From contig JAHFGT010000003.1 in NCBI GenBank assembly GCA_023247275.1, forward strand, positions 1 to 63,024: a stretch of 63,024 nt of DNA. Direction: 5' to 3'. Source of the DNA: Candidatus Omnitrophota bacterium (GTDB taxonomy: Bacteria; Omnitrophota; Gorgyraeia; Aquiviventales; Aquiviventaceae). Positions 1 through 63,024 of the stretch are shown piece by piece (the stretch's first letter is position 1; each line of letters begins with the position of its first letter). The position numbers were made by a program, and so were the translations under genes. The notes under the pieces are model-generated. The model did no database searches. It saw nothing but the letters and a program-made list of their open reading frames with translations, and was not told the origin of the DNA.

Positions 1-354
1 TCGTTGGCGTTCCAACTGGAAAAACGGATCGCGTTCCGCCGGGCGATGAAACGCTCTATCCAGCAGGCCATGGAATCGAAAGATTGCCGCGGCATTAAGG
101 TCGTCTGCGACGGGCGCCTGGCCGGGTCAGAGATGACGCGGCGGGAGGTCTACCGTGCCGGCAAGGTACCGCTCGGTACGCTCCGGGCCCATATCCAGTT
201 TGGCACCGGCACCGCCCACACCACGGCCGGGTGTATTGGCACGAAAGTGTGGGTCTGTCGAGGTGAACTGTTGCCGCTTGAAAAACCGGTCACGCCACCG
301 AAGCAAAAGATCCGCGTCGCGCCACAAACGCCCACGGTCGCCGAGACCTCATAG
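1..354 (+). CDS. rpsC: 30S ribosomal protein S3, C-terminal part (5' end outside window)
   Basis: Frame open from window edge. Contains ..[35 protein letters not shown].., typical of the S3 C-terminal domain. Followed by rplP as in the S10 operon. Confidence 0.9.
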
Positions 355-369
355 CGCGGAGTCACTCAC

Positions 370-798
370 ATGCCCTTGTTATTTCCTAAGCGGATCAAGT
401 ATCGAAAAGCGTTTCGCGGTAAACGACGCGGAGCGGCCAAAGGCGGCACACGACTGGCGTTTGGACAATTCGGGCTCAAGGTGTTAGAAAACGGCTGGCT
501 CACCGCCGCACAGCTCGAGTCATGTCGCGTAGCGATTAGCCGGTCACTGAGCCGGGGCGGCAAGGCCTGGCTGCGGGTGTTCCCAGACAAACCGGTCACC
601 GTCCACGGCCAGGAAAAACCGATGGGGGCCGGCAAAGGGCTGGTTGACCACTGGGTGGCTGTGGTGAAGCGAGGGCGGGTGCTGTTCGAAATTGATGGGA
701 TCCCGGAGCTGGCGGCACGGGAAACGTTCCGGCTGGCGGCGTGTAAGCTGCCCCTGCGAACTCGCATGGTCACTCGTAAAGACGATTCAACGACGTGA
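370..798 (+). CDS. rplP: 50S ribosomal protein L16
   Basis: 142-aa ORF starting MPLLFPKRIKYRKAFRGKRRG; L16 signature and operon position. Confidence 0.95.
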   Translation: MPLLFPKRIKYRKAFRGKRRGAAKGGTRLAFGQFGLKVLENGWLTAAQLESCRVAISRSLSRGGKAWLRVFPDKPVTVHGQEKPMGAGKGLVDHWVAVVKRGRVLFEIDGIPELAARETFRLAACKLPLRTRMVTRKDDSTT

Positions 799-1031
799 GC
801 AACAGCATCATGGCTGACCGACTTCCAACAGCGACTGAACTTCGAGGACTGCCGGCGGCAGACCTGGCAACCCAACTGGACGCGCTGCGCCAGCAACTGT
901 GGCAGGCCCGTATCAAGATTCAGGAGGGCAGCCTTCAGCAAGGGCATCAGATCCGCCTGCTCCGCCGCCAGATGGCCCGTGTCTCGACGGTCCTACAGCA
1001 ACAGCGGAATCAGAAAGGAACCGGTTCATGA
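795..1031 (+). CDS. rpmC: 50S ribosomal protein L29
   Basis: GTG 795 overlaps the rplP stop (alternative ATG 810). Short helical protein located between L16 and S17. Confidence 0.88.
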
Positions 1032-1378
1032 TGTCACAGGTGTTGCCGACCGCCCGAGCCACGCGAAAAGTCCGGGTGGGGGTTGTCGTCAGTAACAAGA
1101 TGCGGAAGACGATTGTGGTGCGAATCCAGCGGTTGGTTCGACATGCGAAATATGCGCGTGTCATTCACCAGACGAATAAGTTCAAGGCGCACGATGAGTC
1201 GAACACCGCGGCCATCGGTGATTGGGTGAGGATTATGGAAACCCGACCGCTGTCCAAGGACAAACGCTGGCGGCTGGTCGAAGTGATTCGTCGCGCATCC
1301 ACCGCGCCACCAGTGCCGGGCATTGAGTCTGAATCAGAACAGTCGGCCAGGCAGAAGAGCAAAGACTCGGCGTCATGA
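1028..1378 (+). CDS. rpsQ: 30S ribosomal protein S17 (with about 30-aa C-terminal tail)
   Basis: ATG 1028 overlaps the rpmC stop (ATGA). Contains [33 protein letters not shown], an S17 OB-fold sequence. Confidence 0.9.
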
Positions 1379-1518
1379 TCCTGCCACCTATGGTTCGTGT
1401 ACAAATGAACAGGTGTCCCAGTGAACAGGTCGTCGGCTGGCGCATCTCGACCACTCGTACGCCCGTACGCCCGTACGCCCGTTTCCGAATCGTCCGGGCA
1501 GCCGAGGTGGTGGAATGA
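1375..1518 (+). CDS. Hypothetical 47-codon ORF filling the rpsQ-rplN gap ([47 protein letters not shown])
   Basis: ATG 1375 overlaps the rpsQ TGA (ATGA). Its TGA at 1516-1518 overlaps the rplN ATG 1515 (ATGA). The frame is open across the whole 144 nt. There is no homology support. Confidence 0.3.
1375..1518 (+). repeat. ATGA-bounded inverted-repeat element, copy A (weaker arms); contains (GTACGCCC)x3 at 1457-1480
   Basis: 5' end is ATGATCCTGCCACCT and 3' end is GAGGTGGTGGAATGA. These are the same end motifs as copies at 32904 and 45506, and the arms are partly complementary. Confidence 0.55.
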
Positions 1519-1883
1519 TCGCCATGCGAACGCAGCTTGACGTCGCTGACAACACCGGCGTCAAGAAAGTGTGGGCGATTGGGGTGATTGGTCGCGGCAA
1601 TAAGCACACCGCGGCCATCGGAGACGTGATCACCGTCCATATTCGCGAAGCCGATCCAGATGCGCTGGCCAAGAAGGGCGAAGTGGTCCGATGCGTGGTC
1701 GTCCGCACCAGGGCACCGATCCGCCGGCTGGATGGGACCACGTTGAAGTTTGATTCGAACGCTGTCGTACTCATCGACCCGCAGAACAACCCACGCGGCA
1801 CCCGTGTCTTTGGGCCAGTCGCACGGGAACTACGCGAAAAGCGGTTCATGAAGATCATCTCGCTGGCCCCAGAAGTGGTCTAA
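1515..1883 (+). CDS. rplN: 50S ribosomal protein L14
   Basis: Starts [24 protein letters not shown].., an L14 signature. Confidence 0.95.
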   Translation: MIAMRTQLDVADNTGVKKVWAIGVIGRGNKHTAAIGDVITVHIREADPDALAKKGEVVRCVVVRTRAPIRRLDGTTLKFDSNAVVLIDPQNNPRGTRVFGPVARELREKRFMKIISLAPEVV

Positions 1884-1901
1884 CCAACGGTGTAGGAGCG
1901 A

Positions 1902-2225
1902 TTGAGCAAATCGATGGCACGCGTAAAGAAGGGCGATACGGTGATCGTGCGCACTGGCAAGGACCGCGGCAAGACCGGCAAGGTCCTCCAGGTGTGGCCT
2001 GAACGTGAGCGAGCGCTGGTCGAGCGATTGAATCTCCTCAAACATTTCGAGCGTCGCAGTCAGCAGAACCAGGCCGGCGGCGTGGTGGAGCGCGAAGGCT
2101 CCCTAGCCTTGTCGAAGCTGGCGCTGTACTGTCCACGATGTCGCAAAGGCGTCCGGATCGGCTGGCAGGTTGCCGGCGATGGAACCAAGCAGCGAATCTG
2201 CCGCGCGTGTCAGGCGGTCTTATAG
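1902..2225 (+). CDS. rplX: 50S ribosomal protein L24 (Cys4 zinc-ribbon type C-terminus)
   Basis: KOW motif KKGDTVIVRTGKDRGKTGKV. Start is TTG 1902 or ATG 1914. C-terminal CPRC..CRAC. Confidence 0.9.
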   Translation: MSKSMARVKKGDTVIVRTGKDRGKTGKVLQVWPERERALVERLNLLKHFERRSQQNQAGGVVEREGSLALSKLALYCPRCRKGVRIGWQVAGDGTKQRICRACQAVL

Positions 2226-2227
2226 AG

Positions 2228-2806
2228 ATGATGAGTAAAGCCACGACGGTCACCCCCCATCGGCTGCCCCGATTGTTGGAGCGGTATCGAACAACCATCG
2301 CCCCGTCGTTACTAAAGGAGTTCAAACGTTCCAATTCTATGGCTGTGGCCCGACTCCAGAAAATCGTCCTGAACATTGGCTGTGGCGAGGCCGCGCATGA
2401 GGCCAAGGTGCTCGAAGCCGCGCAGCGCGATTTGGCGCTGATTACTGGGCAACGACCGCTCGTGACCCGAGCTAAGAAGGCGATCTCCAACTTCAAAATC
2501 AAAGAACACGACCCGGTCGGCTGCAAAGTCACCTTACGACGTGCCCGAATGTACGAGTTCCTGGATCGACTGGTGAGCACCGCGTTGCCTCGGATCCGAG
2601 ACTTTCGAGGGTTGAGCCCGAAGGGATTCGACCAGGGGGGCAGTTACAGCTTTGGTATTCGAGAGTACACGATTTTCCCAGAAATCGAGCAGGACCGTGT
2701 CCACTATCCGCTGGGCATGGACATTACCCTGGTAACGACCGCGGACACACGTGAGGAAGCCCTGGCCCTCCTGAAAGGGTTCGGACTTCCGCTCGCAACG
2801 AAATAG
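2228..2806 (+). CDS. rplE: 50S ribosomal protein L5
   Basis: ATG 2228 lies inside the longer ORF 2138-2806. Contains ..[13 protein letters not shown].. and ..[14 protein letters not shown].. Confidence 0.95.
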
Positions 2807-2814
2807 GAGCCGTC

Positions 2815-3000
2815 ATGGCGAAACGATCGTGGCTCGAACGAGCCAAACGACCTCCAAAGTTTGCGACCCGCACAGTCAATCGGTGTCAGCGCTGTGGTCG
2901 CCGCCGCGCGTATTACCGCCGATTCGGCCTGTGCCGCATGTGCTTCCGAGAGATGGCCTGGCGAGCCGAGATCCCTGGCCTGACGAAAGCGAGTTGGTAA
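2815..3000 (+). CDS. rpsZ: 30S ribosomal protein S14, zinc-binding type Z
   Basis: 61 aa with [20 protein letters not shown] (CxxC..CxxC). Confidence 0.95.
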
Positions 3001-3004
3001 CCCC

Positions 3005-3403
3005 ATGGCTATAAGCGACCCGATTGCTGATGGACTGACGAAAATCCGGAACGCCTCGCTGGCTAAGCATCCAACCGTTGATGTCCGGCCCTCGCGTTTT
3101 TTGGTCCGAATCCTGGATGTCCTGAAACAAGAAGGGTTCATCCGCACCTATAAGGCTCTTGGCGAGACGCCGGCACAACGCGCGATTCGCGTGTACCTGA
3201 AATACGCCAAGCGAACACCGGCCATTACCCAGGTGATCCGGGTGTCCAATCCTGGCATGCGAAAGTATCGATCCGCCGCCACATTGCCCCGAGTGTTGGG
3301 AGGGCTAGGCGTTGCGGTCGTCTCAACGTCGAAAGGCGTGATGTCTGAGCGCGAAGCCTACCGGCAGCGGATTGGTGGGGAGGTTGTCTGTTATGTGTGG
3401 TAA
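3005..3403 (+). CDS. rpsH: 30S ribosomal protein S8
   Basis: Starts MAISDPIADGLTKIRNA, ends ..GGEVVCYVW; S8 signature. Confidence 0.95.
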   Translation: MAISDPIADGLTKIRNASLAKHPTVDVRPSRFLVRILDVLKQEGFIRTYKALGETPAQRAIRVYLKYAKRTPAITQVIRVSNPGMRKYRSAATLPRVLGGLGVAVVSTSKGVMSEREAYRQRIGGEVVCYVW

Positions 3404-3417
3404 CCCGGGTTGACCCC

Positions 3418-3981
3418 ATGTCACGCATTGGACGTCTTCCGGTCACAATCCCGTCTGCGGTAACCATTCGGCAGGACGGTGCTCGTCTGTTGGTTGAAGG
3501 ACCCAAGGGCAAGCTGTCCGTCACCGTCCCGGAGAGTCTTCGGGTGACGGTCAAGGACCAACGGATGCAGGTTGAGCCGACCGATACGCAGCTGCCGGTC
3601 AAGGCCATGCATGGCCTGTACCGAGCGCTCATCGCCAACATGGTCCGTGGAACGACAGAAGGGTTCTCTCGGGAACTTGAGATTGTTGGCGTCGGGTACC
3701 GAGCTCAGCTTCAAGGCCGGCAACTGACCCTCCATGTGGGCTTCTCGCATCCGGTGGTCGTGCCCATCCCCGAGGGACTCACGATCGACGTGCCAAAACC
3801 AACCACCGTGATCGTTCGTGGCGCTGACAAACAACAGGTCGGTCAATTTGCGGCGAACATCCGGCGGATTGCGCCCCCAGAACCGTACAAGGGCAAGGGG
3901 ATCAAATATCAAGGGGAGCAGATCCGTCGCAAAGCCGGGAAGGCGGCGACCGGGTCTGGCGCAAAGGCGGGTGGCGGATGA
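3418..3981 (+). CDS. rplF: 50S ribosomal protein L6
   Basis: ATG 3418 gives MSRIGRLPVTIP.. Also contains ..YKGKGIKYQGE.. Confidence 0.93.
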   Translation: MSRIGRLPVTIPSAVTIRQDGARLLVEGPKGKLSVTVPESLRVTVKDQRMQVEPTDTQLPVKAMHGLYRALIANMVRGTTEGFSRELEIVGVGYRAQLQGRQLTLHVGFSHPVVVPIPEGLTIDVPKPTTVIVRGADKQQVGQFAANIRRIAPPEPYKGKGIKYQGEQIRRKAGKAATGSGAKAGGG

Positions 3982-4340
3982 CCCTGGCGCTGTCGCGTGA
4001 AGTGGGTCGTCATCGTCGTCATCGACGGCTACGCAAGCACCTGGCGGGACTGCCTGAGCGGCCCAGGCTCTGCGTGTTCCGGAGCCACAAGCATCTCTAC
4101 GCACAATTGGTCGATGATGTCGCTGGTCGCACGGTGCGTGGCTGGTCGACCAAGGATGATCGACTGAAGCGCCAGGGTGGGGGGACCATCGAGGCAGCCA
4201 CCGCATTGGGCCAGCTCATCGCTGGAGATGTGTCCCAACAGGGCATGACCAAGATCGTGTTCGACCGCGGCGGCTATGTGTATCACGGGCGCGTAAAAGC
4301 GCTCGCGGAATCGATGCGCGCAGGAGGCCTGGAATTCTGA
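3978..4340 (+). CDS. rplR: 50S ribosomal protein L18
   Basis: ATGA overlap with rplF. Contains ..RLCVFRSHKHLYAQLVDD.. and ..FDRGGYVYHGRVKALA.. Confidence 0.93.
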   Translation: MTLALSREVGRHRRHRRLRKHLAGLPERPRLCVFRSHKHLYAQLVDDVAGRTVRGWSTKDDRLKRQGGGTIEAATALGQLIAGDVSQQGMTKIVFDRGGYVYHGRVKALAESMRAGGLEF

Positions 4341-4397
4341 CATGAGCACCGCTAGCAGCAACCCGATCGCCATGCCACATTATGTGAGGAGCCGCTA

Positions 4398-4922
4398 ATG
4401 GCGCGTGAGCAACGTTTTGGCGCTCGAGACAACCAGGGCGATGGCCCGCAGCTGATCGAGAAACTCATCAGCATTAATCGGGTCGCCAAGGTCCACAAGG
4501 GCGGCAAGCGATTGGCATTTAATGCACTCGCCGTGGTGGGTGACGGGCGCGGTCGGGTCGGCATGGCGCTCGGCAAATCGAACGAAGCGGCTGACGCTAT
4601 TCGCAAAGGATTCCTACAAGCCCAACGTAATATGGTGGCCATCGCCCTCCGGGGCACGACCATTCCGCATGAAATCGTCGGCAGCTCTGACGCGTCCAAA
4701 GTGCTGCTCAAGCCGGCGAGCCCAGGGACTGGGATCATCGCCGGTGGGCCGGTGCGAGCGGTCTGTGAAGCCTGCGGCATTCGCGACATCCTTACCAAGA
4801 GCCTGGGATCCTGCAATGCGGTGAATCTGGTGAAGGCCACGCTCCAAGGGCTCCAAGCGGTTGAAAGTGCTGACACGATCCGCGCACGTCGTCGGCTGGT
4901 TGTTGAGGTCACAGAAAACTAA
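4398..4922 (+). CDS. rpsE: 30S ribosomal protein S5
   Basis: Contains ..[30 protein letters not shown]..; S5 dsRBD signature. Confidence 0.95.
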
Positions 4923-4923
4923 G

Positions 4924-5391
4924 ATGGATGTCACCACCATTCCTGCTGTTCCAGGCGCCCGCCACCGAAAGAAACGCCTCGGGCGAGGGGTTGGCTCTGG
5001 ACACGGCAAAACCGCCACGCGCGGGCAGAAGGGCCAGCGCGCACGGACCGGCGAAGGCAAACGTCCAGGATTTGAAGGCGGGAGGAACCCATTGATTCGT
5101 CGCCTGCCCAAGCGGGGATTTCGGCGTAAGGCTGGCTTACCGACCCGAGCCCAGGTGCTCAATGTCGAGGACCTGAACCGGTGCACGGACGGAGAGCGGG
5201 TCACGGCAGAACGGTTGCGCCAGCTCGGACTGATTCGTAACGAGCACACCCCGGTCAAACTCCTGGGTGATGGCTCCTTGGCCAAGCGTGTCACCGTGAT
5301 CGTTCACGCCGCGAGCGAGTCGGCCAAAGCTAAAGTGACGCAGGCTGGCGGCTCGATCGAATTGATCCGTATCGCACCAAAGACCGCCTAG
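4924..5391 (+). CDS. rplO: 50S ribosomal protein L15
   Basis: ATG 4924 lies 2 nt after the rpsE stop. Contains ..KKRLGRGVGSGHGKTATRGQKGQ.. There is no room for rpmD. Confidence 0.92.
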   Translation: MDVTTIPAVPGARHRKKRLGRGVGSGHGKTATRGQKGQRARTGEGKRPGFEGGRNPLIRRLPKRGFRRKAGLPTRAQVLNVEDLNRCTDGERVTAERLRQLGLIRNEHTPVKLLGDGSLAKRVTVIVHAASESAKAKVTQAGGSIELIRIAPKTA

Positions 5392-5432
5392 CGTGCGCAG
5401 CGCCGTAGCGCTTGCCCGCAACGGGTCGAGTC

Positions 5433-6791
5433 ATGTTTAGACTGCTCAGTGCGCTCAAGAACGCTTGGACCATTCCAGAGTTGCGCCGGCGACTGTTGTT
5501 TACGCTGGGCATTTTGGCGGTGTACGAACTTGGGTTGTTTATCCCAGTGCCAGGGATCGATGGCAAAGAACTGGGACGGATCTTTGACAGACTCTCTGAA
5601 ATGAGCAGCGGCGGCCTGCTGAATCTGCTCGATATGTTCACCGGTGGGGCGCTCTCAAAGGCGACCATTTTCGCCCTGGGAATCATGCCGTACATCACGG
5701 CCACCATCATCGTTGAGACCCTGTTGTCCAACGCGATCCCGGCCTTTGAGAAACTGCGCAAGGAAGGCATGAGCGGGTATCGCAAGCTGCATCAATATTC
5801 GCGCTATGCGACGGTCGCGCTGGCGGTTTTTAACTCCTTCATGTACGCCACGATGCTGGAAACGCGGATCCCAGAGGCGTTCAAGGTCCAGATCGTGCAA
5901 TCTCCCGGGCTCGGATTCAAGTTGGTCACCGTGCTCACGATGACCGGTGGGATGGCGCTCATCATGTGGCTGGCCGAGCAGATCACCGAGCGCGGCATTG
6001 GCAATGGGATGAGCTTGATTATGACCGCCTCGATTGTGGGGCGCATTCCGCTTGCCTTGCGGGATTTGATTGTGCATTTCGGAGCCGGCGGGCCCGGCCG
6101 CGGAAATCTGCAACCGATTATCTTGTTACTGCTGGGCGCGTTCTTCGTCTTCATCGTGTTCGCCGTGATCTTCGTCGAGCAAGGTCAGCGTCGCATCCCA
6201 GTGCAGTATGCGCGTCGAGTGGTCGGACGAAAGGTCTATACCGGACAAAGCACCTACTTGCCACTTCGTGTGAACAGCGGCGGGGTGTTGCCGATTATTT
6301 TCGCGGTGTCGCTGGTCACGTTCCCGATGCAGATTGCCGGGTTTGTTCCGCAACTGCGCGGTCTCTTGGATTGGTTTGGTCGAACATCCATTTTTTTTAA
6401 TGTGGCGTACGCCGTGTTGATTTTTCTCTTCACCTACTTTAGTACCGCGTTGACGGCGCAGGAATTTATCCGCGCGGCGGACGACATGAAAAAATATGGG
6501 GCGTTCATCCCAGGGATCAGGCCTGGTCAACCGACCGTGGATCATCTGTATCAGATCCTCATGCGGCTGACGTTCGTGGCCGCGGTGTATCTGATCGCCA
6601 TCGCGATCCTCCCAGATCTGCTGATGGCCAAAATGAAGATCCCGTTTAGCGTGGCCAGTTTCTTTGGAGGCACGAGCCTCTTGATTGTGGTCGGCGTCAC
6701 GCTGGACACCATGAAACAGATCGAGTCGCATCTGTTGATGCGCCACTACGAAGGCTTTTTCAAGTCCGGTCGGCTCAGGGCGCGCCGATGA
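5433..6791 (+). CDS. secY: Preprotein translocase subunit SecY
   Basis: ATG 5433 (the ORF extends upstream to TTG 5412). Ten-TM protein with ..IPVPGID.., ..GIMPYITA.. and ..ITERGIGNG.. Confidence 0.95.
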   Translation: MFRLLSALKNAWTIPELRRRLLFTLGILAVYELGLFIPVPGIDGKELGRIFDRLSEMSSGGLLNLLDMFTGGALSKATIFALGIMPYITATIIVETLLSNAIPAFEKLRKEGMSGYRKLHQYSRYATVALAVFNSFMYATMLETRIPEAFKVQIVQSPGLGFKLVTVLTMTGGMALIMWLAEQITERGIGNGMSLIMTASIVGRIPLALRDLIVHFGAGGPGRGNLQPIILLLLGAFFVFIVFAVIFVEQGQRRIPVQYARRVVGRKVYTGQSTYLPLRVNSGGVLPIIFAVSLVTFPMQIAGFVPQLRGLLDWFGRTSIFFNVAYAVLIFLFTYFSTALTAQEFIRAADDMKKYGAFIPGIRPGQPTVDHLYQILMRLTFVAAVYLIAIAILPDLLMAKMKIPFSVASFFGGTSLLIVVGVTLDTMKQIESHLLMRHYEGFFKSGRLRARR

Positions 6792-6814
6792 CCGGCGGGA
6801 CTTAAGGGGCGATT

Positions 6815-7465
6815 GTGCGTCTGGTGTTTCTAGGCCCTCCAGGGGCTGGCAAAGGTTCTTTGGCAGCGCTGTGCAGTCAACGACTCAAGGTCCAACATCT
6901 GTCCACCGGAGAGATGTTCCGGCACGAAATGGCGACCAAGACCTTGCTGGGTCGACGCGTCACACGGTATGTGGCCAACGGCCAACTTGTCCCGGATGCG
7001 CTGGTGGTTGAAGTGATGGCCAGCCGACTGCCGAAGCGAACCGGCTTCGTGCTGGACGGATTTCCTCGAACCCGCGCACAGGCCGAGGGCTTGGACGAGG
7101 TGCTGGCGCGGCGCCGGCTCCCCGTGGATGGGGCGGTGTACATCTCTTCGCCTGAATCGGTCTTGGTGCGCCGGCTGAGCGGTCGGCTGGTGTGCGCGCA
7201 GTGCGGAGCGAATTACCACATCCGCACCATGCGACCGAAACAGCCAGGCCGATGCGACCAGTGCCAGGGACGCTTGATCACGCGCAAGGATGACCAGCTG
7301 AAGACGATTCGTAAGCGGCTGGCGATCCACCGACGAGAAATGACGCCCTTGTTGCAGTATTATCGCCGCCGCGGACTCCTGAACTCGGTGGATGGTCGCG
7401 GGCGAATTGGAACGGTGTTTCTCCGCGCTATGGGGTTATTTCGTCGTCACGGTTGGGTCAGGTAA
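6815..7465 (+). CDS. adk: Adenylate kinase (Cys4 zinc lid)
   Basis: GTG start. P-loop GPPGAGKG. Lid motif CAQCGANYH..CDQCQGRL. Confidence 0.93.
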   Translation: MRLVFLGPPGAGKGSLAALCSQRLKVQHLSTGEMFRHEMATKTLLGRRVTRYVANGQLVPDALVVEVMASRLPKRTGFVLDGFPRTRAQAEGLDEVLARRRLPVDGAVYISSPESVLVRRLSGRLVCAQCGANYHIRTMRPKQPGRCDQCQGRLITRKDDQLKTIRKRLAIHRREMTPLLQYYRRRGLLNSVDGRGRIGTVFLRAMGLFRRHGWVR

Positions 7466-7499
7466 CGTTCGATGCGAGGCGGGCTGCGCAATCGAACAC

Positions 7500-8249
7500 A
7501 TGATCGAACTCAAAACACCCCAGGAACTCGAATGGATGCGCCAGGCTGGCCGAGTGGTCGCCGGTGTGCTGGACCGGGTCGCCACCATCGTCAAGCCAGG
7601 CATCACGACACAGCAGCTGGATGATGCGGCGGCAGCGTACATTCGCCGGCACGGGGCGCAACCGGCATTTCTGGGCTACCGGGGATTTCCGGCAACCATC
7701 TGCGTGTCGGTCAACGAAGAAGTCGTGCACGGAATCCCGGGCGCACGGCGCATTGGCCCGGGGGATCTGGTCAGCATTGACGCAGGCGCCGTTGTCAGCG
7801 GCTTTTATGCGGACGCCGCCGTCACCGTCATCGCAGGATCCGGTTCCCCGCAGACCAAGCGGCTCGTCGACATCACACGGCGGGCGCTTCAGGAAGGGAT
7901 TGCGCAGGTCGTAGTCGGTCGACGGCTGCATGACATCTCGTATGCGATCCAGCGGGTCATTGAGCAGGCCGGCTTTGGAATCGTCCGGGATTTTGTGGGA
8001 CATGGCATTGGTCGGGCGCTCCACGAGGATCCGCCGATCCCGAACTTTGGCACCCCACATACCGGTGATCGGCTGCGACCTGGGATGGTGTTCGCCATCG
8101 AACCCATGGTGACGATGGGTGGACACGAGGTGGACATCCTGCAAGATGGATGGACCGCGGTGACCAAGGACCGCTCGCTCGCAGCCCATTTCGAGCATAC
8201 CGTGGTGGTCACCGAAGATGCTCCAGAAATCTTGACGCGGGTGGGCTAG
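7500..8249 (+). CDS. map: Methionine aminopeptidase type I
   Basis: ATG 7500 gives [17 protein letters not shown].. Metal-ligand motifs ..[14 protein letters not shown].., ..VGHGIG.. and ..FAIEP.. are present. Confidence 0.93.
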
Positions 8250-8254
8250 GCGGC

Positions 8255-8473
8255 ATGGCGAAAGAAGACCTGATCGAAGTTGATGGCATCGTGCTCGAGG
8301 CCCTGCCGAACACGATGTTTCGCGTGGAGATTCAAGACGGCCATAAGGTCCTGGCCCATTTGGGTGGGAAACTCCGAAAGAACTATATTCGGATCCTGCC
8401 AGGCGACAAAGTCACGCTGGAGCTGTCGCCGTACGATTTGACCCGGGGCCGAATTACCTTTCGTGTCAGTTAG
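8255..8473 (+). CDS. infA: Translation initiation factor IF-1
   Basis: ATG 8255 gives [26 protein letters not shown].. Confidence 0.95.
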
Positions 8474-8482
8474 GAGTCAACG

Positions 8483-8596
8483 ATGAAAGTTCGCGCATCC
8501 GTCAAACGGATTTGCAGCAAGTGCAAGATCATCAAGCGGCAGGGAATCGTGCGGGTGATCTGCTCGAATCCGAAGCATAAACAGCGGCAAGGCTAA
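8483..8596 (+). CDS. rpmJ: 50S ribosomal protein L36 (C3H zinc type)
   Basis: Not in the ORF track (37 aa): [45 protein letters not shown] lies upstream. Confidence 0.9.
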
Positions 8597-8616
8597 CAGA
8601 ACGAGAGCGAGGTCCT

Positions 8617-9021
8617 ATGCCACGTATTGTGGGCGTTGAATTGCCGAAAGAAAAACCCATTGAGATCGCGCTAACCTATCTCTACGGCATCGGACGCCCG
8701 ATGGCCAGGAAAATTATGTCGGCCACGCAGATTGATCCGCACAAGCGCGCCAAGGCGCTGACCGATGAGGAAGTCGCCAAATTGACGCACGCGGTCCAAG
8801 CCACGTGCAAAGTCGAAGGGGATTTGCGCCGTGAAGTTGGCGCGAACATCCGGCGGCTGATCGAAATCGGCTGCTATCGCGGATTGCGACACAAGCGAGG
8901 ATTGCCGGTACGAGGGCAACGCACCCGCACCAACGCACGCAGCCGCAAAGGCCCACGGCCGCGGGTCGGGGTCCGTAAACGCGCACGGACCACATCAGCT
9001 CCGGTCCGGTCAGCCGCGTGA
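8617..9021 (+). CDS. rpsM: 30S ribosomal protein S13
   Basis: Starts [26 protein letters not shown].. Confidence 0.95.
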
Positions 9022-9061
9022 TCCAAGACAAACGCCACGGTCATCAGGAGGATACGAGCGC

Positions 9062-9589
9062 ATGAGTGAAGGCAAGCAAGAGGCAACAGACCCGCGACCA
9101 GAATCGGCTGGGCCATCAGCCGGACAGCAGCCGGCAGCCGCTGCCTCAGCCAGTACCGGACCGGCAGCAGCCACAACCCAGGACCCATCCGGCAAGGAAC
9201 TACCCAAGGTCGCGCCGAAGACGCGGTCGAAAAAGAAGCTGCACACCACCCAAGGGATCGCGCATATCCTGGCGACGTTTAACAACACGATCATCACAAT
9301 TACGGATCGCAACGGCAGTACGGTGTGCTGGAGCACCTCTGGTGCCAGCGGTTATCATGGCTCACGGAAATCCACCCCATACGCGGCACAGGTTGCAGCC
9401 AGCAACGCAGCGAAGAAGGCGCTCGAAGCTGGCTTGAAGGAAGTGGAGGTGTTCGTGAAAGGACCTGGTCAGGGACGCGAGTCTGCTATCCGAGCCTTGT
9501 CGCAGGCCGGGCTCAGCATCACGGCCATCAAGGATGTCACACCCATTCCTCACAACGGCTGCCGTCCGCCGAAACGGCGCCGGGTCTGA
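9062..9589 (+). CDS. rpsK: 30S ribosomal protein S11 with about 45-aa low-complexity N-terminal extension
   Basis: Core ..[32 protein letters not shown].. is preceded by an Ala/Pro/Gln-rich segment. Confidence 0.93.
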
Positions 9590-9631
9590 TGATGGCGAAC
9601 TTATCGTTTACGGTTCACACAAGGATGTGAA

Positions 9632-10261
9632 ATGGCTCGATACACCGGTCCGTCGTGTCGTCTGTGCCGTCGAGAAGGGATGAAGCTGTTCCTCAAAGGC
9701 ACGAAGTGTTTCACCCCAAAGTGTCCGGTTGAAAAGCGGGCGTTTCCTCCGGGCCAGCATGGGCAAATGCGGGTCAAGCTGTCCGACTACGGGATCCAGC
9801 TGCGCGAGAAGCAAAAGGTGAAGCGGATCTATGGCGTTCTCGAGCGGCAGTTTAAGAACTATTTCGTGATCGCGCACAAAGCAAAGGGTGTCACCGGCCA
9901 GCAGCTGCTCGAGATGCTGGAACGCCGTTTGGACAACATCGTCTACCGAATCGGATTTGCGACCTCGCGCCATGAAGGGCGACAGTTCGTGCGGCATCGA
10001 GCGGTCGCGGTCAATGGCCGGGTGGTCGACATCCCGTCCTACCAGGTACAGGTCAACGACGTCGTGCAAATTGTGCCCCACCGCAGTGGCCAACTCGCAC
10101 GGGTCAAACAGAATCTTGATCGAACCAAAGACCGGCCTGGCCCAGCGTGGATCCAGGTCGATGCGGCGCATGCTCAAGGGGTGATTACCCGGATGCCGCA
10201 GAAGGATGATATCGGGCTTCCGATTCAAGAACAGCTCGTGGTGGAACTGTATTCGAAGTAA
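9632..10261 (+). CDS. rpsD: 30S ribosomal protein S4 (Cys4 type)
   Basis: Starts MARYTGPSCRLCRREGMKLFLKGTKCFTPKCP.. Confidence 0.95.
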   Translation: MARYTGPSCRLCRREGMKLFLKGTKCFTPKCPVEKRAFPPGQHGQMRVKLSDYGIQLREKQKVKRIYGVLERQFKNYFVIAHKAKGVTGQQLLEMLERRLDNIVYRIGFATSRHEGRQFVRHRAVAVNGRVVDIPSYQVQVNDVVQIVPHRSGQLARVKQNLDRTKDRPGPAWIQVDAAHAQGVITRMPQKDDIGLPIQEQLVVELYSK

Positions 10262-10276
10262 TCTGGAGGGAACTGC

Positions 10277-11275
10277 ATGGGAACGCTCTGGCGTGATTTT
10301 GCGACTCCGAAGCAGCTGGCGTGTGATGAGGAGACTCAGACCGACACCTACGGAAAATTCGTCGCTGAGCCGTTTGAGCGGGGCTATGGGATGACGATCG
10401 GGAACAGCCTCCGCCGCGTGCTCCTCTCGTCGATCGAAGGGGCTGCCGTAACCTCGTTGAAGATTGATGGCGTGCTCCATGAGTTCAGCGCGATCCCGGG
10501 CGTGCTGGAGGATGTCACACAGATCGTCCTCAACATCAAGCAGCTCGTCCTGCGGGCGCATTCACGCCAACCGAAAACGCTGGTGATCGAAAAGGACAAG
10601 AAAGGCCCGGTGACCGCCGGAGATCTGCAGGTTGATGAAACGATCGAGGTGATCAATCCTGACCTACAACTCTGCACGTTGACCAAAACCGGAAAGTTTC
10701 GGATGGAACTGGAAATCAGCCGTGGTCGCGGGTATGTGCCGGCCGAAAAGCATAAGAAGGACGGGCAGCCGATCGGCATGATTCCGGTGGATGCGCTCTT
10801 CTCTCCAGTTAAGCGCGTCAATTTCATGGTGGAGGACACGCGCGTCGGGCAAGTCACCGACTATGACCGGCTGCTCCTCGAGATTTGGACCAACGGCTCG
10901 ATGACGCCAAAGGATTCGTTGCTCTATGCCTCCAATATCCTCCAACGACACCTTGACCTGTTCGTGAACTACGGCAGCCTGCCGGAGGAACCAGAAGAGG
11001 AACAGCCTCAAGCGGTTGACGAGGAGCTCCAGGAAAAATTGAAGACCCCAATCTCCGAGCTGGAACTGTCCGTGCGCTCGGCGAATTGTCTGCGGGAAGC
11101 GAAGATCCACACCATTGGCGAGCTGGTCGAGAAGAGCCCGCAAGAGCTCTTGAAATATCGCAACTTCGGCAAGAAATCGCTTGCCGAAATTGAAGAGCTG
11201 CTCAAGGGCATGGGCTTGTCGCTGGGTCCGTTACCGAACGCAGAGAAAGGCGCGCCCCAGCAAGCCTCGTCCTAG
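10277..11275 (+). CDS. rpoA: DNA-directed RNA polymerase subunit alpha
   Basis: Contains ..[24 protein letters not shown].. C-terminal domain has ..[23 protein letters not shown].. Confidence 0.95.
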
Positions 11276-11308
11276 GCGAGCACCCGCTGATCGCGACGAG
11301 ACGCCCCT

Positions 11309-11839
11309 ATGCGACACGCCACACAGAGCCAACGATTATCACGTCCCAGCGCGCATCGCCAGGCGTTGGTCCATGGACTCGTGAAGGGGTTGATGGTCCA
11401 TGGCCAGGTGCGCACCACGCTCGCAAGAGCCAAGCAAGCCCAGCGACTCGCTGACCGATTGGTCACTCTTGGGAAAGAAGGCAGTCTCCACTCGCGGCGG
11501 CAAGCCTACCGGGTGCTACAAGATCGCAGCCTGGTGAAACAACTGTTCGGAGACATTGCCCCCCGATTTATCGACTTGCCAGGCGGGTACACCCGTGTGT
11601 TGAAATTGTCGTTCCGCCGTGGCGATGGCGCACAAGAAGCCGTGTTGGCCCTGAGCCGATTGCCTGCGGCCCAGCCGGCTATGCCCAGCGGCAAAGCCGC
11701 ACCAGCAGAGCCCAAGCCGACTGGAGGTCCCTCAACGCCTGAGGCAGAGAAAACCGAACACACCAAGAAACCGAAGGGATTTTTTGAAGGGCTGCGTGGA
11801 CTATGGACACGTAAGAAGAAGGGGAGCGCGGCCTCCTGA
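11309..11839 (+). CDS. rplQ: 50S ribosomal protein L17 with about 55-aa Pro/Ala/Lys-rich C-terminal extension
   Basis: Starts MRHATQSQRLSRPSAHRQALV.. and contains ..GGYTRVLKL.. Confidence 0.93.
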   Translation: MRHATQSQRLSRPSAHRQALVHGLVKGLMVHGQVRTTLARAKQAQRLADRLVTLGKEGSLHSRRQAYRVLQDRSLVKQLFGDIAPRFIDLPGGYTRVLKLSFRRGDGAQEAVLALSRLPAAQPAMPSGKAAPAEPKPTGGPSTPEAEKTEHTKKPKGFFEGLRGLWTRKKKGSAAS

Positions 11840-11845
11840 TCATCG

Positions 11846-11892
11846 GGGACAGCTATCCCTGCGCATTGTCACGCATCAGGGATGGCTGTCCC
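11846..11892 (+). terminator. Long hairpin after rplQ (possible operon terminator, weak T tract)
   Basis: GGGACAGCTATCCCTG-N15-CAGGGATGGCTGTCCC forms a 16-bp stem with one mismatch, followed by TTCGTTC. Confidence 0.4.
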
Positions 11893-11927
11893 TTCGTTCA
11901 CAAGTGGCCACAGGGTGAGACAAAGAG

Positions 11928-13121
11928 ATGGGCAAGAGTTGCGGCATGAACACGCGAACCCTGGCAGACCGTCTACAGGACATTGAAGCGTCTCCGACCC
12001 TTGCTCTAGACCAGGCTGCCAAGGCCTTGGCGAAGGCTGGCAAACCGGTCTTGAACCTCACCGCCGGCGAACCAGATGCTCCGACGCCTGAACATGTCAA
12101 GCAGGCTGGGATACAGGCGATCCAGTCCAATCGCACCACCTATACGCCAGTCGCCGGAATCGCTGAGTTGCGATCCGCCATCACCACGACAGCTCAGCAC
12201 AACTGCGGGGTCGCGTATCAGCCTTCGCAAGTACTGGTGTCCTGCGGCGCGAAGCATTCGCTCTACAATATTTTTCAGACGCTGTGCCAACCTGGCGACG
12301 AGGTCATCATCTTTGCGCCGTACTGGGTCAGCTATCCGCCATTGGTTCGCCTGGCCGGTGCCACACCGATTCTTCTCCCCACGAAAGAATCTGACGGGTT
12401 CATGCCCGACGTCGCGTCCATCCGAGCGGCACTCACCCATTCCACCAAGGCGATCATCCTCAATAGCCCAGGCAATCCAACCGGAGCCGTGATCGACGAA
12501 GCGCGGCTGGCCGAAATCGCAGCGCTCGCACAGACCCACCATCTCGTAGTTGTCACCGATGAGATTTATGACCAGCTGGTCTACCCACCGGCGCGTCATG
12601 TCTCCATCCTCCGCGTCGCCCCAGACCTGGCTGACCAAACCGTGCTGGTCGGCGGAGCGTCAAAGACCTATAGCATGACCGGCTGGCGGATCGGGTATGC
12701 CTTGGGACCCCAACCGTGGATTGAAGCCATGACCGCGCTGCAGAGCCACTCAACGTCCAACCCAACGTCCATCAGCCAGTACGCCGCGCTGGCCGCACTC
12801 ACCGGAGACCAGCAGCCTGTGGTCCGCATGCGGGATGAATTCCATCGACGACGAGATCGTCTGGTCCATGGCTTGAATCGCATTCCTGGATTGCGGTGTT
12901 TTCTGCCTGGCGGAGCCTTCTACGCCTGGTGTAACATTGCCGGACTTGGGCGATCGGCAAAGCAGGTGGCCGCGGAGTGGCTCGAGCAAACCTATGTCGC
13001 CGTCGTGCCAGGTGAAGGGTTCGGGGCAGCGGATTCGGTTCGATTCAGTTTCGCAGCGCCCATCGATGTCATCGATCAAGCCGTGCAGCGGCTGAGCGGC
13101 TGGGCCACCACACACTCGTGA
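11928..13121 (+). CDS. Class I pyridoxal-phosphate aminotransferase (aspartate aminotransferase-like)
   Basis: Contains ..LNLTAGEPD.., ..NSPGNPTG.. and ..GASKTYSMTGWRIGY.. (PLP lysine motif). Confidence 0.85.
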   Translation: MGKSCGMNTRTLADRLQDIEASPTLALDQAAKALAKAGKPVLNLTAGEPDAPTPEHVKQAGIQAIQSNRTTYTPVAGIAELRSAITTTAQHNCGVAYQPSQVLVSCGAKHSLYNIFQTLCQPGDEVIIFAPYWVSYPPLVRLAGATPILLPTKESDGFMPDVASIRAALTHSTKAIILNSPGNPTGAVIDEARLAEIAALAQTHHLVVVTDEIYDQLVYPPARHVSILRVAPDLADQTVLVGGASKTYSMTGWRIGYALGPQPWIEAMTALQSHSTSNPTSISQYAALAALTGDQQPVVRMRDEFHRRRDRLVHGLNRIPGLRCFLPGGAFYAWCNIAGLGRSAKQVAAEWLEQTYVAVVPGEGFGAADSVRFSFAAPIDVIDQAVQRLSGWATTHS

Positions 13122-13128
13122 GCAGATC

Positions 13129-14235
13129 ATGCCCCGTGTAACCTTTATTCCAGGTGATGGGATCGGACCTGAAGTGGCTTGGGCGGCTCGCCATTGTCTC
13201 GACGCCACCGGCGTCCGGTTTCACTGGGAAGAGCAGCTCGCTGGTGAGGGGGCGCTCAAGCAGTTCAACACGCCGTTGCCCCCACAAACCTTGGAGTCGG
13301 TGCGCAAGAACCGGGTGGCGATCAAGGGACCGATCACGACCCCGATCGGCACCGGGTTTCGCTCAGTGAATGTCGCCTTGCGCAGAGAGTTGAATCTCTT
13401 CGCTTGCGTCCGACCCTGTCGAACGTTTGCCGGGGTGCGCTCGCCATTCCAGAGTGTGGACCTGGTCATCGTCCGCGAAAATACCGAGGATCTGTATGCC
13501 GGGATCGAATTCGCCGCTGGTGAGCTAGCCACCACGCAGTTGATCATGCAGTTGACCACCTTGTCCAAACAACCGATCCAGCCAGATGCCGCGATCAGTA
13601 TCAAACCGATTTCCACGACGGCAAGTGAGCGAATCGTCCGGTTCGCGTTCGACTATGCGCTCGGCCACGGACGCAAGAAAGTGACAGCGGTCCATAAAGC
13701 CAATATCATGAAATTCACCGATGGCCTGTTTATGGAGACCGCGCGACGTGTCGCTAAGGCGTATGACGGGTGTGTCGCGTTTGAAGATCGGTTGGTGGAC
13801 GCGACCTGCATGCAATTGGTCCTGAAACCAAAAGAGTTTGATGTGTTGGTACTGCCGAATCTGTATGGGGATATCCTGTCTGATTTGTGCGCCGGATTGG
13901 TGGGGGGCTTAGGGGTCGCCCCAGGGGCGAACATCGGTGACGGGGTGGCCGTGTTCGAAGCGGTCCATGGCAGCGCGCCCAAATATGCTGGACTCAACAA
14001 GGTCAACCCGACGGCGATGATTCTTTCTGGTGTCATGTTGCTGCGCCACATCGGCGAAGCCGACGCGGCAGACCGGTTGGAAACCGCGGTGGAATCGATC
14101 CTCCGCGAAGGCCGCTCGGTCACGTATGATCTCAAAACAGAACGCAACGATCCGACTGCGGTGGGCACCAAGGAAATGGCTGACGCGATCATTGCACGGA
14201 TGCGATCACCTCGTCGTGATGAGACGCTATCCTGA
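13129..14235 (+). CDS. Isocitrate/isopropylmalate dehydrogenase family protein (NAD-IDH/homoisocitrate DH-like)
   Basis: Contains ..IPGDGIGPEV.., ..GFRSVNVALRRELNLFACVRP.., ..VRENTEDLYAG.. and ..NLYGDILSDL.. Confidence 0.8.
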   Translation: MPRVTFIPGDGIGPEVAWAARHCLDATGVRFHWEEQLAGEGALKQFNTPLPPQTLESVRKNRVAIKGPITTPIGTGFRSVNVALRRELNLFACVRPCRTFAGVRSPFQSVDLVIVRENTEDLYAGIEFAAGELATTQLIMQLTTLSKQPIQPDAAISIKPISTTASERIVRFAFDYALGHGRKKVTAVHKANIMKFTDGLFMETARRVAKAYDGCVAFEDRLVDATCMQLVLKPKEFDVLVLPNLYGDILSDLCAGLVGGLGVAPGANIGDGVAVFEAVHGSAPKYAGLNKVNPTAMILSGVMLLRHIGEADAADRLETAVESILREGRSVTYDLKTERNDPTAVGTKEMADAIIARMRSPRRDETLS

Positions 14236-15103
14236 TTGGCTGAAGCAGTCGTTCTCTCCGAACGGGACAGCCCGTGAAGTCAAAACGTTGGTGCATGATC
14301 TGAATCTTGTCACGGTGTGCGAGAGCGCTCTCTGCCCGAATTTGCAGGAGTGCTACAGTCAGCGCCAGCTGACGTTCATGATCCTGGGCGACACCTGTAC
14401 GCGCAGCTGCCGGTTTTGCGCGGTGCCGCATGGACGACCGGCATCGGCCAGCGCCGATGAGCCACAGCGGATCGCCGAAGCGGTCCACCGATTGCGATTG
14501 CGGCATGCTGTGATCACCTCGGTGGCTCGCGATGATTTGCCGGATGAGGGCGCTGGCCATTTTGTCCGCGTGCTCCAGGCGGTCCGAGCCCGCAACCCTG
14601 GAGTCACGCTAGAGATTCTCGTACCAGATTTCCACGATCGAGCGCCACTCATCGAGCAGGTCATGCGCGAGGGACATCCAGAGGTGTTCGCGCACAACGT
14701 TGAGACGATTGAACGTTTGTCGCCGATGCTACGTCCCCAGGCGAGTTATCCCCGGTCCTTGCGGGTGCTGCGTCGGGCTGCGGATCTCCAGACGAGCAGT
14801 CTGATTAAATCCAGCGTGATGGTCGGACTCGGAGAGACGCTGGAAGAGTTGCGCCACACCATCGACGATCTCGTGCACGCGGGCGTCACCCATTTGACGA
14901 TCGGTCAATATCTCCAGCCGGATTCAGACCATGTGCCGGTGATGGAGTATGTCAGCCCACAACGGTTTGGTCTGTACGAGGCGTTGGCGTATGAGTACGG
15001 CTTGCGCTGGGTGAAAGCCGGACCGTTCGTGCGCAGTTCGTATCACGCGGTCGACGCGGTTGATGCGCAACGTGCCCCATCACCAATTCACGCGCTGTCA
15101 TGA
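14219..15103 (+). CDS. lipA: Lipoyl synthase
   Basis: ATG 14219 (alternative GTG 14216). Contains CESALCPNLQEC plus the radical-SAM motif CTRSCRFC. Confidence 0.9.
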   Translation: MRRYPDWLKQSFSPNGTAREVKTLVHDLNLVTVCESALCPNLQECYSQRQLTFMILGDTCTRSCRFCAVPHGRPASASADEPQRIAEAVHRLRLRHAVITSVARDDLPDEGAGHFVRVLQAVRARNPGVTLEILVPDFHDRAPLIEQVMREGHPEVFAHNVETIERLSPMLRPQASYPRSLRVLRRAADLQTSSLIKSSVMVGLGETLEELRHTIDDLVHAGVTHLTIGQYLQPDSDHVPVMEYVSPQRFGLYEALAYEYGLRWVKAGPFVRSSYHAVDAVDAQRAPSPIHALS

Positions 15104-16416
15104 GGAGTCGCCAGACACCGATGAAATCAGGTTCACGAGCACACGCAGGCAATGGCGCGCTCATCCAGCGCGTCCAACGGCATCTCCGCGAGCGCAGCCG
15201 CCTGGAACAACGGCGCAACAGCCGTCGGCTATTCCATGAAGCGAACCGTCTGCGCCGGCTGCCACTGTATCTGTTCACCATCCTGGATGAGCTCAAGGCG
15301 CAGGCCCAAGCCCGTGGAATCAACGTAATCGATCTGGGCATGGGAAACCCGGATTTGCCTCCACCGAGGAATGTCGTCCGAGAACTCGTCACACAGGTGC
15401 AGCGCAGCGAGAACCACCGGTACTCGCGCAAGGGCGGAGATGTCGAACGCAAGCTCAACCAGACGATCGCCCAGTGGTACCATCGTAAATTCACCGTCAC
15501 CCTGGATCCAACCACCGAAGTCTTGCCACTGATTGGCTCCAAAGAAGGTATCTCACATTTGTCGTTGGCATTCTTGAACCATGACGATATTGCGTTGGTG
15601 CCGAATCCAACCTACCCGGTACATTTCAACGGCGTTGTGATGGCCGGTGGGGTGCTCTATAGCCTGCCCATCCACCCAGAGACCAACTTCCTACCGGATC
15701 TGAAGGCGATTCCTCGCAGCGTGCTGAAACAGTCAAAGATGCTGTTCTTGAGTTACCCGCACAACCCCACGACCGCGGTCGCGGATCTTGCGTTCTTTCG
15801 CCAGGTGGTCGCCTGGGCCAAACAGCATCGGATCATGGTCGTCCACGACTTCGCGTACTCCGATTTTGTGTTCGACGGATTGCGCGCGCCCAGCATCCTC
15901 GAGATCCCAGGAGCCAAAGAGGTCGCGGTCGAGTTCCACACCCTCTCGAAGTCGTACAGTCTGCCTGGCCTGCGACTTGGGTTTGCCGTCGGGAACCAGG
16001 ACGTATTGGCCTCGCTTGCGAAGACCAAGAGTTACATCGACTTTGGGATTTTTCGCGCGGTGCAGTGGGCAGCGATTGAAGCCTTGAGCGGACCACAGGA
16101 GTATGTGCGGGAGGCGATCGCCCTGTACGAGCGACGCCGAAACGTGTTCCTCGCTGGATTGAAGCAGATCGGCTGGGATCTGGCCATCCCGAAGGGCACG
16201 TTCTACGTGTGGGCGAAACTCCCGCTCAAATACAGCGCGCTTACCTCGCTGGAATTTGCCACCCTCCTGGTGCAGGAGGCTGGCGTCGTGGTCGCTCCAG
16301 GCAGCGGATTTGGTGAATATGGGGAAGGATGTGTTCGGTTCGCCTTGGTCGAGCCAGAGCGTCGGCTTCAACAAGCGGTCAAGCGGATCGCCAAGGTCCT
16401 CCAGATGGGCGATTGA
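15100..16416 (+). CDS. Class I/II aminotransferase (LL-diaminopimelate/alanine aminotransferase-like); Arg-rich N-terminal extension
   Basis: ATGA overlap with the lipA stop. Contains ..LPLYLFTILDEL.., ..GMGNPDLPPP.., ..YPHNPT.. and ..LSKSYSLPGLRLGF.. Confidence 0.78.
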   Translation: MRSRQTPMKSGSRAHAGNGALIQRVQRHLRERSRLEQRRNSRRLFHEANRLRRLPLYLFTILDELKAQAQARGINVIDLGMGNPDLPPPRNVVRELVTQVQRSENHRYSRKGGDVERKLNQTIAQWYHRKFTVTLDPTTEVLPLIGSKEGISHLSLAFLNHDDIALVPNPTYPVHFNGVVMAGGVLYSLPIHPETNFLPDLKAIPRSVLKQSKMLFLSYPHNPTTAVADLAFFRQVVAWAKQHRIMVVHDFAYSDFVFDGLRAPSILEIPGAKEVAVEFHTLSKSYSLPGLRLGFAVGNQDVLASLAKTKSYIDFGIFRAVQWAAIEALSGPQEYVREAIALYERRRNVFLAGLKQIGWDLAIPKGTFYVWAKLPLKYSALTSLEFATLLVQEAGVVVAPGSGFGEYGEGCVRFALVEPERRLQQAVKRIAKVLQMGD

Positions 16417-16554
16417 TCGATGGCTCAGCCAGGCGTTCGGCCGCGCGATCGCCGTCACGGAGGGCAGCTTAGGCATGACAAACCGCGTCGGCGTTCGTCG
16501 GCGCATCCTTGCTAACATCCGTCCCATTGCGGACGCCACGAACAGGCGTGACTG

Positions 16555-17742
16555 ATGGCGACACGCCGGTTCTTGCTTATCTATATCACCACCCACTCAG
16601 GTCATCATCGGGCGAGCGCGGCAATCGAACACACGTTGCTGCGTCTGGATCCGCACGCATCCGTGGTGGCCGTTGATGGGTTTCAGTACGTCAGCCCGTT
16701 GGTCCGCTGGGCAATCTCCCGCTCCTACTTCTCGCTGATTCGGCACCAACCCGATGTCTGGGAATACCTGTACGATAATCCTGTCGTTCATCGCCGCGTC
16801 CAACATCTGCGCGCCTTGCTGCATCGGTATCAAGCCGGAAAACTGCAACGACTCCTGGAGACCGTGCGTCCTGATGTGATTGCGTGCACACAGGCGTACC
16901 CGTGCGGAATCGTCGCAGATTTCAAAAAGCACCATCATCTCTCCATCCCGGTTGTGGGGATCCTCACCGATTACGCACCGCACCTGTACTGGTTCCATGA
17001 TACGGTAGACCTGTATGTCGTTCCGTCTGAACAGGTCAAACAACGATTTGTGATCAGCGGCGTCGCCGATCACCGGGTGCGTGTCACCGGAATCCCCATC
17101 GATCCGCGGTTCTTGGAGCGCCACGAACCTGAGGTGGTCGCACGCCAGTTCGATCTGACGCTCGATCAACCGATTATCCTGATCATGGGTGGAGGAGCTG
17201 GATTTGGCCGGATCCGAGAAATCGTCCTGAACCTGGATGGTCTGCCCAGCCGCTGCCAATTGGTCGTGTTGACCGGGACCAATCGCCCGTTGATGACCTG
17301 GGTACAGTCTCAACGGTTCCGTCATCGCGTGGTTCCTCTCAGCTATACGGATGAGGTGCACAAGCTCATGGAAATCGCCACCGTCCTGGTGAGCAAGCCA
17401 GGGGGGCTGACCACGTCCGAAGCGCTGGCGAAGCACTTACCGCTGATCATCGTCAATCCGATCCCTGGGCAGGAGGCGTATAATGCCCGCTTCTTGCTGT
17501 CGCAGGGAGCCGCGGTGCAGGCCTGGTCGCCAGAGGCGGTCCGACAAACGGTGCGGGACCTGTTGGACAATCCGGAACAGCTGCAGGCCTTACGACGTCG
17601 GAATGCGGAATTGTCGCATCCGAATGCCGCATTCGACATCGCCAAGTTGCTGATCGAATTGGCGGATCGCCCGCAGACCGGCCACCCCACCCCGCCGGTA
17701 GATCCCGGCCCGATTCACCTACGCGAAGCTGATCGACAATGA
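16555..17742 (+). CDS. MGDG-synthase-like / GT28 diacylglycerol glycosyltransferase
   Basis: N-terminal ..LLIYITTHSGHHRASAAIEH.. (MGDG synthase domain) with a C-terminal GT28 fold ..SKPGGLTTSEALA.. Confidence 0.78.
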   Translation: MATRRFLLIYITTHSGHHRASAAIEHTLLRLDPHASVVAVDGFQYVSPLVRWAISRSYFSLIRHQPDVWEYLYDNPVVHRRVQHLRALLHRYQAGKLQRLLETVRPDVIACTQAYPCGIVADFKKHHHLSIPVVGILTDYAPHLYWFHDTVDLYVVPSEQVKQRFVISGVADHRVRVTGIPIDPRFLERHEPEVVARQFDLTLDQPIILIMGGGAGFGRIREIVLNLDGLPSRCQLVVLTGTNRPLMTWVQSQRFRHRVVPLSYTDEVHKLMEIATVLVSKPGGLTTSEALAKHLPLIIVNPIPGQEAYNARFLLSQGAAVQAWSPEAVRQTVRDLLDNPEQLQALRRRNAELSHPNAAFDIAKLLIELADRPQTGHPTPPVDPGPIHLREADRQ

Positions 17743-18596
17743 CCATGAAATATCTGGCGTACCGACTGGCGCAACGGCTGAGCTGCGGACTCCCGCCACG
17801 GACCGCCTACCGCCTTGCTGAACAGCTTGCTGATCTGCAATGGCGCTGGTCTCAGATCGATCGAGCCGCGGTGCACGCCAATCTCTCCGTCGTGCTCAGG
17901 GGGCACGACACGTTGCTGCCATCGCTGGTACGGGAGACGTTCAGGAATTTTGGTCGATACCTCATCGAATTTTTCACGGCCCACATCCCGCAGCGATTCG
18001 AGATTACGGTGCAGGGCGGCGACGCGCTGGATCGCGCCGCTGACGCTCGCCGTGGCGTCATCATCTGGACTGGCCACCTGGGCAACTGGGAACTTGGCGC
18101 CATGACGTTGCAGCGGCTGGGGTGGCGCGTCGCGGCGATCGCGCTGCCGCATGATGACTCGCGCATGAACCGCCTGTTCGATCGGCAGCGCCAACGCTGC
18201 GGGGTTGAGGTGATCTCCTTAGGACCGCACGCCACGCGACACAGCCTCATGCACCTTGAGCAGGGCGGCCTGCTGGGGATCCTCGGCGACCGCGATTTCA
18301 CTGGCCGGACGGTTGATATCCGTTGCTGGGGTCGTCGCCTCGCCGTGCCGGCTGGGCCGGCGCTATTGAGCCTGCGACGGCAAACGCCCGTGGTCCCAGT
18401 CTTTCTCATCCGAGAAGGGCAGCAACGATTGCGCCTCCAGATCGAACCACCGATCTGGCCAACGCCGCTGGCCGGCCGCACGATTGCCACCGCAGTCCAG
18501 GAGCTGACGCAGCAGCTCGTCAGCGTCCTCGAGCGATACGTGACACGGTTTCCTGATCAATGGCTGGTCTTTCGCCCGTTGTTTCAATCGGCATGA
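17739..18596 (+). CDS. Lysophospholipid/lipid A acyltransferase (LpxL/HtrB family)
   Basis: ATGA overlap with the upstream gene. Contains ..TGHLGNWELG.. (HX4D-like region) and ..RFPDQWL.. Confidence 0.72.
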   Translation: MTMKYLAYRLAQRLSCGLPPRTAYRLAEQLADLQWRWSQIDRAAVHANLSVVLRGHDTLLPSLVRETFRNFGRYLIEFFTAHIPQRFEITVQGGDALDRAADARRGVIIWTGHLGNWELGAMTLQRLGWRVAAIALPHDDSRMNRLFDRQRQRCGVEVISLGPHATRHSLMHLEQGGLLGILGDRDFTGRTVDIRCWGRRLAVPAGPALLSLRRQTPVVPVFLIREGQQRLRLQIEPPIWPTPLAGRTIATAVQELTQQLVSVLERYVTRFPDQWLVFRPLFQSA

Positions 18597-19273
18597 CCCC
18601 ACGATACTGCGTGATCATCCCAGCGTTCCAGGCGGCGAAGACAATCGGCGAGTTGGTCCACCGCGTCAAGGCGCTTGGTCTGACGGTGGTCGTTGTGGAC
18701 GATGGGTCGCGCGATCAGACCGCCGCCATCGCGGCCCAGCAGGGCGCGTTGGTGATCAGCCATTTGCGCAATCAAGGGAAGGGGGCTGCGTTACGAACCG
18801 GTTTTGACTACGCGCTGCGGGGCCAGTTTGACGGCCTCATCACCATGGACAGCGATGGCCAGCATGATCCGGCTGAAATCGCTCATCTGATCCGGGCGGG
18901 GGAAGTCCAACACGCCGCGATCGTGCTGGGCAATCGCATGTCCAATGGCGCGGTCATGCCGCCGATCCGTCGACGAACCAACCAGCTCATGTCCCACATC
19001 ATATCCCGTGTGGCTCGTCAACTCATCCCGGATACGCAATGCGGCTTTCGGCTCATCCGCAAAGAAGTGCTGCACGATGTGCCGCTCCACGCCAAGCGGT
19101 TTGAGATCGAAACTGAACTGTTGTTGGCCGCCGCCGCCAAACGATGGAAAATCATTTCGGTGCCGGTGCGCAGCATCTACAGTGTGAACCACTCCAGCCA
19201 TATTCGCCCGCTTCGTGAGACGCTGCGATTCCTCAGCGTGATTGCGCGCTACGCCATTCGGCGAATGGGATGA
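18593..19273 (+). CDS. Family 2 glycosyltransferase
   Basis: ATG 18593 overlaps the upstream stop. Contains ..CVIIPAFQAAKTI.., ..VVVDDGSRDQT.. and ..TMDSDGQHDP.. Confidence 0.8.
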   Translation: MTPRYCVIIPAFQAAKTIGELVHRVKALGLTVVVVDDGSRDQTAAIAAQQGALVISHLRNQGKGAALRTGFDYALRGQFDGLITMDSDGQHDPAEIAHLIRAGEVQHAAIVLGNRMSNGAVMPPIRRRTNQLMSHIISRVARQLIPDTQCGFRLIRKEVLHDVPLHAKRFEIETELLLAAAAKRWKIISVPVRSIYSVNHSSHIRPLRETLRFLSVIARYAIRRMG

Positions 19274-19914
19274 ACTTTCATGCGCAACGCCAACGGATGG
19301 TGAGAGAACAGCTTCAGGCGCGCGGAATCACGGACGAACGCGTACTCGACACATTTCGAACCGTCCCCAGGCATCTGTTTGTTCCTGACCCGCTCACCAC
19401 AGAAGCGTACACCGACCACCCTCTCCCAATCGGCGCCGGACAGACCATCAGCCAGCCCTATATTGTCGCGGTGATGCTCCAAGCGCTCCAGCTTCAAGGC
19501 CATGAGCGTGTCTTGGAGATTGGCACCGGCTCTGGCTACCAAACTGCGATCCTGGCTGAGCTGGCCTTAGAGGTGTATTCGGTTGAACGACTGCCAGAGT
19601 TGTTGCCCCCGGTCGCTGAGCGCCTTGAACAACTTGGATATTCTAACGTCCACTTGGCCGCAGCCAATGGGTCGCTGGGATGGCCAGAGCACGCCCCGTA
19701 TGATGCCATGCTCGTCAGCGCCGCTGCACCGGATGTCCCTCCACCGCTGATCGACCAGCTCGCAGCACGTGGACGGATGGTCCTACCCATCGGGTCCCCT
19801 CAGCAACAGATGCTCACCGAAATAGAACACCGCCAGGGCACTCTCTCGCGCCGAGAGTTGGCCAGTTGTGTGTTCGTGCCGCTCCTGGGCGCCTACGGCT
19901 GGCCCTCCACATAG
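19270..19914 (+). CDS. pcm: Protein-L-isoaspartate O-methyltransferase
   Basis: ATGA overlap with the upstream gene. Contains ..QTISQPYIVA.. and ..VLEIGTGSGYQTA.. Confidence 0.9.
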   Translation: MNFHAQRQRMVREQLQARGITDERVLDTFRTVPRHLFVPDPLTTEAYTDHPLPIGAGQTISQPYIVAVMLQALQLQGHERVLEIGTGSGYQTAILAELALEVYSVERLPELLPPVAERLEQLGYSNVHLAAANGSLGWPEHAPYDAMLVSAAAPDVPPPLIDQLAARGRMVLPIGSPQQQMLTEIEHRQGTLSRRELASCVFVPLLGAYGWPST

Positions 19915-19924
19915 GGCTGCGACC

Positions 19925-20590
19925 ATGACGGATCGAACCCTCGTCATCGGATTTGCGATCTCCGCCAGCCTGCATCTGTCGGTGTTGGCCGCGCAGTGTT
20001 CTTCATTGAATTGGTTGCACTCGGTCCGACCGGCTTCGGCGCTCGAGGTCATTTACGAGTCCGAAGCGGCTGCGCACGAGCTGCGTCAACTCCAAGCACA
20101 GTTGGCTCGCGCCAAACGGGAAACGGTGTCCATGGCCTCACCCGTCGGTGGACCAGGAGGGCAGACTCGAATCCGAATTCCCGAACGACCGTCGCTACTG
20201 GGCGATACCGGACCATCCACCATCGGGCCGTCTGGCGCAGGAATCGTGGATCTGTCCAACCTGGTCGAGGCCGCAGCCGGCAATCCGATCTTGCTGAGCT
20301 ACTTCAGCATTCTCCGGGAACAGATCCAGCAAACAGCCAATCGGCGTGACTGGCTTGCCGGAAAGACGCTGGAAGGTGTGATCCATGTGTCGTTTCTCCT
20401 ACGATCGGATGGATCGGTGAGCCATATTGCGATCGTGCCGGACCGATCCGCCGCGGTCGACACACTACGAAGCGTGGCCCCGAAGATTGTGAAGACCTCG
20501 GCCCCGTTTCCAGCATTTCCTCCGTCGATGAAGGAACCAAACAAGACCGTCGTCGTCCCCTTGGAGTTTTTGCTCCAACCACCCTCGTGA
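19925..20590 (+). CDS. TonB C-terminal-domain family protein (N-terminal TM anchor)
   Basis: ATG 19925. TM segment LVIGFAISASLHLSVLAA. The C-terminal ..GVIHVSFLLRSDGSVSHIAIV..PFPAFP.. is TonB_C-like. Confidence 0.6.
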   Translation: MTDRTLVIGFAISASLHLSVLAAQCSSLNWLHSVRPASALEVIYESEAAAHELRQLQAQLARAKRETVSMASPVGGPGGQTRIRIPERPSLLGDTGPSTIGPSGAGIVDLSNLVEAAAGNPILLSYFSILREQIQQTANRRDWLAGKTLEGVIHVSFLLRSDGSVSHIAIVPDRSAAVDTLRSVAPKIVKTSAPFPAFPPSMKEPNKTVVVPLEFLLQPPS

Positions 20591-20599
20591 GACAGGGAA

Positions 20600-20628
20600 T
20601 TGACACCCAGCGGTTGCCCACTTATAAT
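20600..20628 (+). promoter_or_regulatory. Consensus sigma70-type promoter upstream of rpsU
   Basis: TTGACA-N17-TATAAT, perfect hexamers, 52 nt before the rpsU ATG. Confidence 0.6.
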
Positions 20629-20679
20629 GTGGTGCTCCTAGGTCACTGCCTGTAGCGAACGCGACCCGATAGGTCCTCC

Positions 20680-20862
20680 ATGCCACGTGTAGAAGTTCGA
20701 GACGACGAATCGCTCGAAAAAGCTCTTCGGCGCTTCAAGCGCATGCTGGAACGCGAAGGAATCCTCAAAGCGCTCAAGGCCAAAAAGCACTATGAAAAGC
20801 CCAGCGAGCGCAAGCGCCGTGAGCTGCGACAGGCCATTAGCCGTCGTGCCCGCGCTAGCTAG
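20680..20862 (+). CDS. rpsU: 30S ribosomal protein S21
   Basis: Starts MPRVEVRDDESLEKALRRFKR.. Confidence 0.93.
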   Translation: MPRVEVRDDESLEKALRRFKRMLEREGILKALKAKKHYEKPSERKRRELRQAISRRARAS

Positions 20863-20967
20863 TGCCGTTCCAACTCTTCGCGCCGAAACTCACCGAACGG
20901 TACAGCGAACAGTGCTATGGTTCTCCTCATGGGTACGAGTGGTCTGGTTAAATTGGAACGGCACTAG
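20859..20967. repeat. TAG-overlapping inverted repeat R1 (15-bp perfect arms, 79-nt loop)
   Basis: CTAGTGCCGTTCCAA at 20859-20873 pairs with TTGGAACGGCACTAG at 20953-20967. The left arm contains the rpsU TAG stop. A related copy lies at 26129. Confidence 0.6.
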
Positions 20968-21112
20968 AGCCCCATCCGAACGTTCGCCCTCCTCCTCGAC
21001 CACGAACGATGTCGGAGATCGGCCGCATGATGGCCGGTTCCCAGTTCTCCGACGTGGGGTGTCTCGTCTCCTCTTGGTGCTCGCCATCGTCACCGTAGAA
21101 CAAGGAAGCTCT

Positions 21113-23719
21113 ATGCCACATTCAGCGTCAGCGTCAACCACCACCCCACGCCAATCGGTCGGCCAGCTGTTGCTTGACAACGGTCTACAGGCCACGTGGG
21201 AAGAGGATCATCGACAGCCGCTGGTCGCCATCGAGGCCAGGATTCAAGGCGGACTACGAGGCGAGGGACGGGACGTCGGGACCGGGATCACCCATTTCAT
21301 TGAGCATATGTTGTTCAAAGGGACACCGACCCGACCGCCAGGATCTATCGATCAAGAGGTGCGGCGATACGGCGGCTCGATCAACGCGTTTACCTCCATG
21401 GATTCGACCGGCGTGTCGCTATTTGTCGAGTCGTCACACCTCAAGGATGGCCTCGCGTTGCTCGCGGATATTCTCCAACATGCCATCTTCGACCAGGCCG
21501 AATTTGACAAGGAACGCGCCGTGGTCCTCTCAGAAATAACGATGAATGAGGACGATCCTGAGCGGACCGTGCACCATCTCTTCTGGAATCGCCATTACCG
21601 GCAGCACTACTACAAACATCCGATCTTGGGCTATCCATCGCTGCTCAAGCAGTTGACGGTCAACGAGATGACCACATTCTACCGGTCACAGTACCAGCCA
21701 CAGAATATCACCGTCGCCTGCGTTGGTGACTTGGATCCTGCGGCAGTGGAGCGCACCATCCGCGACCTGTTTGGGCCTTGGGCGCGTGGAGTCACCGACC
21801 CGCAGCAGCTGTTGGTGCCTGAGGAGCCTCCGACGGTCGGCGCCCTCGAGGCGGTCGATGAGCGTCCGGTGCAGGCGGCCTATGTCATCATGGGATTTTC
21901 ATCGACCCGCCTGGCTGATCCTCAGACGTATCCGCTCGATGTGCTCGCCAACATTTTGGGGCAAGGCCGCAGCTCCCGGCTGTACGAGAGCTTGGTGCGG
22001 CGCCAACAGCTAGTAGAAAGCATTCGTGCATGGAATTACACGCCGCAGGATCGCGGCGTGTTCGGCATTCAGTTCCGCGCGCAGCCGGACAAGACAGCGG
22101 CGGCCAAGGCCGCGGTGCTCGAGATGATCCGAGACGTGCAGCAACATGGCATTACTGAAGCAGAGTTGCAGAAAGCCCAGCGGAGTATCAGCGCAGAGTT
22201 TCTCTTCAATCTGCAAACCATCGAAGGGCGGGCTGGCGACTTGGCCAACTCGCTCGCCAGCACCGGAGACCCGTTGTTCTCTCGTCAATATGTGGATCGG
22301 ATCCGGGCGGTGACCACCGAGCAAGTCCAACAGACCGCTCGGGCGTATTGTCAACCAGCGGTCATGACGACCGCGGTCGTTCGCCCGGGCTCGGCGCCAG
22401 CCGCCCCAACCGCCAAGACGATCGGGCAACCGGTGCAGATGACGCGCACCGTGTTGGGCAATGGGACGACCGCGATCATCGGCGTGGATCACACGCTGCC
22501 GATCGCTGCGGTCGTCGTCGCGTACCGGGGTGGGATCCGGGCCGAGACCGCGAATCAGCAGGGAGTGGCCAACCTCGTCGCCCAATTGCTCACAAAAGGC
22601 ACCGCCAAGCAGACCGCCTCGGACATCGCCCGCCGGGTCGAGTCGCTGGGCGGCAGCCTGGAACCGTTCAGCGGTCGGGATGGATCTGGTCTGGTGCTGC
22701 AATTGTTGGCCCAAGACTGGACCCACGGGGTCGATTTGGTCGATGAACTGGTGACCCAATCGACCTTTCCAGCCGATGAACTGGAGATTCAGCGCCAACT
22801 CATCCTGCAACAGTTGGCAGCGCAGGATGATGACATCTTCGATGTGGGCGGCCGATTACTTCGGTACGCGCTCTTCCCGCATCATCCGTATGGATTTAAC
22901 CCGCTCGGCACAATCGAGACCATCACGCGGATTCGGCGGGAGGACTGCGTGGCCTTCGCCCATCGGTGGATCGCGCCCTCCAACCTGGTGGTGGCGGTCT
23001 TTGGCGACGTGGATTCGGCCGCGGTACAGCAACGACTTGAGCGTTCTGTCGGAAAGATTCCGGCGCGCGCCACCGACTGGCCGGCCAGGCTGGCGGTAGA
23101 ACCGCTCGACACGGTCCGCACCGTCGTGCAGCCGATGCCGCGAGAGCAGGCGCTGATCATGCTGGGATTCCCCGGCAGCACCCACACCGCACCTGACCGG
23201 TATGCGCTGGACGTCACCACGGCTGTCCTGTCCGGCATGGCCGGACGACTGTTCCAGGCGGTGCGTGAGTCCCAGGGACTGTCCTACACCTTAGGAGCGG
23301 CCAACATCCCTGGCTGGGACCCAGGGTATGTGTTGGTGTATGCGGCCACCCGACCAGACGAGCAAGACCGTGTCCTCTCGGTCCTCGAAGAACAGTTACG
23401 CGCGGTCGCGACGACCGGATTCACTCCTGAAGAGATCGATCAGGCCAAGCGGTATCTCATCGGCACACATCGGATGGACATCCAGCACCTGGTGGGTCTG
23501 ACTCGACGATCCGCTATGGACGAGCTGTATGGGCTTCGCTATGACGCATGGACCCGGTACGAGTCGGTCATCAACAGTGTCACCATCGACCAGATCAACG
23601 AGGCCGCGCGCCGATACCTCACGTTGGAGCGACGCGCGCAGGTCGTGGTATCGCCGAACGGGGCGATCCGTCGACCGTCCACAGTGGATGCTCGACAGAC
23701 GACGAGTGTCTCGCCATGA
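21113..23719 (+). CDS. Tandem (two-unit) M16 family zinc peptidase
   Basis: ATG 21113 after SD AAGGAAG (alternative GTG 21059 gives a signal-like LLLVLAIV). HxxEH motif HFIEH. A second M16 repeat follows from about residue 450. Confidence 0.85.
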   Translation: MPHSASASTTTPRQSVGQLLLDNGLQATWEEDHRQPLVAIEARIQGGLRGEGRDVGTGITHFIEHMLFKGTPTRPPGSIDQEVRRYGGSINAFTSMDSTGVSLFVESSHLKDGLALLADILQHAIFDQAEFDKERAVVLSEITMNEDDPERTVHHLFWNRHYRQHYYKHPILGYPSLLKQLTVNEMTTFYRSQYQPQNITVACVGDLDPAAVERTIRDLFGPWARGVTDPQQLLVPEEPPTVGALEAVDERPVQAAYVIMGFSSTRLADPQTYPLDVLANILGQGRSSRLYESLVRRQQLVESIRAWNYTPQDRGVFGIQFRAQPDKTAAAKAAVLEMIRDVQQHGITEAELQKAQRSISAEFLFNLQTIEGRAGDLANSLASTGDPLFSRQYVDRIRAVTTEQVQQTARAYCQPAVMTTAVVRPGSAPAAPTAKTIGQPVQMTRTVLGNGTTAIIGVDHTLPIAAVVVAYRGGIRAETANQQGVANLVAQLLTKGTAKQTASDIARRVESLGGSLEPFSGRDGSGLVLQLLAQDWTHGVDLVDELVTQSTFPADELEIQRQLILQQLAAQDDDIFDVGGRLLRYALFPHHPYGFNPLGTIETITRIRREDCVAFAHRWIAPSNLVVAVFGDVDSAAVQQRLERSVGKIPARATDWPARLAVEPLDTVRTVVQPMPREQALIMLGFPGSTHTAPDRYALDVTTAVLSGMAGRLFQAVRESQGLSYTLGAANIPGWDPGYVLVYAATRPDEQDRVLSVLEEQLRAVATTGFTPEEIDQAKRYLIGTHRMDIQHLVGLTRRSAMDELYGLRYDAWTRYESVINSVTIDQINEAARRYLTLERRAQVVVSPNGAIRRPSTVDARQTTSVSP

Positions 23720-23783
23720 CCAGCCTGATTCAGCAACCGGGTCTGCTGGCGTGATCAGCTCCTAACCGAGAGGACCTCTCCGT

Positions 23784-24185
23784 ATGGATGAACCGACGAA
23801 CAAGCGTGTCGATGAATCATGGAAGCAACAAGCTGAGCGCGAAAAGCAGACCGGGAATCCCGCAGCGCCCAAGGAACCGTCAGCCGCTGCGTCGTCGCCC
23901 GGACCCGGCGCCGCTGAATCTGGAGCGCCAGAAGTCCGGTTCGATCTCTTTATCTCCGGCCTGGCGATGGAAGCCTTGATGGCGCTCGGTGATGTGGCGC
24001 ATCCCACCACCCGCAAACAGACCACCAACCTGCCACAGGCACGGTACCTGATTGATCTACTGGGTGTCTTGGAACAAAAGACGACGGGCAACTTGTCAGC
24101 GGATGAACAGCGCCTGCTCAAGGATGCGTTGTATCAGCTACGCATGCGATACCTCACCAAGTCCGGAGCTGCCGTCTCAACCTAA
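23784..24185 (+). CDS. DUF1844-like protein
   Basis: ..FDLFISGLAMEALMALG..ARYLIDLLGVLEQKTTGNL..LRMRY matches my memory of the DUF1844 pattern. Confidence 0.65.
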   Translation: MDEPTNKRVDESWKQQAEREKQTGNPAAPKEPSAAASSPGPGAAESGAPEVRFDLFISGLAMEALMALGDVAHPTTRKQTTNLPQARYLIDLLGVLEQKTTGNLSADEQRLLKDALYQLRMRYLTKSGAAVST

Positions 24186-25387
24186 TGGTGATGATCCCTA
24201 TCGTCACGAGCTTGGTGGTGTCGCTGGCCATCATCGCACTGGCCGCGCGATGGCTGCAGAGCCAGTTTCCCACAGTGGCTCGAGCCGCCCTCAAAGAGAT
24301 CAGCGAGGATTTCCTCACGCTAGCGCGCGGCCAGTTCAACGTCGACCGGGAGAAAGGGGTCGGCGAACTGGAACATCGCCGCCAAGCCATCGACCAGATG
24401 CTCAAGGGGCTTGAGGCGCAGTTGCAGCGGTACGAGCAGCTGGTGAAAGGATTTGAATCGGACCGAGACCAGAAATACGGACAGCTCCATGCCGAGCTCC
24501 AGCAGGTCGCCAAAGAAACCGGCCAGTTACACCAAGCGACTTCGAACCTGATCGCGGTGCTCGGCAACTCCCGGGTGCGGGGACAGTGGGGCCAACGGAT
24601 GGCGCGCGACATTCTGCAATTCTGCGGGTTGCAGGAGAATCTCCAGTATTGTTGCGAGACCGCCACCGAGGCGGGTCGGCCGGACTACACCTTTTTCCTC
24701 CCGGATCAGCATCGACTCTTCATGGACGTCAAATTTCCGCTCGATCATTACCTCAAGTATGCGGCCAGCACACGGGACGAAGAGCAGCGGACGCACCAAG
24801 AGGCGTTTATCCGGGATGTTCGAGAGCACCTGCGTGAGATGGAACGTCGCAACTACGCGCAGGTAGACGGCTCGGTGGACTACATCATTATTTTTATCCC
24901 CAACGAACAGGTGTATGGGCTCGTGAACGAATGGATGCCGTACCTGATTGATGAGTGCTTGCAGAAGAAAACCATCCTCTGCGGACCCTGGAGCCTGTAC
25001 GCGGTAGTACGAATTATCGCCCAGGCGTGGCAGCATTACCATTACACGGTGGCGATCCGCGATATCGTGCGGTCCATTAACGGCTTTTTGCAGGACTATC
25101 GGCTGTTTCGTGATCGGTTCACTGAAGTTGGAGCGTTGATCGAAAAGCTCGATAAGAAATACCAGGAAGTCTGTGTGACCAGCCACCAACGCTTGGAGAA
25201 TCGAATCCGCCGGATCGAAGAGTACCGCAAAGGCCAGCAGATCCCCGAGGAACCGACTGGCCTCTGGAGCTCCACGGACAACCCCGTGGAGCGGAACCCT
25301 GAGCGAGGACCTACGGATAAAGCCGTGGCCCGAGCCGAAGGGTTGGGCGCTGAGTCGCCCGCATTGCCAACAGCAGCCGGCTCATAG
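24185..25387 (+). CDS. rmuC: DNA recombination protein RmuC
   Basis: N-terminal TM, then coiled coil, then ..RPDYTFFLPDQHRLFMDVKFPL.. and ..IIFIPNEQVY.. Confidence 0.85.
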   Translation: MVMIPIVTSLVVSLAIIALAARWLQSQFPTVARAALKEISEDFLTLARGQFNVDREKGVGELEHRRQAIDQMLKGLEAQLQRYEQLVKGFESDRDQKYGQLHAELQQVAKETGQLHQATSNLIAVLGNSRVRGQWGQRMARDILQFCGLQENLQYCCETATEAGRPDYTFFLPDQHRLFMDVKFPLDHYLKYAASTRDEEQRTHQEAFIRDVREHLREMERRNYAQVDGSVDYIIIFIPNEQVYGLVNEWMPYLIDECLQKKTILCGPWSLYAVVRIIAQAWQHYHYTVAIRDIVRSINGFLQDYRLFRDRFTEVGALIEKLDKKYQEVCVTSHQRLENRIRRIEEYRKGQQIPEEPTGLWSSTDNPVERNPERGPTDKAVARAEGLGAESPALPTAAGS

Positions 25388-25408
25388 AGGAACAGCGTGA
25401 GGGCACCC

Positions 25409-25612
25409 ATGATCGATGACGAGCTCTTGGCGATTCTCCGATGCCCGATCTGCAAGACAGCGGTCAGCCTGCAGCAGGATCGTCTGATCTGCGGCCAGTG
25501 CGGGCGCCGGTACCCCATCCGCGAGGGCATTCCAGTGATGCTGCCCGAGGAAGCGACCCCACCAGGGGCAAGGTCAACGATGGAGACAAACCCAACAGGA
25601 GCGGGTACATGA
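25409..25612 (+). CDS. Trm112/UPF0434 family zinc-ribbon protein
   Basis: Starts MIDDELLAILRCPICKTAVS..LICGQCGRRYPIREGIPVMLPEEA. Confidence 0.8.
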   Translation: MIDDELLAILRCPICKTAVSLQQDRLICGQCGRRYPIREGIPVMLPEEATPPGARSTMETNPTGAGT

Positions 25613-26130
25613 ATATTTTGGTGATCCACGGTCCCAACCTGCAGTTGCTCGGCAGTCGCCAACCGGCATTGTATGGCACCGCTGATTTGGCCTCGATCAA
25701 CCGAGAGCTGCACCGGCTGGCGGCCTCCCACCAGGTGATGTTAACGATTGTTCAATCGAATCACGAAGGCGAAATGATCAGCCGAATCGGCGCGGCCCGC
25801 GGACGATGCGACGGTCTGCTGATCAATCCGGCCGGCTATACGCACACCAGCGTCGCACTCCGCGATGCCATCGAGGCCGCTGGAATCGCTGCGGTGGAAG
25901 TCCATCTCTCCAACATCTATGCCCGCGAGCCGTTTCGCCACCAGTCGCTCACCGCCGGCGTCTGCCGCGGCCAAATTTGCGGATTCGGAGCGGCGAGCTA
26001 CCGGCTCGGATTGGAAGCCCTCATTGGGGTGCTGACCGCCAGTCAGACCGCTCAGCGCCCACACCAACCCACCCCCTCCCGGCGCCCAGCACGGGCAGGC
26101 TCGACATCGGCGTCGCGGCGCCGTCGCTAG
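25609..26130 (+). CDS. aroQ: 3-dehydroquinate dehydratase type II (about 25-aa basic C-terminal tail)
   Basis: ATGA overlap with the upstream gene. Contains MNILVIHGPNLQLLGSRQPALYG.., ..QSNHEGE.. and ..NPAGYTHTSVALRDA.. Confidence 0.92.
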   Translation: MNILVIHGPNLQLLGSRQPALYGTADLASINRELHRLAASHQVMLTIVQSNHEGEMISRIGAARGRCDGLLINPAGYTHTSVALRDAIEAAGIAAVEVHLSNIYAREPFRHQSLTAGVCRGQICGFGAASYRLGLEALIGVLTASQTAQRPHQPTPSRRPARAGSTSASRRRR

Positions 26131-26233
26131 TACCGTTCCAACTTGATGCACCTCACGATCCGTTTGGGCAACGGCCAACCGCTCCCACTGAACCGCCCAG
26201 TTGATACGTGGCGTAAATAGTTGGAACGGGACT
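26129..26233. repeat. TAG-overlapping inverted repeat R2 (15-bp arms, 1 mismatch, 75-nt loop)
   Basis: AGTACCGTTCCAACT at 26129-26143 pairs with AGTTGGAACGGGACT at 26219-26233. The left flank GCTAGT(A)CCGTTCCAACT matches R1 at 19 of 20 positions. Confidence 0.5.
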
Positions 26234-26268
26234 CGCACGCAAGGGTGCGTCAGCCATTCCTCGGTCAG

Positions 26269-26298
26269 TTGACCGCACCCTGTGATCAACAGTACAAT
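26269..26298 (+). promoter_or_regulatory. Putative promoter of efp
   Basis: TTGACC-N18-TACAAT, 14 nt upstream of the efp ATG region (SD TAGGAG). Confidence 0.4.
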
Positions 26299-26311
26299 AG
26301 GAGTTTCCACC

Positions 26312-26869
26312 ATGATTTCAACAACCGATTTTCGAAGTGGGGAAACCCTTGTGATGGACGGGCAACTGTGGTCCATCGTGGAGTTCCAGCATGTCAAACC
26401 CGGCAAGGGGGGGGCGTTTGTTCGCACCAAGCTGCGCCGCCTCCGAGATGGCTCGGTCATTGAACGGACGTTTCGGGCCGGCGAAAAATTTCAGGAAGCG
26501 TTCATTGAAAAACGGACGTTGCAATATCTCTACCGCACCGCAGAGACGTACCACCTCATGGACACCAAGTCGTACGAGGAAGTGCAAGTGCCGGCTGATG
26601 TCCTCGGAACAGGGGCAGGGTTCCTAAAGGAAAACATGGAGCTGGAGGGACAGTTTCATGATGGACAGCTCATTGGAATCCAGCCCCCCATGTTCGTCGA
26701 GGTCCATATCGAATCGACCGAGCCTGGGGTTCGGGGAGATACCTCCAAGGGTGGGATGAAACCGGCTAAGTTGGAAACCGGCGCCACGATCCAGGTGCCG
26801 CTGTTTGTTGAGCCGGGGGATGTGATTCGTGTCGACACTCGAACCGGGTCCTACGTCTCCCGCGCCTAG
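26312..26869 (+). CDS. efp: Elongation factor P
   Basis: ATG 26312 gives MISTTDFRSGETLVMDGQLWSIVEFQHVKPGKGGAFVRTKLR.. Confidence 0.95.
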   Translation: MISTTDFRSGETLVMDGQLWSIVEFQHVKPGKGGAFVRTKLRRLRDGSVIERTFRAGEKFQEAFIEKRTLQYLYRTAETYHLMDTKSYEEVQVPADVLGTGAGFLKENMELEGQFHDGQLIGIQPPMFVEVHIESTEPGVRGDTSKGGMKPAKLETGATIQVPLFVEPGDVIRVDTRTGSYVSRA

Positions 26870-26943
26870 CGGTCGATGGGAGACCGCCGGTTGCATGCAC
26901 ACCGGCGTCGAAGCGTAGCGGACAGGCCAACAACGAGGCGACC

Positions 26944-27417
26944 GTGGATAAGCGCAAACCTTCGGAGCGGGAAGCCGTTCAGCTCATTGAAGAGATGCTC
27001 GCCCTCATGGAAGCTCGCGGTCTTGCCGAGCTGGAAATCGAACAAGAGGGGATCAAGATCCGGCTGAAGAAAGCGGTGCCGGTCGTTTCGTCCCAGCCGG
27101 TGGAATACGTGGCCGGCGTCTCGCACTCGTTGCCGGCGCCAACCGCGACCAGCCATGTGGTGGCGGATGACCGTCACCGCGTCGTCATCAAATCCCCGAT
27201 GGTCGGAACGTTCTATCGCGCGCCAGCGCCTGACGCCCCACCCTTTGTCGAGGTCGGCCAAGACCTTGAGGTGGGCCAGGTCGTCTGCATCATCGAAGCG
27301 ATGAAGTTGATGAACGAGATTAAAACCGAGACGACCGGCCGGATCGTGGAGATCCTGGTGGAGAATGGCGCGCCGGTGGAGTTCGGCCAACCACTGTTTG
27401 CGGTAGAACCGCCGTAG
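26944..27417 (+). CDS. accB: Biotin carboxyl carrier protein of acetyl-CoA carboxylase
   Basis: GTG start. Biotinylation motif ..CIIEAMKLMNEI.. Confidence 0.9.
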   Translation: MDKRKPSEREAVQLIEEMLALMEARGLAELEIEQEGIKIRLKKAVPVVSSQPVEYVAGVSHSLPAPTATSHVVADDRHRVVIKSPMVGTFYRAPAPDAPPFVEVGQDLEVGQVVCIIEAMKLMNEIKTETTGRIVEILVENGAPVEFGQPLFAVEPP

Positions 27418-27470
27418 TGACCGCATCGGGGGCGTGACGCCGGTCGTGCGTTCCCCAGGATCCCTGCCAG

Positions 27471-28826
27471 ATGTTCTCGAAGATCCTCATTGCGAACCGC
27501 GGCGAAATCGCCGTGCGCGTGATCCGGGCCTGCAAAGAGATGGGGATCCGGACCGTCGCTATTTATTCGGAAGCCGATCGAAATAGCCTGCACGTCCGGC
27601 TGGCCGATGAAGCGATCTGCGTCGGTGGCCCAAAGGCCGAGCAGAGCTACCTGCATATCCCCGCCATTGTCAGCGCCGCAGAAATCACCGATGTCGACGG
27701 AATCCACCCGGGCTACGGGTTTCTATCCCAGAACGCCCACTTTGCCGAGATCTGCGAGTCGTGCAATATCACCTTTCTCGGACCCTCGGCCCAATCCATC
27801 CGGCTCATGGGGGATAAGATCGCCGCGAAAGACCTCATGCGGAAAACCGGGATCCCGATCATCCCTGGCAGCATGGCTGCGGTCCGGAATAAGGAGGACG
27901 CCTTAAACACGGCGCGCCGAATCGGCTATCCGGTGATGGTCAAGGCGGCCGCGGGCGGCGGCGGACGCGGCATGCGGGTCTGCCATAATGATGTCCGACT
28001 GATTAGTGCCTTAATGACCTGCCAGGCCGAGGCCGAAGCCAGCTTTGGCAACAGCGAGGTGTTCGTCGAGAAGTACCTGCAAGAACCGCGCCACATTGAA
28101 TTTCAGATCCTCGCGGACAAGCAGGGCCATATCATCCATTTGGGGGAACGCGACTGCACGATTCAGCGCCGCCACCAAAAGCTGGTCGAAGAGGCCCCCT
28201 CGCCGGTGGTCGACGCCAAACTTCGGCGGAAGATGGGCGAGCTGGCTGTGCGGGCCGCAAAAGCCGCAGGCTACACCTCAACCGGCACCGTGGAATTTCT
28301 GCTCGATAAGGACGGTGGATTTTATTTCATCGAGATGAACACCCGGATCCAGGTTGAGCACCCGGTCACCGAAATGGTCACAGGGATTGACCTGATCAAG
28401 GAACAGATCCGGGTAGCCGCTGGTGAATCGTTGGGAATCAAACAAGACGAGGTGACGATGGAGGGCTGGGCCATCGAATGCCGGATCAACGCCGAGGATC
28501 CGGCGAATCGATTCGCGCCCTCGCCAGGGAAAATCACGTTTTATCATGAGCCAGGCGGCCGCGGGGTCCGCGTCGACTCCCACGTGTTCACCGGCTACGA
28601 TGTGCCACCGTATTATGATTCGTTGTTGGCCAAACTGATCACCACCGGCTCGACTCGGCAAGAAGCGATCCGCACGATGCAGCGGGCGCTTGAAGAGTAT
28701 TTCATCGAGCCCATCAAGACCACCATCCCGCTACACAAGCAGATCTTCAGCGACCCGACGTTTTGGCGCGGCCACATCGCCACCGACTACATCGATCGAC
28801 AGTTGCAACTTGGGGAATCGGAATAA
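27471..28826 (+). CDS. accC: Biotin carboxylase
   Basis: Starts [21 protein letters not shown].. Contains ..GGGGRGMRV.. and ..[14 protein letters not shown].. Confidence 0.95.
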
Positions 28827-28854
28827 TGTCACCACTCGACCACAGAGGAGCCGT

Positions 28855-29892
28855 ATGACCACGGTACGTCAATTGGGGGTGTTAACCGGGGGTGGCGACT
28901 GTCCTGGACTCAACCCGGTGATCCGGGCGGTGACCCGTCGGGCGATTCTTGCTGGCGTGACAGTCGTCGGGATCTGCAACGGCTGGAAAGGGCTGCTGGA
29001 GGCGGAGACAACTCCGTTGGATCTGCAGGCGGTGTCTGGGATTCTTCCCAAAGGCGGGACGATTCTGGGGACTTCTCGGACGAACCCGTACAAACACCCG
29101 GAAGATCGCGTTCGGCTGTTGGAGAATATCAAACGGCTGCAGCTCGATGCGCTCATCGCGATCGGCGGCGAAGATACACTCGGGGTCGCCACCAAGCTGG
29201 CACAGGAAGGGGTGCATGTCGTCGGCGTCCCGAAGACGATCGACAATGATCTGTCCGCCACCGATTTTACATTCGGATTCGACACCGCGGTCAATATCGC
29301 TACCGAGGCGATCGACCGGCTCCATACCACCGCTGAAAGCCATCATCGGATCATGGTGGCCGAAGTGATGGGGCGGCATGCCGGGTGGATCGCCACCGCC
29401 GCGGGAATCGCCGGCGGAGCGGATGTGATTTTGATCCCTGAGCAGCCGGTGGACCTTGAGGAGGTCTGTGATTTGATCCGTCAGCGATACGCTCGCGGCA
29501 AGGACTTCAGCATCGTCGTGGTCGCTGAAGGCGCCCAGATGAAGAAAGACGCTGAGGTGACCACCGCCGAGGAGCTCGATGAGTTCGGCCATATGCGACT
29601 TGGCGGTATTGGCCATCTGTTGGGAAAACTGATCGAACAACGGACAGGGTATGAGACGCGCGTGACAGTCCTTGGTCATCTCCAACGGGGTGGCAGTCCG
29701 ACCGCGTTCGATCGGATCCTCGGCACGCGGTTTGGCGTACGGGCGGTCGAGCTGGTGCTCGAAGGCCGGTTCGGCCAGATGGTGAGCCTCCAGGGCAATC
29801 ACATCGTGTCGGTGCCGATCGAGCAGGGCACAGGCACACTGAAAACGTTGGATATGGAGCTGTACCGCATTGCCAAGATGTTCTTTGGATGA
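28855..29892 (+). CDS. pfk: 6-phosphofructokinase, probably PPi-dependent (Asp/Lys specificity signature)
   Basis: ATG 28855. Contains GVLTGGGDCPGLN, IGGEDTLG (Asp at the E. coli G104 position) and VPKTIDND (Lys at the G124 position). Confidence 0.88.
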   Translation: MTTVRQLGVLTGGGDCPGLNPVIRAVTRRAILAGVTVVGICNGWKGLLEAETTPLDLQAVSGILPKGGTILGTSRTNPYKHPEDRVRLLENIKRLQLDALIAIGGEDTLGVATKLAQEGVHVVGVPKTIDNDLSATDFTFGFDTAVNIATEAIDRLHTTAESHHRIMVAEVMGRHAGWIATAAGIAGGADVILIPEQPVDLEEVCDLIRQRYARGKDFSIVVVAEGAQMKKDAEVTTAEELDEFGHMRLGGIGHLLGKLIEQRTGYETRVTVLGHLQRGGSPTAFDRILGTRFGVRAVELVLEGRFGQMVSLQGNHIVSVPIEQGTGTLKTLDMELYRIAKMFFG

Positions 29893-29902
29893 GGATGGAT
29901 CG

Positions 29903-30499
29903 ATGACGTCTGAACAGACGGTCTACACCAGTGTTCAAGAGGCGGTCGGCGCGTATCGCGCGATCTCTGATGAGCATATCCGCTTGATCGCGAAGGCCGG
30001 GCGGCTCATGAGTGAGGCGATCAACACCGGCCACAAGATCATCTGGTTCGGCAATGGTGGTTCGGCCACGCAAAGCCAACATATGGCGGGAGAGTTTGTC
30101 GGCCGATTTCGACAAGACCGCCGGTCGCTTCCATCGATTTCGCTCACTGAAAATATGGCGAGCGTCACCGCGATCGGCAACGACTACACGTTTGACCAGA
30201 TTTTCTCGCGTCAACTCGAAGGATTGGCTCAACCAGGGGATGTGGCTGTCGGACTGTCAACCTCTGGCCATTCGGCCAATGTCTTGGCCGGTCTGCAAGC
30301 CGCCCGCCGGCTCAGCACCGCGACGATCGGACTGACCGGCGAGAGCGGAGGCAAGATGACCAGCGCCTGTGACATCTGCATCTGCGTCCCGTCGTCGGTG
30401 ACGGCCAGAATCCAAGAACTCCATTTAACCATCGGCCACATTTTGTGCGCGCTGGTTGAGGATGCGCTCCAGCTCACCCCTGCTGTCCACCCATCGTAA
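29903..30499 (+). CDS. gmhA: Phosphoheptose isomerase (SIS domain)
   Basis: Contains ..IIWFGNGGSATQSQHMAGEFVGRF.. and ..GLSTSGHSANV.. Confidence 0.85.
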   Translation: MTSEQTVYTSVQEAVGAYRAISDEHIRLIAKAGRLMSEAINTGHKIIWFGNGGSATQSQHMAGEFVGRFRQDRRSLPSISLTENMASVTAIGNDYTFDQIFSRQLEGLAQPGDVAVGLSTSGHSANVLAGLQAARRLSTATIGLTGESGGKMTSACDICICVPSSVTARIQELHLTIGHILCALVEDALQLTPAVHPS

Positions 30500-30965
30500 G
30501 ATCGCGTCACTCACGACGCTGACCCGGCGAATCCGGCAAGCCCAGCATCGAGGTCAGCGAGTGGTCTTCACCAACGGGTGTTTTGATGTGGTGCATGCTG
30601 GCCACGTCACGATCTTGGAACAGGCGAAACGACTCGGGGACCTGCTCATCGTCGCCATTAACAGCGACCGGTCGGTCCGCCGATTGAAAGGCCCGGGCCG
30701 GCCGATTCTGTCTCAGCGCGAGCGCGCGCTCCTCTTGGCCGCGTTCGCCTGCGTGGATTACGTCACCGTCTTTGATCAGGACACGCCCTGGCATACCATC
30801 AAGCGGCTGCGTCCGAATGTCCTAGTCAAAGGCGCAGATTGGGATTCGAAGGCGATTGTCGGACGAGACCTCGTGGAAGGGTATGGTGGACGCGTGGCCC
30901 GGCTGCCGCTGGTCAAGGGCCGGTCGACGACCAACATCATTGAGCGGATTCGCCGCTGGTCATGA
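30462..30965 (+). CDS. hldC: D-glycero-beta-D-manno-heptose 1-phosphate adenylyltransferase (RfaE domain II only)
   Basis: Cytidylyltransferase motif ..VVFTNGCFDVVHAGHV.. Start is ATG 30462 or TTG 30456, overlapping the gmhA 3' end. Confidence 0.85.
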   Translation: MRSSSPLLSTHRKIASLTTLTRRIRQAQHRGQRVVFTNGCFDVVHAGHVTILEQAKRLGDLLIVAINSDRSVRRLKGPGRPILSQRERALLLAAFACVDYVTVFDQDTPWHTIKRLRPNVLVKGADWDSKAIVGRDLVEGYGGRVARLPLVKGRSTTNIIERIRRWS

Positions 30966-31420
30966 TGAACCGCTCGGTGCTGCGGCTGCTGGATGCCAAT
31001 GCCAACCGAGCGTTGGAAGGTCTTCGAGTCGCCGAAGAGATCGTGCGATTTCACTTCGAAGCCACGTCCTTGTTCAGCCGAGCGCGGGCGTTGCGCCATG
31101 CGGTGGCAAACGCGATACGAGCCTTACCCGTTCCAGCTCGAGCCCTGGTCGCTGCGCGTGAAAGCCGGGGGGACATTGGCCGCCACGCCTTGGCAAGCCC
31201 GGTGGGCACCCTTGACCGACTCCTCGTGATTAATCTCCAACGAGCAAAAGAATCGCTTCGCGCCCTCGAAGAATGCACGCGGGTATTCGCCCCGACACAC
31301 ACGGCGAGATTCCAGCGATTACGGTTTCGCACCTATGTCCTCGAACGTGACCTCTTGCTCCACCTGGCGGCTCTACGTGATTCTCGACGACGACACCGCC
31401 GTCGGTCGCGACCTCGTTGA
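30962..31420 (+). CDS. Helical domain protein of the kind found N-terminally fused to ThiE in some lineages; may be the 5' part of a frameshifted thiE
   Basis: ATGA overlap with hldC. Contains ..LLDANANRALEGLRVAEEIVRF.. The last 18 codons are Arg-rich with poor third-position GC and overlap the thiE frame. Confidence 0.5.
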   Translation: MMNRSVLRLLDANANRALEGLRVAEEIVRFHFEATSLFSRARALRHAVANAIRALPVPARALVAARESRGDIGRHALASPVGTLDRLLVINLQRAKESLRALEECTRVFAPTHTARFQRLRFRTYVLERDLLLHLAALRDSRRRHRRRSRPR

Positions 31421-31976
31421 GCTGGCGATCGCTGCGATTCGCGGCGGCGCAGATGTGCTCCAACTGCGCGCCAAACGCGCGACCGATGATCAGCTCGCCG
31501 CTGTAGCCACCCGGCTGCTGGTGGTGACACGTCCTCACCATATCCCGCTACTCATCAACGACCGTCCTCAGGTCGCGGCCGATATCAACGCCGATGGGGT
31601 GCATCTAGGGCAAGACGACGCGCCAGTGGCTGAGGCTCGGCGGCTCCTCAGGGGTGGGAAGCTGGTGGGGAAATCCACGCATTCGCTCGAGCAAGCGCTT
31701 GCCGCCCAAGCCGAAGGCGCTGATTACATCGGCGTGGGCCCGATCTTTCCCACGCCAACCAAGCCGAACTATGGCAGCGTCGGCTTGGCAGGCATCCGGC
31801 AGGTTCGTCAGCAGCTCAGCATTCCATTCACCTGCATCGGAGGGATTGATGCTCAGACCATCGGCGATGTGGTCCATGCCGGCGCTTACTGCGTCGCAGT
31901 GGTCCGTGCCGTCTGTGCAGCCGCAGACCCTGAATCGGCCGCACGCAGTCTGAAACAGCGGCTGCTCAGGGGGTGA
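31335..31976 (+). CDS. thiE: Thiamine-phosphate synthase (catalytic TMP-PPase domain)
   Basis: Contains ..RLYVILDD.., ..GADVLQLRAK.., ..LINDR.., ..DGVHLGQDD.. and ..IGGI.. The start is uncertain: ATG 31335, or a fusion to the upstream frame. Confidence 0.85.
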   Translation: MSSNVTSCSTWRLYVILDDDTAVGRDLVELAIAAIRGGADVLQLRAKRATDDQLAAVATRLLVVTRPHHIPLLINDRPQVAADINADGVHLGQDDAPVAEARRLLRGGKLVGKSTHSLEQALAAQAEGADYIGVGPIFPTPTKPNYGSVGLAGIRQVRQQLSIPFTCIGGIDAQTIGDVVHAGAYCVAVVRAVCAAADPESAARSLKQRLLRG

Positions 31977-31989
31977 AGGGGAAAAATAC

Positions 31990-32060
31990 AGCGGGTAGCG
32001 GGAATCGAACCCGCGTGGCCAGCTTGGGAAGCTGGTGCACTACCACTGTGCTATACCCGC
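31990..32060 (-). tRNA. tRNA-Gly (anticodon CCC)
   Basis: The reverse complement folds as a 71-nt cloverleaf: acceptor GCGGGTA/TACCCGC, anticodon loop TTCCCAA, T-loop TTCGATT, discriminator T. No encoded CCA. Confidence 0.9.
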
Positions 32061-32289
32061 CAGCAGAACCTGGTGAGTTGTTCGAAATATTCTAGTCGAG
32101 CCGGCCAAAAAGTGGAATATTTTTCACCGGACTCGTCGACAAAACAGCCGCGGTTTCGGCTTGCCTTTTTTTGACGACCGCGATAGAGTGGTGCAGCTGA
32201 CGCCAGACATGACGTACGGATTGATTGGTATACTGAACCTCTTCACCAAGAGCTAAAGCCCTGAACCTCCTGAACGACGCCTCTCCAGG

Positions 32290-32907
32290 ATGACGCGTGT
32301 CTGGTCCCTGGGGATCACGGCCTGTGCATTGATCACTGGGTGCGCGACCGTTCCGGTCGGCCCAGTGGCTCTTGACTCACCCCCTGTGGTCCGGCCGCTG
32401 CCTCAACTGGCCGGATCTTACCATGTGGTTCAACGCGGTGAAACACTTTGGCGAATCGCACACTCCTATGGCCTTGAGCCGCAGCAATTGGCAGCTGCCA
32501 ACCGCCTGCGAAGCACCGTACCCGTCAGATCCGGGCAACGATTGTTCGTTCCGCTGCCGCCTGAGACATTGGCATTTCTTTGGCCGGTCCGTGGGACCGT
32601 TCGGAGCGCCGGATCAACCCATGGGGTCAAAATCAGCGCGTCGCCAGGTAGCTTGGTGCGCGCCTCCCGAAGTGGTCAAGTTGCTGTCGCAGCGCAGCAG
32701 CTCGCCGGCTGGGGCAGGACCGTGGTGTTGGACCATCTTGACGGACATTTGACCGTGTATGCTGGCCTGGATCAAATCTTGGTCAGCCCTGGCGTTACCT
32801 TGCGCCAGGGCACCCCACTCGGAACCATCGGCCTGCAGGCGATGCATTTCGAAATCCGGTATGGGGCCACACCGAAGAACACCCTGGCGTATTTGCCATC
32901 GGAATGA
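32290..32907 (+). CDS. NlpD-like lipoprotein: LysM plus degenerate M23 (LytM) domain
   Basis: Lipobox LITGC. LysM motif YHVVQRGETLWRIAHSYG. The M23 region lacks the HxxxD Asp (THGVKI) and the first His of HxH (AMHFE). Confidence 0.85.
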   Translation: MTRVWSLGITACALITGCATVPVGPVALDSPPVVRPLPQLAGSYHVVQRGETLWRIAHSYGLEPQQLAAANRLRSTVPVRSGQRLFVPLPPETLAFLWPVRGTVRSAGSTHGVKISASPGSLVRASRSGQVAVAAQQLAGWGRTVVLDHLDGHLTVYAGLDQILVSPGVTLRQGTPLGTIGLQAMHFEIRYGATPKNTLAYLPSE

Positions 32908-33041
32908 TCCCACCACCTGCGGCGGCTGCCAACGGCAGCCCTGCAACTGAAGGAATTGCAAGGAAGGTTGTCATGAGCACTCATCAACGAAGTCGTTGCA
33001 GTGCCACGCCGCCGGCGTGGCAGCCGCAGGTGGTGGGATGA
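32904..33041 (+). repeat. ATGA-bounded inverted-repeat element, copy B (17 + 5 bp terminal helix)
   Basis: Positions 32907-32923 pair perfectly with 33023-33039; after a 3-nt bulge, 32927-32931 pair with 33018-33022. The left ATGA contains the upstream stop and the right ATGA contains the downstream start. The whole element is one open 45-codon frame. Confidence 0.7.
32973..33041 (+). CDS. 22-aa upstream ORF (MSTHQRSRCSATPPAWQPQVVG), translationally coupled to the ATPase gene
   Basis: SD AGGAAGG lies 5 nt before ATG 32973. Its stop TGA at 33039-33041 overlaps ATG 33038. It is in frame with ATG 32904. Confidence 0.3.
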   Translation: MSTHQRSRCSATPPAWQPQVVG

Positions 33042-34687
33042 GCTCACCCCCAAATCTCCGCCCAGAACTTGCCCGTCATCTGTCGCAACGACTCGAGGCC
33101 TTTAGCGATGGGTTTCGCCACAACCTGGCTTTAATCGGTCCACCAGGTAGCGGCAAGAGTTTTCAACTCCAGCAACTGGTTGCGGCTGCCCCGAACACGC
33201 TCACGCTCATCTCATGTTCGCTGTATCGCGAGTCATGCCGCAGCTTCCTCACGCGACTGCTCGGCGCGACCCTGCAGGCCGGCTGCATCGCCGCCGGTCA
33301 GCGCCAGGCTTTCGGAGTACCCGATAGAAACGATTCGACCACAGATCAATGGCTCGTACCGGCGCAGCCGCTCGAACAGATGGTACGCACAGCCGAGCCG
33401 GTGTTGCCCAACACTGCAGCAGCCATCCGCACCATCGAACCGCTCGTCAATCGCCGATCCTATGCTGAAGCCTTTACCCGCACACTCGACACCATTCCAG
33501 TCCTGGCCGAAGAGCTGCGCCAGCCCACGGTGCTCATCCTGGATGAATTCCTCTATCTCGAGGAGCTCGGGCTTGGGCATGCGTTTCATGAACTCGGAAA
33601 GCGGGTCATGACCTGGCCGTCGACGCTGTTCATCCTCTCCAGCAGTGCAACGTATCGCGCCCGAGCCATTCTCAGAGAACGGTTGCAACTGCTCTTCGGA
33701 CAATTTGAACTGCTCACGTTGGAATCGCTTGAACCGAGCACCGCAAGTGAATGGGTGCACCAAGCATTGGTCGGAATCCGCCGCGCGGATATGGTCAGCC
33801 CGTTCTTGCTGCGTTGGCTTGGCGCCTACCCCTGGTACCTCACGTTGTTCCTTAAGCGATTCAAGGAGCTGGCCGCCTTGGGCCATCGGTTTGATGAGCC
33901 TGAGCACCTATTTTTGCAAACAGCCTGGGACCTCTTGGGCAGCCCCGAAGGTCCGCTCCATCAATGGTGTGTCTCGCGTATTGAGTCATTAGTCCATGCC
34001 CGCAGCGGCGCACGAGCGCTGGATACGCTCATCCATGTGGCTGGCGGCGCTCGAACCGCGACAGAAATCGGATCCCGTATTGGCCGGGCCGGCCTGTCGA
34101 CCGCGCTGCAAGCCTTGGTTGAGCATGACCTTGTTCAACGCAACGGAAGCTGCTGGTTGGTGACCGATCCTGTTGTGCGCTGCTGGTTATCGTCTGTCTT
34201 GCTAGCCCGGCGCACCAATGCGCAGAGCGATGAGACCTTGGTCCGCCACCGATTCGAGCAGTATCTGCGGTCGCTCTGGGTGCACTGGGAACAGCTGCAT
34301 CAGCTGTCGTTTTCAGAGCAGGTGGTCCATCTATTCGAGCGATTTGACGATGAAACGGTCTGGCTGGACTCTAAGACCGGTCGACTGCCAAAGTTTGACT
34401 CGATCCGCACTGAGTGGACCGCCAATTCGGCCGCGTACATCATCGCGGATGGCGGGGGACGACGATGGTGCGCCACCGTCCAGGAGCGTGCGGTGGCTGA
34501 ATCGGATATCAGCAGTTTTGAGCGGTTCTGCCGCTCCCAGCAGCCGAAACCCTCTCGGAAGGTCGTCATCACGCGAACCGGATTGGATCAGAACGCTCGG
34601 TTGTTAGCCAAAACGTCCAACATGTGGGTCTGGCAGCCAAGTGATCTAAGCCTGCTGGCCGGACTCTACGGCGCCCAGCACCGGTGA
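33038..34687 (+). CDS. AAA-type ATPase (archaeal-ATPase/DUF234-like architecture)
   Basis: Walker A GPPGSGKS and Walker B VLILDEF. A wHTH-like middle region is followed by a C-terminal ..YIIADGGGRRWCATVQER.. nuclease-like region. Start is ATG 33038 (the ORF extends to TTG 32996). Confidence 0.78.
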   Translation: MSSPPNLRPELARHLSQRLEAFSDGFRHNLALIGPPGSGKSFQLQQLVAAAPNTLTLISCSLYRESCRSFLTRLLGATLQAGCIAAGQRQAFGVPDRNDSTTDQWLVPAQPLEQMVRTAEPVLPNTAAAIRTIEPLVNRRSYAEAFTRTLDTIPVLAEELRQPTVLILDEFLYLEELGLGHAFHELGKRVMTWPSTLFILSSSATYRARAILRERLQLLFGQFELLTLESLEPSTASEWVHQALVGIRRADMVSPFLLRWLGAYPWYLTLFLKRFKELAALGHRFDEPEHLFLQTAWDLLGSPEGPLHQWCVSRIESLVHARSGARALDTLIHVAGGARTATEIGSRIGRAGLSTALQALVEHDLVQRNGSCWLVTDPVVRCWLSSVLLARRTNAQSDETLVRHRFEQYLRSLWVHWEQLHQLSFSEQVVHLFERFDDETVWLDSKTGRLPKFDSIRTEWTANSAAYIIADGGGRRWCATVQERAVAESDISSFERFCRSQQPKPSRKVVITRTGLDQNARLLAKTSNMWVWQPSDLSLLAGLYGAQHR

Positions 34688-35877
34688 TGGCCGTTTCCAG
34701 CGAATCACTCCACCTGCCAGCGACCCGCGAAGAGTTAGAGGCCAGGGAAGAGCGCTGGCTCGCCTCGTATGCGATGAAGAGCCGGCATACCCGAGGCCGG
34801 CTCTACCCAGAGCCTGAAGACCCGTACCGCACCGTCTTCCGTCGAGACCATGATCGCATCATCCATACCACCGCGTTCCGCCGCCTGGAGTATAAAACCC
34901 AGGTATTCGTCAACCATGAGGGAGACCACTATCGCACGCGCCTGACGCATACGCTAGAGGTCGCGCAGGTCAGCGTATCGATCGCGCGGATTCTCCGGCT
35001 CAATGAGGATTTGGTAGAGACCGTCTCCCTCGCGCATGACATTGGTCACCCGCCCTTCGGCCACGCCGGCGAGGACGCCTTGCGTGATCTGATGGAAGCG
35101 CATGGAGGATTCGAGCACAATATTCAAGGTCTGCGGATCGTCGATGTGTTGGAACACCGCTATCCGGAGTTCCCCGGACTCAACTTGACATGGGAAGTCC
35201 GCGAAAGCATCAACAAACACCGAACCCCGTACCGTCAGCCGGACATGCAGGTGGCGCTCGATCCGACCACCGCCCCATTACTGGAGAGCCAAGTAGCCGA
35301 TATCGCGGACGAGATCGCGTATGACCACCATGACTTGGACGACGGCCTGGCGTCAGGAATTCTCCATGAAGATCAGCTCGACGCGTTAGCGCTGTGGCGG
35401 CAGGCACGCGAGGCGGTGGAGTCCAGGCAGGGACAGCTTCATCCTGAGATTCGGCGGTACCAGATCATCCGGACGCTGATCAATCGACAAATCACCGATT
35501 TGGTCCAGGGCACCTTGGATCGATTGCGGCACGAACAAATCGAGCAGGTAGAAGATGTGCGGGCTTGCGCGCACCGGTTGGTGGGCTTTAGCGACGGCAT
35601 GGCGCCGCTGCGCACGCCGCTCAAACGGCTGCTGTGGACCCAGTTCTACCAGCATGCACGCGTTCTCCGAATGGCGCAGGAAGCCAAGCGATACATCGCC
35701 GAACTGTTTGCCTTCTATCTGCGCCAGCCAGCGCAACTCCCGAACACACCGCGCAGCCGTCTTGACCGCGGTGACGACCCGTCCCGTGTCGTGTGCGACT
35801 ATATCGCCGGCATGACGGATCGGTATTGCCTGGAGGCGTACAAGAAATATGTCGACCCATCAGCACGCGTTGAGTGA
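34687..35877 (+). CDS. dgt: dGTP triphosphohydrolase-like HD-domain protein
   Basis: Start overlaps the ATPase stop (GTGATG). Contains ..FRRDHDRIIHTTAFRRLEYKTQVF.., ..RTRLTHTLEV.. and ..HDIGHPPFGH.. Confidence 0.9.
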   Translation: MAVSSESLHLPATREELEAREERWLASYAMKSRHTRGRLYPEPEDPYRTVFRRDHDRIIHTTAFRRLEYKTQVFVNHEGDHYRTRLTHTLEVAQVSVSIARILRLNEDLVETVSLAHDIGHPPFGHAGEDALRDLMEAHGGFEHNIQGLRIVDVLEHRYPEFPGLNLTWEVRESINKHRTPYRQPDMQVALDPTTAPLLESQVADIADEIAYDHHDLDDGLASGILHEDQLDALALWRQAREAVESRQGQLHPEIRRYQIIRTLINRQITDLVQGTLDRLRHEQIEQVEDVRACAHRLVGFSDGMAPLRTPLKRLLWTQFYQHARVLRMAQEAKRYIAELFAFYLRQPAQLPNTPRSRLDRGDDPSRVVCDYIAGMTDRYCLEAYKKYVDPSARVE

Positions 35878-35897
35878 GTGACAGAGGAGGAGAAAGT

Positions 35898-36644
35898 ATG
35901 ACGCACCGACGATTGATCTACGGCGTGACGTTGAGTCTATTAGCAGGTTGCGGCACAAGAACCAGCTCGCTGTTGCTCGAACGCCAAACGCGGGGCCCGA
36001 TGGTGGAGGCGCCATCAGTCGCCACAGGAGACCATCGTCGGCTTGAACCGACCACACAAACTCTCACCCAGGGGCAAGTCGAAGTCACGGTCACGCATGC
36101 GACGCCGCAGTATTTGAAGGATCTGTTCGGGCGGCGGGAGATCTTTGGGCAGTTCGCCGGGCATAACCCCTTCTTTCCAGAGCAGCTGGTGTTTTACGTG
36201 AAGATCATCAACCACAGCACGAGCAAGATCCGGATCAATCCGGCCGAGTTCGTCCTCATCGACGATCGCGGCAACCAGTACGCCTCGCTCAGTATCGACT
36301 ATGCCAACGCGCTGGCCGAGTTCCACCAGCCAGTCGGCACGGTGACGCGCGGCGTCTTAGAAGAAGCCCGCCCTGGATACTTCGGATTTAGCCTGCCAGT
36401 CGGGAAGTTGGTGGCCCAGAAGCCGCAGGGGCGATTTGCGCTGATCACCCGCGCATCACTCCAGAGTGGCTACTTGTATCCGGATGTGGTCCACGATGGC
36501 TTGGTCGCGTTCTGGACACCCAATAAACAGGCGGGGAGCCTCCGGCTGATGGTCGCGAACATCAAGACCAGCTTCGACGCGAACGACTTCGCGAAGACGT
36601 CCGAAGATTTCCCGTTTACGTTCAACATCGTGACGCCCCAATAG
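35898..36644 (+). CDS. Hypothetical lipoprotein
   Basis: SD GAGGAGG lies 7 nt before ATG 35898. Lipobox LLAGC. I recognise no family. Confidence 0.6.
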   Translation: MTHRRLIYGVTLSLLAGCGTRTSSLLLERQTRGPMVEAPSVATGDHRRLEPTTQTLTQGQVEVTVTHATPQYLKDLFGRREIFGQFAGHNPFFPEQLVFYVKIINHSTSKIRINPAEFVLIDDRGNQYASLSIDYANALAEFHQPVGTVTRGVLEEARPGYFGFSLPVGKLVAQKPQGRFALITRASLQSGYLYPDVVHDGLVAFWTPNKQAGSLRLMVANIKTSFDANDFAKTSEDFPFTFNIVTPQ

Positions 36645-36647
36645 CTC

Positions 36648-39600
36648 ATGGCCCCTCGCGGGCGTCAACTAACCGGGGCAGTAACCAGACCCGCACGCCG
36701 CGCCAAGACGGTCCGCCCCGGACTGAGAGAGTTGTCCCCGCCAGCGCTGGCTCCGCAAGACCTGCTGCTTGCTGACCTGACGCCAGCGCAGCAGTGCGCC
36801 GTTCGACATGAAGGCGGGCCGCTGCTGATCATCGCTGGCGCCGGCACCGGGAAAACCACGGTGATCACCCGTCGGATCGCTTGGTTGATGCGCGACAAAC
36901 AGGTCCGCCCAGACCAGATCTTGGCGCTGACGTTCACCGACAAAGCCGCCGTACAGATGGAAGAGCGGGTCGACCTGCTGGCTCCGTACGGCTACCTCAA
37001 TATTGCGCTCAAGACCTTCCATGCGTTCGGCGACCAGTTACTGCGGGAACATGCCATTCAGCTAGGACTGACCCAAAATTTCCGCGTCCTGTCCCAGCAG
37101 GAGCAACGGATCTTCTTGAGCCAACACATGTTTGAGCTGCCGCTCGCCGAATATCGTCCGCTGAACGATCCGACCCGGTATGTCGACGCCTTAATCGCGC
37201 TGTTCTCGCGCGCAAAAGACGAGGCGGTGAGCCCGGACGAGTTTGCCGTGCACGCCAAACAGGTCCATGACCAGGCCAGGGCAGCGCCTGCCGATGAGGA
37301 GCTCCAGCGCCAGAGCCGCCGACTGCATGAGCTGGCCGCTGTGTACGCCGCGTATCAGGCGTTGCTGCGATCCGAAGATGTCGTGGACTTTGGCGACCAG
37401 ATGTTGCTGGCGATCCAACTGCTCGAGCAGCATCCTGAGGTGTTGGCCGCGCTACGCCGACAGTACCAGTGGATCTTGGTCGATGAATTCCAAGATACCA
37501 ACTATGCCCAGTTTCGTTTGCTCCAACTGTTCACCGATGCCCAGAGTGAGATCACGGTCGTGGCGGACGATGATCAGAGCATTTACAAATGGCGTGGAGC
37601 GGCGATTAGCAATGTCCTCAAATTTCTCGAGCGTTATCCCACGGTGCAGACCATCGTCCTGACGGATAATTTTCGGTCGTCGCAGGCCATTCTGGACACC
37701 GCGTATCGCCTGATCCGGTTCAATGATCCGGATCGGCTCGAAGTCCGCCAGGGCATTGAGAAACGATTGCTCGCCCGGGTGCCGCGCCAATCGATCGTGC
37801 CCAAGTTTCAGGTGTTTGACGATGCCTCCAGCGAATCGGACTGGGTGGCTACGACGATCCGGACAACGATCGAGGCGGGCAGACGCCGGCCCAGCGACTT
37901 TGCGATTTTGGTTCGGTCGAACCGCGACGCTGACCTCTTCCTGCGCGCACTGAACGTGGCCGGGGTCTCCTGGCGATTTAGCGGTGCCAGCGGCTTGTTC
38001 GCGCGACACGAGAGCAAAATGCTGGTGTCATGCCTGAAATCGCTCACCGACCCGGCCGATAGCCTGAGCTGGTACCATGTGGCCAGCTCACCGCTGTACA
38101 ACTGCCCAATGGATGATTTAACCGCGGTGTTGGCTGAAGCGCGGCGCACCCACCGCAGCCTGCAGGAGCTCGTGCAACAGCTTGACGAGCATCCGACGCT
38201 GTCCACCGCGGTGTCTGATCCCGGCAAACAGATCCTGCGTCAACTGGGTGAGGATGTCCAACGGTTGCTGGAACTGTCCCGCCACCATTCCGGGGGTCAA
38301 GTCCTCTTTCGGTGGCTTCAAGATCGCGGGTTTCTCACACACCTCAGCCGATGTGACGACGTCAAGACATCGCTGCAACTTCAAACCGTGGCGAGATTTT
38401 TTAACGAGTTGCGCCGAGTTGAAGAGCTAGTCGGCCCCCATTTGCCAGCACTGGTCGGGCAGCTTGAACTGTTTGAGGCGATGGGGAACCAGCCGTTCGA
38501 GGAGGACGATGCCTGGGCAGATCGGGTGAATGTCCTCACCATTCATAAGGCGAAGGGATTAGAGTTTCCGGTCGTGTTTCTTGTTCGCTTGGTTCACGGC
38601 CGGTTTCCCACCCCGCAGCGCCGTGACACGCTGGAGCTGCCTGAGTCGTTGGTGAAGGACTTGTTGCCGTCCGGCGACTATCATCTTCAGGAAGAACGCC
38701 GACTGTTCTACGTGGGAATGACTCGAGCGAAAGAAGAGCTGTTCCTGACCGCCGCGTACGACTATGGGGGTAAGACCGCTCGAAAAGTCAGCCAATTTGT
38801 CCTGGAATCGCTGAACCTCTCGACGCAGACTCCCCCAGCCAAGCGGGCTGGCGCCACAGACATTCTCGAGCGATCACAGATCCGTGCCCCATTGGCGGTC
38901 ACCATTGCGCCGACCGGGTCGACCGCGTTGCGGCTGGATGCGCATGGGCTGGACGATTATCTGACCTGTCCGATGAAATACCGCTATAGCAAGATTCTCC
39001 GGATTCCGGCCATGCGGCATCATGTGGTCATCTACGGCGCAGCGCTGCATAGCGCGATCGAGCAGTTCTTCAAACGCCAGCTTCAGGGCATGGCCATGCG
39101 TGAAGCTGAATTACTCGTGGCCTTCGAACAGGCCTGGGTGTCTGAGGGATTCTTGACCCGAGAACACGAACAGCTCCGGTTGGAGCAGGGGCGACAGACG
39201 TTGCGCCGGTTTTATGCGGCACAACAGGCCACGCCAGAGCATCCCACGCTAATCGAAGAGAAGTTCCGGTTCGCGCTGGATGATCTGTTCGTCACCGGCC
39301 GATGGGATCGGGTTGATCTCCAGGGGGATGATGCGATCATCATCGACTATAAATCGTCCGACATCCGAGACCAGGCGGCTGCAGATCGCCGAACCCGAGA
39401 ATCGCTGCAGTTACTCGTCTACGCGTTGGCTTGGCAGACGTTACACGGCCGGTTGCCGAGTCGGGTCGAGCTGCGATTCTTAGAAACCGGGCTGACCGGA
39501 CAAGCCCATCCCACCGACGATGATATGGACCGGACCAGACAGTTGCTCAGAACAGCAGCCAGAGGTATCCGGTCGCAAGACTTCCATCCCAAGCCAAATG

Positions 39601-39662
39601 AGTTTGCCTGCCAGTGGTGCGCCTACCAATCCATCTGCCCGGCGGCATTTCAATCGAAATAG
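36648..39662 (+). CDS. UvrD/PcrA-type SF1 helicase fused to C-terminal PD-(D/E)XK (RecB/Cas4-like) nuclease with Cys4 cluster
   Basis: Contains ..AGAGTGKT.., ..VDEFQDTN.. and ..TIHKAKGLEFPVVF.. The C-terminus has ..DYLTCPMKYRY.., ..GRWDRVDL..IIDYKSS.. and ..CQWCAYQSIC.. Confidence 0.9.
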   Translation: MAPRGRQLTGAVTRPARRAKTVRPGLRELSPPALAPQDLLLADLTPAQQCAVRHEGGPLLIIAGAGTGKTTVITRRIAWLMRDKQVRPDQILALTFTDKAAVQMEERVDLLAPYGYLNIALKTFHAFGDQLLREHAIQLGLTQNFRVLSQQEQRIFLSQHMFELPLAEYRPLNDPTRYVDALIALFSRAKDEAVSPDEFAVHAKQVHDQARAAPADEELQRQSRRLHELAAVYAAYQALLRSEDVVDFGDQMLLAIQLLEQHPEVLAALRRQYQWILVDEFQDTNYAQFRLLQLFTDAQSEITVVADDDQSIYKWRGAAISNVLKFLERYPTVQTIVLTDNFRSSQAILDTAYRLIRFNDPDRLEVRQGIEKRLLARVPRQSIVPKFQVFDDASSESDWVATTIRTTIEAGRRRPSDFAILVRSNRDADLFLRALNVAGVSWRFSGASGLFARHESKMLVSCLKSLTDPADSLSWYHVASSPLYNCPMDDLTAVLAEARRTHRSLQELVQQLDEHPTLSTAVSDPGKQILRQLGEDVQRLLELSRHHSGGQVLFRWLQDRGFLTHLSRCDDVKTSLQLQTVARFFNELRRVEELVGPHLPALVGQLELFEAMGNQPFEEDDAWADRVNVLTIHKAKGLEFPVVFLVRLVHGRFPTPQRRDTLELPESLVKDLLPSGDYHLQEERRLFYVGMTRAKEELFLTAAYDYGGKTARKVSQFVLESLNLSTQTPPAKRAGATDILERSQIRAPLAVTIAPTGSTALRLDAHGLDDYLTCPMKYRYSKILRIPAMRHHVVIYGAALHSAIEQFFKRQLQGMAMREAELLVAFEQAWVSEGFLTREHEQLRLEQGRQTLRRFYAAQQATPEHPTLIEEKFRFALDDLFVTGRWDRVDLQGDDAIIIDYKSSDIRDQAAADRRTRESLQLLVYALAWQTLHGRLPSRVELRFLETGLTGQAHPTDDDMDRTRQLLRTAARGIRSQDFHPKPNEFACQWCAYQSICPAAFQSK

Positions 39663-39741
39663 CAACCTTCTCTAAAACAGGGAGTTACAAAAACATTGCT
39701 GTAGGCCATTGACGGTTACTCATACGATATGGTAATTTTAA

Positions 39742-39754
39742 ATTGTAATACAAT
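39742..39754 (+). promoter_or_regulatory. Palindrome ATTGTA-A-TACAAT in AT-rich spacer (possible operator)
   Basis: It lies in an AT-rich stretch with GTAAT direct repeats and TTGACG-N18-TAATTT (39709-39738). A near-identical palindrome is at 56939. Confidence 0.3.
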
Positions 39755-39858
39755 CTATGTAATATTAAGCAGGGCATCACACGTGATAGGGTCCCTCAGC
39801 CCTAGCAACGAGGGGCCGAACTACCAAGCGGTGGTTCGGCGAATTTATTGGGTGACGC

Positions 39859-40188
39859 GTGGACGATACGGCAATGTTTCATCGGCAGCTGTCACACTTC
39901 AAGATCACGCCGACTGCGCAGGAGCTTTCCGAGGCGCGCTTCAAACGATTCTTGAAAGACCTGGAGGGGTACGAGCGCAGACGGACCTTCGAGCGGACGC
40001 TCGATGCCTTCCTCGACCTGTACTCCTCGTGGAAGAAAACCCACCAGCCCACCTTGAAATTACGCTTGGTGATGCTGGTGTTCGAACTGCATCGGCTGGA
40101 CCCGCAGTTCGAGTGCGACCTGGAGTTTGCCGAGTTACCCGCATGCGAGAAATCCGCGTCCGCAACCTCACCTCAGACGACTGGCTGA
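39859..40188 (+). CDS. Hypothetical protein (orphan, helical)
   Basis: Third-position GC is high from ATG 39874 (or GTG 39859) to about 40140. No recognisable domain. Confidence 0.45.
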   Translation: MDDTAMFHRQLSHFKITPTAQELSEARFKRFLKDLEGYERRRTFERTLDAFLDLYSSWKKTHQPTLKLRLVMLVFELHRLDPQFECDLEFAELPACEKSASATSPQTTG

Positions 40189-40541
40189 AGCGTGACTGCA
40201 TCGTCAGCGAGCACCTCCAGCAGGGGGAGTATGCTACTGACGTGCTGCGCCGCTGCACCTATCATGTCGAGTCACAAGTCGCCCTCCCCTCGGTCGATGA
40301 TTCCATTGACTGGGCCCACAACCTTGACCCGTTGCCGCCCCGGCAGGTATTCGTCACCAAGGACTTGAACCCGGAGAACGGCGCTGAGCGGGTCGTCTAT
40401 AAGGTCCTCGGCCATTTCTATGTCGTGTGGGGCCGGATCGTGTTCTGCGTGGGGTACCGCCATATCCTCTCCATGGATATCGGACCAGAGATGCCGGCCG
40501 GCCAAGCGCCGTTTGAACTTGGCGACATCCCGCCGTTTTAA
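40143..40541 (+). CDS. Hypothetical protein (orphan); may be the 3' part of a frameshifted single gene with 39859-40188
   Basis: Third-position GC is high from ATG 40143 to TAA 40541. It overlaps the upstream ORF by 46 nt. No SD is evident. Confidence 0.45.
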   Translation: MREIRVRNLTSDDWLKRDCIVSEHLQQGEYATDVLRRCTYHVESQVALPSVDDSIDWAHNLDPLPPRQVFVTKDLNPENGAERVVYKVLGHFYVVWGRIVFCVGYRHILSMDIGPEMPAGQAPFELGDIPPF

Positions 40542-40605
40542 TTCGCACGCCGATCCGCTCCACGGTTTGACGCGCCCTAGCAGCTTATGCTAAAGTTGCC
40601 GCACC

Positions 40606-41601
40606 ATGCCGCACCCAGCGACGATCACCGTACTCGGAGATGGTGGGTGGGGTACCACCCTCGCGATCTATGCCCACCGGCTTGGCCATCGCGTGATCTG
40701 GTGGAGCCCGTTCGCTGAGTATGCCGGTGTACTACGCCGCCGACGCGACAACATCAAATTCCTCCCCGGGATCCGCATTCCTCGCGCGATCCGAATCACC
40801 GCGTCGTTGCCAGAGGCTGTTGGCCCGAGTTCGCTCGTTGTGCTCGCTATCCCGTCACAATATCTGCGCGGCGTTGTGCGCCAATTGGCGTCGATCGATC
40901 TTCGGCGTCAGCGGCTGCTGAGCGTGGCCAAAGGGATTGAGCCGCAGACGCTGAAGCGGATATCTGAAGTTATTCGCGATGAACTCGGCCACCCACGGCT
41001 GGCCGTGCTGTCTGGACCGAACATCGCGATGGAGATTGTTCAGGGGCAACCAGCGAGTTCAGTCGTCGCGTCAGAATCGCTCGAGCTGGCCCGAGACGTA
41101 CAGCAGCTGCTGATCAGCGACCGGCTGCGCCTGTATACCTCCACCGATGTCATTGGGGTAGAGCTCGGCGGAGCGTTGAAAAACCCCATCGCCATCGCGG
41201 CTGGGATGAGCGACGGGCTTGGGTTCGGCTCGAACACCAAGGCCGCGCTGATCACGCGCGGTGTTGTTGAGATGGCCCGGCTGGGCGCCGCCTTGGGCGC
41301 GCAGGCGCAGACATTTTGGGGATTAAGCGGGTTGGGCGATTTGGTGACGACCTGTATGGCAGGCCGCAATCATTGGCTTGGCGAGCAGCTTGGCCAGGGC
41401 CGGTCGCTGCGTGCCGTGCTGAGCTCGACCCCGATGGTGATCGAAGGGGTGGAGACGGCCCGCGCGGCTGTCGAGCTGGCCCGGCGCCAGCGCGTCGAGC
41501 TACCGATCATTGAGCAGGTGCACGCGGTCTTGTTCCGCCGCCGCCCTCCGCGTCAGGCGCTGCGCGCGCTGATGCTGCGCTCTGCCAAACCCGAATCGTA
41601 G
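40606..41601 (+). CDS. gpsA: NAD(P)H-dependent glycerol-3-phosphate dehydrogenase
   Basis: Contains ..ITVLGDGGWGTTLA.., ..SVAKGIE.. and ..GALKNPIAIAAG.. Confidence 0.93.
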   Translation: MPHPATITVLGDGGWGTTLAIYAHRLGHRVIWWSPFAEYAGVLRRRRDNIKFLPGIRIPRAIRITASLPEAVGPSSLVVLAIPSQYLRGVVRQLASIDLRRQRLLSVAKGIEPQTLKRISEVIRDELGHPRLAVLSGPNIAMEIVQGQPASSVVASESLELARDVQQLLISDRLRLYTSTDVIGVELGGALKNPIAIAAGMSDGLGFGSNTKAALITRGVVEMARLGAALGAQAQTFWGLSGLGDLVTTCMAGRNHWLGEQLGQGRSLRAVLSSTPMVIEGVETARAAVELARRQRVELPIIEQVHAVLFRRRPPRQALRALMLRSAKPES

Positions 41602-41676
41602 CCGCCAGTCGATTGACAGCCCTTGCCCAGGCTGCTAGGCTGATCTGTCGGATAGAAACGGGAGCACATTGAGCCA

Positions 41677-42078
41677 ATGTATCAGAGGGATCAACGAGCA
41701 GGTCCGTGCGGGTTCAGCAGAACGCCGCCATTGATCATTGCTGGCCTGCTCAGTTTCATAGGTCATGTCGCAATGGCAGAAGAGGACCGCACGGTCTACC
41801 TACCAATGATGTTCTCTGCCGAAGGCGAGATACGGACATCGGCCTGTCTACAAGTCACTGAGCGGACTTATCCACAGTCAGCGTGGTGGGAAGACTCGGA
41901 TGTCTCGCCTGGTACGCCGGAACACGCCTTCAAGGCGGTCATCAGCGCCATGAAGCGCAAGGATCGAGCCGCACGGTTTGAACTGTCCGACCCAGCGCCG
42001 GGTAAAGATCCCGAGCGTCTCGATGAGCAAGTGGTCACCTTCATTCAACAGTTCGAAAGCAGTATCGCCATCAATTAG
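41677..42078 (+). CDS. Hypothetical small exported protein
   Basis: Signal-like PPLIIAGLLSFIGHVAMA. No recognisable domain. Confidence 0.45.
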   Translation: MYQRDQRAGPCGFSRTPPLIIAGLLSFIGHVAMAEEDRTVYLPMMFSAEGEIRTSACLQVTERTYPQSAWWEDSDVSPGTPEHAFKAVISAMKRKDRAARFELSDPAPGKDPERLDEQVVTFIQQFESSIAIN

Positions 42079-42088
42079 AGCGGTTGGC

Positions 42089-42162
42089 CGGGGCGTGGCT
42101 CAGTTTGGTAGAGCGCCTGAATGGGGTTCAGGAGGTCCCGAGTTCGAATCTCGGCGCCCCGA
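42089..42162 (+). tRNA. tRNA-Pro (anticodon GGG)
   Basis: 74-nt cloverleaf: acceptor CGGGGCG/CGCCCCG, anticodon loop ATGGGGT, T-loop TTCGAAT, discriminator A. No encoded CCA. Confidence 0.9.
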
Positions 42163-42266
42163 GTCATGTTTGAGCGCGGCCACCTCGCTCGGGATAAAAG
42201 CGCCTGCGACCGAGCCGGGCACCACGCCGAAGGCGTGGTCGGCGAAGGAGTCCCGTAGGCGAAGGG

Positions 42267-42302
42267 GAATGGGGGTCAGGAGGTGGAGAGTTCGATCCTT
42301 CG
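42267..42302 (+). repeat. Degenerate partial duplicate of the tRNA-Pro 3' half
   Basis: GAATGGGGGTCAGGAGGTGGAGAGTTCGATCCTTCG compares with the tRNA segment 42119-42154, GAATGGGGTTCAGGAGGTCCCGAGTTCGAATCTCGG. By my hand alignment roughly three quarters of positions are identical and collinear. Confidence 0.45.
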
Positions 42303-42348
42303 ACTCGCTTCGCTCGCTCAGGATCATCGCTAATGAGGCAGAGAAACC

Positions 42349-42651
42349 ATGCGGGCTAAAATTCCAGTTAATAGAGAGCGGGTCGCTGAGTTCTGTCGGA
42401 GGCACCACATCAAAAAGCTGGCGCTGTTTGGCTCCGTGCTTCGCGACGATTTCCGACCTGAGAGTGACGTTGATGTGCTGGTAGAATTTGAGCCAGGGAC
42501 CGCTGCCGGATTCTTGCGTCTGGCAGTGAGGGAGTTGGAATTGTCTCAGATGATGGGCCGCCGCGTGGACCTGAGAACTCTGCCTGACCTGAGCCGATAT
42601 TTCAGAGACGAAGTGCTCAGAACCGCCGAAGTTCAGTATGCCGAAACGTGA
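42349..42651 (+). CDS. MNT-type nucleotidyltransferase (antitoxin-type partner of HEPN/DUF86)
   Basis: Contains ..LALFGSVLRDDFRPESDVDVLVEF.. (GS..DxD minimal NTase motif). 100 aa. Confidence 0.85.
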   Translation: MRAKIPVNRERVAEFCRRHHIKKLALFGSVLRDDFRPESDVDVLVEFEPGTAAGFLRLAVRELELSQMMGRRVDLRTLPDLSRYFRDEVLRTAEVQYAET

Positions 42652-42897
42652 GGAGACTGTCCGCCGGCAACATATCCAATGAATCAACGTTTCCTTCAAA
42701 AGCGATTAATCGGTCCTGAGCGGATTGCAGAACAGCTAGAGCCGTCCATGCGGTCATAGGCGCCCGGGATCTTATTGCTCCGGCCAATTTGGCAGGGCGG
42801 CTCTGGAAAGAGGGGTCATGGCCGAACACCATACCCCTCTTTTTCTTCGCCTGAATTGCCAAATGCGGCTGAATATGGTACAAAATAACCCCTTCGC
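42638..42897 (+). pseudogene. Possible decayed HEPN/DUF86 toxin remnant
   Basis: ATG 42638 overlaps the MNT 3' end by 14 nt, the usual MNT-HEPN arrangement. MPKREETVRRQHIQ is then interrupted by three in-frame stops and truncated by hom. Residual similarity is weak. Confidence 0.3.
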
Positions 42898-44208
42898 ATG
42901 CAGACAACAGTAAATATCGGCCTCATCGGACTTGGCACCGTTGGCACCGGGGTGGCCAGGGCGCTGATCGAGAAGGCGCGGCTCCTCGAACAACGCATCG
43001 GCACGCGGATCGCGTTGCGCCGCGTGTGCGATCGCGATATTCGTCCGTCGCGTGGCTTTCGGCTGCCGGCCGGCCTTGCGACCACCGACGCGTCGAAGAT
43101 CCTGCGCGATCCGGATATCCAGATCGTGGTCGAGCTGATCGGCTGGCTTGAGCCGGCCAAGAGCTATATCTTGGACGCGCTGCGACATGGCAAGCATGTC
43201 GTCACCGCCAACAAGGCGCTCTTGGCAACCGCCGGGCGCGACCTGTTCATCGCCGCTGGACGGGCGCGCGCTGATTTGTATTTCGAAGCCTCGGTTGGTG
43301 GCGGAATCCCGATTATCAAAGCACTCCGCGAAGGCCTCATTGCCAACGACCTGGACACCATCCTCGGAATCGTCAATGGCACCTCGAACTACATCCTGAC
43401 GCAGATGCGGGATCAGCACCTCAGTTTCCACGAAGCGCTGCTGGAAGCCAAGCATCATGGCTATGCCGAGCGCAACCCATCGTTGGATATTGACGGGCAT
43501 GATGCCGCGCACAAGCTGGCGATTCTCACATTGCTTGGGTTCGGCTTGCCGGTGCAGCCGTCGGCCATCCATGTCGAAGGAATCAGCACGATCTCTCAGG
43601 CCGACATTGAGTACGCGGACGAGCTTGGGTACTGCATCAAACCCTTGGCGATCGCCAAACAAGTGGACCATGAATTAGAGGTGCGCGTCCATCCAGCGTT
43701 GCTGGCGAAGACGCACCTGCTGGCGAATGTCAACGGGGTGTACAACGCCATCTATGTGCACGGGGATATGGTTGGCTCAGCGTTGTTCTACGGGCGCGGC
43801 GCAGGGCAAAATCCAGCCGCCAGCTCGGTGCTGTCGGACATCGCCGACGTGGCTCGGAATATCATCAGCGGCGTCAACCATCGGATCCCGCTGACGAATC
43901 CATTGAGCCATGGCGTGCGCCGGGTGCGCCGGATGGGTCAGGTCGAGACACGCTACTACATGCGATTTCTCATGCGGGACAAGCCTGGCGTGTTGGCGAA
44001 GATTGCCGGCGTGTTGGGACGCCATTATATTTCCATCGCGAGCGTCCACCAAAAAGAACGTCGCGCGGCCCGGATCGTGCCGGTGGTCATGATGACACAC
44101 GAGGCCAAAGAGTCAGACATCCGCACCGCCCTGCAACTCATCGATCGGATGGGGTTCGTCAAACACCCGACGGTGGCGTTGCGTACCGAAGCGCCGAAAG
44201 TAAAGTAA
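42898..44208 (+). CDS. hom: Homoserine dehydrogenase (with C-terminal ACT domain)
   Basis: Contains ..IGLIGLGTVGTGV.., ..VVTANKALLA.. and ..FEASVGGGIPII.. Confidence 0.93.
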   Translation: MQTTVNIGLIGLGTVGTGVARALIEKARLLEQRIGTRIALRRVCDRDIRPSRGFRLPAGLATTDASKILRDPDIQIVVELIGWLEPAKSYILDALRHGKHVVTANKALLATAGRDLFIAAGRARADLYFEASVGGGIPIIKALREGLIANDLDTILGIVNGTSNYILTQMRDQHLSFHEALLEAKHHGYAERNPSLDIDGHDAAHKLAILTLLGFGLPVQPSAIHVEGISTISQADIEYADELGYCIKPLAIAKQVDHELEVRVHPALLAKTHLLANVNGVYNAIYVHGDMVGSALFYGRGAGQNPAASSVLSDIADVARNIISGVNHRIPLTNPLSHGVRRVRRMGQVETRYYMRFLMRDKPGVLAKIAGVLGRHYISIASVHQKERRAARIVPVVMMTHEAKESDIRTALQLIDRMGFVKHPTVALRTEAPKVK

Positions 44209-44216
44209 GCCTCATG

Positions 44217-44306
44217 CTCAGTCAACAGTCGACAGTCTTCAGCCCACAGCGAACACTGTACGCACTCTGTCGACTGTCGACTGTTAACTGTGAACCCTCG
44301 ACTGCA
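44217..44306. repeat. Paired heptanucleotide tandem arrays (NNCAGTC)x5-6 and (GACTGTN)x4-6 forming a 19-bp inverted repeat
   Basis: First array: CTCAGTC AACAGTC GACAGTC TTCAGCC CACAGCG. Second array: CTCTGTC GACTGTC GACTGTT AACTGTG. Positions 44219-44237 pair with 44272-44290 with one mismatch. Confidence 0.7.
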
Positions 44307-44308
44307 CG

Positions 44309-45418
44309 ATGACACTTCGCCGTCGTTCTCGGCGAGTCTCGCAGTCCAACGCATGGCCTGGAGTCATTGAGGCCTACCGCAGCTATCTGCCGGTTTCTGC
44401 AACGACACCGATCATCTCGTTGTTGGAAGGCAACACGCCGCTAATCTACAGCCGCCAGTTGAGCCAGGCGATTGGCCCGCGAGCTCAGGTGTACCTCAAG
44501 TATGAGGGGATGAACCCAACCGGGTCATTCAAAGATCGTGGCATGACGCTGGCGATTTCAAAAGCGGTCGAAGCCAAGTCGGTCGCAGTGTTGTGCGCGT
44601 CGACCGGGAACACGTCAGCCGCCGCCAGCGCGTACGCCGCGCGCGCCGGGCTGCGATCGATCGTGCTCATTCCGAGCGGCAACATTGCGCTCGGTAAGCT
44701 GTCGCAAGCGCTGATCCATGGCGCAAAGGTGGCACCGGTCGAGGCCAACTTCGATGCCTGCTTGGCCCTCGCCAAATCGCTGGTGAACAACCATCCGATC
44801 ACGCTGGTCAACTCGATCAACCCGTATCGGATCGAAGGTCAGAAGACCTGCGCGTTTGAAATTTGTGACGCGCTGGGGCAGGCCCCGGATTACCACTTCA
44901 CGCCGGTGGGCAACGCCGGCAATATCACCGCGCAGTGGAAAGGATACAAGGAATACCGGCAGCACCGAAAGATCGACCGGCTGCCAGTCATGCTGGGGTT
45001 TCAAGCCGAGGGCGCCGCCCCCATCGTCCATGGCGCGGTTGTGAAGAACCCGAAGACGATCGCGACCGCGATCCGAATCGGCAACCCAGCCAGTTGGCAG
45101 GGCGCGTTGACCGCGACTCAAGAATCAGAGGGGGCCATCCAGGCGGTCTCCGACGCTCAAATCCTCGAGGCCTATCGGCTGTTGGCCAACCATGATGGCG
45201 TGTTCGCCGAACCAGCGTCGGCCGCATCGGTGGCCGGCTTGCTGCAATTGGCCCGAACCGGCTATTTTACCAGCCGCAAGAAACGGCAGACCACCGTTGT
45301 CTGTATTCTGACCGGCCATGGCCTCAAGGACCCTGGGTGTGCCATTGACAGCATTACGATGCCGAAGCCGCTGCCGCCGTCATTGTCCGCCGTGAGCAAA
45401 GCGGTTGGACTCGGTTAG
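44309..45418 (+). CDS. thrC: Threonine synthase
   Basis: Contains ..LLEGNTPLI.. and ..KYEGMNPTGSFKDRGMT.. (PLP lysine). Confidence 0.93.
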   Translation: MTLRRRSRRVSQSNAWPGVIEAYRSYLPVSATTPIISLLEGNTPLIYSRQLSQAIGPRAQVYLKYEGMNPTGSFKDRGMTLAISKAVEAKSVAVLCASTGNTSAAASAYAARAGLRSIVLIPSGNIALGKLSQALIHGAKVAPVEANFDACLALAKSLVNNHPITLVNSINPYRIEGQKTCAFEICDALGQAPDYHFTPVGNAGNITAQWKGYKEYRQHRKIDRLPVMLGFQAEGAAPIVHGAVVKNPKTIATAIRIGNPASWQGALTATQESEGAIQAVSDAQILEAYRLLANHDGVFAEPASAASVAGLLQLARTGYFTSRKKRQTTVVCILTGHGLKDPGCAIDSITMPKPLPPSLSAVSKAVGLG

Positions 45419-45467
45419 AGCCTTCCTACGAACCCTGCATTCTCGTCGAGCACGCCAGCTGCCACAC

Positions 45468-45496
45468 TTGGCGTCGACTCGGTTCCCGAGTATAAT
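45468..45496 (+). promoter_or_regulatory. Putative sigma70-type promoter
   Basis: TTGGCG-N17-TATAAT. The predicted transcript start falls just 5' of the left arm of element copy C. Confidence 0.45.
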
Positions 45497-45505
45497 GAGT
45501 GATTC

Positions 45506-45668
45506 ATGATCCCACCACCTGTCGCTTGAGCCGGCTCAGTGGTCAGCACGCCAGGCTGGCTCAAGATCGCCAACAAGACAACGAAGGTTGCACGGGATGA
45601 CGAATACAAAGAGTGCTCGCCGGGGCGATCAGCCCGCCATCGGCGGGCTGCAACAGGTGGTGGGATGA
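45506..45668 (+). repeat. ATGA-bounded inverted-repeat element, copy C (14-bp terminal helix)
   Basis: Positions 45509-45522 pair perfectly with 45653-45666. Both end motifs are identical to copy B: ATGATCCCACCACCTG and CAGGTGGTGGGATGA. Inner hairpins: 45525-45532 with 45558-45565, and 45630-45638 with 45642-45650. Confidence 0.65.
45597..45668 (+). CDS. 23-aa upstream ORF ([23 protein letters not shown]), coupled to the apgM-like gene
   Basis: SD GAAGG lies 9 nt before ATG 45597. Its stop TGA at 45666-45668 overlaps ATG 45665. Confidence 0.3.
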   Translation: MTNTKSARRGDQPAIGGLQQVVG

Positions 45669-46828
45669 AATATCTCCTCCTGCGCTGTGAAGATTATGCC
45701 CGCCCGGGTGGTCAGCTCGTCAGCCTGCTCGAAGGCGCCAAGACCGAGCATCTGCACCAGTTGGCTCAGGCCGGCGCGGCCGGGCAGTTAAAGCCTCAGG
45801 CGCCAGACCAGGGAATCAATCGGTTCGCTCTGCATCGCGGGTTACTCGGACTGCGGCCAGATGATCCAGAGGCTGCGGCCAGCCGATGCTATGCCACCAG
45901 CGCCGGGCTGTCGTTGGCTGATGGCCAGACCGCCTGGTGCTGTGATTTGGTGACGCAACAAGACGGCCAGATTGTGGATCCATTGGCCGGCCAGATCCCA
46001 ACGAAGGAGAGCGCTGAGCTCCTTGACACGCTCAACCGAACACTGGGCCCAGACATCGGACGCTGGACACTGGGTTGGAACTCGCACCATGTGTTGGTCA
46101 CTCAGCCAAACGTCTTACAGGTCGACGAGCTGCAACGGCTGCCAGCCCCAGAGCAGCTCACCAGCCAGCCTTGGCGTCGCGCACTCCCGAAGTCTGCGGC
46201 TGGCCGAGCGTTGCAGTCGCTGTTGGAGCAGGCTGGGGAGCAGCTCGACAACCACCCGATCAACCGGGTGCGGACCGACCTGGGAGAAAACCCAGCCAAC
46301 TTTCTCTGGCTGTGGGGTGGGGCGGCCTCAATTCCGCAGCGCAGCTTTACAGAACGAACCGGGCTGTCCGGGGCGTTGATCTCGTCCAACTTTCCCTTGC
46401 GAGGATTCGCTGAATCACTCAGCCTTCATTGGTACACCGGCCCGTCGACGCTGCAGGATGCGCCGCTGGTCAAGCTGACCCAGCAACTCGGTCGACTCGC
46501 TCAGCAACATGATCTGGTCTACGCGCATCTTCGCGTGGACAGCCGTGACCCGGTCGAACGGCTGTGCATGATGGAGCGCTTGGACCAGCTGGTCTTCAAA
46601 CCGCTCACCGAGCTGTTGCCCACGTTAGGATCGTGGCGGTTGCTCATCGTCATCGATGATCAGCCGACACAGAGTGTGCCGTTCGTGGGCATTGGCACTG
46701 GGCTGCCGCAGCACCCGGTCGTCAAATTAACCGCGGAGAATCTTGCCGGGAGCCCGCTCGTCTTCCAAGACGGTCGGGGACTGTTCGACTGGCTGACCGA
46801 CTCGAGCAGCCACCAGGCGTCCTCATGA
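45665..46828 (+). CDS. apgM-family (cofactor-independent phosphoglycerate mutase-like) protein with degenerate metal/nucleophile motifs
   Basis: MKYLLL.., ..[22 protein letters not shown].. and ..[13 protein letters not shown].. fit the family. The expected GDGMAD, PGSD, PDExGH and DHxTP positions instead read [19 protein letters not shown] and DDQPT. Confidence 0.72.
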
Positions 46829-48093
46829 GAAGAAGGCGTTTGGTCGTCCAAAAATATGGCGGCAGCTCGGTGGCCAATCCAGAGCGTATCACCCGTGTGG
46901 CGCAGCGCGTGGTCGCCGCAAAACGCACCGGGGCTGATGTCGTCGTGGTCGTCTCAGCGCTTGGGGATACCACCGACGAGCTGCTGCAATTGGCGGCGCA
47001 GATCAGCCAAGACCCTCCTGAGCGTGAGTTGGACATGTTGATGGCCACCGGCGAGCAAGTGTCGGTCGCGCTCTTGGCGATGGCGATCCATGAGCTGGAT
47101 GAAGATGCGGTCTCTTTCACCGGCGCACAGATCGGGATTTTGACCGATGGGACGCATACCAAAGCGCGCATTGTGGCCATTCCGGCCCAACGCGTCGTGA
47201 AAGAGCTGGCGCAAAACCGGATCGTCATCGTCGCCGGATTCCAAGGCATCAACCTGAACCAAGACATCACCACGTTGGGACGCGGCGGGTCAGACCTGAC
47301 CGCGGTCGCGTTGGCGGTCGCACTCCGGGCCGATGTGTGCGAGATTTTCACCGACGTCGAGGGCGTCTACACCGCCGACCCCCGGATGGTGCCGGATGCC
47401 CGCAAATTGACAGCCATCAGCTACGATGAGATGCTCGAGATGGCTTCGTTGGGCGCTCAAGTCATGCAGGCCCGATCTATCTTCGTCGCCAAACGGTTCA
47501 ACATCCCGATCCATGTCCGGTCCAGTTTTTCACAACGGGAGGGGACGATGATCACCAAATCCGCGAAGGCGATGGAAGACATCGTCGTCAGCGGGGTCAC
47601 CTTGCAGCGGGATGAAGCCAAGGTCACTATCCGCGATGTGCCGGACAAGCCTGGCATGGCCGCAGAGATCTTCCGAGAGCTGGCGGGCAAGGGCATTAAC
47701 GTGGACATGATCGTGCAGAACGTCAGCCGCGAGGGCTCCACCGACCTCTCCTTCACCGTCGTGAAGAGCGACTTGCCATCCACGTTGCGGGTGGCGCGCA
47801 TGGTGTCGCACCGGATCGGCGCCGGCGAGGTGACGACCGATGAAGGCGTGGCAAAATTGTCGATCGTTGGGATTGGCATGCGCAGTCATTCAGGGATCGC
47901 TGCCAAAATGTTTGAATCCATGGCCCGCGAGCGAATCAACATCGAGATGATCTCCACCTCAGAAATTAAGATCTCCTGCGTGATCCGCAAGCTGCATGCG
48001 GAGCGCGCGGTCCGCGCGGTCCACCGAGCATTCGGTTTGTCTCGCGAACGCGTTGCGACTCATCGCCGACCCGCGGCGATGCTGGGCGCATAA
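46825..48093 (+). CDS. lysC: Aspartate kinase (with two ACT domains)
   Basis: ATGA overlap with the upstream gene. Contains ..[16 protein letters not shown].. and ..[15 protein letters not shown].. Confidence 0.93.
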
Positions 48094-48148
48094 CCGGCGC
48101 GGTCTGTCCCGTACGCGTCGACTGACCGCCATCACACCAGGACAACCA

Positions 48149-49765
48149 ATGTCTGTGATCGAACTGTATGACACCACGCTCCGCGATGGAGCGCAGACCG
48201 AAGGGATTTCCTACTCGGTGCAGGATAAACTGCGAATCACCGAGAAGCTGGACGCCCTTGGGCTGCACACCATCGAAGGGGGCTGGCCGCTCAACCCGAA
48301 AGATGCCCAGTTTTTCCGTCAAGCTCGTCAGTTACGCCTGACCGCTCGGCTGGCCGCATTTGGCAGCACGCGACGGGCTGCCACCCCTGCGGCAGACCCG
48401 AATCTGAAATCGCTGCTTGCGGCCGAGACCAAGATCGTGACGATTTTCGGCAAGAGCTGGGACCTGCATGTGCGCGATGTGCTCAATATCAGCCTCGATA
48501 ACAACCTTCGCGTCATTGAGGACTCTGTCGCGTTTCTGAAGAAGCGTGGACGCACGGTGGTCTATGATGCTGAGCATTTCTTTGACGGGTACAAGGACAA
48601 CGCCGCGTACGCGCTCAAGACGCTGCAGGCCGCAGTGGCCGGAGGCGCTCAAACACTCGTGCTGTGCGACACCAACGGCGGCAGCCTGCCGACCGAGATC
48701 ACCGCCATCATCCACACGGCGAAGCGCGCCGTCTGGGTGCCGCTGGGAATCCACACGCACAATGACAGCGAACTGGCAGTCGCGAATGCGATCGCCGCGG
48801 TGCAGGCCGGGTGCCGACAGGTGCAGGGGACAATCAACGGGTATGGCGAACGGTGCGGTAATGCCAACCTCGTTTCCGTCATCGCGATCTTGAAAGTCAA
48901 ACTCGGGATCAACTGCCTGCCGGATGCGAAGCTGAAGGAACTCACTGAGGTCTCGCGCTACGTTGCTGAATTGAGCAACATGGCCCAACACGCGAACCAG
49001 CCATTCGTCGGCGCGGCCGCGTTTGCGCACAAGGGCGGGGTGCATGTCAACGCGGTGCTAAAAAATCCGCGGACGTACGAGCATCTTGAGCCGGCCATGG
49101 TCGGCAATGAGCGGAAGATTCTCGTGTCCGAACTGTCTGGTCGCTCATCGCTGGTGTTCAAAGCCAAGGACCTGGCGCTGGATCTGTCGAAGAACACCCC
49201 GCAGGCGAAACGGCTGCTGAAGCTGTTGCAGAATTTGGAGCATCGCGGCTACCACTTTGAAGCGGCTGAGGGGTCGCTCGAGCTGCTGCTGAAGCGGCAG
49301 TTGAAACAGTTCGCGCCGTTTTTCACGCTGGAAGGGTTTCGGATCATCATGGAAAAGCGGGACCACCGGCTGGTCTCCGAAGCCACGGTCAAGCTGCATG
49401 TCAACGGCGTGCGCGAGCAGACCGTGGCTGAAGGGGATGGGCCGGTCAACGCGCTGGACAACGCCATCCGTAAAGCGCTCAACCGGTTTTACCCGGCGCT
49501 GGCGCAGATGCACCTGACCGACTTCAAGGTGCGGGTGCTCGATGAGAAGGCCGGCACCGCGGCGAAAGTGCGCGTATTGATCCAGTCGCAAGATCCGCAT
49601 GAGTCCTGGGGCACTGTCGGCGTGTCCGAGAATATCATCGAAGCCAGTTGGCAGGCGCTCGTGGATTCGATCGAATACAAACTGCTGAAGGATCAGAAGA
49701 CAGAGGGCAGAGGACAGAAGTCAGTAAAAATACGAAAGACGAAGGCGTTGCCTCGGTCCTCATGA
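48149..49765 (+). CDS. cimA: (R)-citramalate synthase (LeuA/CimA family); 3' tail is encoded by a repeat array
   Basis: ATG 48149 gives MSVIELYDTTLRDGAQTEG.. Contains ..HTHNDSELAVAN.. and has the C-terminal regulatory domain. Confidence 0.85.
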   Translation: MSVIELYDTTLRDGAQTEGISYSVQDKLRITEKLDALGLHTIEGGWPLNPKDAQFFRQARQLRLTARLAAFGSTRRAATPAADPNLKSLLAAETKIVTIFGKSWDLHVRDVLNISLDNNLRVIEDSVAFLKKRGRTVVYDAEHFFDGYKDNAAYALKTLQAAVAGGAQTLVLCDTNGGSLPTEITAIIHTAKRAVWVPLGIHTHNDSELAVANAIAAVQAGCRQVQGTINGYGERCGNANLVSVIAILKVKLGINCLPDAKLKELTEVSRYVAELSNMAQHANQPFVGAAAFAHKGGVHVNAVLKNPRTYEHLEPAMVGNERKILVSELSGRSSLVFKAKDLALDLSKNTPQAKRLLKLLQNLEHRGYHFEAAEGSLELLLKRQLKQFAPFFTLEGFRIIMEKRDHRLVSEATVKLHVNGVREQTVAEGDGPVNALDNAIRKALNRFYPALAQMHLTDFKVRVLDEKAGTAAKVRVLIQSQDPHESWGTVGVSENIIEASWQALVDSIEYKLLKDQKTEGRGQKSVKIRKTKALPRSS

Positions 49766-49802
49766 TCCCTTCTGTCCTCTGACTTCTGTCCTCTGACCTC
49801 TG
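49691..49802. repeat. Paired heptanucleotide arrays (NNNCAGA)x5 and (NNYTCTG)x5 flanking the cimA stop
   Basis: First array: GATCAGA AGACAGA GGGCAGA GGACAGA AGTCAGT. Second array: CCTTCTG TCCTCTG ACTTCTG TCCTCTG ACCTCTG. There is a 17-nt perfect complement, CAGAGGACAGAAGTCAG. Confidence 0.7.
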
Positions 49803-49808
49803 AACGCC

Positions 49809-52538
49809 ATGGCTGACCTCCCACCGCAATATAATCCGCAAGATGTCGAACAGCCCCGCTACGAATGGTGGGAGGCGCAGCGATTCTTTCATGCTGAGCC
49901 GGATCCAAATCGCCAGTCCTACACCATCGTCATCCCGCCACCCAACGTCACCGGCATCCTGCACATGGGGCATGCGCTCAACAACACGATCCAGGACATC
50001 CTGATTCGGTGGAAGCGCATGCAAGGCCTGAATGCGCTCTGGATCCCTGGCACCGATCATGCCGGGATCGCAACCCAGAACGTCGTCGAGCGCGCGTTGG
50101 CCAAAGAAGGCAAGCGGCGGGATGACCTGGGGCGTGACGCGTTTATCCAGCGGGTCTGGCAATGGAAAGAGCAGTCTGGCAACACCATCATCCAACAACT
50201 GCGACGGCTGGGCGCGTCATGCGACTGGACCCGAACCCGGTTCACGATGGATCAAGGGTTGTCGGACGCCGTGGCTGAGGTGTTCGTGCGGCTCTACGAC
50301 AAGGGGTTGATCTATCGCGGCCAGTACATCATCAACTGGTGCCCGCGGTGCCAGACCGCGCTCGCCGATGAAGAGGCGCCGCGTCAAGAGATGCAAGGCA
50401 AGCTGTACCACATCAAGTATCCGCTCGAAGGCAAACCATCTGCATTTCTTGAAGTCGCGACCACACGACCAGAGACGATGCTGGGCGATACCGCGATCGC
50501 GGTGCATCCGGACGATGAGCGGTATCGCGCGCTGATCGGCCAGCAGGCGATCTTACCGCTGGTGAACCGGCGGCTGCCGATCATCGCCGATGAGGCGGTG
50601 GACCGCGAATTTGGCACCGGCGCGGTCAAGGTCACACCGGCGCATGACCCGGTCGACTTTCAGCTCGGGCGCAAGCACCAGCTCGAGTTCATCAACGTCA
50701 TGACGGATGATGCGCACATGACCAATGTGCCGCCAGCCTATGACGGCCTTGACCGGTATGCCTGCCGCAGCAAGCTCATTGTCGACTTAGAACAGGCCGG
50801 CGTCTTAGGAGCGATTGATGAGCATGTGCATAATGTCGGCCACTGCTATCGATGCAACACGCCGATCGAGCCTCGCCTGAGCCCGCAGTGGTTCGTGAAG
50901 ATGAAACCTCTCGCCGAGCCGGCCATCCAAGCGGTGAAAGACGGCACCATCACCTTTTGGCCAGACCGATGGACCAAGGTCTATCTCAACTGGATGGACA
51001 ATATCCAGGACTGGTGCATCAGCCGACAGATCTGGTGGGGCCACCGGCTGCCGGTCTACTATTGCAAGACCTGCGCACGACAGGCAGCGGTGCACGGGGC
51101 ACGGGGCACGGGGCACGGTGAGACATCAACCACCGTGCACCATACACCGTCAACCGTACACAAGGGAATCATTGTATCCAAAACCAGGCCGACGCGGTGT
51201 CCGACCTGCGGCAGCACTGAACTTGTACAGGATGAGGATGTATTGGACACCTGGTTCTCGTCCTGGCTGTGGCCGTTCTCGACGCTGGGCTGGCCGCAAC
51301 AGACCCCAGAGTTGGCGTATTTCTATCCGACCTCGACGCTGGTGACCGCGCAAGAGATCATCTTCTTCTGGGTCGCGCGCATGATCATGGCCGGCTACTT
51401 CTGCATGGGCCAGCCGCCGTTTCGGCAGGTGTACATCCACGGCACGGTGCGCGACATCACCGGTAAGAAGATGTCGAAGTCGCTGGGCAACATCATCGAC
51501 CCGCTGGACATCATCAAGCAGTACGGGACCGACGCCTTGCGCTATACGCTGGTGACCGCGACCGCAATCGGGCAGGATGTGTTCCTCTCTGAGGAGCGGT
51601 TCGCCGCCGGCCGCAACTTCGCGAATAAACTGTGGAACGCGACCCGGTTTGTGCTCGCACAGCCATCGCCTGCCGCTCAAGGCAACGACCAACTCGCACA
51701 GCCATCGCTCAGCGTCGCAGATCGCTGGATTGTGTCACGACTCCAACGAACCATCGGACGGGTCACCGAATCGCTGGACACGTTCTTGTTCAACGATGCG
51801 GCCAGCGCCTTGTACGATTTTCTGTGGCACGATTACTGCGATTGGTACGTTGAGGTGGCCAAACGGGCTGCTCCTGAGCAGCGAGCAACAACCCAGACGG
51901 TCCTGGTCACCGTGCTCGAACAAGCGCTGCGGCTGCTACATCCGTTGATGCCATTTGTCACCGAAGAGCTGTGGCAGCACCTCAGACAACAGGGGCACCC
52001 CGTGTCCATTATGACGGCAACATGGCCGACGATCGACCCCCGGCGGACAGACCCTGAGGCTGAGACGTTGTTTGAGCAGTTCAAGGCGGTGATCACCGCG
52101 GTCCGCACCACGCGCGCTGAGTTGAATCTGCCTGTGACCAGTCGGCCAGGCTTGTCGGTGCGAACATCAGACGCCGGAGCACGGGCGTTTTTTGAATCGC
52201 ATCAGGCGTTGCTCGAGTCGCTGGCACAGGTTGAACGCGTTGCGATCAGCGCGACAGGGGACCGGCCCAAACACGCCGCGGTGTCAATTGTTGACGGGAT
52301 CGAGGTGATGATTCCGCTGGCTGGTTTGATCGATCCGCAAAAAGAGTCGCACCGGCTGCAGCAGCGTGTCGCCGAGCTGCAGCAGGAGCTGGGTCGGGTG
52401 GACTCGCGCCTGGCCAACGAGCAGTTCACCGGCAAGGCGCCGCCAGAGGTTGTTGGCCAGGCGCGGGCCAGGCGGCAGCAGCTGGTGGACACCATCAAGA
52501 AGTTCTCAGACCACCTTGCCGTTATCCGATCGATGTGA
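49809..52538 (+). CDS. valS: Valine--tRNA ligase (with repeat-encoded insertion between the zinc-knuckle Cys pairs)
   Basis: Contains ..PPPNVTGILHMGHALN.. and ..KMSKSLGN.. C-terminal coiled coil. Confidence 0.95.
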   Translation: MADLPPQYNPQDVEQPRYEWWEAQRFFHAEPDPNRQSYTIVIPPPNVTGILHMGHALNNTIQDILIRWKRMQGLNALWIPGTDHAGIATQNVVERALAKEGKRRDDLGRDAFIQRVWQWKEQSGNTIIQQLRRLGASCDWTRTRFTMDQGLSDAVAEVFVRLYDKGLIYRGQYIINWCPRCQTALADEEAPRQEMQGKLYHIKYPLEGKPSAFLEVATTRPETMLGDTAIAVHPDDERYRALIGQQAILPLVNRRLPIIADEAVDREFGTGAVKVTPAHDPVDFQLGRKHQLEFINVMTDDAHMTNVPPAYDGLDRYACRSKLIVDLEQAGVLGAIDEHVHNVGHCYRCNTPIEPRLSPQWFVKMKPLAEPAIQAVKDGTITFWPDRWTKVYLNWMDNIQDWCISRQIWWGHRLPVYYCKTCARQAAVHGARGTGHGETSTTVHHTPSTVHKGIIVSKTRPTRCPTCGSTELVQDEDVLDTWFSSWLWPFSTLGWPQQTPELAYFYPTSTLVTAQEIIFFWVARMIMAGYFCMGQPPFRQVYIHGTVRDITGKKMSKSLGNIIDPLDIIKQYGTDALRYTLVTATAIGQDVFLSEERFAAGRNFANKLWNATRFVLAQPSPAAQGNDQLAQPSLSVADRWIVSRLQRTIGRVTESLDTFLFNDAASALYDFLWHDYCDWYVEVAKRAAPEQRATTQTVLVTVLEQALRLLHPLMPFVTEELWQHLRQQGHPVSIMTATWPTIDPRRTDPEAETLFEQFKAVITAVRTTRAELNLPVTSRPGLSVRTSDAGARAFFESHQALLESLAQVERVAISATGDRPKHAAVSIVDGIEVMIPLAGLIDPQKESHRLQQRVAELQQELGRVDSRLANEQFTGKAPPEVVGQARARRQQLVDTIKKFSDHLAVIRSM
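51092..51158. repeat. Heptanucleotide arrays inside valS: (GCACGGG)x3+1, then (CACCGTN)x4
   Basis: Units at 51092-51119 and 51131-51158. GCACGGTG at 51113-51120 pairs with CACCGTGC at 51131-51138. Confidence 0.7.
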
Positions 52539-53437
52539 GGCGGCTGATGCCACCACTTGGCCGTACACCGATCGCCGCGCTAATCCGGCTGGCCTTGCAG
52601 GAGGATGCCGCGTTCGTCGATGTGACCTCACGTAGTGTCTTGCCATCCGCCGTGCGAATCCGCGCCCGCATCATCGCAAAATCCAACGGGGTGATTGCTG
52701 GCGCACTCTACGCTGCGCAGGTGTTCAGGACGCTAGACCCGACGATTCGCTGCCACCTCGCCCATCGCGATGGCCAAGCCATCGCGGCCGGGCAGACCAT
52801 TCTCACCGTCGATGGTCGAGCCTGCTCGATCTTCGCCGCTGAGCGGACCGCGCTGAATCTCCTCGGTCATCTCTCCGGAATTGCCACACTGACCCGTGCG
52901 TATATCGACCGGGTTCGCGGCACGCGGTGCGCCATGTTCGATACTCGCAAGACACTGCCTGGACTGCGTGACGTACAGAAGTACGCGGTCCGCATGGGTG
53001 GCGGCCAGAACCATCGGCGAGACTTGCGTGAGGCGATCCTGATCAAGACAAACCACCTCAGAGCCCTCCAACGTGGTAAGGGGTTGAGGGTGACGGGTGA
53101 CGGGACCCTCCAATTGGCCGTGGCGCAAGCCAAGAGATTGAAGCCCAAACGACTCGTCGAGATCGAGGTGACTGATGTGGAGCAATTCCAGCAGGCGTTG
53201 TCCGCGCAACCGGATATCATTTTGTTGGACAACTGGCGTTTAGCCGACATCCGCCGTGCGGTACGGCTTCGGAATTCTTCACCCCACACCCCACACCCGA
53301 CACCATCATTAGAGGTTTCTGGCGGGGTCACGCTGGCCAACGTGCGCGCGATCGCCAGCACCGGCGTTGACCGGATCTCGGTCGGCCGACTCACCCACTC
53401 CGCGCCGGCGCTGGATGTCTCTCTTCAAGTCACATGA
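52535..53437 (+). CDS. nadC: Nicotinate-nucleotide pyrophosphorylase (carboxylating)
   Basis: GTG 52535 overlaps the valS stop (alternative ATG 52547). Contains ..ERTALNLLGHLSGIAT.., ..DTRKT.PGLR.., ..VEIEV.. and ..LEVSGG.. Confidence 0.9.
   Translation: MRRLMPPLGRTPIAALIRLALQEDAAFVDVTSRSVLPSAVRIRARIIAKSNGVIAGALYAAQVFRTLDPTIRCHLAHRDGQAIAAGQTILTVDGRACSIFAAERTALNLLGHLSGIATLTRAYIDRVRGTRCAMFDTRKTLPGLRDVQKYAVRMGGGQNHRRDLREAILIKTNHLRALQRGKGLRVTGDGTLQLAVAQAKRLKPKRLVEIEVTDVEQFQQALSAQPDIILLDNWRLADIRRAVRLRNSSPHTPHPTPSLEVSGGVTLANVRAIASTGVDRISVGRLTHSAPALDVSLQVT
53075..53109. repeat. Heptanucleotide array inside nadC: GGTAAGG GGTTGAG GGTGACG GGTGACG GGACCCT
   Basis: Five consecutive 7-nt units of the form GGNNNNN. 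Confidence 0.6.
53277..53304. repeat. Heptanucleotide array inside nadC: CTTCACC CCACACC CCACACC CGACACC
   Basis: Four 7-nt units, approximately the reverse complement of the array at 53075-53109. Confidence 0.6.
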
Positions 53438-53454
53438 CGATGGACCGGCAGAAC

Positions 53455-53484
53455 TTGACAGGCGAGTGACCACCGAGTTATACT
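53455..53484 (+). promoter_or_regulatory. Putative promoter of the mazEF-like pair
   Basis: TTGACA-N18-TATACT. SD AGGAGG precedes ATG 53517. Confidence 0.45.
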
Positions 53485-53516
53485 TTGGTATGAATTAAAG
53501 AATACTAGGAGGACTG

Positions 53517-53783
53517 ATGCAAAGCACAGTGAAGGTCGCCGTTAGCCTGCCGAAGGCGGAATTTCGGTTGGTCGAGCAACAGCGGCGGCGGTTGAAGGTG
53601 TCGCGGAGCGCTGTGGTCCGTGAGGCGCTCTCGCGATGGCTGGAATCGTTTCAGCAGCAACAGGCCATTCAGCAATACGTCGACGGCTACCGACGTATTC
53701 CGGAAGATACGCGAGTAGGGGCAGGGATCGAAGAACTTCAAGCGGACGCGCTGGCCCGAGACCAACAGCATGAGGCGTGGTGA
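53517..53783 (+). CDS. Ribbon-helix-helix antitoxin (MazE/CopG-like)
   Basis: ..VKVAVSLPKAEFRLVEQQRRRLKVSRSAVVREAL.. shows an RHH pattern. Overlaps the toxin gene by 14 nt. Confidence 0.72.
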   Translation: MQSTVKVAVSLPKAEFRLVEQQRRRLKVSRSAVVREALSRWLESFQQQQAIQQYVDGYRRIPEDTRVGAGIEELQADALARDQQHEAW

Positions 53784-54084
53784 GGTCTGGTGGGCTGATC
53801 TGCCACCCCCAGTAGGGCGACGGCCTGTGGTCTTGCTGTCACGCGATGAATCCTACCGCGTGAGATCTTTGGTAACCGTCGCCCTGATGACCACCATTAT
53901 TCGACATATCCCGGTCGAAGTGTCCCTTGGACCCGGAGACGGACTCTCCAAGCTCTGTGTGGCAAATCTTGACACAATTCTCACGCTCCGCAAGAGCCAG
54001 TTAACGCGTGTCATCTGCTCGCTGCAGCCAGAAAAAATCGAGCAATTAAACCTTGCGCTCAAGTTCGCACTCGCCATCCCATAA
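53770..54084 (+). CDS. mazF: MazF/PemK family endoribonuclease toxin
   Basis: Starts MRRGEVWWADLPPPVGRRPVVLLSRD.. and contains ..VALMTT.. Confidence 0.87.
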   Translation: MRRGEVWWADLPPPVGRRPVVLLSRDESYRVRSLVTVALMTTIIRHIPVEVSLGPGDGLSKLCVANLDTILTLRKSQLTRVICSLQPEKIEQLNLALKFALAIP

Positions 54085-54093
54085 CCATTGAGT

Positions 54094-56112
54094 ATGGATC
54101 GATTCCAACTCGTGACGGATCTCACTCCAAAAGGAGATCAACCCCACGCCATCCAGGCACTGACCGAAGGCCTCCAGGCCGGTCAGAAGTTCCAAACGCT
54201 CCTCGGGGTCACGGGATCTGGTAAAACATTCAGCATCGCCTCGGTCATCGCCAACGTCAATAGGCCGACGTTGGTCATTTCGCACAATAAGACGCTCGCC
54301 GCGCAACTGTATAGCGAATTCAAGAGCTTGTTTCCGCACAACGCGGTGGAATATTTCGTCAGCTATTACGACTATTACCAGCCTGAGGCGTATATCCCAC
54401 AGACCGACACCTACATCGAAAAAGATTCGGCGGTCAATGATGACCTGGACCGGCTGCGCCTGTCAGCGACCAGCTCGTTGCTGAGCCGGCGCGACGTCCT
54501 GATTGTGAGCAGCGTCTCGTGCATCTACAACCTGGGCGATCCGGAAACGTACAAGCAACAGATGGCTTGGCTGGTGAAGGGCAAGCCGGCTCGTCGGGAT
54601 GAAGTCATGTCATGGCTGGTGGGGATCCATTACACTCGTAACGACGTGGCGTTGAGCCGGGGGACATTCCGCGCGCGGGGTGAGCTGATCGATGTGTTTC
54701 CCGCCTATCGTCAGACCGGATATCGGATTGCGCTTGCCGACGGACGGATCGGCCGAATTCGTGAAATCGATCCGCTGACGACCGACACCATCGCCGAGCT
54801 GGATCAGGTCGCGATTTATCCGGCGAAGCACTTTGTCACCAAAAAAGAAGGGGTGCAGCAGGCGTTGGAGGCGATCCGCCAGGAGATGGTCGAGCGGGTG
54901 CGCGACCTGCAAACGCAGGGCAAATTGCTCGAAGCGCAGCGGCTGGAGTCGCGCACCAAGTACGACATGGAGATGCTCAAGGAGTTGGGTTTCTGCCATG
55001 GGGTGGAAAACTACTCGCGCCAACTGTCCGGCCGGCCGCCTGGTTCGCGGCCGAACTGCCTCATCGACTATTTCCCAAACGACTATCTGATGGTGATCGA
55101 TGAGTCGCATGTCACTGTGCCGCAGATCCGCGGGATGTACGAGGGCGATCGCGCACGCAAGGAAGTGCTGGTCGACTATGGGTTCCGGCTGCCGTCGGCC
55201 CTGGACAACCGGCCGCAGACGTTTGACGAGTTCGAACGTCTGTTGAACCAGGTGGTGTGTGTGTCGGCCACGCCAGGGCCGTATGAATGGAAGCGGTGCG
55301 CTGGCCGGGTCGTCGAACAGATGATCCGACCGACCGGGTTGTTGGATCCGACGGTCACGGTAAAACCCACAACGGGTCAGATCGATGATCTGATCGAGCA
55401 GGTGCGTCGCCGGGCCGAACGCAAAGAACGGGTGCTGGTCACCACACTCACGAAGCGATTGGCTGAGGACTTGACCCGGTATCTGGCTGATGCAGGGCTG
55501 AATGTCAAATACCTGCATTCGGACATTCAAGCCATCGACCGCGTCGAAATCCTCCATGACCTTCGCCGAGGCACGTTCGACTGCCTGGTGGGGATCAATC
55601 TGTTGCGCGAGGGGCTGGATCTGCCTGAGGTATCGCTCGTCGCGGTGCTGGACGCGGACCAGGAAGGATTTCTACGCTCCGCGACTGCGCTGATCCAGGT
55701 GGCCGGCCGGGCCGCCAGAAACGTCAATGGCGAAGTCATCCTGTATGCGGATCATGCCACCGGCGCGATTGAACACATGCTCAGAGAAACGACTCGGCGG
55801 CGGGCCAAGCAGCTCGAGTACAACCAGCGGTATGGCCTCACGCCAACCACCGTGGTCAAAGCGATCCGGGAGAGCATCGAGGCGGCCCGGCAGGCTGAGG
55901 AGTTTGCCATCGAGCAGTCCGGGCAGACGCCAGAGCAGCACGATTCCCGGTATGTCGTCGCTGAGCTTGAAGAAGAAATGCTGCTGTGCGCGCAGCGGCT
56001 CCAGTTTGAGCGGGCCGCGCAACTCCGCGATCAAGCCCTCCAACTCAGGGAGCAATATGGAATCACCGGCGAGGTCAAGCGCCGTCCAACCAGAACCAGA
56101 TCCCGGTCTTGA
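54094..56112 (+). CDS. uvrB: Excinuclease ABC subunit B
   Basis: ATG 54094 (the ORF extends to TTG 54088). Contains ..GDQPHAIQAL.., ..GVTGSGKTF.., ..DESHVT.. and the C-terminal UVR domain ..FERAAQLRD.. Confidence 0.95.
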   Translation: MDRFQLVTDLTPKGDQPHAIQALTEGLQAGQKFQTLLGVTGSGKTFSIASVIANVNRPTLVISHNKTLAAQLYSEFKSLFPHNAVEYFVSYYDYYQPEAYIPQTDTYIEKDSAVNDDLDRLRLSATSSLLSRRDVLIVSSVSCIYNLGDPETYKQQMAWLVKGKPARRDEVMSWLVGIHYTRNDVALSRGTFRARGELIDVFPAYRQTGYRIALADGRIGRIREIDPLTTDTIAELDQVAIYPAKHFVTKKEGVQQALEAIRQEMVERVRDLQTQGKLLEAQRLESRTKYDMEMLKELGFCHGVENYSRQLSGRPPGSRPNCLIDYFPNDYLMVIDESHVTVPQIRGMYEGDRARKEVLVDYGFRLPSALDNRPQTFDEFERLLNQVVCVSATPGPYEWKRCAGRVVEQMIRPTGLLDPTVTVKPTTGQIDDLIEQVRRRAERKERVLVTTLTKRLAEDLTRYLADAGLNVKYLHSDIQAIDRVEILHDLRRGTFDCLVGINLLREGLDLPEVSLVAVLDADQEGFLRSATALIQVAGRAARNVNGEVILYADHATGAIEHMLRETTRRRAKQLEYNQRYGLTPTTVVKAIRESIEAARQAEEFAIEQSGQTPEQHDSRYVVAELEEEMLLCAQRLQFERAAQLRDQALQLREQYGITGEVKRRPTRTRSRS

Positions 56113-56926
56113 GCATCGGCTGGCCTCGGCGTGCGGCACCGCCAATGTCTATGCCTATACGTCGGTGGGCTCGACGATGGAGCTGGCCCATCTGGTGGCG
56201 GCTGAACACGCGCCAGCCGGCACGCTGGTGTGGGCGGCTCAGCAGCATCACGGACGTGGTCGTGCCGGACGAACATGGGAGTCGCCGCTAGGTGGCGCGT
56301 ATTTTTCGCTGATTGTGCGCCCAGAGAAAGCGCCAGCCCAGATCCCGCAACTGTCGCTGGTCGCCGGGCTGGCGGTCGTCGAAGCGATCCATGCGCTGAC
56401 CCCGTTGTTTGCGTCGATCCGCTGGCCGAACGATGTGCTGATCCGCGATCGCAAGGTCTGTGGAATTTTGCTTGAAGCTCGCGGGGCCGTCCCGCGAGCT
56501 GAAATCCCGAGCCAGGCCCAGGGGCCGAGTCGAGGGACTGAGGCGAAAGCCGGCTGGGCGGTCGTTGGTGTTGGAATCAATATTGTGACTGATCAATCGC
56601 TGCTCCCAGACACCGCCACCTCGCTGGTCGCCGAACTCTCGCGAAGTGACAGTCACTTCGCGGTGGACCCGGTGGCGCTCACCGGAGCCATCTATCAACG
56701 GTTCACCGCATGGTATGCTGTGTGGACGCTGAATAGATTCGAGCCGATCCACCAAGCGCTCAGGCCATGGATCGGCCTGTTCGGGCAGATGGTGCACATC
56801 ACCGCTGGTACTGAGCGGTTCGAAGGCACCGCCACCGACCTGGACGAGCAGGGCCGCCTGCTCGTCCGCCTGGACTCCGGCCTCATGAGAGCCTTCGACA
56901 TGGGAGAGGTCACCCTACTGCGATAG
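56057..56926 (+). CDS. birA: Biotin--[acetyl-CoA-carboxylase] ligase (no N-terminal HTH)
   Basis: Contains ..AAQQHHGRGRAGRTWESPLGGAYFS.. and ..IRWPNDVL..KVCGILLE.. Start is uncertain; ATG 56057 overlaps the uvrB end. Confidence 0.83.
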   Translation: MESPARSSAVQPEPDPGLEHRLASACGTANVYAYTSVGSTMELAHLVAAEHAPAGTLVWAAQQHHGRGRAGRTWESPLGGAYFSLIVRPEKAPAQIPQLSLVAGLAVVEAIHALTPLFASIRWPNDVLIRDRKVCGILLEARGAVPRAEIPSQAQGPSRGTEAKAGWAVVGVGINIVTDQSLLPDTATSLVAELSRSDSHFAVDPVALTGAIYQRFTAWYAVWTLNRFEPIHQALRPWIGLFGQMVHITAGTERFEGTATDLDEQGRLLVRLDSGLMRAFDMGEVTLLR

Positions 56927-56933
56927 CCACGAT

Positions 56934-56962
56934 TTGATATTGTATATACAATTGTGTATTAT
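56934..56962 (+). promoter_or_regulatory. Putative promoter TTGATA-N17-TATTAT with embedded perfect palindrome ATTGTATATACAAT (56939-56952)
   Basis: AT-rich spacer directly upstream of the brnT-like ATG 56977. The palindrome occupies the promoter spacer. Confidence 0.45.
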
Positions 56963-56976
56963 AATAAGAGCCGTAG

Positions 56977-57234
56977 ATGCGCGACGTTAGATGGAATCCG
57001 CTCAAGGCCCAGCGCCTGAAAAGACTGCGGGGTGTGTCGTTTGAAGAGATCCTCCAGGCTCAGCTATTGGCGATCAAGCAGCATCCGTCGCGGACTCAAC
57101 AACATCTGCTCCTCTTTCTCTACAAAGGATACATTTGGGTAGTGCCCTGCATCATGAGTAAGGATGACATCGTTCTGAAGACACTGTTCCCGAGCCGCAA
57201 GTATACGAAGCTCTACAAGCGAGGAGAACTATGA
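56977..57234 (+). CDS. BrnT-like (DUF497-type) toxin
   Basis: Contains ..WNPLKAQRLKRLRGVSFEEI.. and ..LFPSRKYTKLY.. ATGA-coupled to the downstream antitoxin gene. Confidence 0.6.
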   Translation: MRDVRWNPLKAQRLKRLRGVSFEEILQAQLLAIKQHPSRTQQHLLLFLYKGYIWVVPCIMSKDDIVLKTLFPSRKYTKLYKRGEL

Positions 57235-57485
57235 TGAGACCCACGAAATTGACACGAGCGGAGCGCGATATCGAACAGGCACTTCTGAGGGGCGACTATG
57301 TGGATGTCCCCAAGGGTGAGATCGATTCGATTGTCCAGGACATCGCTCATCGACGCAAGGATGCGGTGCTGAATATCCGCGTCAATAGCGAAGACCTGCG
57401 AAGCATTAAGCAGAAGGCCAAACGATACGGTGTGAAGTATCAGTCATTCATCGCCGAGCTGCTCCATCGGGTCGCACACAGCTAG
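57231..57485 (+). CDS. BrnA-like antitoxin (C-terminal RHH/CopG-type)
   Basis: ..LNIRVNSEDLRSIKQKAKRYGVKYQSFIAELLH.. shows the typical BrnA C-terminal pattern. Confidence 0.65.
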   Translation: MMRPTKLTRAERDIEQALLRGDYVDVPKGEIDSIVQDIAHRRKDAVLNIRVNSEDLRSIKQKAKRYGVKYQSFIAELLHRVAHS

Positions 57486-57497
57486 CCAAAGGTTGCC

Positions 57498-58058
57498 ATG
57501 ATAACACACATGGATGACATGGCTTCTATACTAGACAATACCAATCTGCTCTATCTTTTCAGCGCCTTGGCGCAATGTGCTGCTGCTTTTGCGGCTCTTG
57601 TTGCTGTATTTGGTGTATTTCGATTTCAGGCCAATGCTTCTGAACTCGCCAACCTCTTTTCGGAATCGAGATATCATTTATCGCATGTCCATAGTGCGCG
57701 TGCTCTAGATTTCCCCAAGAGTGAAGTAATACGACGGCTCCGAGATCTGGACATAGATACCGCAGCGCGGCAGGATTTGCGTCCTCGAGCCATTGAGTTG
57801 CATAAGAGAATTACGCAGATTGAGGAGATGGATGATAGATTCCCAAACGAGGTTGGAAAATTGTTGAAGTTTTGGACACTAATCTTTCTATTTTCAATTG
57901 CCATGTGCTCCGTAACACATCTCTATGCACCGATTGGCAGCGAATTCCCATGGCAAGCCTTAACAGTGACTGGAATGGCTCTCGCCTTGACAAGTATTGC
58001 CGTCCTTCAAACAAGTCAGTTTGTCCAGATATGCTTGGGTAGAACAAGGGACCAATGA
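57498..58058 (+). CDS. Hypothetical membrane protein (1 N-terminal and 2 C-terminal TM segments, central helical region)
   Basis: AT-richer codons than neighbours. TM segments LLYLFSALAQCAAAFAALVAVFGVF, FWTLIFLFSIAMCSV and LTVTGMALALTSIAVL. Its stop overlaps the coaX ATG (ATGA). Confidence 0.5.
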   Translation: MITHMDDMASILDNTNLLYLFSALAQCAAAFAALVAVFGVFRFQANASELANLFSESRYHLSHVHSARALDFPKSEVIRRLRDLDIDTAARQDLRPRAIELHKRITQIEEMDDRFPNEVGKLLKFWTLIFLFSIAMCSVTHLYAPIGSEFPWQALTVTGMALALTSIAVLQTSQFVQICLGRTRDQ

Positions 58059-58831
58059 TTCTCACTGTTGATATTGGCAACACGACGACGAACTTCGGCG
58101 TGTTCGAGCGGGGCAAGCTCAGCGCCCAGTTTTCGATCGGCACGCAGTCCAACCGCACGCCGGATGAAGTGACGCTCCAGCTTAAGGCGCTGGCCAAAAC
58201 CCGTCGGCTGCATCTGACTCAGGCTCGACAGATTCTGATTTGCAGTGTGGTGCCGCGCATGTCGTCGGTGCTGATCGAAGCGCTGCACTCGCTGGATGCC
58301 ATTCCAATCGTCGTTGTGGGCCAGGATATCACGGTGCCGCTCAACAACCGGTATACCTACCCAGAGCAGGTAGGCCAGGATCGCCTGGTAGGAGCATACG
58401 CAGCCTGGCAGACGTATAATAATAAGAAGAAGAGACCTTGCATTGTGGCTGACTTTGGCACCGCGATCACGATTGATGTTGTGACAAAGGCTGGCGAGTA
58501 TCTTGGCGGGATTATTGCTCCAGGAATCGACATTTCCTTAGATGCGCTGGCCACGCGTACCGCGTTGCTGCCAAAGGTTGAACTACGCGAGCCGCCTGAA
58601 CTGCTCGGCCGCGATACCGCCAACAGCATCCGATCAGGCCTTGTATATGGCTGTGCAGCGCTCACCGAAGGGTTGATCGATCAACTGAAACGTCAGTATG
58701 CCAAGGACGCGGTTGTCATCGCCACTGGAGGCAGCAGTTCTCTTATCTCTAAATATACCAAATGTTTCAATCATGTCAGACCCTGGCTCGTCCTCGAAGG
58801 GCTGTACCAGTTAAGCAAGTCCAGCAAATAA
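58055..58831 (+). CDS. coaX: Type III pantothenate kinase
   Basis: Starts MILTVDIGNTTTNFGVF.. Contains ..DFGTAITIDV.. and ..GGIIAPG.. Confidence 0.9.
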   Translation: MILTVDIGNTTTNFGVFERGKLSAQFSIGTQSNRTPDEVTLQLKALAKTRRLHLTQARQILICSVVPRMSSVLIEALHSLDAIPIVVVGQDITVPLNNRYTYPEQVGQDRLVGAYAAWQTYNNKKKRPCIVADFGTAITIDVVTKAGEYLGGIIAPGIDISLDALATRTALLPKVELREPPELLGRDTANSIRSGLVYGCAALTEGLIDQLKRQYAKDAVVIATGGSSSLISKYTKCFNHVRPWLVLEGLYQLSKSSK

Positions 58832-58850
58832 TTTCAAACTCATGAATAAA

Positions 58851-58880
58851 TTGACAAATGACAGAGAAATAGTAGATAAT
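58851..58880 (+). promoter_or_regulatory. Putative groESL promoter
   Basis: TTGACA-N18-GATAAT in an AT-rich spacer, upstream of CIRCE. Confidence 0.5.
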
Positions 58881-58954
58881 ATCCATCAGAAGTGTATTAT
58901 TCAGCTGAATTCTCACCTTGAAAATGCACCATGCTGGCATCAGAATGTAAGAAA

Positions 58955-58981
58955 TTAGCACTCGGTACACGTGATTGCTAA
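58955..58981 (+). promoter_or_regulatory. CIRCE operator (HrcA binding site)
   Basis: TTAGCACTC-N9-GATTGCTAA compared with the consensus TTAGCACTC-N9-GAGTGCTAA (one mismatch). Lies 22 nt before groES. Confidence 0.8.
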
Positions 58982-59002
58982 GAATCAACAGGAGGTTAGG
59001 TG

Positions 59003-60980
<1,978 letters not shown>

Positions 60981-60992
60981 AGGAGACGTTCC

Positions 60993-61313
60993 ATGGCCAC
61001 AGCAACCGCAACACAAAGCAGTAGCCTGAAGCTCAAGCCGATCGGTGACCGGGTCATCGTGCAGCGGCTGGGCTCGGCCGAGAAGACCAGGACCGGGCTG
61101 TACCTGCCGGACACCGCGCAGGAAAAGCCGCAAGAGGGCAAGGTCATCGCGGTCGGATCGGGTAAGACGCTGAAGAACGGCAAGACCGTGCCGTTGTCGG
61201 TCAAGCCAGGCGATCGGATCATCTTCGGCAAGTACTCAGGTTCGGAGATCAAAGTTGACGACAAGGAGTATGTCTTCCTCAACGAAGACGACATCTTGGC
61301 CATCGTCACCTAA
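60993..61313 (+). CDS. groES: Co-chaperonin GroES (copy 2, downstream of groEL; 10-aa N-terminal extension)
   Basis: SD AAAGGAG. Contains ..[42 protein letters not shown].. Confidence 0.9.
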   Translation: MATATATQSSSLKLKPIGDRVIVQRLGSAEKTRTGLYLPDTAQEKPQEGKVIAVGSGKTLKNGKTVPLSVKPGDRIIFGKYSGSEIKVDDKEYVFLNEDDILAIVT

Positions 61314-61341
61314 GCCGCGCGCAAGCGCGAGTCGAAGGGTC

Positions 61342-61388
61342 ACACACAGCCCCTCTGTGCCGCAAGGCTAGAGGGGCTGTGTGTTTTT
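61342..61388 (+). terminator. Rho-independent terminator after groES copy 2
   Basis: A 15-bp stem, 61342-61356 (ACACACAGCCCCTCT) pairing with 61370-61384 (AGAGGGGCTGTGTGT), followed by a T-run. Confidence 0.8.
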
Positions 61389-61571
61389 AGCGGTGCGGTG
61401 GCGGGTGGCAGGGCGATGCGGAGCTGGACGTCTGGAGGGGCGAGCGGCCACGGTGTCCCGCCGCAGGCGGGACAAGCGAGCCCCGGAAGCGAGCGAGGTC
61501 CGGCACGGTGGGCCGGACTGAGCGTTCCGGCGGAGCATCGCCTTGACAGGACCCACCGAGCAAGCTGACGA

Positions 61572-61600
61572 TTGACAGCAACGGGGTGGATCGATAAAAT
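61572..61600 (+). promoter_or_regulatory. Near-consensus sigma70-type promoter upstream of the guaB3-like gene
   Basis: TTGACA-N17-TAAAAT. Confidence 0.55.
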
Positions 61601-61708
61601 CTCCTATGGACTCTAGCTTAACCTGCCAAATTGTCCTTTCCCACGATCCAACCCGTTTCTCTTGTCTCGTCTTCTGTCGTCGCATCGCAACCAAGGGGTC
61701 ACTCTCCA

Positions 61709-62938
61709 ATGGCTGAATGGATTGGGATTGGCAGACGCGCGCGGCGGTGTTACGGGTTTGACGAAATCGCGCTCGTCCCAGGCACCACGACCTTCAATCC
61801 GGCTGAGGTGAATACGACCTGGTCGCTTGACGGGCTGAAGTTCCGTGTTCCGTTTATCGCCTCGGCCATGGACGGGGTCGTGGATGTGACCTTCGCGATC
61901 GCCATGGGCAAGCTGGGCGGGTTGGCGGTGCTCAACCTCGACGGGGTGCAGGCCAGGTACGACGACCCCTCGGAGGTGATCAGTCAAATCATCCAGGGCG
62001 ATGTGGAAGAGATGACCAACCTTGTCCAGCAACTGTACAAGGCGCCGATTAAAGAAAAACTGATCGCCAAGCGGGTCGAGCAGATCAAAGAGGCCAAGGT
62101 CCCATGTGCGGTCAGCACGATCCCGCAGAACGCGGAGCGGTTTGGCGCGATCGCGCAGGAGGCCGGCGCAGACATCTTCATCGTCCAGTCCACGGTGACC
62201 ACCGCTCGTCATATCGCCAAGGCCTACAAGCCGGTCGATCTGTCCCAATTGTGCACATCGATCAAGATCCCGGTGATCATCGGCAACTGTGTGACATATG
62301 ATCAGGCGATCGACCTGATGGAATCAGGAGCTCACTCGCTGTTGGTCGGCGTTGGGCCTGGGGCAGCGTGCACCACCCGCGGTGTTCTGGGCGTTGGCGT
62401 ACCCCAGGTCACTGCAACGGTTGACTGCGCCGCTGCGCGAGACTTTTATTTCAAAAAAAGCGGCCGGTATGTGTCAATCATTACCGATGGGGGTATGCGC
62501 AACGGGGGGGATATCTGTAAGGCATTCGCATGTGGGTCGGATGCGGTAATGGTGGGGTCAGCATTCGCCAAAGCCAAGGAGGCGCCTGGCCGAGGGTATC
62601 ACTGGGGCATGGCCTATCCGCACTCCAGCTTGCCGCGCGGCACCCGCATCTTTGTCGGCACGACCGGCACGCTAGAGCAAATCCTGTTCGGCCCGGCGCA
62701 GACCGACGACGGCTCGCAGAACCTGATGGGGGCATTGACCACCTGCATGGGTACCGTTGGCGCCAAAGACATCAAGGCGTTCCAGCTCGCCGACATCATC
62801 ATCGCTCCGTCGATCCAGACCGAAGGGAAAATCTTCCAGCAGGTCCAGCGGGTCGGCATGGCACGCAAAGGCGCAGCCGAACAACCGTCTAACCACCAAC
62901 CAAAGACAAAGTCGCGTCTTAACCGCGTGACGAAATAA
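61709..62938 (+). CDS. IMP dehydrogenase family protein without CBS insert (GuaB3-like)
   Basis: ATG 61709. Contains ..FDEIALVPG.., ..[11 protein letters not shown].., ..[11 protein letters not shown].. and ..[24 protein letters not shown].. Confidence 0.83.
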
Positions 62939-62959
62939 TTAGCTATCTCGATCACCTAT

Positions 62960-63024
62960 ATGAATCGCGAGTTTATCTTCATTGTCGACTACGGATCGCA
63001 GTACACGCAGCGTATTGCACGACG
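62960..63024 (+). CDS. guaA: GMP synthase, N-terminal fragment (3' end outside window)
   Basis: MNREFIFIVDYGSQYTQRIARR, the start of the glutamine amidotransferase domain. Confidence 0.8.
   Translation, partial: MNREFIFIVDYGSQYTQRIAR

Follow-up and report, generated by a model that had tools for sequence, protein, structure and literature searches.

The MIRUs of Actinobacteria are direct, often tandem units of 46-101 bp without long terminal inverted repeats or a four-way junction. In the account given in PMC12548453, which cites Supply 1997, MIRUs insert at start codons, carry an ORF coupled at -4 nt, and have a minimal effect on the host gene. The element described here is like a MIRU in that it is a short repeat found inside operons at start codons and has an internal ORF that overlaps the flanking genes by 4 nt; in both systems, translational coupling is believed to let the host gene be expressed almost as it was before insertion. 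In contrast to MIRUs as they have been described, our element is a single palindromic unit that is flanked by a 3-bp duplication and occurs in Omnitrophota-type MAGs. By analogy, the mycobacterial MIRU is the closest functional parallel.

Other small repeats share other parts of this picture. The RPEs of Rickettsia are palindromic and selfish, are ~100-150 bp long, and survive in essential regions by means of an open frame; they sit inside genes, where they produce in-frame fusions with a conserved peptide (PMC10969869, PMC2229807). Our element differs in that its core plus duplication is 2 mod 3, in that it brings its own ORF between genes, and in that its peptide is not conserved. Correia/NEMIS, ERIC, RUP, and YPAL have, like our element, terminal inverted repeats, a target duplication, a length of 100-200 bp, and many copies, and classical MITEs in general share its strongly folded transcripts and cotranscription with neighboring genes (PMC2229807). 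However, most classical MITEs are rich in AT, have TA as their ends or duplications, fold as one long hairpin, and follow no rule of start-codon position or frame, whereas the element is GC-rich and has a TGA duplication, a four-way junction, a position at a start codon in 83 of 91 copies, and a strong frame bias.

REPs show no target duplication and are moved by RAYT, and neither feature is found in the element. REP, BIME, and REPIN sequences do resemble it in being GC-rich palindromes between cotranscribed genes whose structure is conserved above sequence, but REPs are 20-40 nt long and bear GTAG or CGTC tags, neither of which occurs in the element (PMC3733652). Finally, ATGA overlaps support the coupling of adjacent genes by termination-reinitiation, and the element recreates two consecutive overlaps, that is, a known process run twice (PMC6728339, PMC12548453); unlike in known ATGA coupling, the middle ORF is here supplied by a mobile element. 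The element lacks defining features of a MIRU, an RPE, a REP, an attC site, a protein gene, and any Rfam family. Neither an element of this kind in Omnitrophota nor MITEs located at ATGA overlaps turned up in full-text literature searches, and the repeat family appears to be undescribed, in a poorly known uncultured phylum.

AN INSERT BETWEEN rpsQ AND rplN

The window, by which we mean the whole 63,024-nucleotide stretch of DNA analyzed here, contains part of a ribosomal protein operon in the order rplP, rpmC, rpsQ, rplN, rplX, rplE and onward. A preliminary description of this DNA had reported that the rpsQ-rplN spacer is exactly filled by a 47-codon ORF with ATGA at both ends, that the end motifs of this insert (copy A) are shared with sequences at 32904 (copy B) and 45506 (copy C), that the arms of copy A pair less well, and that its interior contains a 24-nt run of (GTACGCCC)x3. 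These observations were borne out. The spacer (1379-1514) is 136 nt long and is exactly filled by one ORF whose coordinates we confirm (Table 1). The end motifs recur in perfect form at 32904/33027 and 45506/45654, where they read ATGA-TCCCACCACCTG ... CAGGTGGTGGGA-TGA. The fold of copy A (minimum free energy [MFE], -53 kcal/mol) is no better than that of its shuffles (z = -1.35), and its arms pair weakly, compared with a z of -7.6 for copy B and -7.3 for copy C. Lastly, TRF recovers the short repeat (period 8, 3.4 copies, 100% matches, 1456-1482), which is a later addition to copy A that by chance measures 24 nt.

A loose end scan places the ends of copy A at atgaTCCTGCCACCTA...GAGGTGGTGGAAtgat, with 3 plus 2 mismatches over 137 nt; the terminal repeats thus retain 9 of 12 and 10 of 12 bases, together with both TGA flanks. 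Of the two copies of the duplicated target, the left one serves as the stop codon of rpsQ (TGA, 1376-1378), and the start codon of rplN is made of the last A of the right repeat of copy A plus the TG of the duplicated target. The 3'-terminal 18 nt of copy A match copy B at 17 positions, and the rest of its interior has no detectable similarity to any other copy. By our own arithmetic, the joint chance of these end matches and two TGA flanks is ~1e-8, and the same loose scan over 0.93 Mb gave a few chance end pairs, none of them with TGA flanks. The structure of copy A is largely decayed, the in-frame, open ORF has been kept, and both its frame and its openness fit the family rule described below. 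We consider it probable that the insert represents an ancient, degraded member of a family of small mobile palindromes common in Omnitrophota and that the locus is a relic.

An assembly artifact can be ruled out: two further assemblies carry the identical insert sequence, and one contig from a DNA run spans it. Contigs with an identical L14 or an identical 47-aa peptide are 100% identical across the insert and are therefore uninformative as to how the insert evolved.

Table 1. Positions of the rpsQ-rplN locus and of the three element copies in the window
Feature	Position	Strand	Remarks
rpsQ (S17)	1028..1378	+	ORF list; Pfam Ribosomal_S17 on gene call of identical contig L165
Relay ORF of copy A, 47 codons	1375..1518	+	ATG overlaps rpsQ TGA; TGA overlaps rplN ATG
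Copy A core, 137 nt (2 mod 3), decayed	1379..1515	+	Loose end scan
Degenerate left terminal inverted repeat, TCCTGCCACCTA	1379..1390	+	Consensus TCCCACCACCTG
(GTACGCCC)x3 microsatellite in copy A, 24 nt, frame kept	1457..1480	+	TRF
Degenerate right terminal inverted repeat, GAGGTGGTGGAA	1504..1515	+	Consensus CAGGTGGTGGGA
rplN (L14)	1515..1883	+	ORF list; Pfam Ribosomal_L14; insertion site is its start codon
Right copy of duplicated target TGA	1516..1518	+	Stop codon of the relay ORF
Copy B, intact; core 32908-33038, 131 nt	32904..33041	+	Open 45-codon relay ORF, MIPPP...QVVG
Copy C, intact; core 45510-45665, 156 nt, 0 mod 3	45506..45668	+	

The preliminary description had proposed comparing the rpsQ-rplN spacer in related genomes. 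We made this comparison in relatives found by their L14 protein. In nine of them (L085, L086, L089, L090, L092, L097, L098, L099, and L111), rpsQ and rplN meet in a bare ATGA overlap with no insert, and at the empty site of L098, L14 begins with MIAMRT, the same start as in the window. Four relatives have short, nonoverlapping rpsQ-rplN spacers. Two carry intact elements: L087 has a 146-nt element that is different from that of the window, as well as copies at two further junctions of the same operon, and L088 has another, different element of 110 nt that is 85% identical to a second copy in the same MAG, a degree of identity that points to spread within that genome. In the last, L091, only the 3' end of an element is left, and it is read as the last residues of S17. 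Based on this varied occupancy, the rpsQ-rplN junction is a recurrent target, and the insert in the window is one such event.

A FAMILY OF PALINDROMIC ELEMENTS

A census with the pattern TCCCACCACCTG-N(105-135)-CAGGTGGTGGGA, using one genome per species, returned 84 stretches from ~20 MAGs, all labeled Omnitrophota/Omnitrophica, "Planctomycetales," or Auribacterota; a scan of viral contigs for the element gave 0 matches. In total, we gathered 91 distinct copies with exact ends, the window included (which has 3 copies in 63 kb, counting the decayed copy A), with cores of 110-160 nt. The ends are kept across MAGs whose interiors vary from GC-rich to AT-rich, a conservation that is overstated because the copies were gathered by an exact-end pattern. 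Tandem arrays occur and are built of whole palindromes, and there are decayed copies as well: copy A, a half copy in L005, and the remnant in L091.

Copy B lies between a gene for an M23/LysM peptidase, whose stop codon is TGA 32905-32907, and a gene for an AAA ATPase, whose ATG is at 33038. In the source metagenome, the ends of copy B have ~17 times the depth of their flanks, and the apparent "joints" there are other copies with different interiors. Copy C precedes a phosphoglycerate-mutase-like gene (ATG 45665), and its ORF ends after 7 codons (45506-45529); no upstream gene ends at its first TGA (the end of thrC is at 45418), and a promoter-like site precedes the copy instead. The DNA runs contained no empty allele at copy A, B, or C, the "joints" being, again, copies that share ends. 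Weak end matches at 12130/13151, at 24001, and within 23480-23650 fall in ordinary coding sequence without TGA flanks, and we attribute them to chance. Among the ATGA overlaps of the window, two are occupied and ~17 are candidate unoccupied sites, the latter picked by ORF length only, as long open frames on both sides whose gene pairs were not confirmed.

What does the element look like? Its 12-nt ends are inverted repeats, and pairing runs on for 4 more bp and stops at position 17, giving a 16-bp closing stem. The inner 4 bp of the stem covary, with CG, GC, TA, and AT all present at each position. In minimum-energy folds, three branches inside the stem form a four-way junction in 74 of 91 copies, compared with 31% of shuffled interiors, and the interiors are more stable than their own shuffles (median z = -3.2). 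Variants of the ends often alter both arms together (e.g., TCCCACGCCCTG/CAGGGCGTGGGA and CCCCACCACCTG/CAGGTGGTGGGG). Such compensatory changes are not predicted by simple transposase-binding sites, and they suggest either that the pairing is important in its own right or that each arm corrects the other.

The flanks bear on how the element arrives. Matching 3-bp flanks, TGA on both sides in 81 of 90 copies and TAA, CGA, TGG, or TAG pairs in others, with the left flank always equal to the right, have the appearance of a target duplication. ATGA is found at both ends of copy A and of most family members. In 83 of 91 copies, the terminal ATG is the start of a long ORF, and in 67 of 91, the first TGA is the end of one. 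Ahead of the first ATG, positions -5 to -15 are rich in G, as in a native ribosome-binding site. Based on these three observations, the target is the point between the A and the TGA of a start codon, very often one that takes part in a stop/start overlap.

The family thus has terminal inverted repeats, a target duplication, small size and many copies without a transposase gene, and filled and empty orthologous sites, as MITEs do, and in our judgment it is likely to be a nonautonomous, MITE-like palindromic element of Omnitrophota-type bacteria. Among 0.93 Mb of loci, no end pair 0.2-4 kb apart enclosed a transposase, and when longer elements bounded by these ends and by identical 3-bp flanks were sought, the only hits were neighboring small copies that bracket genes; given this outcome, the case for mobility is built from the duplications and the empty sites. 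The element would be moved by a putative transposase; the TNA-like 3-bp duplication suggests, only by analogy, an enzyme of the IS5/Harbinger type.

A BIAS TOWARD OPEN FRAMES

A core of 2 mod 3 places the opening ATG and the closing TGA of the element in one frame. This is the case for 66 of 91 copies (p = 3e-14), and because these 66 cores span twelve length classes (110 to 158), the bias cannot be put down to common descent. The frame that begins at the ATG is free of stops in 64 of the 66 in-frame copies; for comparison, other frames or flipped cores are open in 42-47% of cases, and shuffled interiors give a mean of 28/66 and a maximum of 42/66. When the copies are collapsed to 51 sequence clusters, 33 clusters are in frame (p = 8e-6) and 32 are open. 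This pattern reads as a strikingly clean signature of what would be selection for translatability.

The rule is not absolute. About 30% of copies, copy C among them, are out of frame or closed and yet stand ahead of intact genes, which argues that relay translation is not strictly required. Most of the copies that we read singly from MAGs taken as low-GC (listed below) are likewise closed or out of frame. An upstream coupled ORF is present for 51 of 64 open copies and for 16 of the 27 others, a modest enrichment. None of the sampled words of the region is present in the RNA runs of the same study, so the case for translation of the ORF is made from sequence statistics.

A PROPOSED RELAY MODEL

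We propose a mechanism in which the element inserts between the A and the TGA of a start codon that is followed by A, often within the ATGA overlap of two coupled genes. After insertion, the upstream gene would retain its stop codon, and a short ORF within the element (MIPPP...) would take over the original ribosome-binding site and ATG. The last A of the element and the duplicated TGA would rebuild an ATGA ahead of the host gene, whose initiation region would now form the 3' strand of the GC-rich, 16-bp stem. If the ORF is open and in frame, ribosomes could pass through the element, melting the stem that buries the initiation region of the host gene; they would then terminate at the restored ATGA and start again on the host gene, leaving the peptide as a by-product. 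We speculate that ribosome cover over the insert might also avoid polarity.

In this model, a copy with a broken frame would let ribosomes go at some other point or feed the host gene out of frame, and such copies would be lost at sensitive sites. This loss would account for the retention of the ORF but not of its peptide, and for the frame of copy A having survived the erosion of its structure. Translation of the ORF and coupling by termination-reinitiation are what we infer from the frame statistics and the ATGA overlaps, and the open frame probably hands ribosomes on to the next gene. For the reading as a whole, that is, an eroded MITE-like element that inserted at a start codon and survives because it can be translated through and left by reinitiation, we have good though not full confidence.

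ALTERNATIVE READINGS

Two readings see more in the family than passive selfish DNA; taken jointly, we regard the pair as rather unlikely. According to the first, the element would be a start-codon-homing mobile element whose mechanism is undescribed; a conserved, Holliday-junction-like four-way junction together with a TGA target would then point to a new mechanism of transposition or recombination, which would account for the compensatory changes in the terminal repeats. According to the second, the element would be a coupling module co-opted genome-wide, and MIPPP plus the buried start codon would tie many downstream genes to EF-P or to upstream translation.

A related idea is that domestication has turned the family into a module for regulatory coupling, with MIPPP as a polyproline stall that imposes dependence on EF-P or upstream translation and with the ends kept for that purpose. 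Conservation of the ends across MAGs with such different interiors would fit, as would the compensatory changes that preserve the stem, the maintenance of the ORF, and the fact that some end variants are synonymous for PPP (e.g., TCCCCCCACCTG). However, other end variants break PPP (MILPP in copy A and MIPRP in L094), occupancy is patchy and differs among close relatives, copies decay (as seen in copy A, L005, and L091), and there is no functional link among the host genes. In addition, the copies from MAGs that we took as low-GC, read singly, are mostly closed: those in L009 (two copies), L028, L064, and L080 are closed or out of frame, and those in L054 and L072 are open. We find domestication distinctly improbable.

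Could the insert be a cis-regulatory RNA of the ribosomal protein operon, for example, an autoregulatory leader for L14 and the downstream genes? Its site inside that operon is suggestive, and intact family members fold very stably, with the start codon at the foot of the stem. In contrast, the same element precedes unrelated genes (those for the AAA ATPase and the phosphoglycerate-mutase-like protein and many others), most relatives have no element between rpsQ and rplN, and the fold of copy A, as noted above, does not rise above its shuffles. Strand tests point the same way. Sense and antisense folding energies do not differ (-87.6 versus -87.2 kcal/mol; p = 0.53), so RNA-specific wobble pairing is not supported; mismatches in the stem are similarly often G:T and A:C (14 versus 21); and interiors occur in both orientations, that of the L007 copy being flipped relative to its relatives in other genomes (L027, L042, and L046). 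Together, these three results argue for a DNA-level palindrome and against a strand-specific RNA motif. Strand-specific covariation confined to copies in the ribosomal protein operon was not seen. At the Rfam gathering score, only tRNAs pass in the whole window, and at an E-value threshold, copies A and B gave only hairpin matches far below the gathering score; there is no match to an Rfam family. Regulation of this kind is, in our view, very improbable.

The preliminary description had offered two explanations for the insert: a new small basic protein made with the ribosomal proteins or a structured coupling element inserted into a core operon. The latter was broadly right but incomplete, in that the insert is one eroded copy of a mobile family. 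The former, in which the 47-codon ORF encodes a genuine small basic protein, such as a ribosome-associated peptide made with S17 and L14, has been largely refuted, and we now give it scant credence. It is true that the ORF is open, that ATGA couples it to both neighbors, that gene calling on an identical contig picked it up, and that the GC content of copy A by codon position (0.62/0.51/0.66) resembles that of neighboring genes, albeit over 48 codons only. Nonetheless, the ORF is absent from the nine close relatives in which rpsQ and rplN overlap directly, and unrelated interiors are found at the same site in other genomes. The residues shared by family peptides are only those encoded by the terminal repeats (MIPPP..., ...QVVG), and neither the copy A nor the copy B peptide has a Pfam match. 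Substitutions among related copies are even over the codon positions (271:260:222), and codon changes among them are nonsynonymous in 386 cases and synonymous in 72. The GC content of the family ORF is flat across codon positions (0.67/0.67/0.70), whereas real genes here dip to 0.43-0.54 at position 2. Based on these comparisons, the family peptide is unconstrained.

That the ORF arose by chance in an ordinary, lineage-specific intergenic spacer has practically no probability left: short open frames are common in GC-rich DNA, and ~43% of shuffled interiors are open, but both ends of the insert match the family repeats and sit exactly against the TGA flanks, the junction is filled by intact elements in two relatives and empty in nine, and the length of copy A fits the 2-mod-3 rule, so that the end matches and the filled and empty sites refute this reading.

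Several further candidates were rejected. A SECIS element or read-through of the first TGA would need frames that connect, and they do not; ribosome hopping and RNA excision predict neither the frame bias nor the stop bias; and a small ribozyme is contradicted by the lack of conserved junction nucleotides and of an Rfam match. In an integron attC site, which follows a cassette ORF, an imperfect palindrome is bounded by the core sites R''/R' = RYYYAAC/GTTRRRY. The ends of our element read TCCCACC/GGTGGGA, which is the wrong core, and the family is found between core genes, for example, rpsQ and rplN.

IMPLICATIONS

The eroded, MITE-like element that we favor shows, through statistics of unusual clarity, how a selfish element can colonize even ribosomal protein operons: the stop codon is duplicated, the start codon is rebuilt, and a throw-away ORF is held open, which lets translational coupling survive. 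The strategy proposed for mycobacterial MIRUs thereby gains a second, independent example; that this one is a genuine inverted-repeat element suggests convergent evolution.

The family also matters in practice. Gene callers will list such ORFs as hypothetical small proteins, as happened with copy A, and remnants of the element can become tails of real proteins, as in the S17 of L091. Assemblies can also be interrupted by the repeats: run X1 has a contig boundary within copy A, with one contig stopping at 1480 and the following one beginning at 1482.

Tandem and multiple copies

Head-to-tail tandems of the element occur in three loci from other MAGs (Table), and in each of them adjacent elements have one TGA/TCA in common. 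The single TGA/TCA common to tandem neighbours suggests successive insertions, each into the rebuilt ATGA (the stop/start overlap before the host gene) of an earlier copy. In one MAG (L087), three junctions of a single ribosomal protein operon are occupied; the element between rplX and rplE is out of frame and carries compensatory end variants, CCCC.../...GGGG.

Conserved ends, remnants, and decay

Five copies in four loci have AT-rich interiors that are mostly filled with stops, and they nonetheless have 12-nt ends identical to those of other family copies and a similar junction layout. Thus, the conservation of the ends is independent of the ORF. Decay is also seen. In the relative L091, the S17 ORF extends into what is left of the element's 3' end; it closes with ...GQALGVVG*, and its TGA overlaps rplN, so that the C-terminal tail of this S17 is element-derived sequence. 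Within the same clade, S17 tails beyond APPVPG are long and highly variable. In L005, the left repeat (ATGATCCCACCACCTGTTGC...) stands without its right partner, and this half element is a case of deletion-type decay.

Table. Coordinates of elements, remnants, and other features
Feature	Locus	Position
AT-rich copies	L009	81-239; 3744-3903
AT-rich copy	L028	3915-4071
AT-rich copy	L054	1402-1553
AT-rich copy	L064	5647-5796
Tandems	L016	3136-3436; 4468-4635
Tandem	L013	63-342
Tandem	L002	3827-4106
Element before rpsQ	L087	1-137
Element, rpsQ-rplN	L087	488-633
Element, rplX-rplE	L087	1313-1466
3'-end remnant	L091	1440-1503
Half element immediately 5' of rpsQ	L005	1313-1360
Promoter-like site	window	45468-45496
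CTAGTGCCGTTCCAA...TTGGAACGGCACTAG pairs	window	20859-20967; 26126-26236
CAGAGGACAGAAG-like inverted repeat	window	49693-49802
CAGTCGACAG-like inverted repeat	window	44219-44290

Assembly effects and other features of the window

Assemblies are fragmented by the element repeats: contigs of sequencing run X1 break inside copy A, the eroded element between rpsQ and rplN, at its GTACGCCC repeat (one ends at 1480 and the next begins at 1482), and in every run depth spikes at the element ends of both intact copies, B and C. A promoter-like TTGGCG-17-TATAAT ends 9 nt upstream of the copy C ATG, so the short ORF of this copy may lie on a nearly leaderless transcript.

The window also holds two occurrences of a second inverted-repeat pair, unrelated to the element, with ~75 to 80 nt between the arms. 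Two more long inverted repeats are made of short reiterated units, and the CAGTCGACAG-like one lies where two ORFs meet, a short way upstream of thrC.

Follow-up and report, generated by a model that had tools for sequence, protein, structure and literature searches.

The stretch of DNA analysed here, which we refer to as the window, comprises 63,024 nt of a Candidatus Omnitrophota bacterium (GCA_023247275.1, contig JAHFGT010000003.1, positions 1–63,024, forward strand), and the genes and element copies mapped below lie on its + strand. The locus under study contains two genes assigned by Pfam: an upstream gene for a LysM and Peptidase_M23 (NlpD-like) protein at 32290–32907, and a downstream gene for an AAA_16/AAA_22 ATPase at 33038–34687. 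The ATPase is conserved in Omnitrophota, with orthologues that are 55–65% identical, and its N-terminus (MSSPPNLRPE) aligns with the orthologue starts. The two genes are joined by a 138 bp element, copy B (32904–33041, both flanking ATGA counted), which begins with ATGATCCCACCACCTGCGGC and ends with GCCGCAGGTGGTGGGATGA. Throughout its length runs a single open frame of 45 codons (MIPPP...QVVG*), the relay frame, whose ATG overlaps the upstream stop and whose TGA overlaps the downstream start. The left ATGA (32904–32907) thus holds both the TGA stop of the LysM/M23 gene and the ATG of the relay frame, while the right ATGA (33038–33041) holds the ATPase start and the relay stop.

The ends of copy B form an inverted repeat in which 32907–32923 pairs perfectly with 33023–33039 over 17 bp, and a further 5 bp form between 32927–32931 and 33018–33022. 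The left arm (32907–32923) consists of the core ATCCCACCACCTG and a variable, covarying CGGC; it is anti-Shine-Dalgarno-like and codes for IPPPA. The right arm (33023–33039) consists of GCCG and CAGGTGGTGGGAT, and provides the Shine-Dalgarno (SD)-like AGGTGG as well as the A with which the regenerated ATG begins. Folding places a GC-rich hairpin with a 3-nt loop next to each arm, at 32924–32940 on the left (GGCTGCC-AAC-GGCAGCC) and at 33003–33021 on the right (GCCACGCC-GCC-GGCGTGGC), and the predicted fold of the whole element has an energy of −82.2 kcal/mol (z = −7.6). An internal ORF of 22 codons (32973–33041) lies in the relay frame with GGAAGG ahead of it and a stop that overlaps the ATPase ATG. 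The pairing, the ATGA ends, the 45-codon frame and this internal ORF had all been described in an initial annotation, and each was confirmed on the sequence.

The same annotation had placed two further copies with the same ends at 1375 and 45506, and both are present. Copy A (1375–1518, 144 bp) lies between rpsQ (S17) and rplN (L14) and carries an open frame of 47 codons, though its arms are degenerate, with 13 of 17 positions pairing, G·U included. Copy C (45506–45668, 163 bp, length mod 3 = 1) lies at the start codon of a PhosphMutase-family (phosphoglycerate-mutase-like) gene assigned by Pfam (45665–46828). Its relay frame closes early, after MIPPPVA*, and an internal SD and ATG (GAAGGTTG...ATG) open a 23-codon ORF whose stop is the right TGA; its predicted fold has an energy of −88.9 kcal/mol (z = −7.3). 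As had been noted, B and C both place a GC hairpin with a 3-nt loop beside the right arm. The interiors of A, B and C are indeed dissimilar to one another; beyond the window this does not hold, since the interior of B is 79–81% identical to that of an element in metagenome contig L173, where it is inverted.

Matches to the 15-mer with at most 3 mismatches number 10 in the window against 2.4 expected, a count reached in 0 of 100 shuffles. A candidate fourth copy at 49930–50126 was rejected: it is part of valS, and the conserved ValRS motif IPPPNVTG accounts for its ‘left arm’. Two ORFs of the window, 32996–34687 and 45539–46828, run upstream into elements B and C.

The element family and its empty and filled sites

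Paired ends recur in dozens of contigs of other metagenome-assembled genomes (MAGs), most of which are labelled Omnitrophota. In total we collected 79 distinct sense-oriented copies from ∼45 metagenome contigs and 20 genome loci, the latter in MAGs that mostly carry the Omnitrophota label. The copies are 66–186 bp long, their sole ORFs are pass-through frames of 21–61 codons, and none carries a transposase gene. Each has NTGA as its left flank and ATGA as its right; the element itself is symmetric, running from TCCCACCACCTGnnnn to nnnnCAGGTGGTGGGA (TCCCACC…GGTGGGA). Its terminal inverted repeat is 17 bp long when the A of the flanking TGA is included and 16 bp within the element.

Across 72 copies preceded by NTG, 94.9% of the terminal-repeat cells are paired, and the helix is exactly 17 bp long. 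It is made up of the near-invariant 13-nt core and four covarying base pairs, with positions 14–17 scoring 0.256 for covariation versus 0.083 in shuffles (0 of 500 reach 0.256). The 13-nt core is perfectly kept despite fully diverged interiors, in genomes of 46–67% GC. This conservation exceeds what decaying MITE copies usually show; the arms could be functional at each locus, whether by supplying an SD, by locking the ribosome binding site (RBS) or through recognition by a conserved protein. The GC-rich hairpins with 3-nt loops adjoining the arms are seen in most long copies, and their stems covary. The structural covariation suspected in B and C is therefore real and general, but the signal is equal on both strands, so that the hairpin seems to belong to the element as DNA and not to its transcript.

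The interiors fall into 13 subfamilies whose members are 72–90% identical (shorter matches reach 100%), and no similarity between the flanks of subfamily members was found in any of the 13; two further interior clusters proved to be one element read on both strands and stand outside this count. In at least eight subfamily pairs, B and L173 included, the interior lies in opposite orientations relative to the ATGA...ATGA frame. Copies also occur close together: one contig (L136) holds two copies ∼90% identical and 2.9 kb apart, and four others (L011, L095, L174, L230) hold head-to-tail arrays in which neighbouring units have one common ATGA. At tandem junctions an extra C recurs (CAGGTGGTGCGGATGATCCC, 8 loci), fusing both frames. 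Two copies flanked by TCA...TGA (L148 5449–5580 and L226) had seemed to speak against direct duplication, but they are tandem dimers in which the common ATGA has mutated (GGGGTCATCCCC and GGGACGACCCC), which again fuses the two frames.

Comparison of orthologous junctions separates empty from filled sites. At the M23-to-ATPase junction, the syntenic contigs L360, L362 and L363 have a bare ATGA, a 4-nt overlap, where the window has ATGA, 130 bp and a second ATGA. The S17–L14 junction is a bare GGGATGATCC in L088, and in L193 it is filled by an element of a different interior subfamily. In orthologues of the gene downstream of C (L364, L365, L366) the sequence reads TATAAT-N10–12-ATGAA with no element, whereas in the window it reads TATAAT-N9-ATGA, the element and ATGAAATAT. 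The bare ATGA at the orthologous junctions of A, B and C indicates that the copies in the window are insertions. On this comparison the left ATG of B was the start codon of the ATPase gene before insertion. At copy C, a TATAAT box (45491–45496) precedes the left ATG by 9 nt; it is kept in the empty-site orthologues and marks the original short-leader start codon of that locus.

The left flanks of the 72 NTG-preceded copies are ATG in 68, GTG in three and TTG in one. This looks like start-codon usage and points to duplication of TGA rather than to a fixed ATGA target, and related interiors at unrelated loci in both orientations likewise fit a symmetric element with a 3-bp TGA duplication. In copy B, we infer that the TGA of the left ATGA is the first copy of this target duplication and the TGA of the right ATGA the second, the A in front of the latter being derived from the element. 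[quoted passage not shown] The proposal in the initial annotation of a MITE-like element with CCCACCACCTG repeats and an ATGA/TGA duplication is strongly supported by the empty and filled sites, the subfamilies, the arrays and the frame statistics given below.

The ∼1.5 Mb of loci examined yielded neither an autonomous element nor a transposase with matching ends, so the mechanism of transposition is deduced from structure alone; a 3-bp TNA-type duplication would suggest IS5/Harbinger-like enzymes. Three candidates for an autonomous element were set aside: L089 1358–2717 is an ordinary GGDEF gene ending in ...NQVVG* on an ATGA overlap, the end pairs of L180 and L203 (1023 nt apart) fall inside long ORFs of an ordinary kind, in a layout unlike that of a transposase, and the end pair at 12131–13162 of the window lies in an aminotransferase gene. 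Among the 120 viral contigs listed there were no paired ends, only single unpaired matches consistent with chance, which gives no support to a viral origin, and no similar sequence was found on plasmids. Taken together, copy B is very probably one copy of a non-autonomous, MITE-like element of MAGs mostly labelled Omnitrophota, which inserts at start codons and carries a pass-through frame.

Reading frames, gene starts and a proposed relay

Lengths are divisible by 3 (mod-0) in 55 of the 72 NTG-preceded copies (binomial p = 9e-14), and in 53 of these 55 no stop interrupts the frame that joins the left ATG with the right TGA. Shuffled sequences give a mean of 21.8 open frames and a maximum of 32/55 in 500 rounds, and the other five frames are open in 0–36 of the 55 copies. 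The remainder comprise 14 mod-1 copies, nine of which read openly into the downstream ATG, and three mod-2 copies. Differences within subfamilies are spread over codon positions 1, 2 and 3 as 55, 50 and 51 and are mostly non-synonymous; substitutions that are even over codon positions indicate that the open frame is selected and the peptide is not.

Of the 72 copies, 53 have an ORF of 80 codons or more that starts at the right ATG, and 35 have one of this size that ends at the left TGA. By crude gene calls, the window holds 159 intergenic TGA/TCA triplets versus 25 NTGA first-start codons, so that start codons would make up ∼14% of tolerated sites, against at least 74% observed. Surviving copies are concentrated where the NTG is a start codon, either at an ATGA stop/start overlap (A and B) or at the start of a first gene (C); this enrichment could come from target choice, selection or a deletion bias. 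About a quarter of the copies, C included, break the relay frame yet precede intact genes, which shows that the relay is not obligatory. The genes beside the elements are functionally unrelated (rplN, the ATPase gene, the phosphoglycerate-mutase-like gene and many others), and no N-terminally fused forms (MIPPP...GGGM) were found among 240 homologues of two downstream proteins. With an open frame kept across the element, the genes on either side probably continue to be translated.

As judged from the structure of filled and empty sites, the element inserts at a TGA and duplicates it, which leaves NTGA to its left and ATGA to its right, the terminal A coming from the element; because the ends are symmetric, either orientation yields the same junctions. 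For expression we propose the following. When the target is a start codon, the upstream stop would remain intact and the old start codon would become the start of an ORF that crosses the element. This relay ORF would stop at the TGA overlapping the regenerated ATG, with the SD-like AGGTGG of the right arm ahead, so that ribosomes would be relayed via two successive −4 termination–reinitiation events. Read from the sequence, the relay ORF would in this way preserve the termination–reinitiation coupling of the junction. In the mod-1 class, translation would instead continue into the downstream gene without a change of frame and give its product an N-terminal extension. Selection keeps lengths at multiples of 3 and stops out of the frame, but leaves the peptide unconserved. 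In the mRNA, the arms may form the 17-bp helix and bury the SD and the AUG. Ribosomes passing along the relay ORF, or reaching termination at the left UGA, would open this helix. Melting of the helix would make the downstream gene depend on upstream translation.

The arm helix and alternative readings

In a second reading, an element of mobile origin has been domesticated as a translational lock, its helix and relay ORF now being maintained by the host and downstream translation depending strictly on the upstream gene. The near-invariance of the 13-nt core beside freely varying interiors, the strong enrichment of copies at gene starts and a stable predicted helix that closes the fold in 54 of 72 copies would all suit such a lock. 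The right arm also matches the extended SD AGGAGGTG at 7 of 8 positions and, set against a textbook 16S, the left arm looks similar to its 3′ tail; coupling by RNA unfolding is moreover an established mechanism (PMC12548453). Against it, the helix carries no detectable strand-specific, RNA-level selection by G·U/A·C asymmetry or by folding energy: G·U pairs number 142 in sense folds versus 159 in antisense folds, folding energy does not differ between the strands (p = 0.14), and within the arm helix G·U pairs (15) are not favoured over A·C (24). With no sense-strand signature, nothing marks the helix as an evolved RNA switch. Orthologous genes also manage without the element, and recognition by a transposase explains the conservation of the arms equally well. 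The N-terminal Pro-Pro-Pro codons coincide exactly with the left arm, and stalling there might tune the lock; against this, several copies with the helix intact have lost the motif (PSP, SPP, PLP, LPP).

For these reasons we regard the domesticated lock as doubtful. Sequestration of the SD by the arm helix is probably a by-product, and under our model any effect of the helix would be a consequence of transposon ends rather than of an evolved switch. The coupling over distance put forward in the initial annotation, with a translating ribosome melting the helix, would be a plausible consequence of insertion; no strand-specific selection on the helix was detected. It is unlikely, in our estimate, that the ends evolved into an SD/anti-SD-like pair with a start-codon base, which would fit the family for life at start codons and stop–start overlaps throughout a bacterial lineage, and that the host co-opted them as a ‘ribosome relay with lock’. 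If this were true, the helix would shut the downstream RBS and only an upstream ribosome pausing on Pro-Pro-Pro would open it, and perhaps at least 100 genes per genome, a figure extrapolated from three copies in 63 kb, would be hard-wired to the translation of their upstream neighbour and possibly sensitive to EF-P.

The structure of the ends might also suggest mobilisation by a single-strand enzyme that recognises hairpins (IS200/IS605-TnpA or REP/RAYT-like), with the element inserting 3′ of ATGA without any duplication and bringing its own ATGA at the right end. This would account for the structured ends and the covarying subterminal hairpins, for the head-to-tail arrays with a single common ATGA, and for the identity of the tetranucleotide at the left flank and right end. 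However, such mobilisation requires a fixed orientation, while both orientations occur in the subfamily pairs described above; the ends here are a true terminal inverted repeat, unlike those of IS200/IS605; and GTGA and TTGA are also accepted at the left flank. We therefore consider this route very unlikely.

A non-mobile cis-regulatory RNA, evolved by the host in situ at each junction as an RBS-sequestering leader or a long-range coupling helix, is more improbable still. Its appeal is that the helix occludes the SD and AUG and ties the upstream stop to the downstream start, with covariation at helix positions 14–17. It does not account for empty orthologous sites, for functionally unrelated neighbours, for the same interior at unrelated loci, also inverted, or for tandem arrays; G·U pairs show no strand asymmetry, and there is no conserved core beyond the closing helix, the interiors being variable. 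An Rfam gathering search of the window returned only 2 tRNAs, and an E-value search only a spurious miRNA-precursor match (23 bits versus a threshold of 197). As judged from the sequences, the empty sites and inverted copies largely refute this reading. The regulated RBS-sequestering leader of the initial annotation is not supported, as the element lacks related neighbours, occupied orthologous sites and a conserved ligand- or protein-binding interior.

That the frames encode a family of functional small proteins (MIPPP...QVVG, 21–61 aa) is scarcely credible: they are open far beyond chance and their N- and C-terminal residues are conserved, but those residues are a mere translation of the inverted repeat, the interiors are unrelated between subfamilies and change within them evenly over codon positions and mostly non-synonymously, and inverted copies are open in whichever strand is sense. 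Integron attC sites were rejected as well, as they need an inverse core RYYYAAC and a core GTTRRRY at their ends in a cassette context, whereas the ends here are ATCCCACCACCTG and CAGGTGGTGGGAT and the neighbours are housekeeping genes such as rpsQ–rplN.

Comparison with known systems

Literature searches for the arm sequences and for Omnitrophota repeats gave nothing relevant, and the initial statement that no such motif had been described holds for the sequence itself, for which we found neither a paper nor an Rfam family. It does not hold for function, as the mycobacterial MIRU is an analogue (PMC12548453, citing Supply 1997). The terms ‘start codon’, ‘translational coupling’, ‘ribosome binding’ and ‘MIRU’ are absent from a 2024 review of prokaryotic MITEs (PMC10969869).

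Several known systems have part of this architecture. Correia/NEMIS elements of Neisseria and ERIC, which are MITEs transcribed together with genes, are, like the Omnitrophota element, small and non-autonomous, with terminal inverted repeats, a short target duplication and repeats that fold in mRNA, and the mRNA helix of the Neisseria elements is a substrate of RNase III (PMC10969869). Correia elements differ in that they duplicate TA, lie in untranslated regions, and neither keep open frames nor rebuild start codons. Rickettsia palindromic elements are palindromic mobile repeats that survive in translated sequence by keeping frame (PMC10969869, PMC3184786); these lie inside genes and become part of the protein, whereas the Omnitrophota element is intergenic with a separate coupled ORF, and only its minority mod-1 class would extend the downstream protein. 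Classical coupling (rpmI–rplT, MS2 coat–lysis) and the ‘bicistronic design’ resemble the element in having a short upstream ORF and a buried SD that is opened by the ribosome (PMC12548453), but those cases were evolved at a single locus or engineered, while the Omnitrophota version is delivered by a repeated mobile element.

Annotation of Omnitrophota is affected by these copies, through spurious small ORFs and through ORFs extended upstream into elements, and the tandem arrays could serve as strain markers. The relay ORFs also form a natural library on which models of translational coupling by unfolding or scanning could be tested, and the frame statistics are direct, population-level evidence of selection on termination–reinitiation coupling in an uncultivated phylum.

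The closest analogue is the MIRU. MIRUs (Supply et al. 1997, summarised in PMC12548453 and PMC3184786) are described as mobile units that enter start codons, carry an ORF coupled at −4 and have minimal effect on expression. Like the Omnitrophota copies, they are short (40–100 bp), dispersed as well as tandem, and located at operon junctions, with an ORF overlapping both neighbours at −4. The Omnitrophota element shows this −4/−4 arrangement in its ATGA at both ends and in the mod-0 copies that are open throughout. MIRUs are mainly known as direct tandem units with only imperfect inverted repeats and belong to another phylum, in contrast to the perfect 17-bp terminal inverted repeat that pairs both ATGA ends of the Omnitrophota element in either orientation. 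The latter also contributes an SD-like stretch together with the A that begins the new ATG, and its interiors are highly variable. Because the phylum differs and the ends are of the terminal-inverted-repeat type, the likeness, drawn from architecture and description, is one of analogy only. The Omnitrophota element would be a second, independent mobile element that is translationally ‘transparent’ in operons, after mycobacterial MIRUs, and a much cleaner case, in that, whichever way round it lies, its symmetric ends would restore stop, SD and start.

Anatomy and spread of the element

Copy B of the ATGA-bounded element (32904-33041, + strand, 138 nt) starts with ATGATCCCACCACCTGCGGC and ends with GCCGCAGGTGGTGGGATGA, and lies between a LysM/Peptidase_M23 gene (32290-32907, + strand), whose TGA stop falls inside the left ATGA, and an AAA_16/AAA_22 ATPase gene (33038-34687, + strand), whose ATG falls inside the right ATGA. 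Its arms (32907-32923 and 33023-33039) pair perfectly over 17 bp, the full element is a 45-codon open frame (MIPPP...QVVG*), and an ATG at 32973 opens a 22-codon ORF in that same frame. On re-reading, the initial annotation of these ends, pairing, stop/start overlaps and frames proved exact, and the same ends were found at the two further copies it had named, A at the rpsQ/rplN junction (1375-1518, + strand) and C upstream of a PhosphMutase-family gene (45506-45668, + strand). In C the left frame closes early (MIPPPVA*), and an ORF with an internal SD and ATG terminates at the right TGA. The arm motif is enriched in the window (10 matches versus 2.4 expected), the predicted folds of B and C reach -82.2 kcal/mol (z = -7.6) and -88.9 kcal/mol (z = -7.3), and a search of Rfam returned no family for the element. 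A candidate degenerate fourth copy (49930-50126) lies inside valS, where the supposed 'left arm' corresponds to the conserved IPPPNVTG motif of ValRS, a chance match. Mechanical ORFs downstream of B (32996-34687) and C (45539-46828) reach upstream into the elements from TTG and GTG starts, so gene callers may assign false N-terminal extensions here.

The element belongs to a repeat family whose recovered copies come mainly from Omnitrophota. Where a source is named for homologues of the flanking proteins, it is Candidatus Omnitrophica. When species-representative genomes were scanned for the arm, inverted pairs of matches separated by 50-190 nt turned up almost exclusively in MAGs labelled Omnitrophota or Omnitrophica; a few MAGs with such pairs bear the automatic label Planctomycetia, Elusimicrobia or 'uncultured bacterium'. 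The other matches were single and arose by chance. Scanning metagenomes added ∼45 contigs, while the 120 viral contigs listed held single matches only and no paired arms. We recovered 79 distinct sense-oriented copies, with host genomes ranging from ∼46% to 67% GC. A single-arm match is no evidence of the element, since in locus L089 (2700-2720) an ordinary GGDEF-domain gene terminates ...NQVVG* on CAGGTGGTGGGATGA, overlapping the ATG of the next gene, as a perfect right-arm look-alike without a left arm.

Elements measure 66-186 bp in total, and the terminal helix has a median of 17 bp, the length seen in nearly every copy. Helix positions 1-13 (ATCCCACCACCTG) are nearly invariant, and positions 14-17 vary with complementarity kept, using all four Watson-Crick pair types with 21-41 double changes per position and a covariation score of 0.256 (0.083 when shuffled; reached by 0 of 500 shuffles), before pairing ends sharply at position 18. 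This conservation of the arms is unusual. Long copies are predicted to fold into a multi-branch junction in which each arm is adjoined, inside the closing helix, by a GC-rich hairpin whose loop is often 3 nt long, and the GC hairpins previously remarked on in B and C are instances of these general subterminal hairpins.

Insertion at start codons

Compared all against all, the interiors fall into 13 subfamilies whose members are 72-90% identical (up to 100% over shorter matches), and in none of these are the flanks similar. Two copies ∼90% identical lie 2.9 kb apart on contig L136, and in several related pairs the two members point opposite ways within the ATGA...ATGA frame. B, for one, shares 79-81% identity, extending across the interior, with an inverted element that has unrelated flanks in metagenome contig L173. 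The finding of related interiors both ways round speaks against mobilisation of an IS200/IS605 or REP type, in which the ends are asymmetric. Identical junctions in both orientations mean that the element proper has to be symmetric (TCCCACC...GGTGGGA), with a duplicated TGA on its two sides, and that its final base supplies the A of the right-hand ATG. Directly before the left TGA, 68 copies have A, three have G and one has T, which reflects start-codon usage and no fixed 4-bp target. Head-to-tail arrays in which units share a single ATGA occur at L011, L095, L174 and L230, and in some dimers an extra C or a mutation at the junction has fused the frames into one. In recurrent dimers at eight loci with differing second units (L137 2966-3274, L148 3444-3734, and L136, L143, L146, L187, L193 and L207), the first unit ends CAGGTGGTGCGGATGATCCC, whose extra C joins the two relay frames that cross the units (…QVVRMIPPP…).

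Empty sites were found for all three window copies. For B, we fetched four syntenic Omnitrophota loci through ATPase homologues (thiE-like, M23, ATPase and HD-domain genes, in this order; three of the four also have a HIT-domain gene ahead of the HD-domain gene). Three have an empty M23/ATPase junction whose stop and start form a bare 4-nt overlap (e.g. ...cggaATGAtgatcc...) and the remaining one has a 6-nt spacer; the filled site reads ...cggaATGA[130 bp]ATGAgctc.... The S17-L14 junction that holds A reads gcgggATGAtccaaa, with no element, in an Omnitrophota MAG (L088), and in L193 is occupied by an element from another interior subfamily. At the site of C, three orthologous thrC, PGM-like, aspartate-kinase loci read TATAAT-N10-12-ATGAA(A/G) where the window reads TATAAT-N9-ATGA[element]ATGAAATAT, a spacing which places C at the start codon of a gene with a short leader. 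All three comparisons show a bare ATGA at the empty site and an ATGA on each side of the element at the filled one, so A, B and C are insertions. Together with the dispersal, the two orientations and the frame statistics, these sites support the earlier proposal of a MITE-like element (a small non-autonomous terminal-inverted-repeat element), and the orthologous sites that lack it speak against a regulated RBS-sequestering leader. No mobilising enzyme was found in the fetched loci.

Context and frame statistics were taken over the 72 copies with NTG in front. In 53 of these an ORF of 80 codons or more begins at the right ATG, many of the others being array members or cut by contig ends, and in 35 an ORF of that length ends at the left TGA. 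Copies that lack an upstream gene often have another element before the left ATG, or a TATAAT-like box 6-10 nt from it (L098, L131 and window copy C). The downstream starts are genuine: MSSPPNLRPE aligns with its counterpart, as do the starts paired with MKYVILRCED and with MIQIRTHLEVADN. By crude gene calls the window contains 159 intergenic TGA/TCA triplets and 25 NTGA first-start codons, so that ∼14% of copies would be expected at start codons if all non-coding sites were tolerated, versus 74% or more observed. This enrichment may come from target choice, from benefit or from trapping, in which imprecise deletion would be lethal only at a start codon and copies there would persist.

A TATAAT box 6-12 nt before the ATG is seen at several element-carrying genes (L098 ∼385-412, L131 and window 45491-45509) and at L364-L366, the empty-site orthologues of the gene downstream of C, a short distance which suggests that these Omnitrophota commonly make mRNAs with no leader or a very short one. 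The window also holds a long hairpin of 7-nt-periodic units (49693-49802; CAGAAGA CAGAGGG CAGAGGA CAGAAGT CAG / CTGACTT CTGTCCT CTGACCT CTG) that straddles the stop, within 'ctcATGATCCCttctg', of a leuA-like gene (47996-49765). Its 18-mer CTGACTTCTGTCCTCTGA recurs in another Omnitrophota contig (L366, 1469-1486), on the upstream side of the PGM-like gene's TATAAT box, and the hairpin may belong to a second palindromic repeat family. A similar heptad-periodic hairpin (44219-44290; CAGTCAA CAGTCGA CAGTCTT CAG ... CTGTCGA CTGTCGA CTGTTAA CTG) occupies the spacer between a homoserine dehydrogenase gene (42898-44208) and a thrC-like gene (44309-45418).

The relay frame and a model for translation

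Element length is divisible by 3 in 55 of the 72 copies (p=9e-14), and in 53 of these 55 no stop interrupts the frame between the left start and the right TGA, versus a mean of 21.8 open and a maximum of 32 for shuffled interiors and 0-36 for the other frames and strand. In another 14 copies (length modulo 3 of 1) the left frame enters the downstream ATG in frame; nine are open, predicting an N-terminal extension MIPPP...GGGM. Only three copies have a remainder of 2. Differences within subfamilies fall evenly across codon positions 1, 2 and 3 (55/50/51) and are mostly non-synonymous, and an indel between two related copies (162 versus 165 nt) retained divisibility by 3. These patterns show selection on the frame and none on the peptide: all that selection requires is that a ribosome can pass from the left start to the right stop or start.

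Were the helix and hairpins maintained at the mRNA level, the sense strand would be expected to accept G·U pairs but to exclude A·C mismatches (antisense G·U). The 17-bp helix holds 15 G·U and 24 A·C, whole-element folds hold 142 G·U pairs on the sense strand and 159 on the antisense strand, and folding energy does not differ between strands (p=0.14). The structure is thus a property of a DNA palindrome, with nothing that marks the transcript. The helix is nonetheless predicted to form in mRNA and to cover the SD-like AGGTGG and the AUG, so the downstream gene probably depends to some degree on translation of the relay frame or of the upstream gene. Coupling by helix melting, another of the earlier proposals, is plausible as a consequence of insertion.

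The aligned sites and frames show that the element inserts at NTG|A sites with duplication of TGA, that its symmetric ends regenerate ATGA and that an open frame of length divisible by 3 is selected. In the proposed mechanism, ribosomes that terminate on the upstream gene, or that begin at the old start codon, would reinitiate at the left AUG, and relay translation through the element would unwind the closing helix. Termination at the UGA overlapping the new AUG could then be followed by reinitiation there, aided by the SD-like arm, giving in net effect two -4 couplings in series, a scheme that resembles reinitiation and RNA-unfolding models (reviewed in PMC12548453). In C, the MIPPPVA* stretch would still be long enough to open the left arm.

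Comparison with known repeats

Our literature search found no paper on the element sequence or on repeats in Omnitrophota. Correia and ERIC repeats share a co-transcribed inverted-repeat helix with the element but lack its frame and start-codon logic, and RPEs share frame preservation but are intragenic (PMC10969869). The mycobacterial MIRU is the nearest analogue: MIRUs are apparently mobile, and their insertion at a start codon couples the unit's ORF to the gene with -4 spacing (2025 review PMC12548453, citing Supply 1997; see also PMC3184786). Unlike MIRUs, the Omnitrophota family has a perfect 17-bp inverted repeat that pairs both junctions, inserts either way round, brings both the SD and the A that begins the new start codon, and varies widely in its interiors. 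The Omnitrophota element is thus a MITE, or a MIRU-like coupled repeat, with unusually clean frame statistics and an unusually clean symmetric design that rebuilds the start codon.
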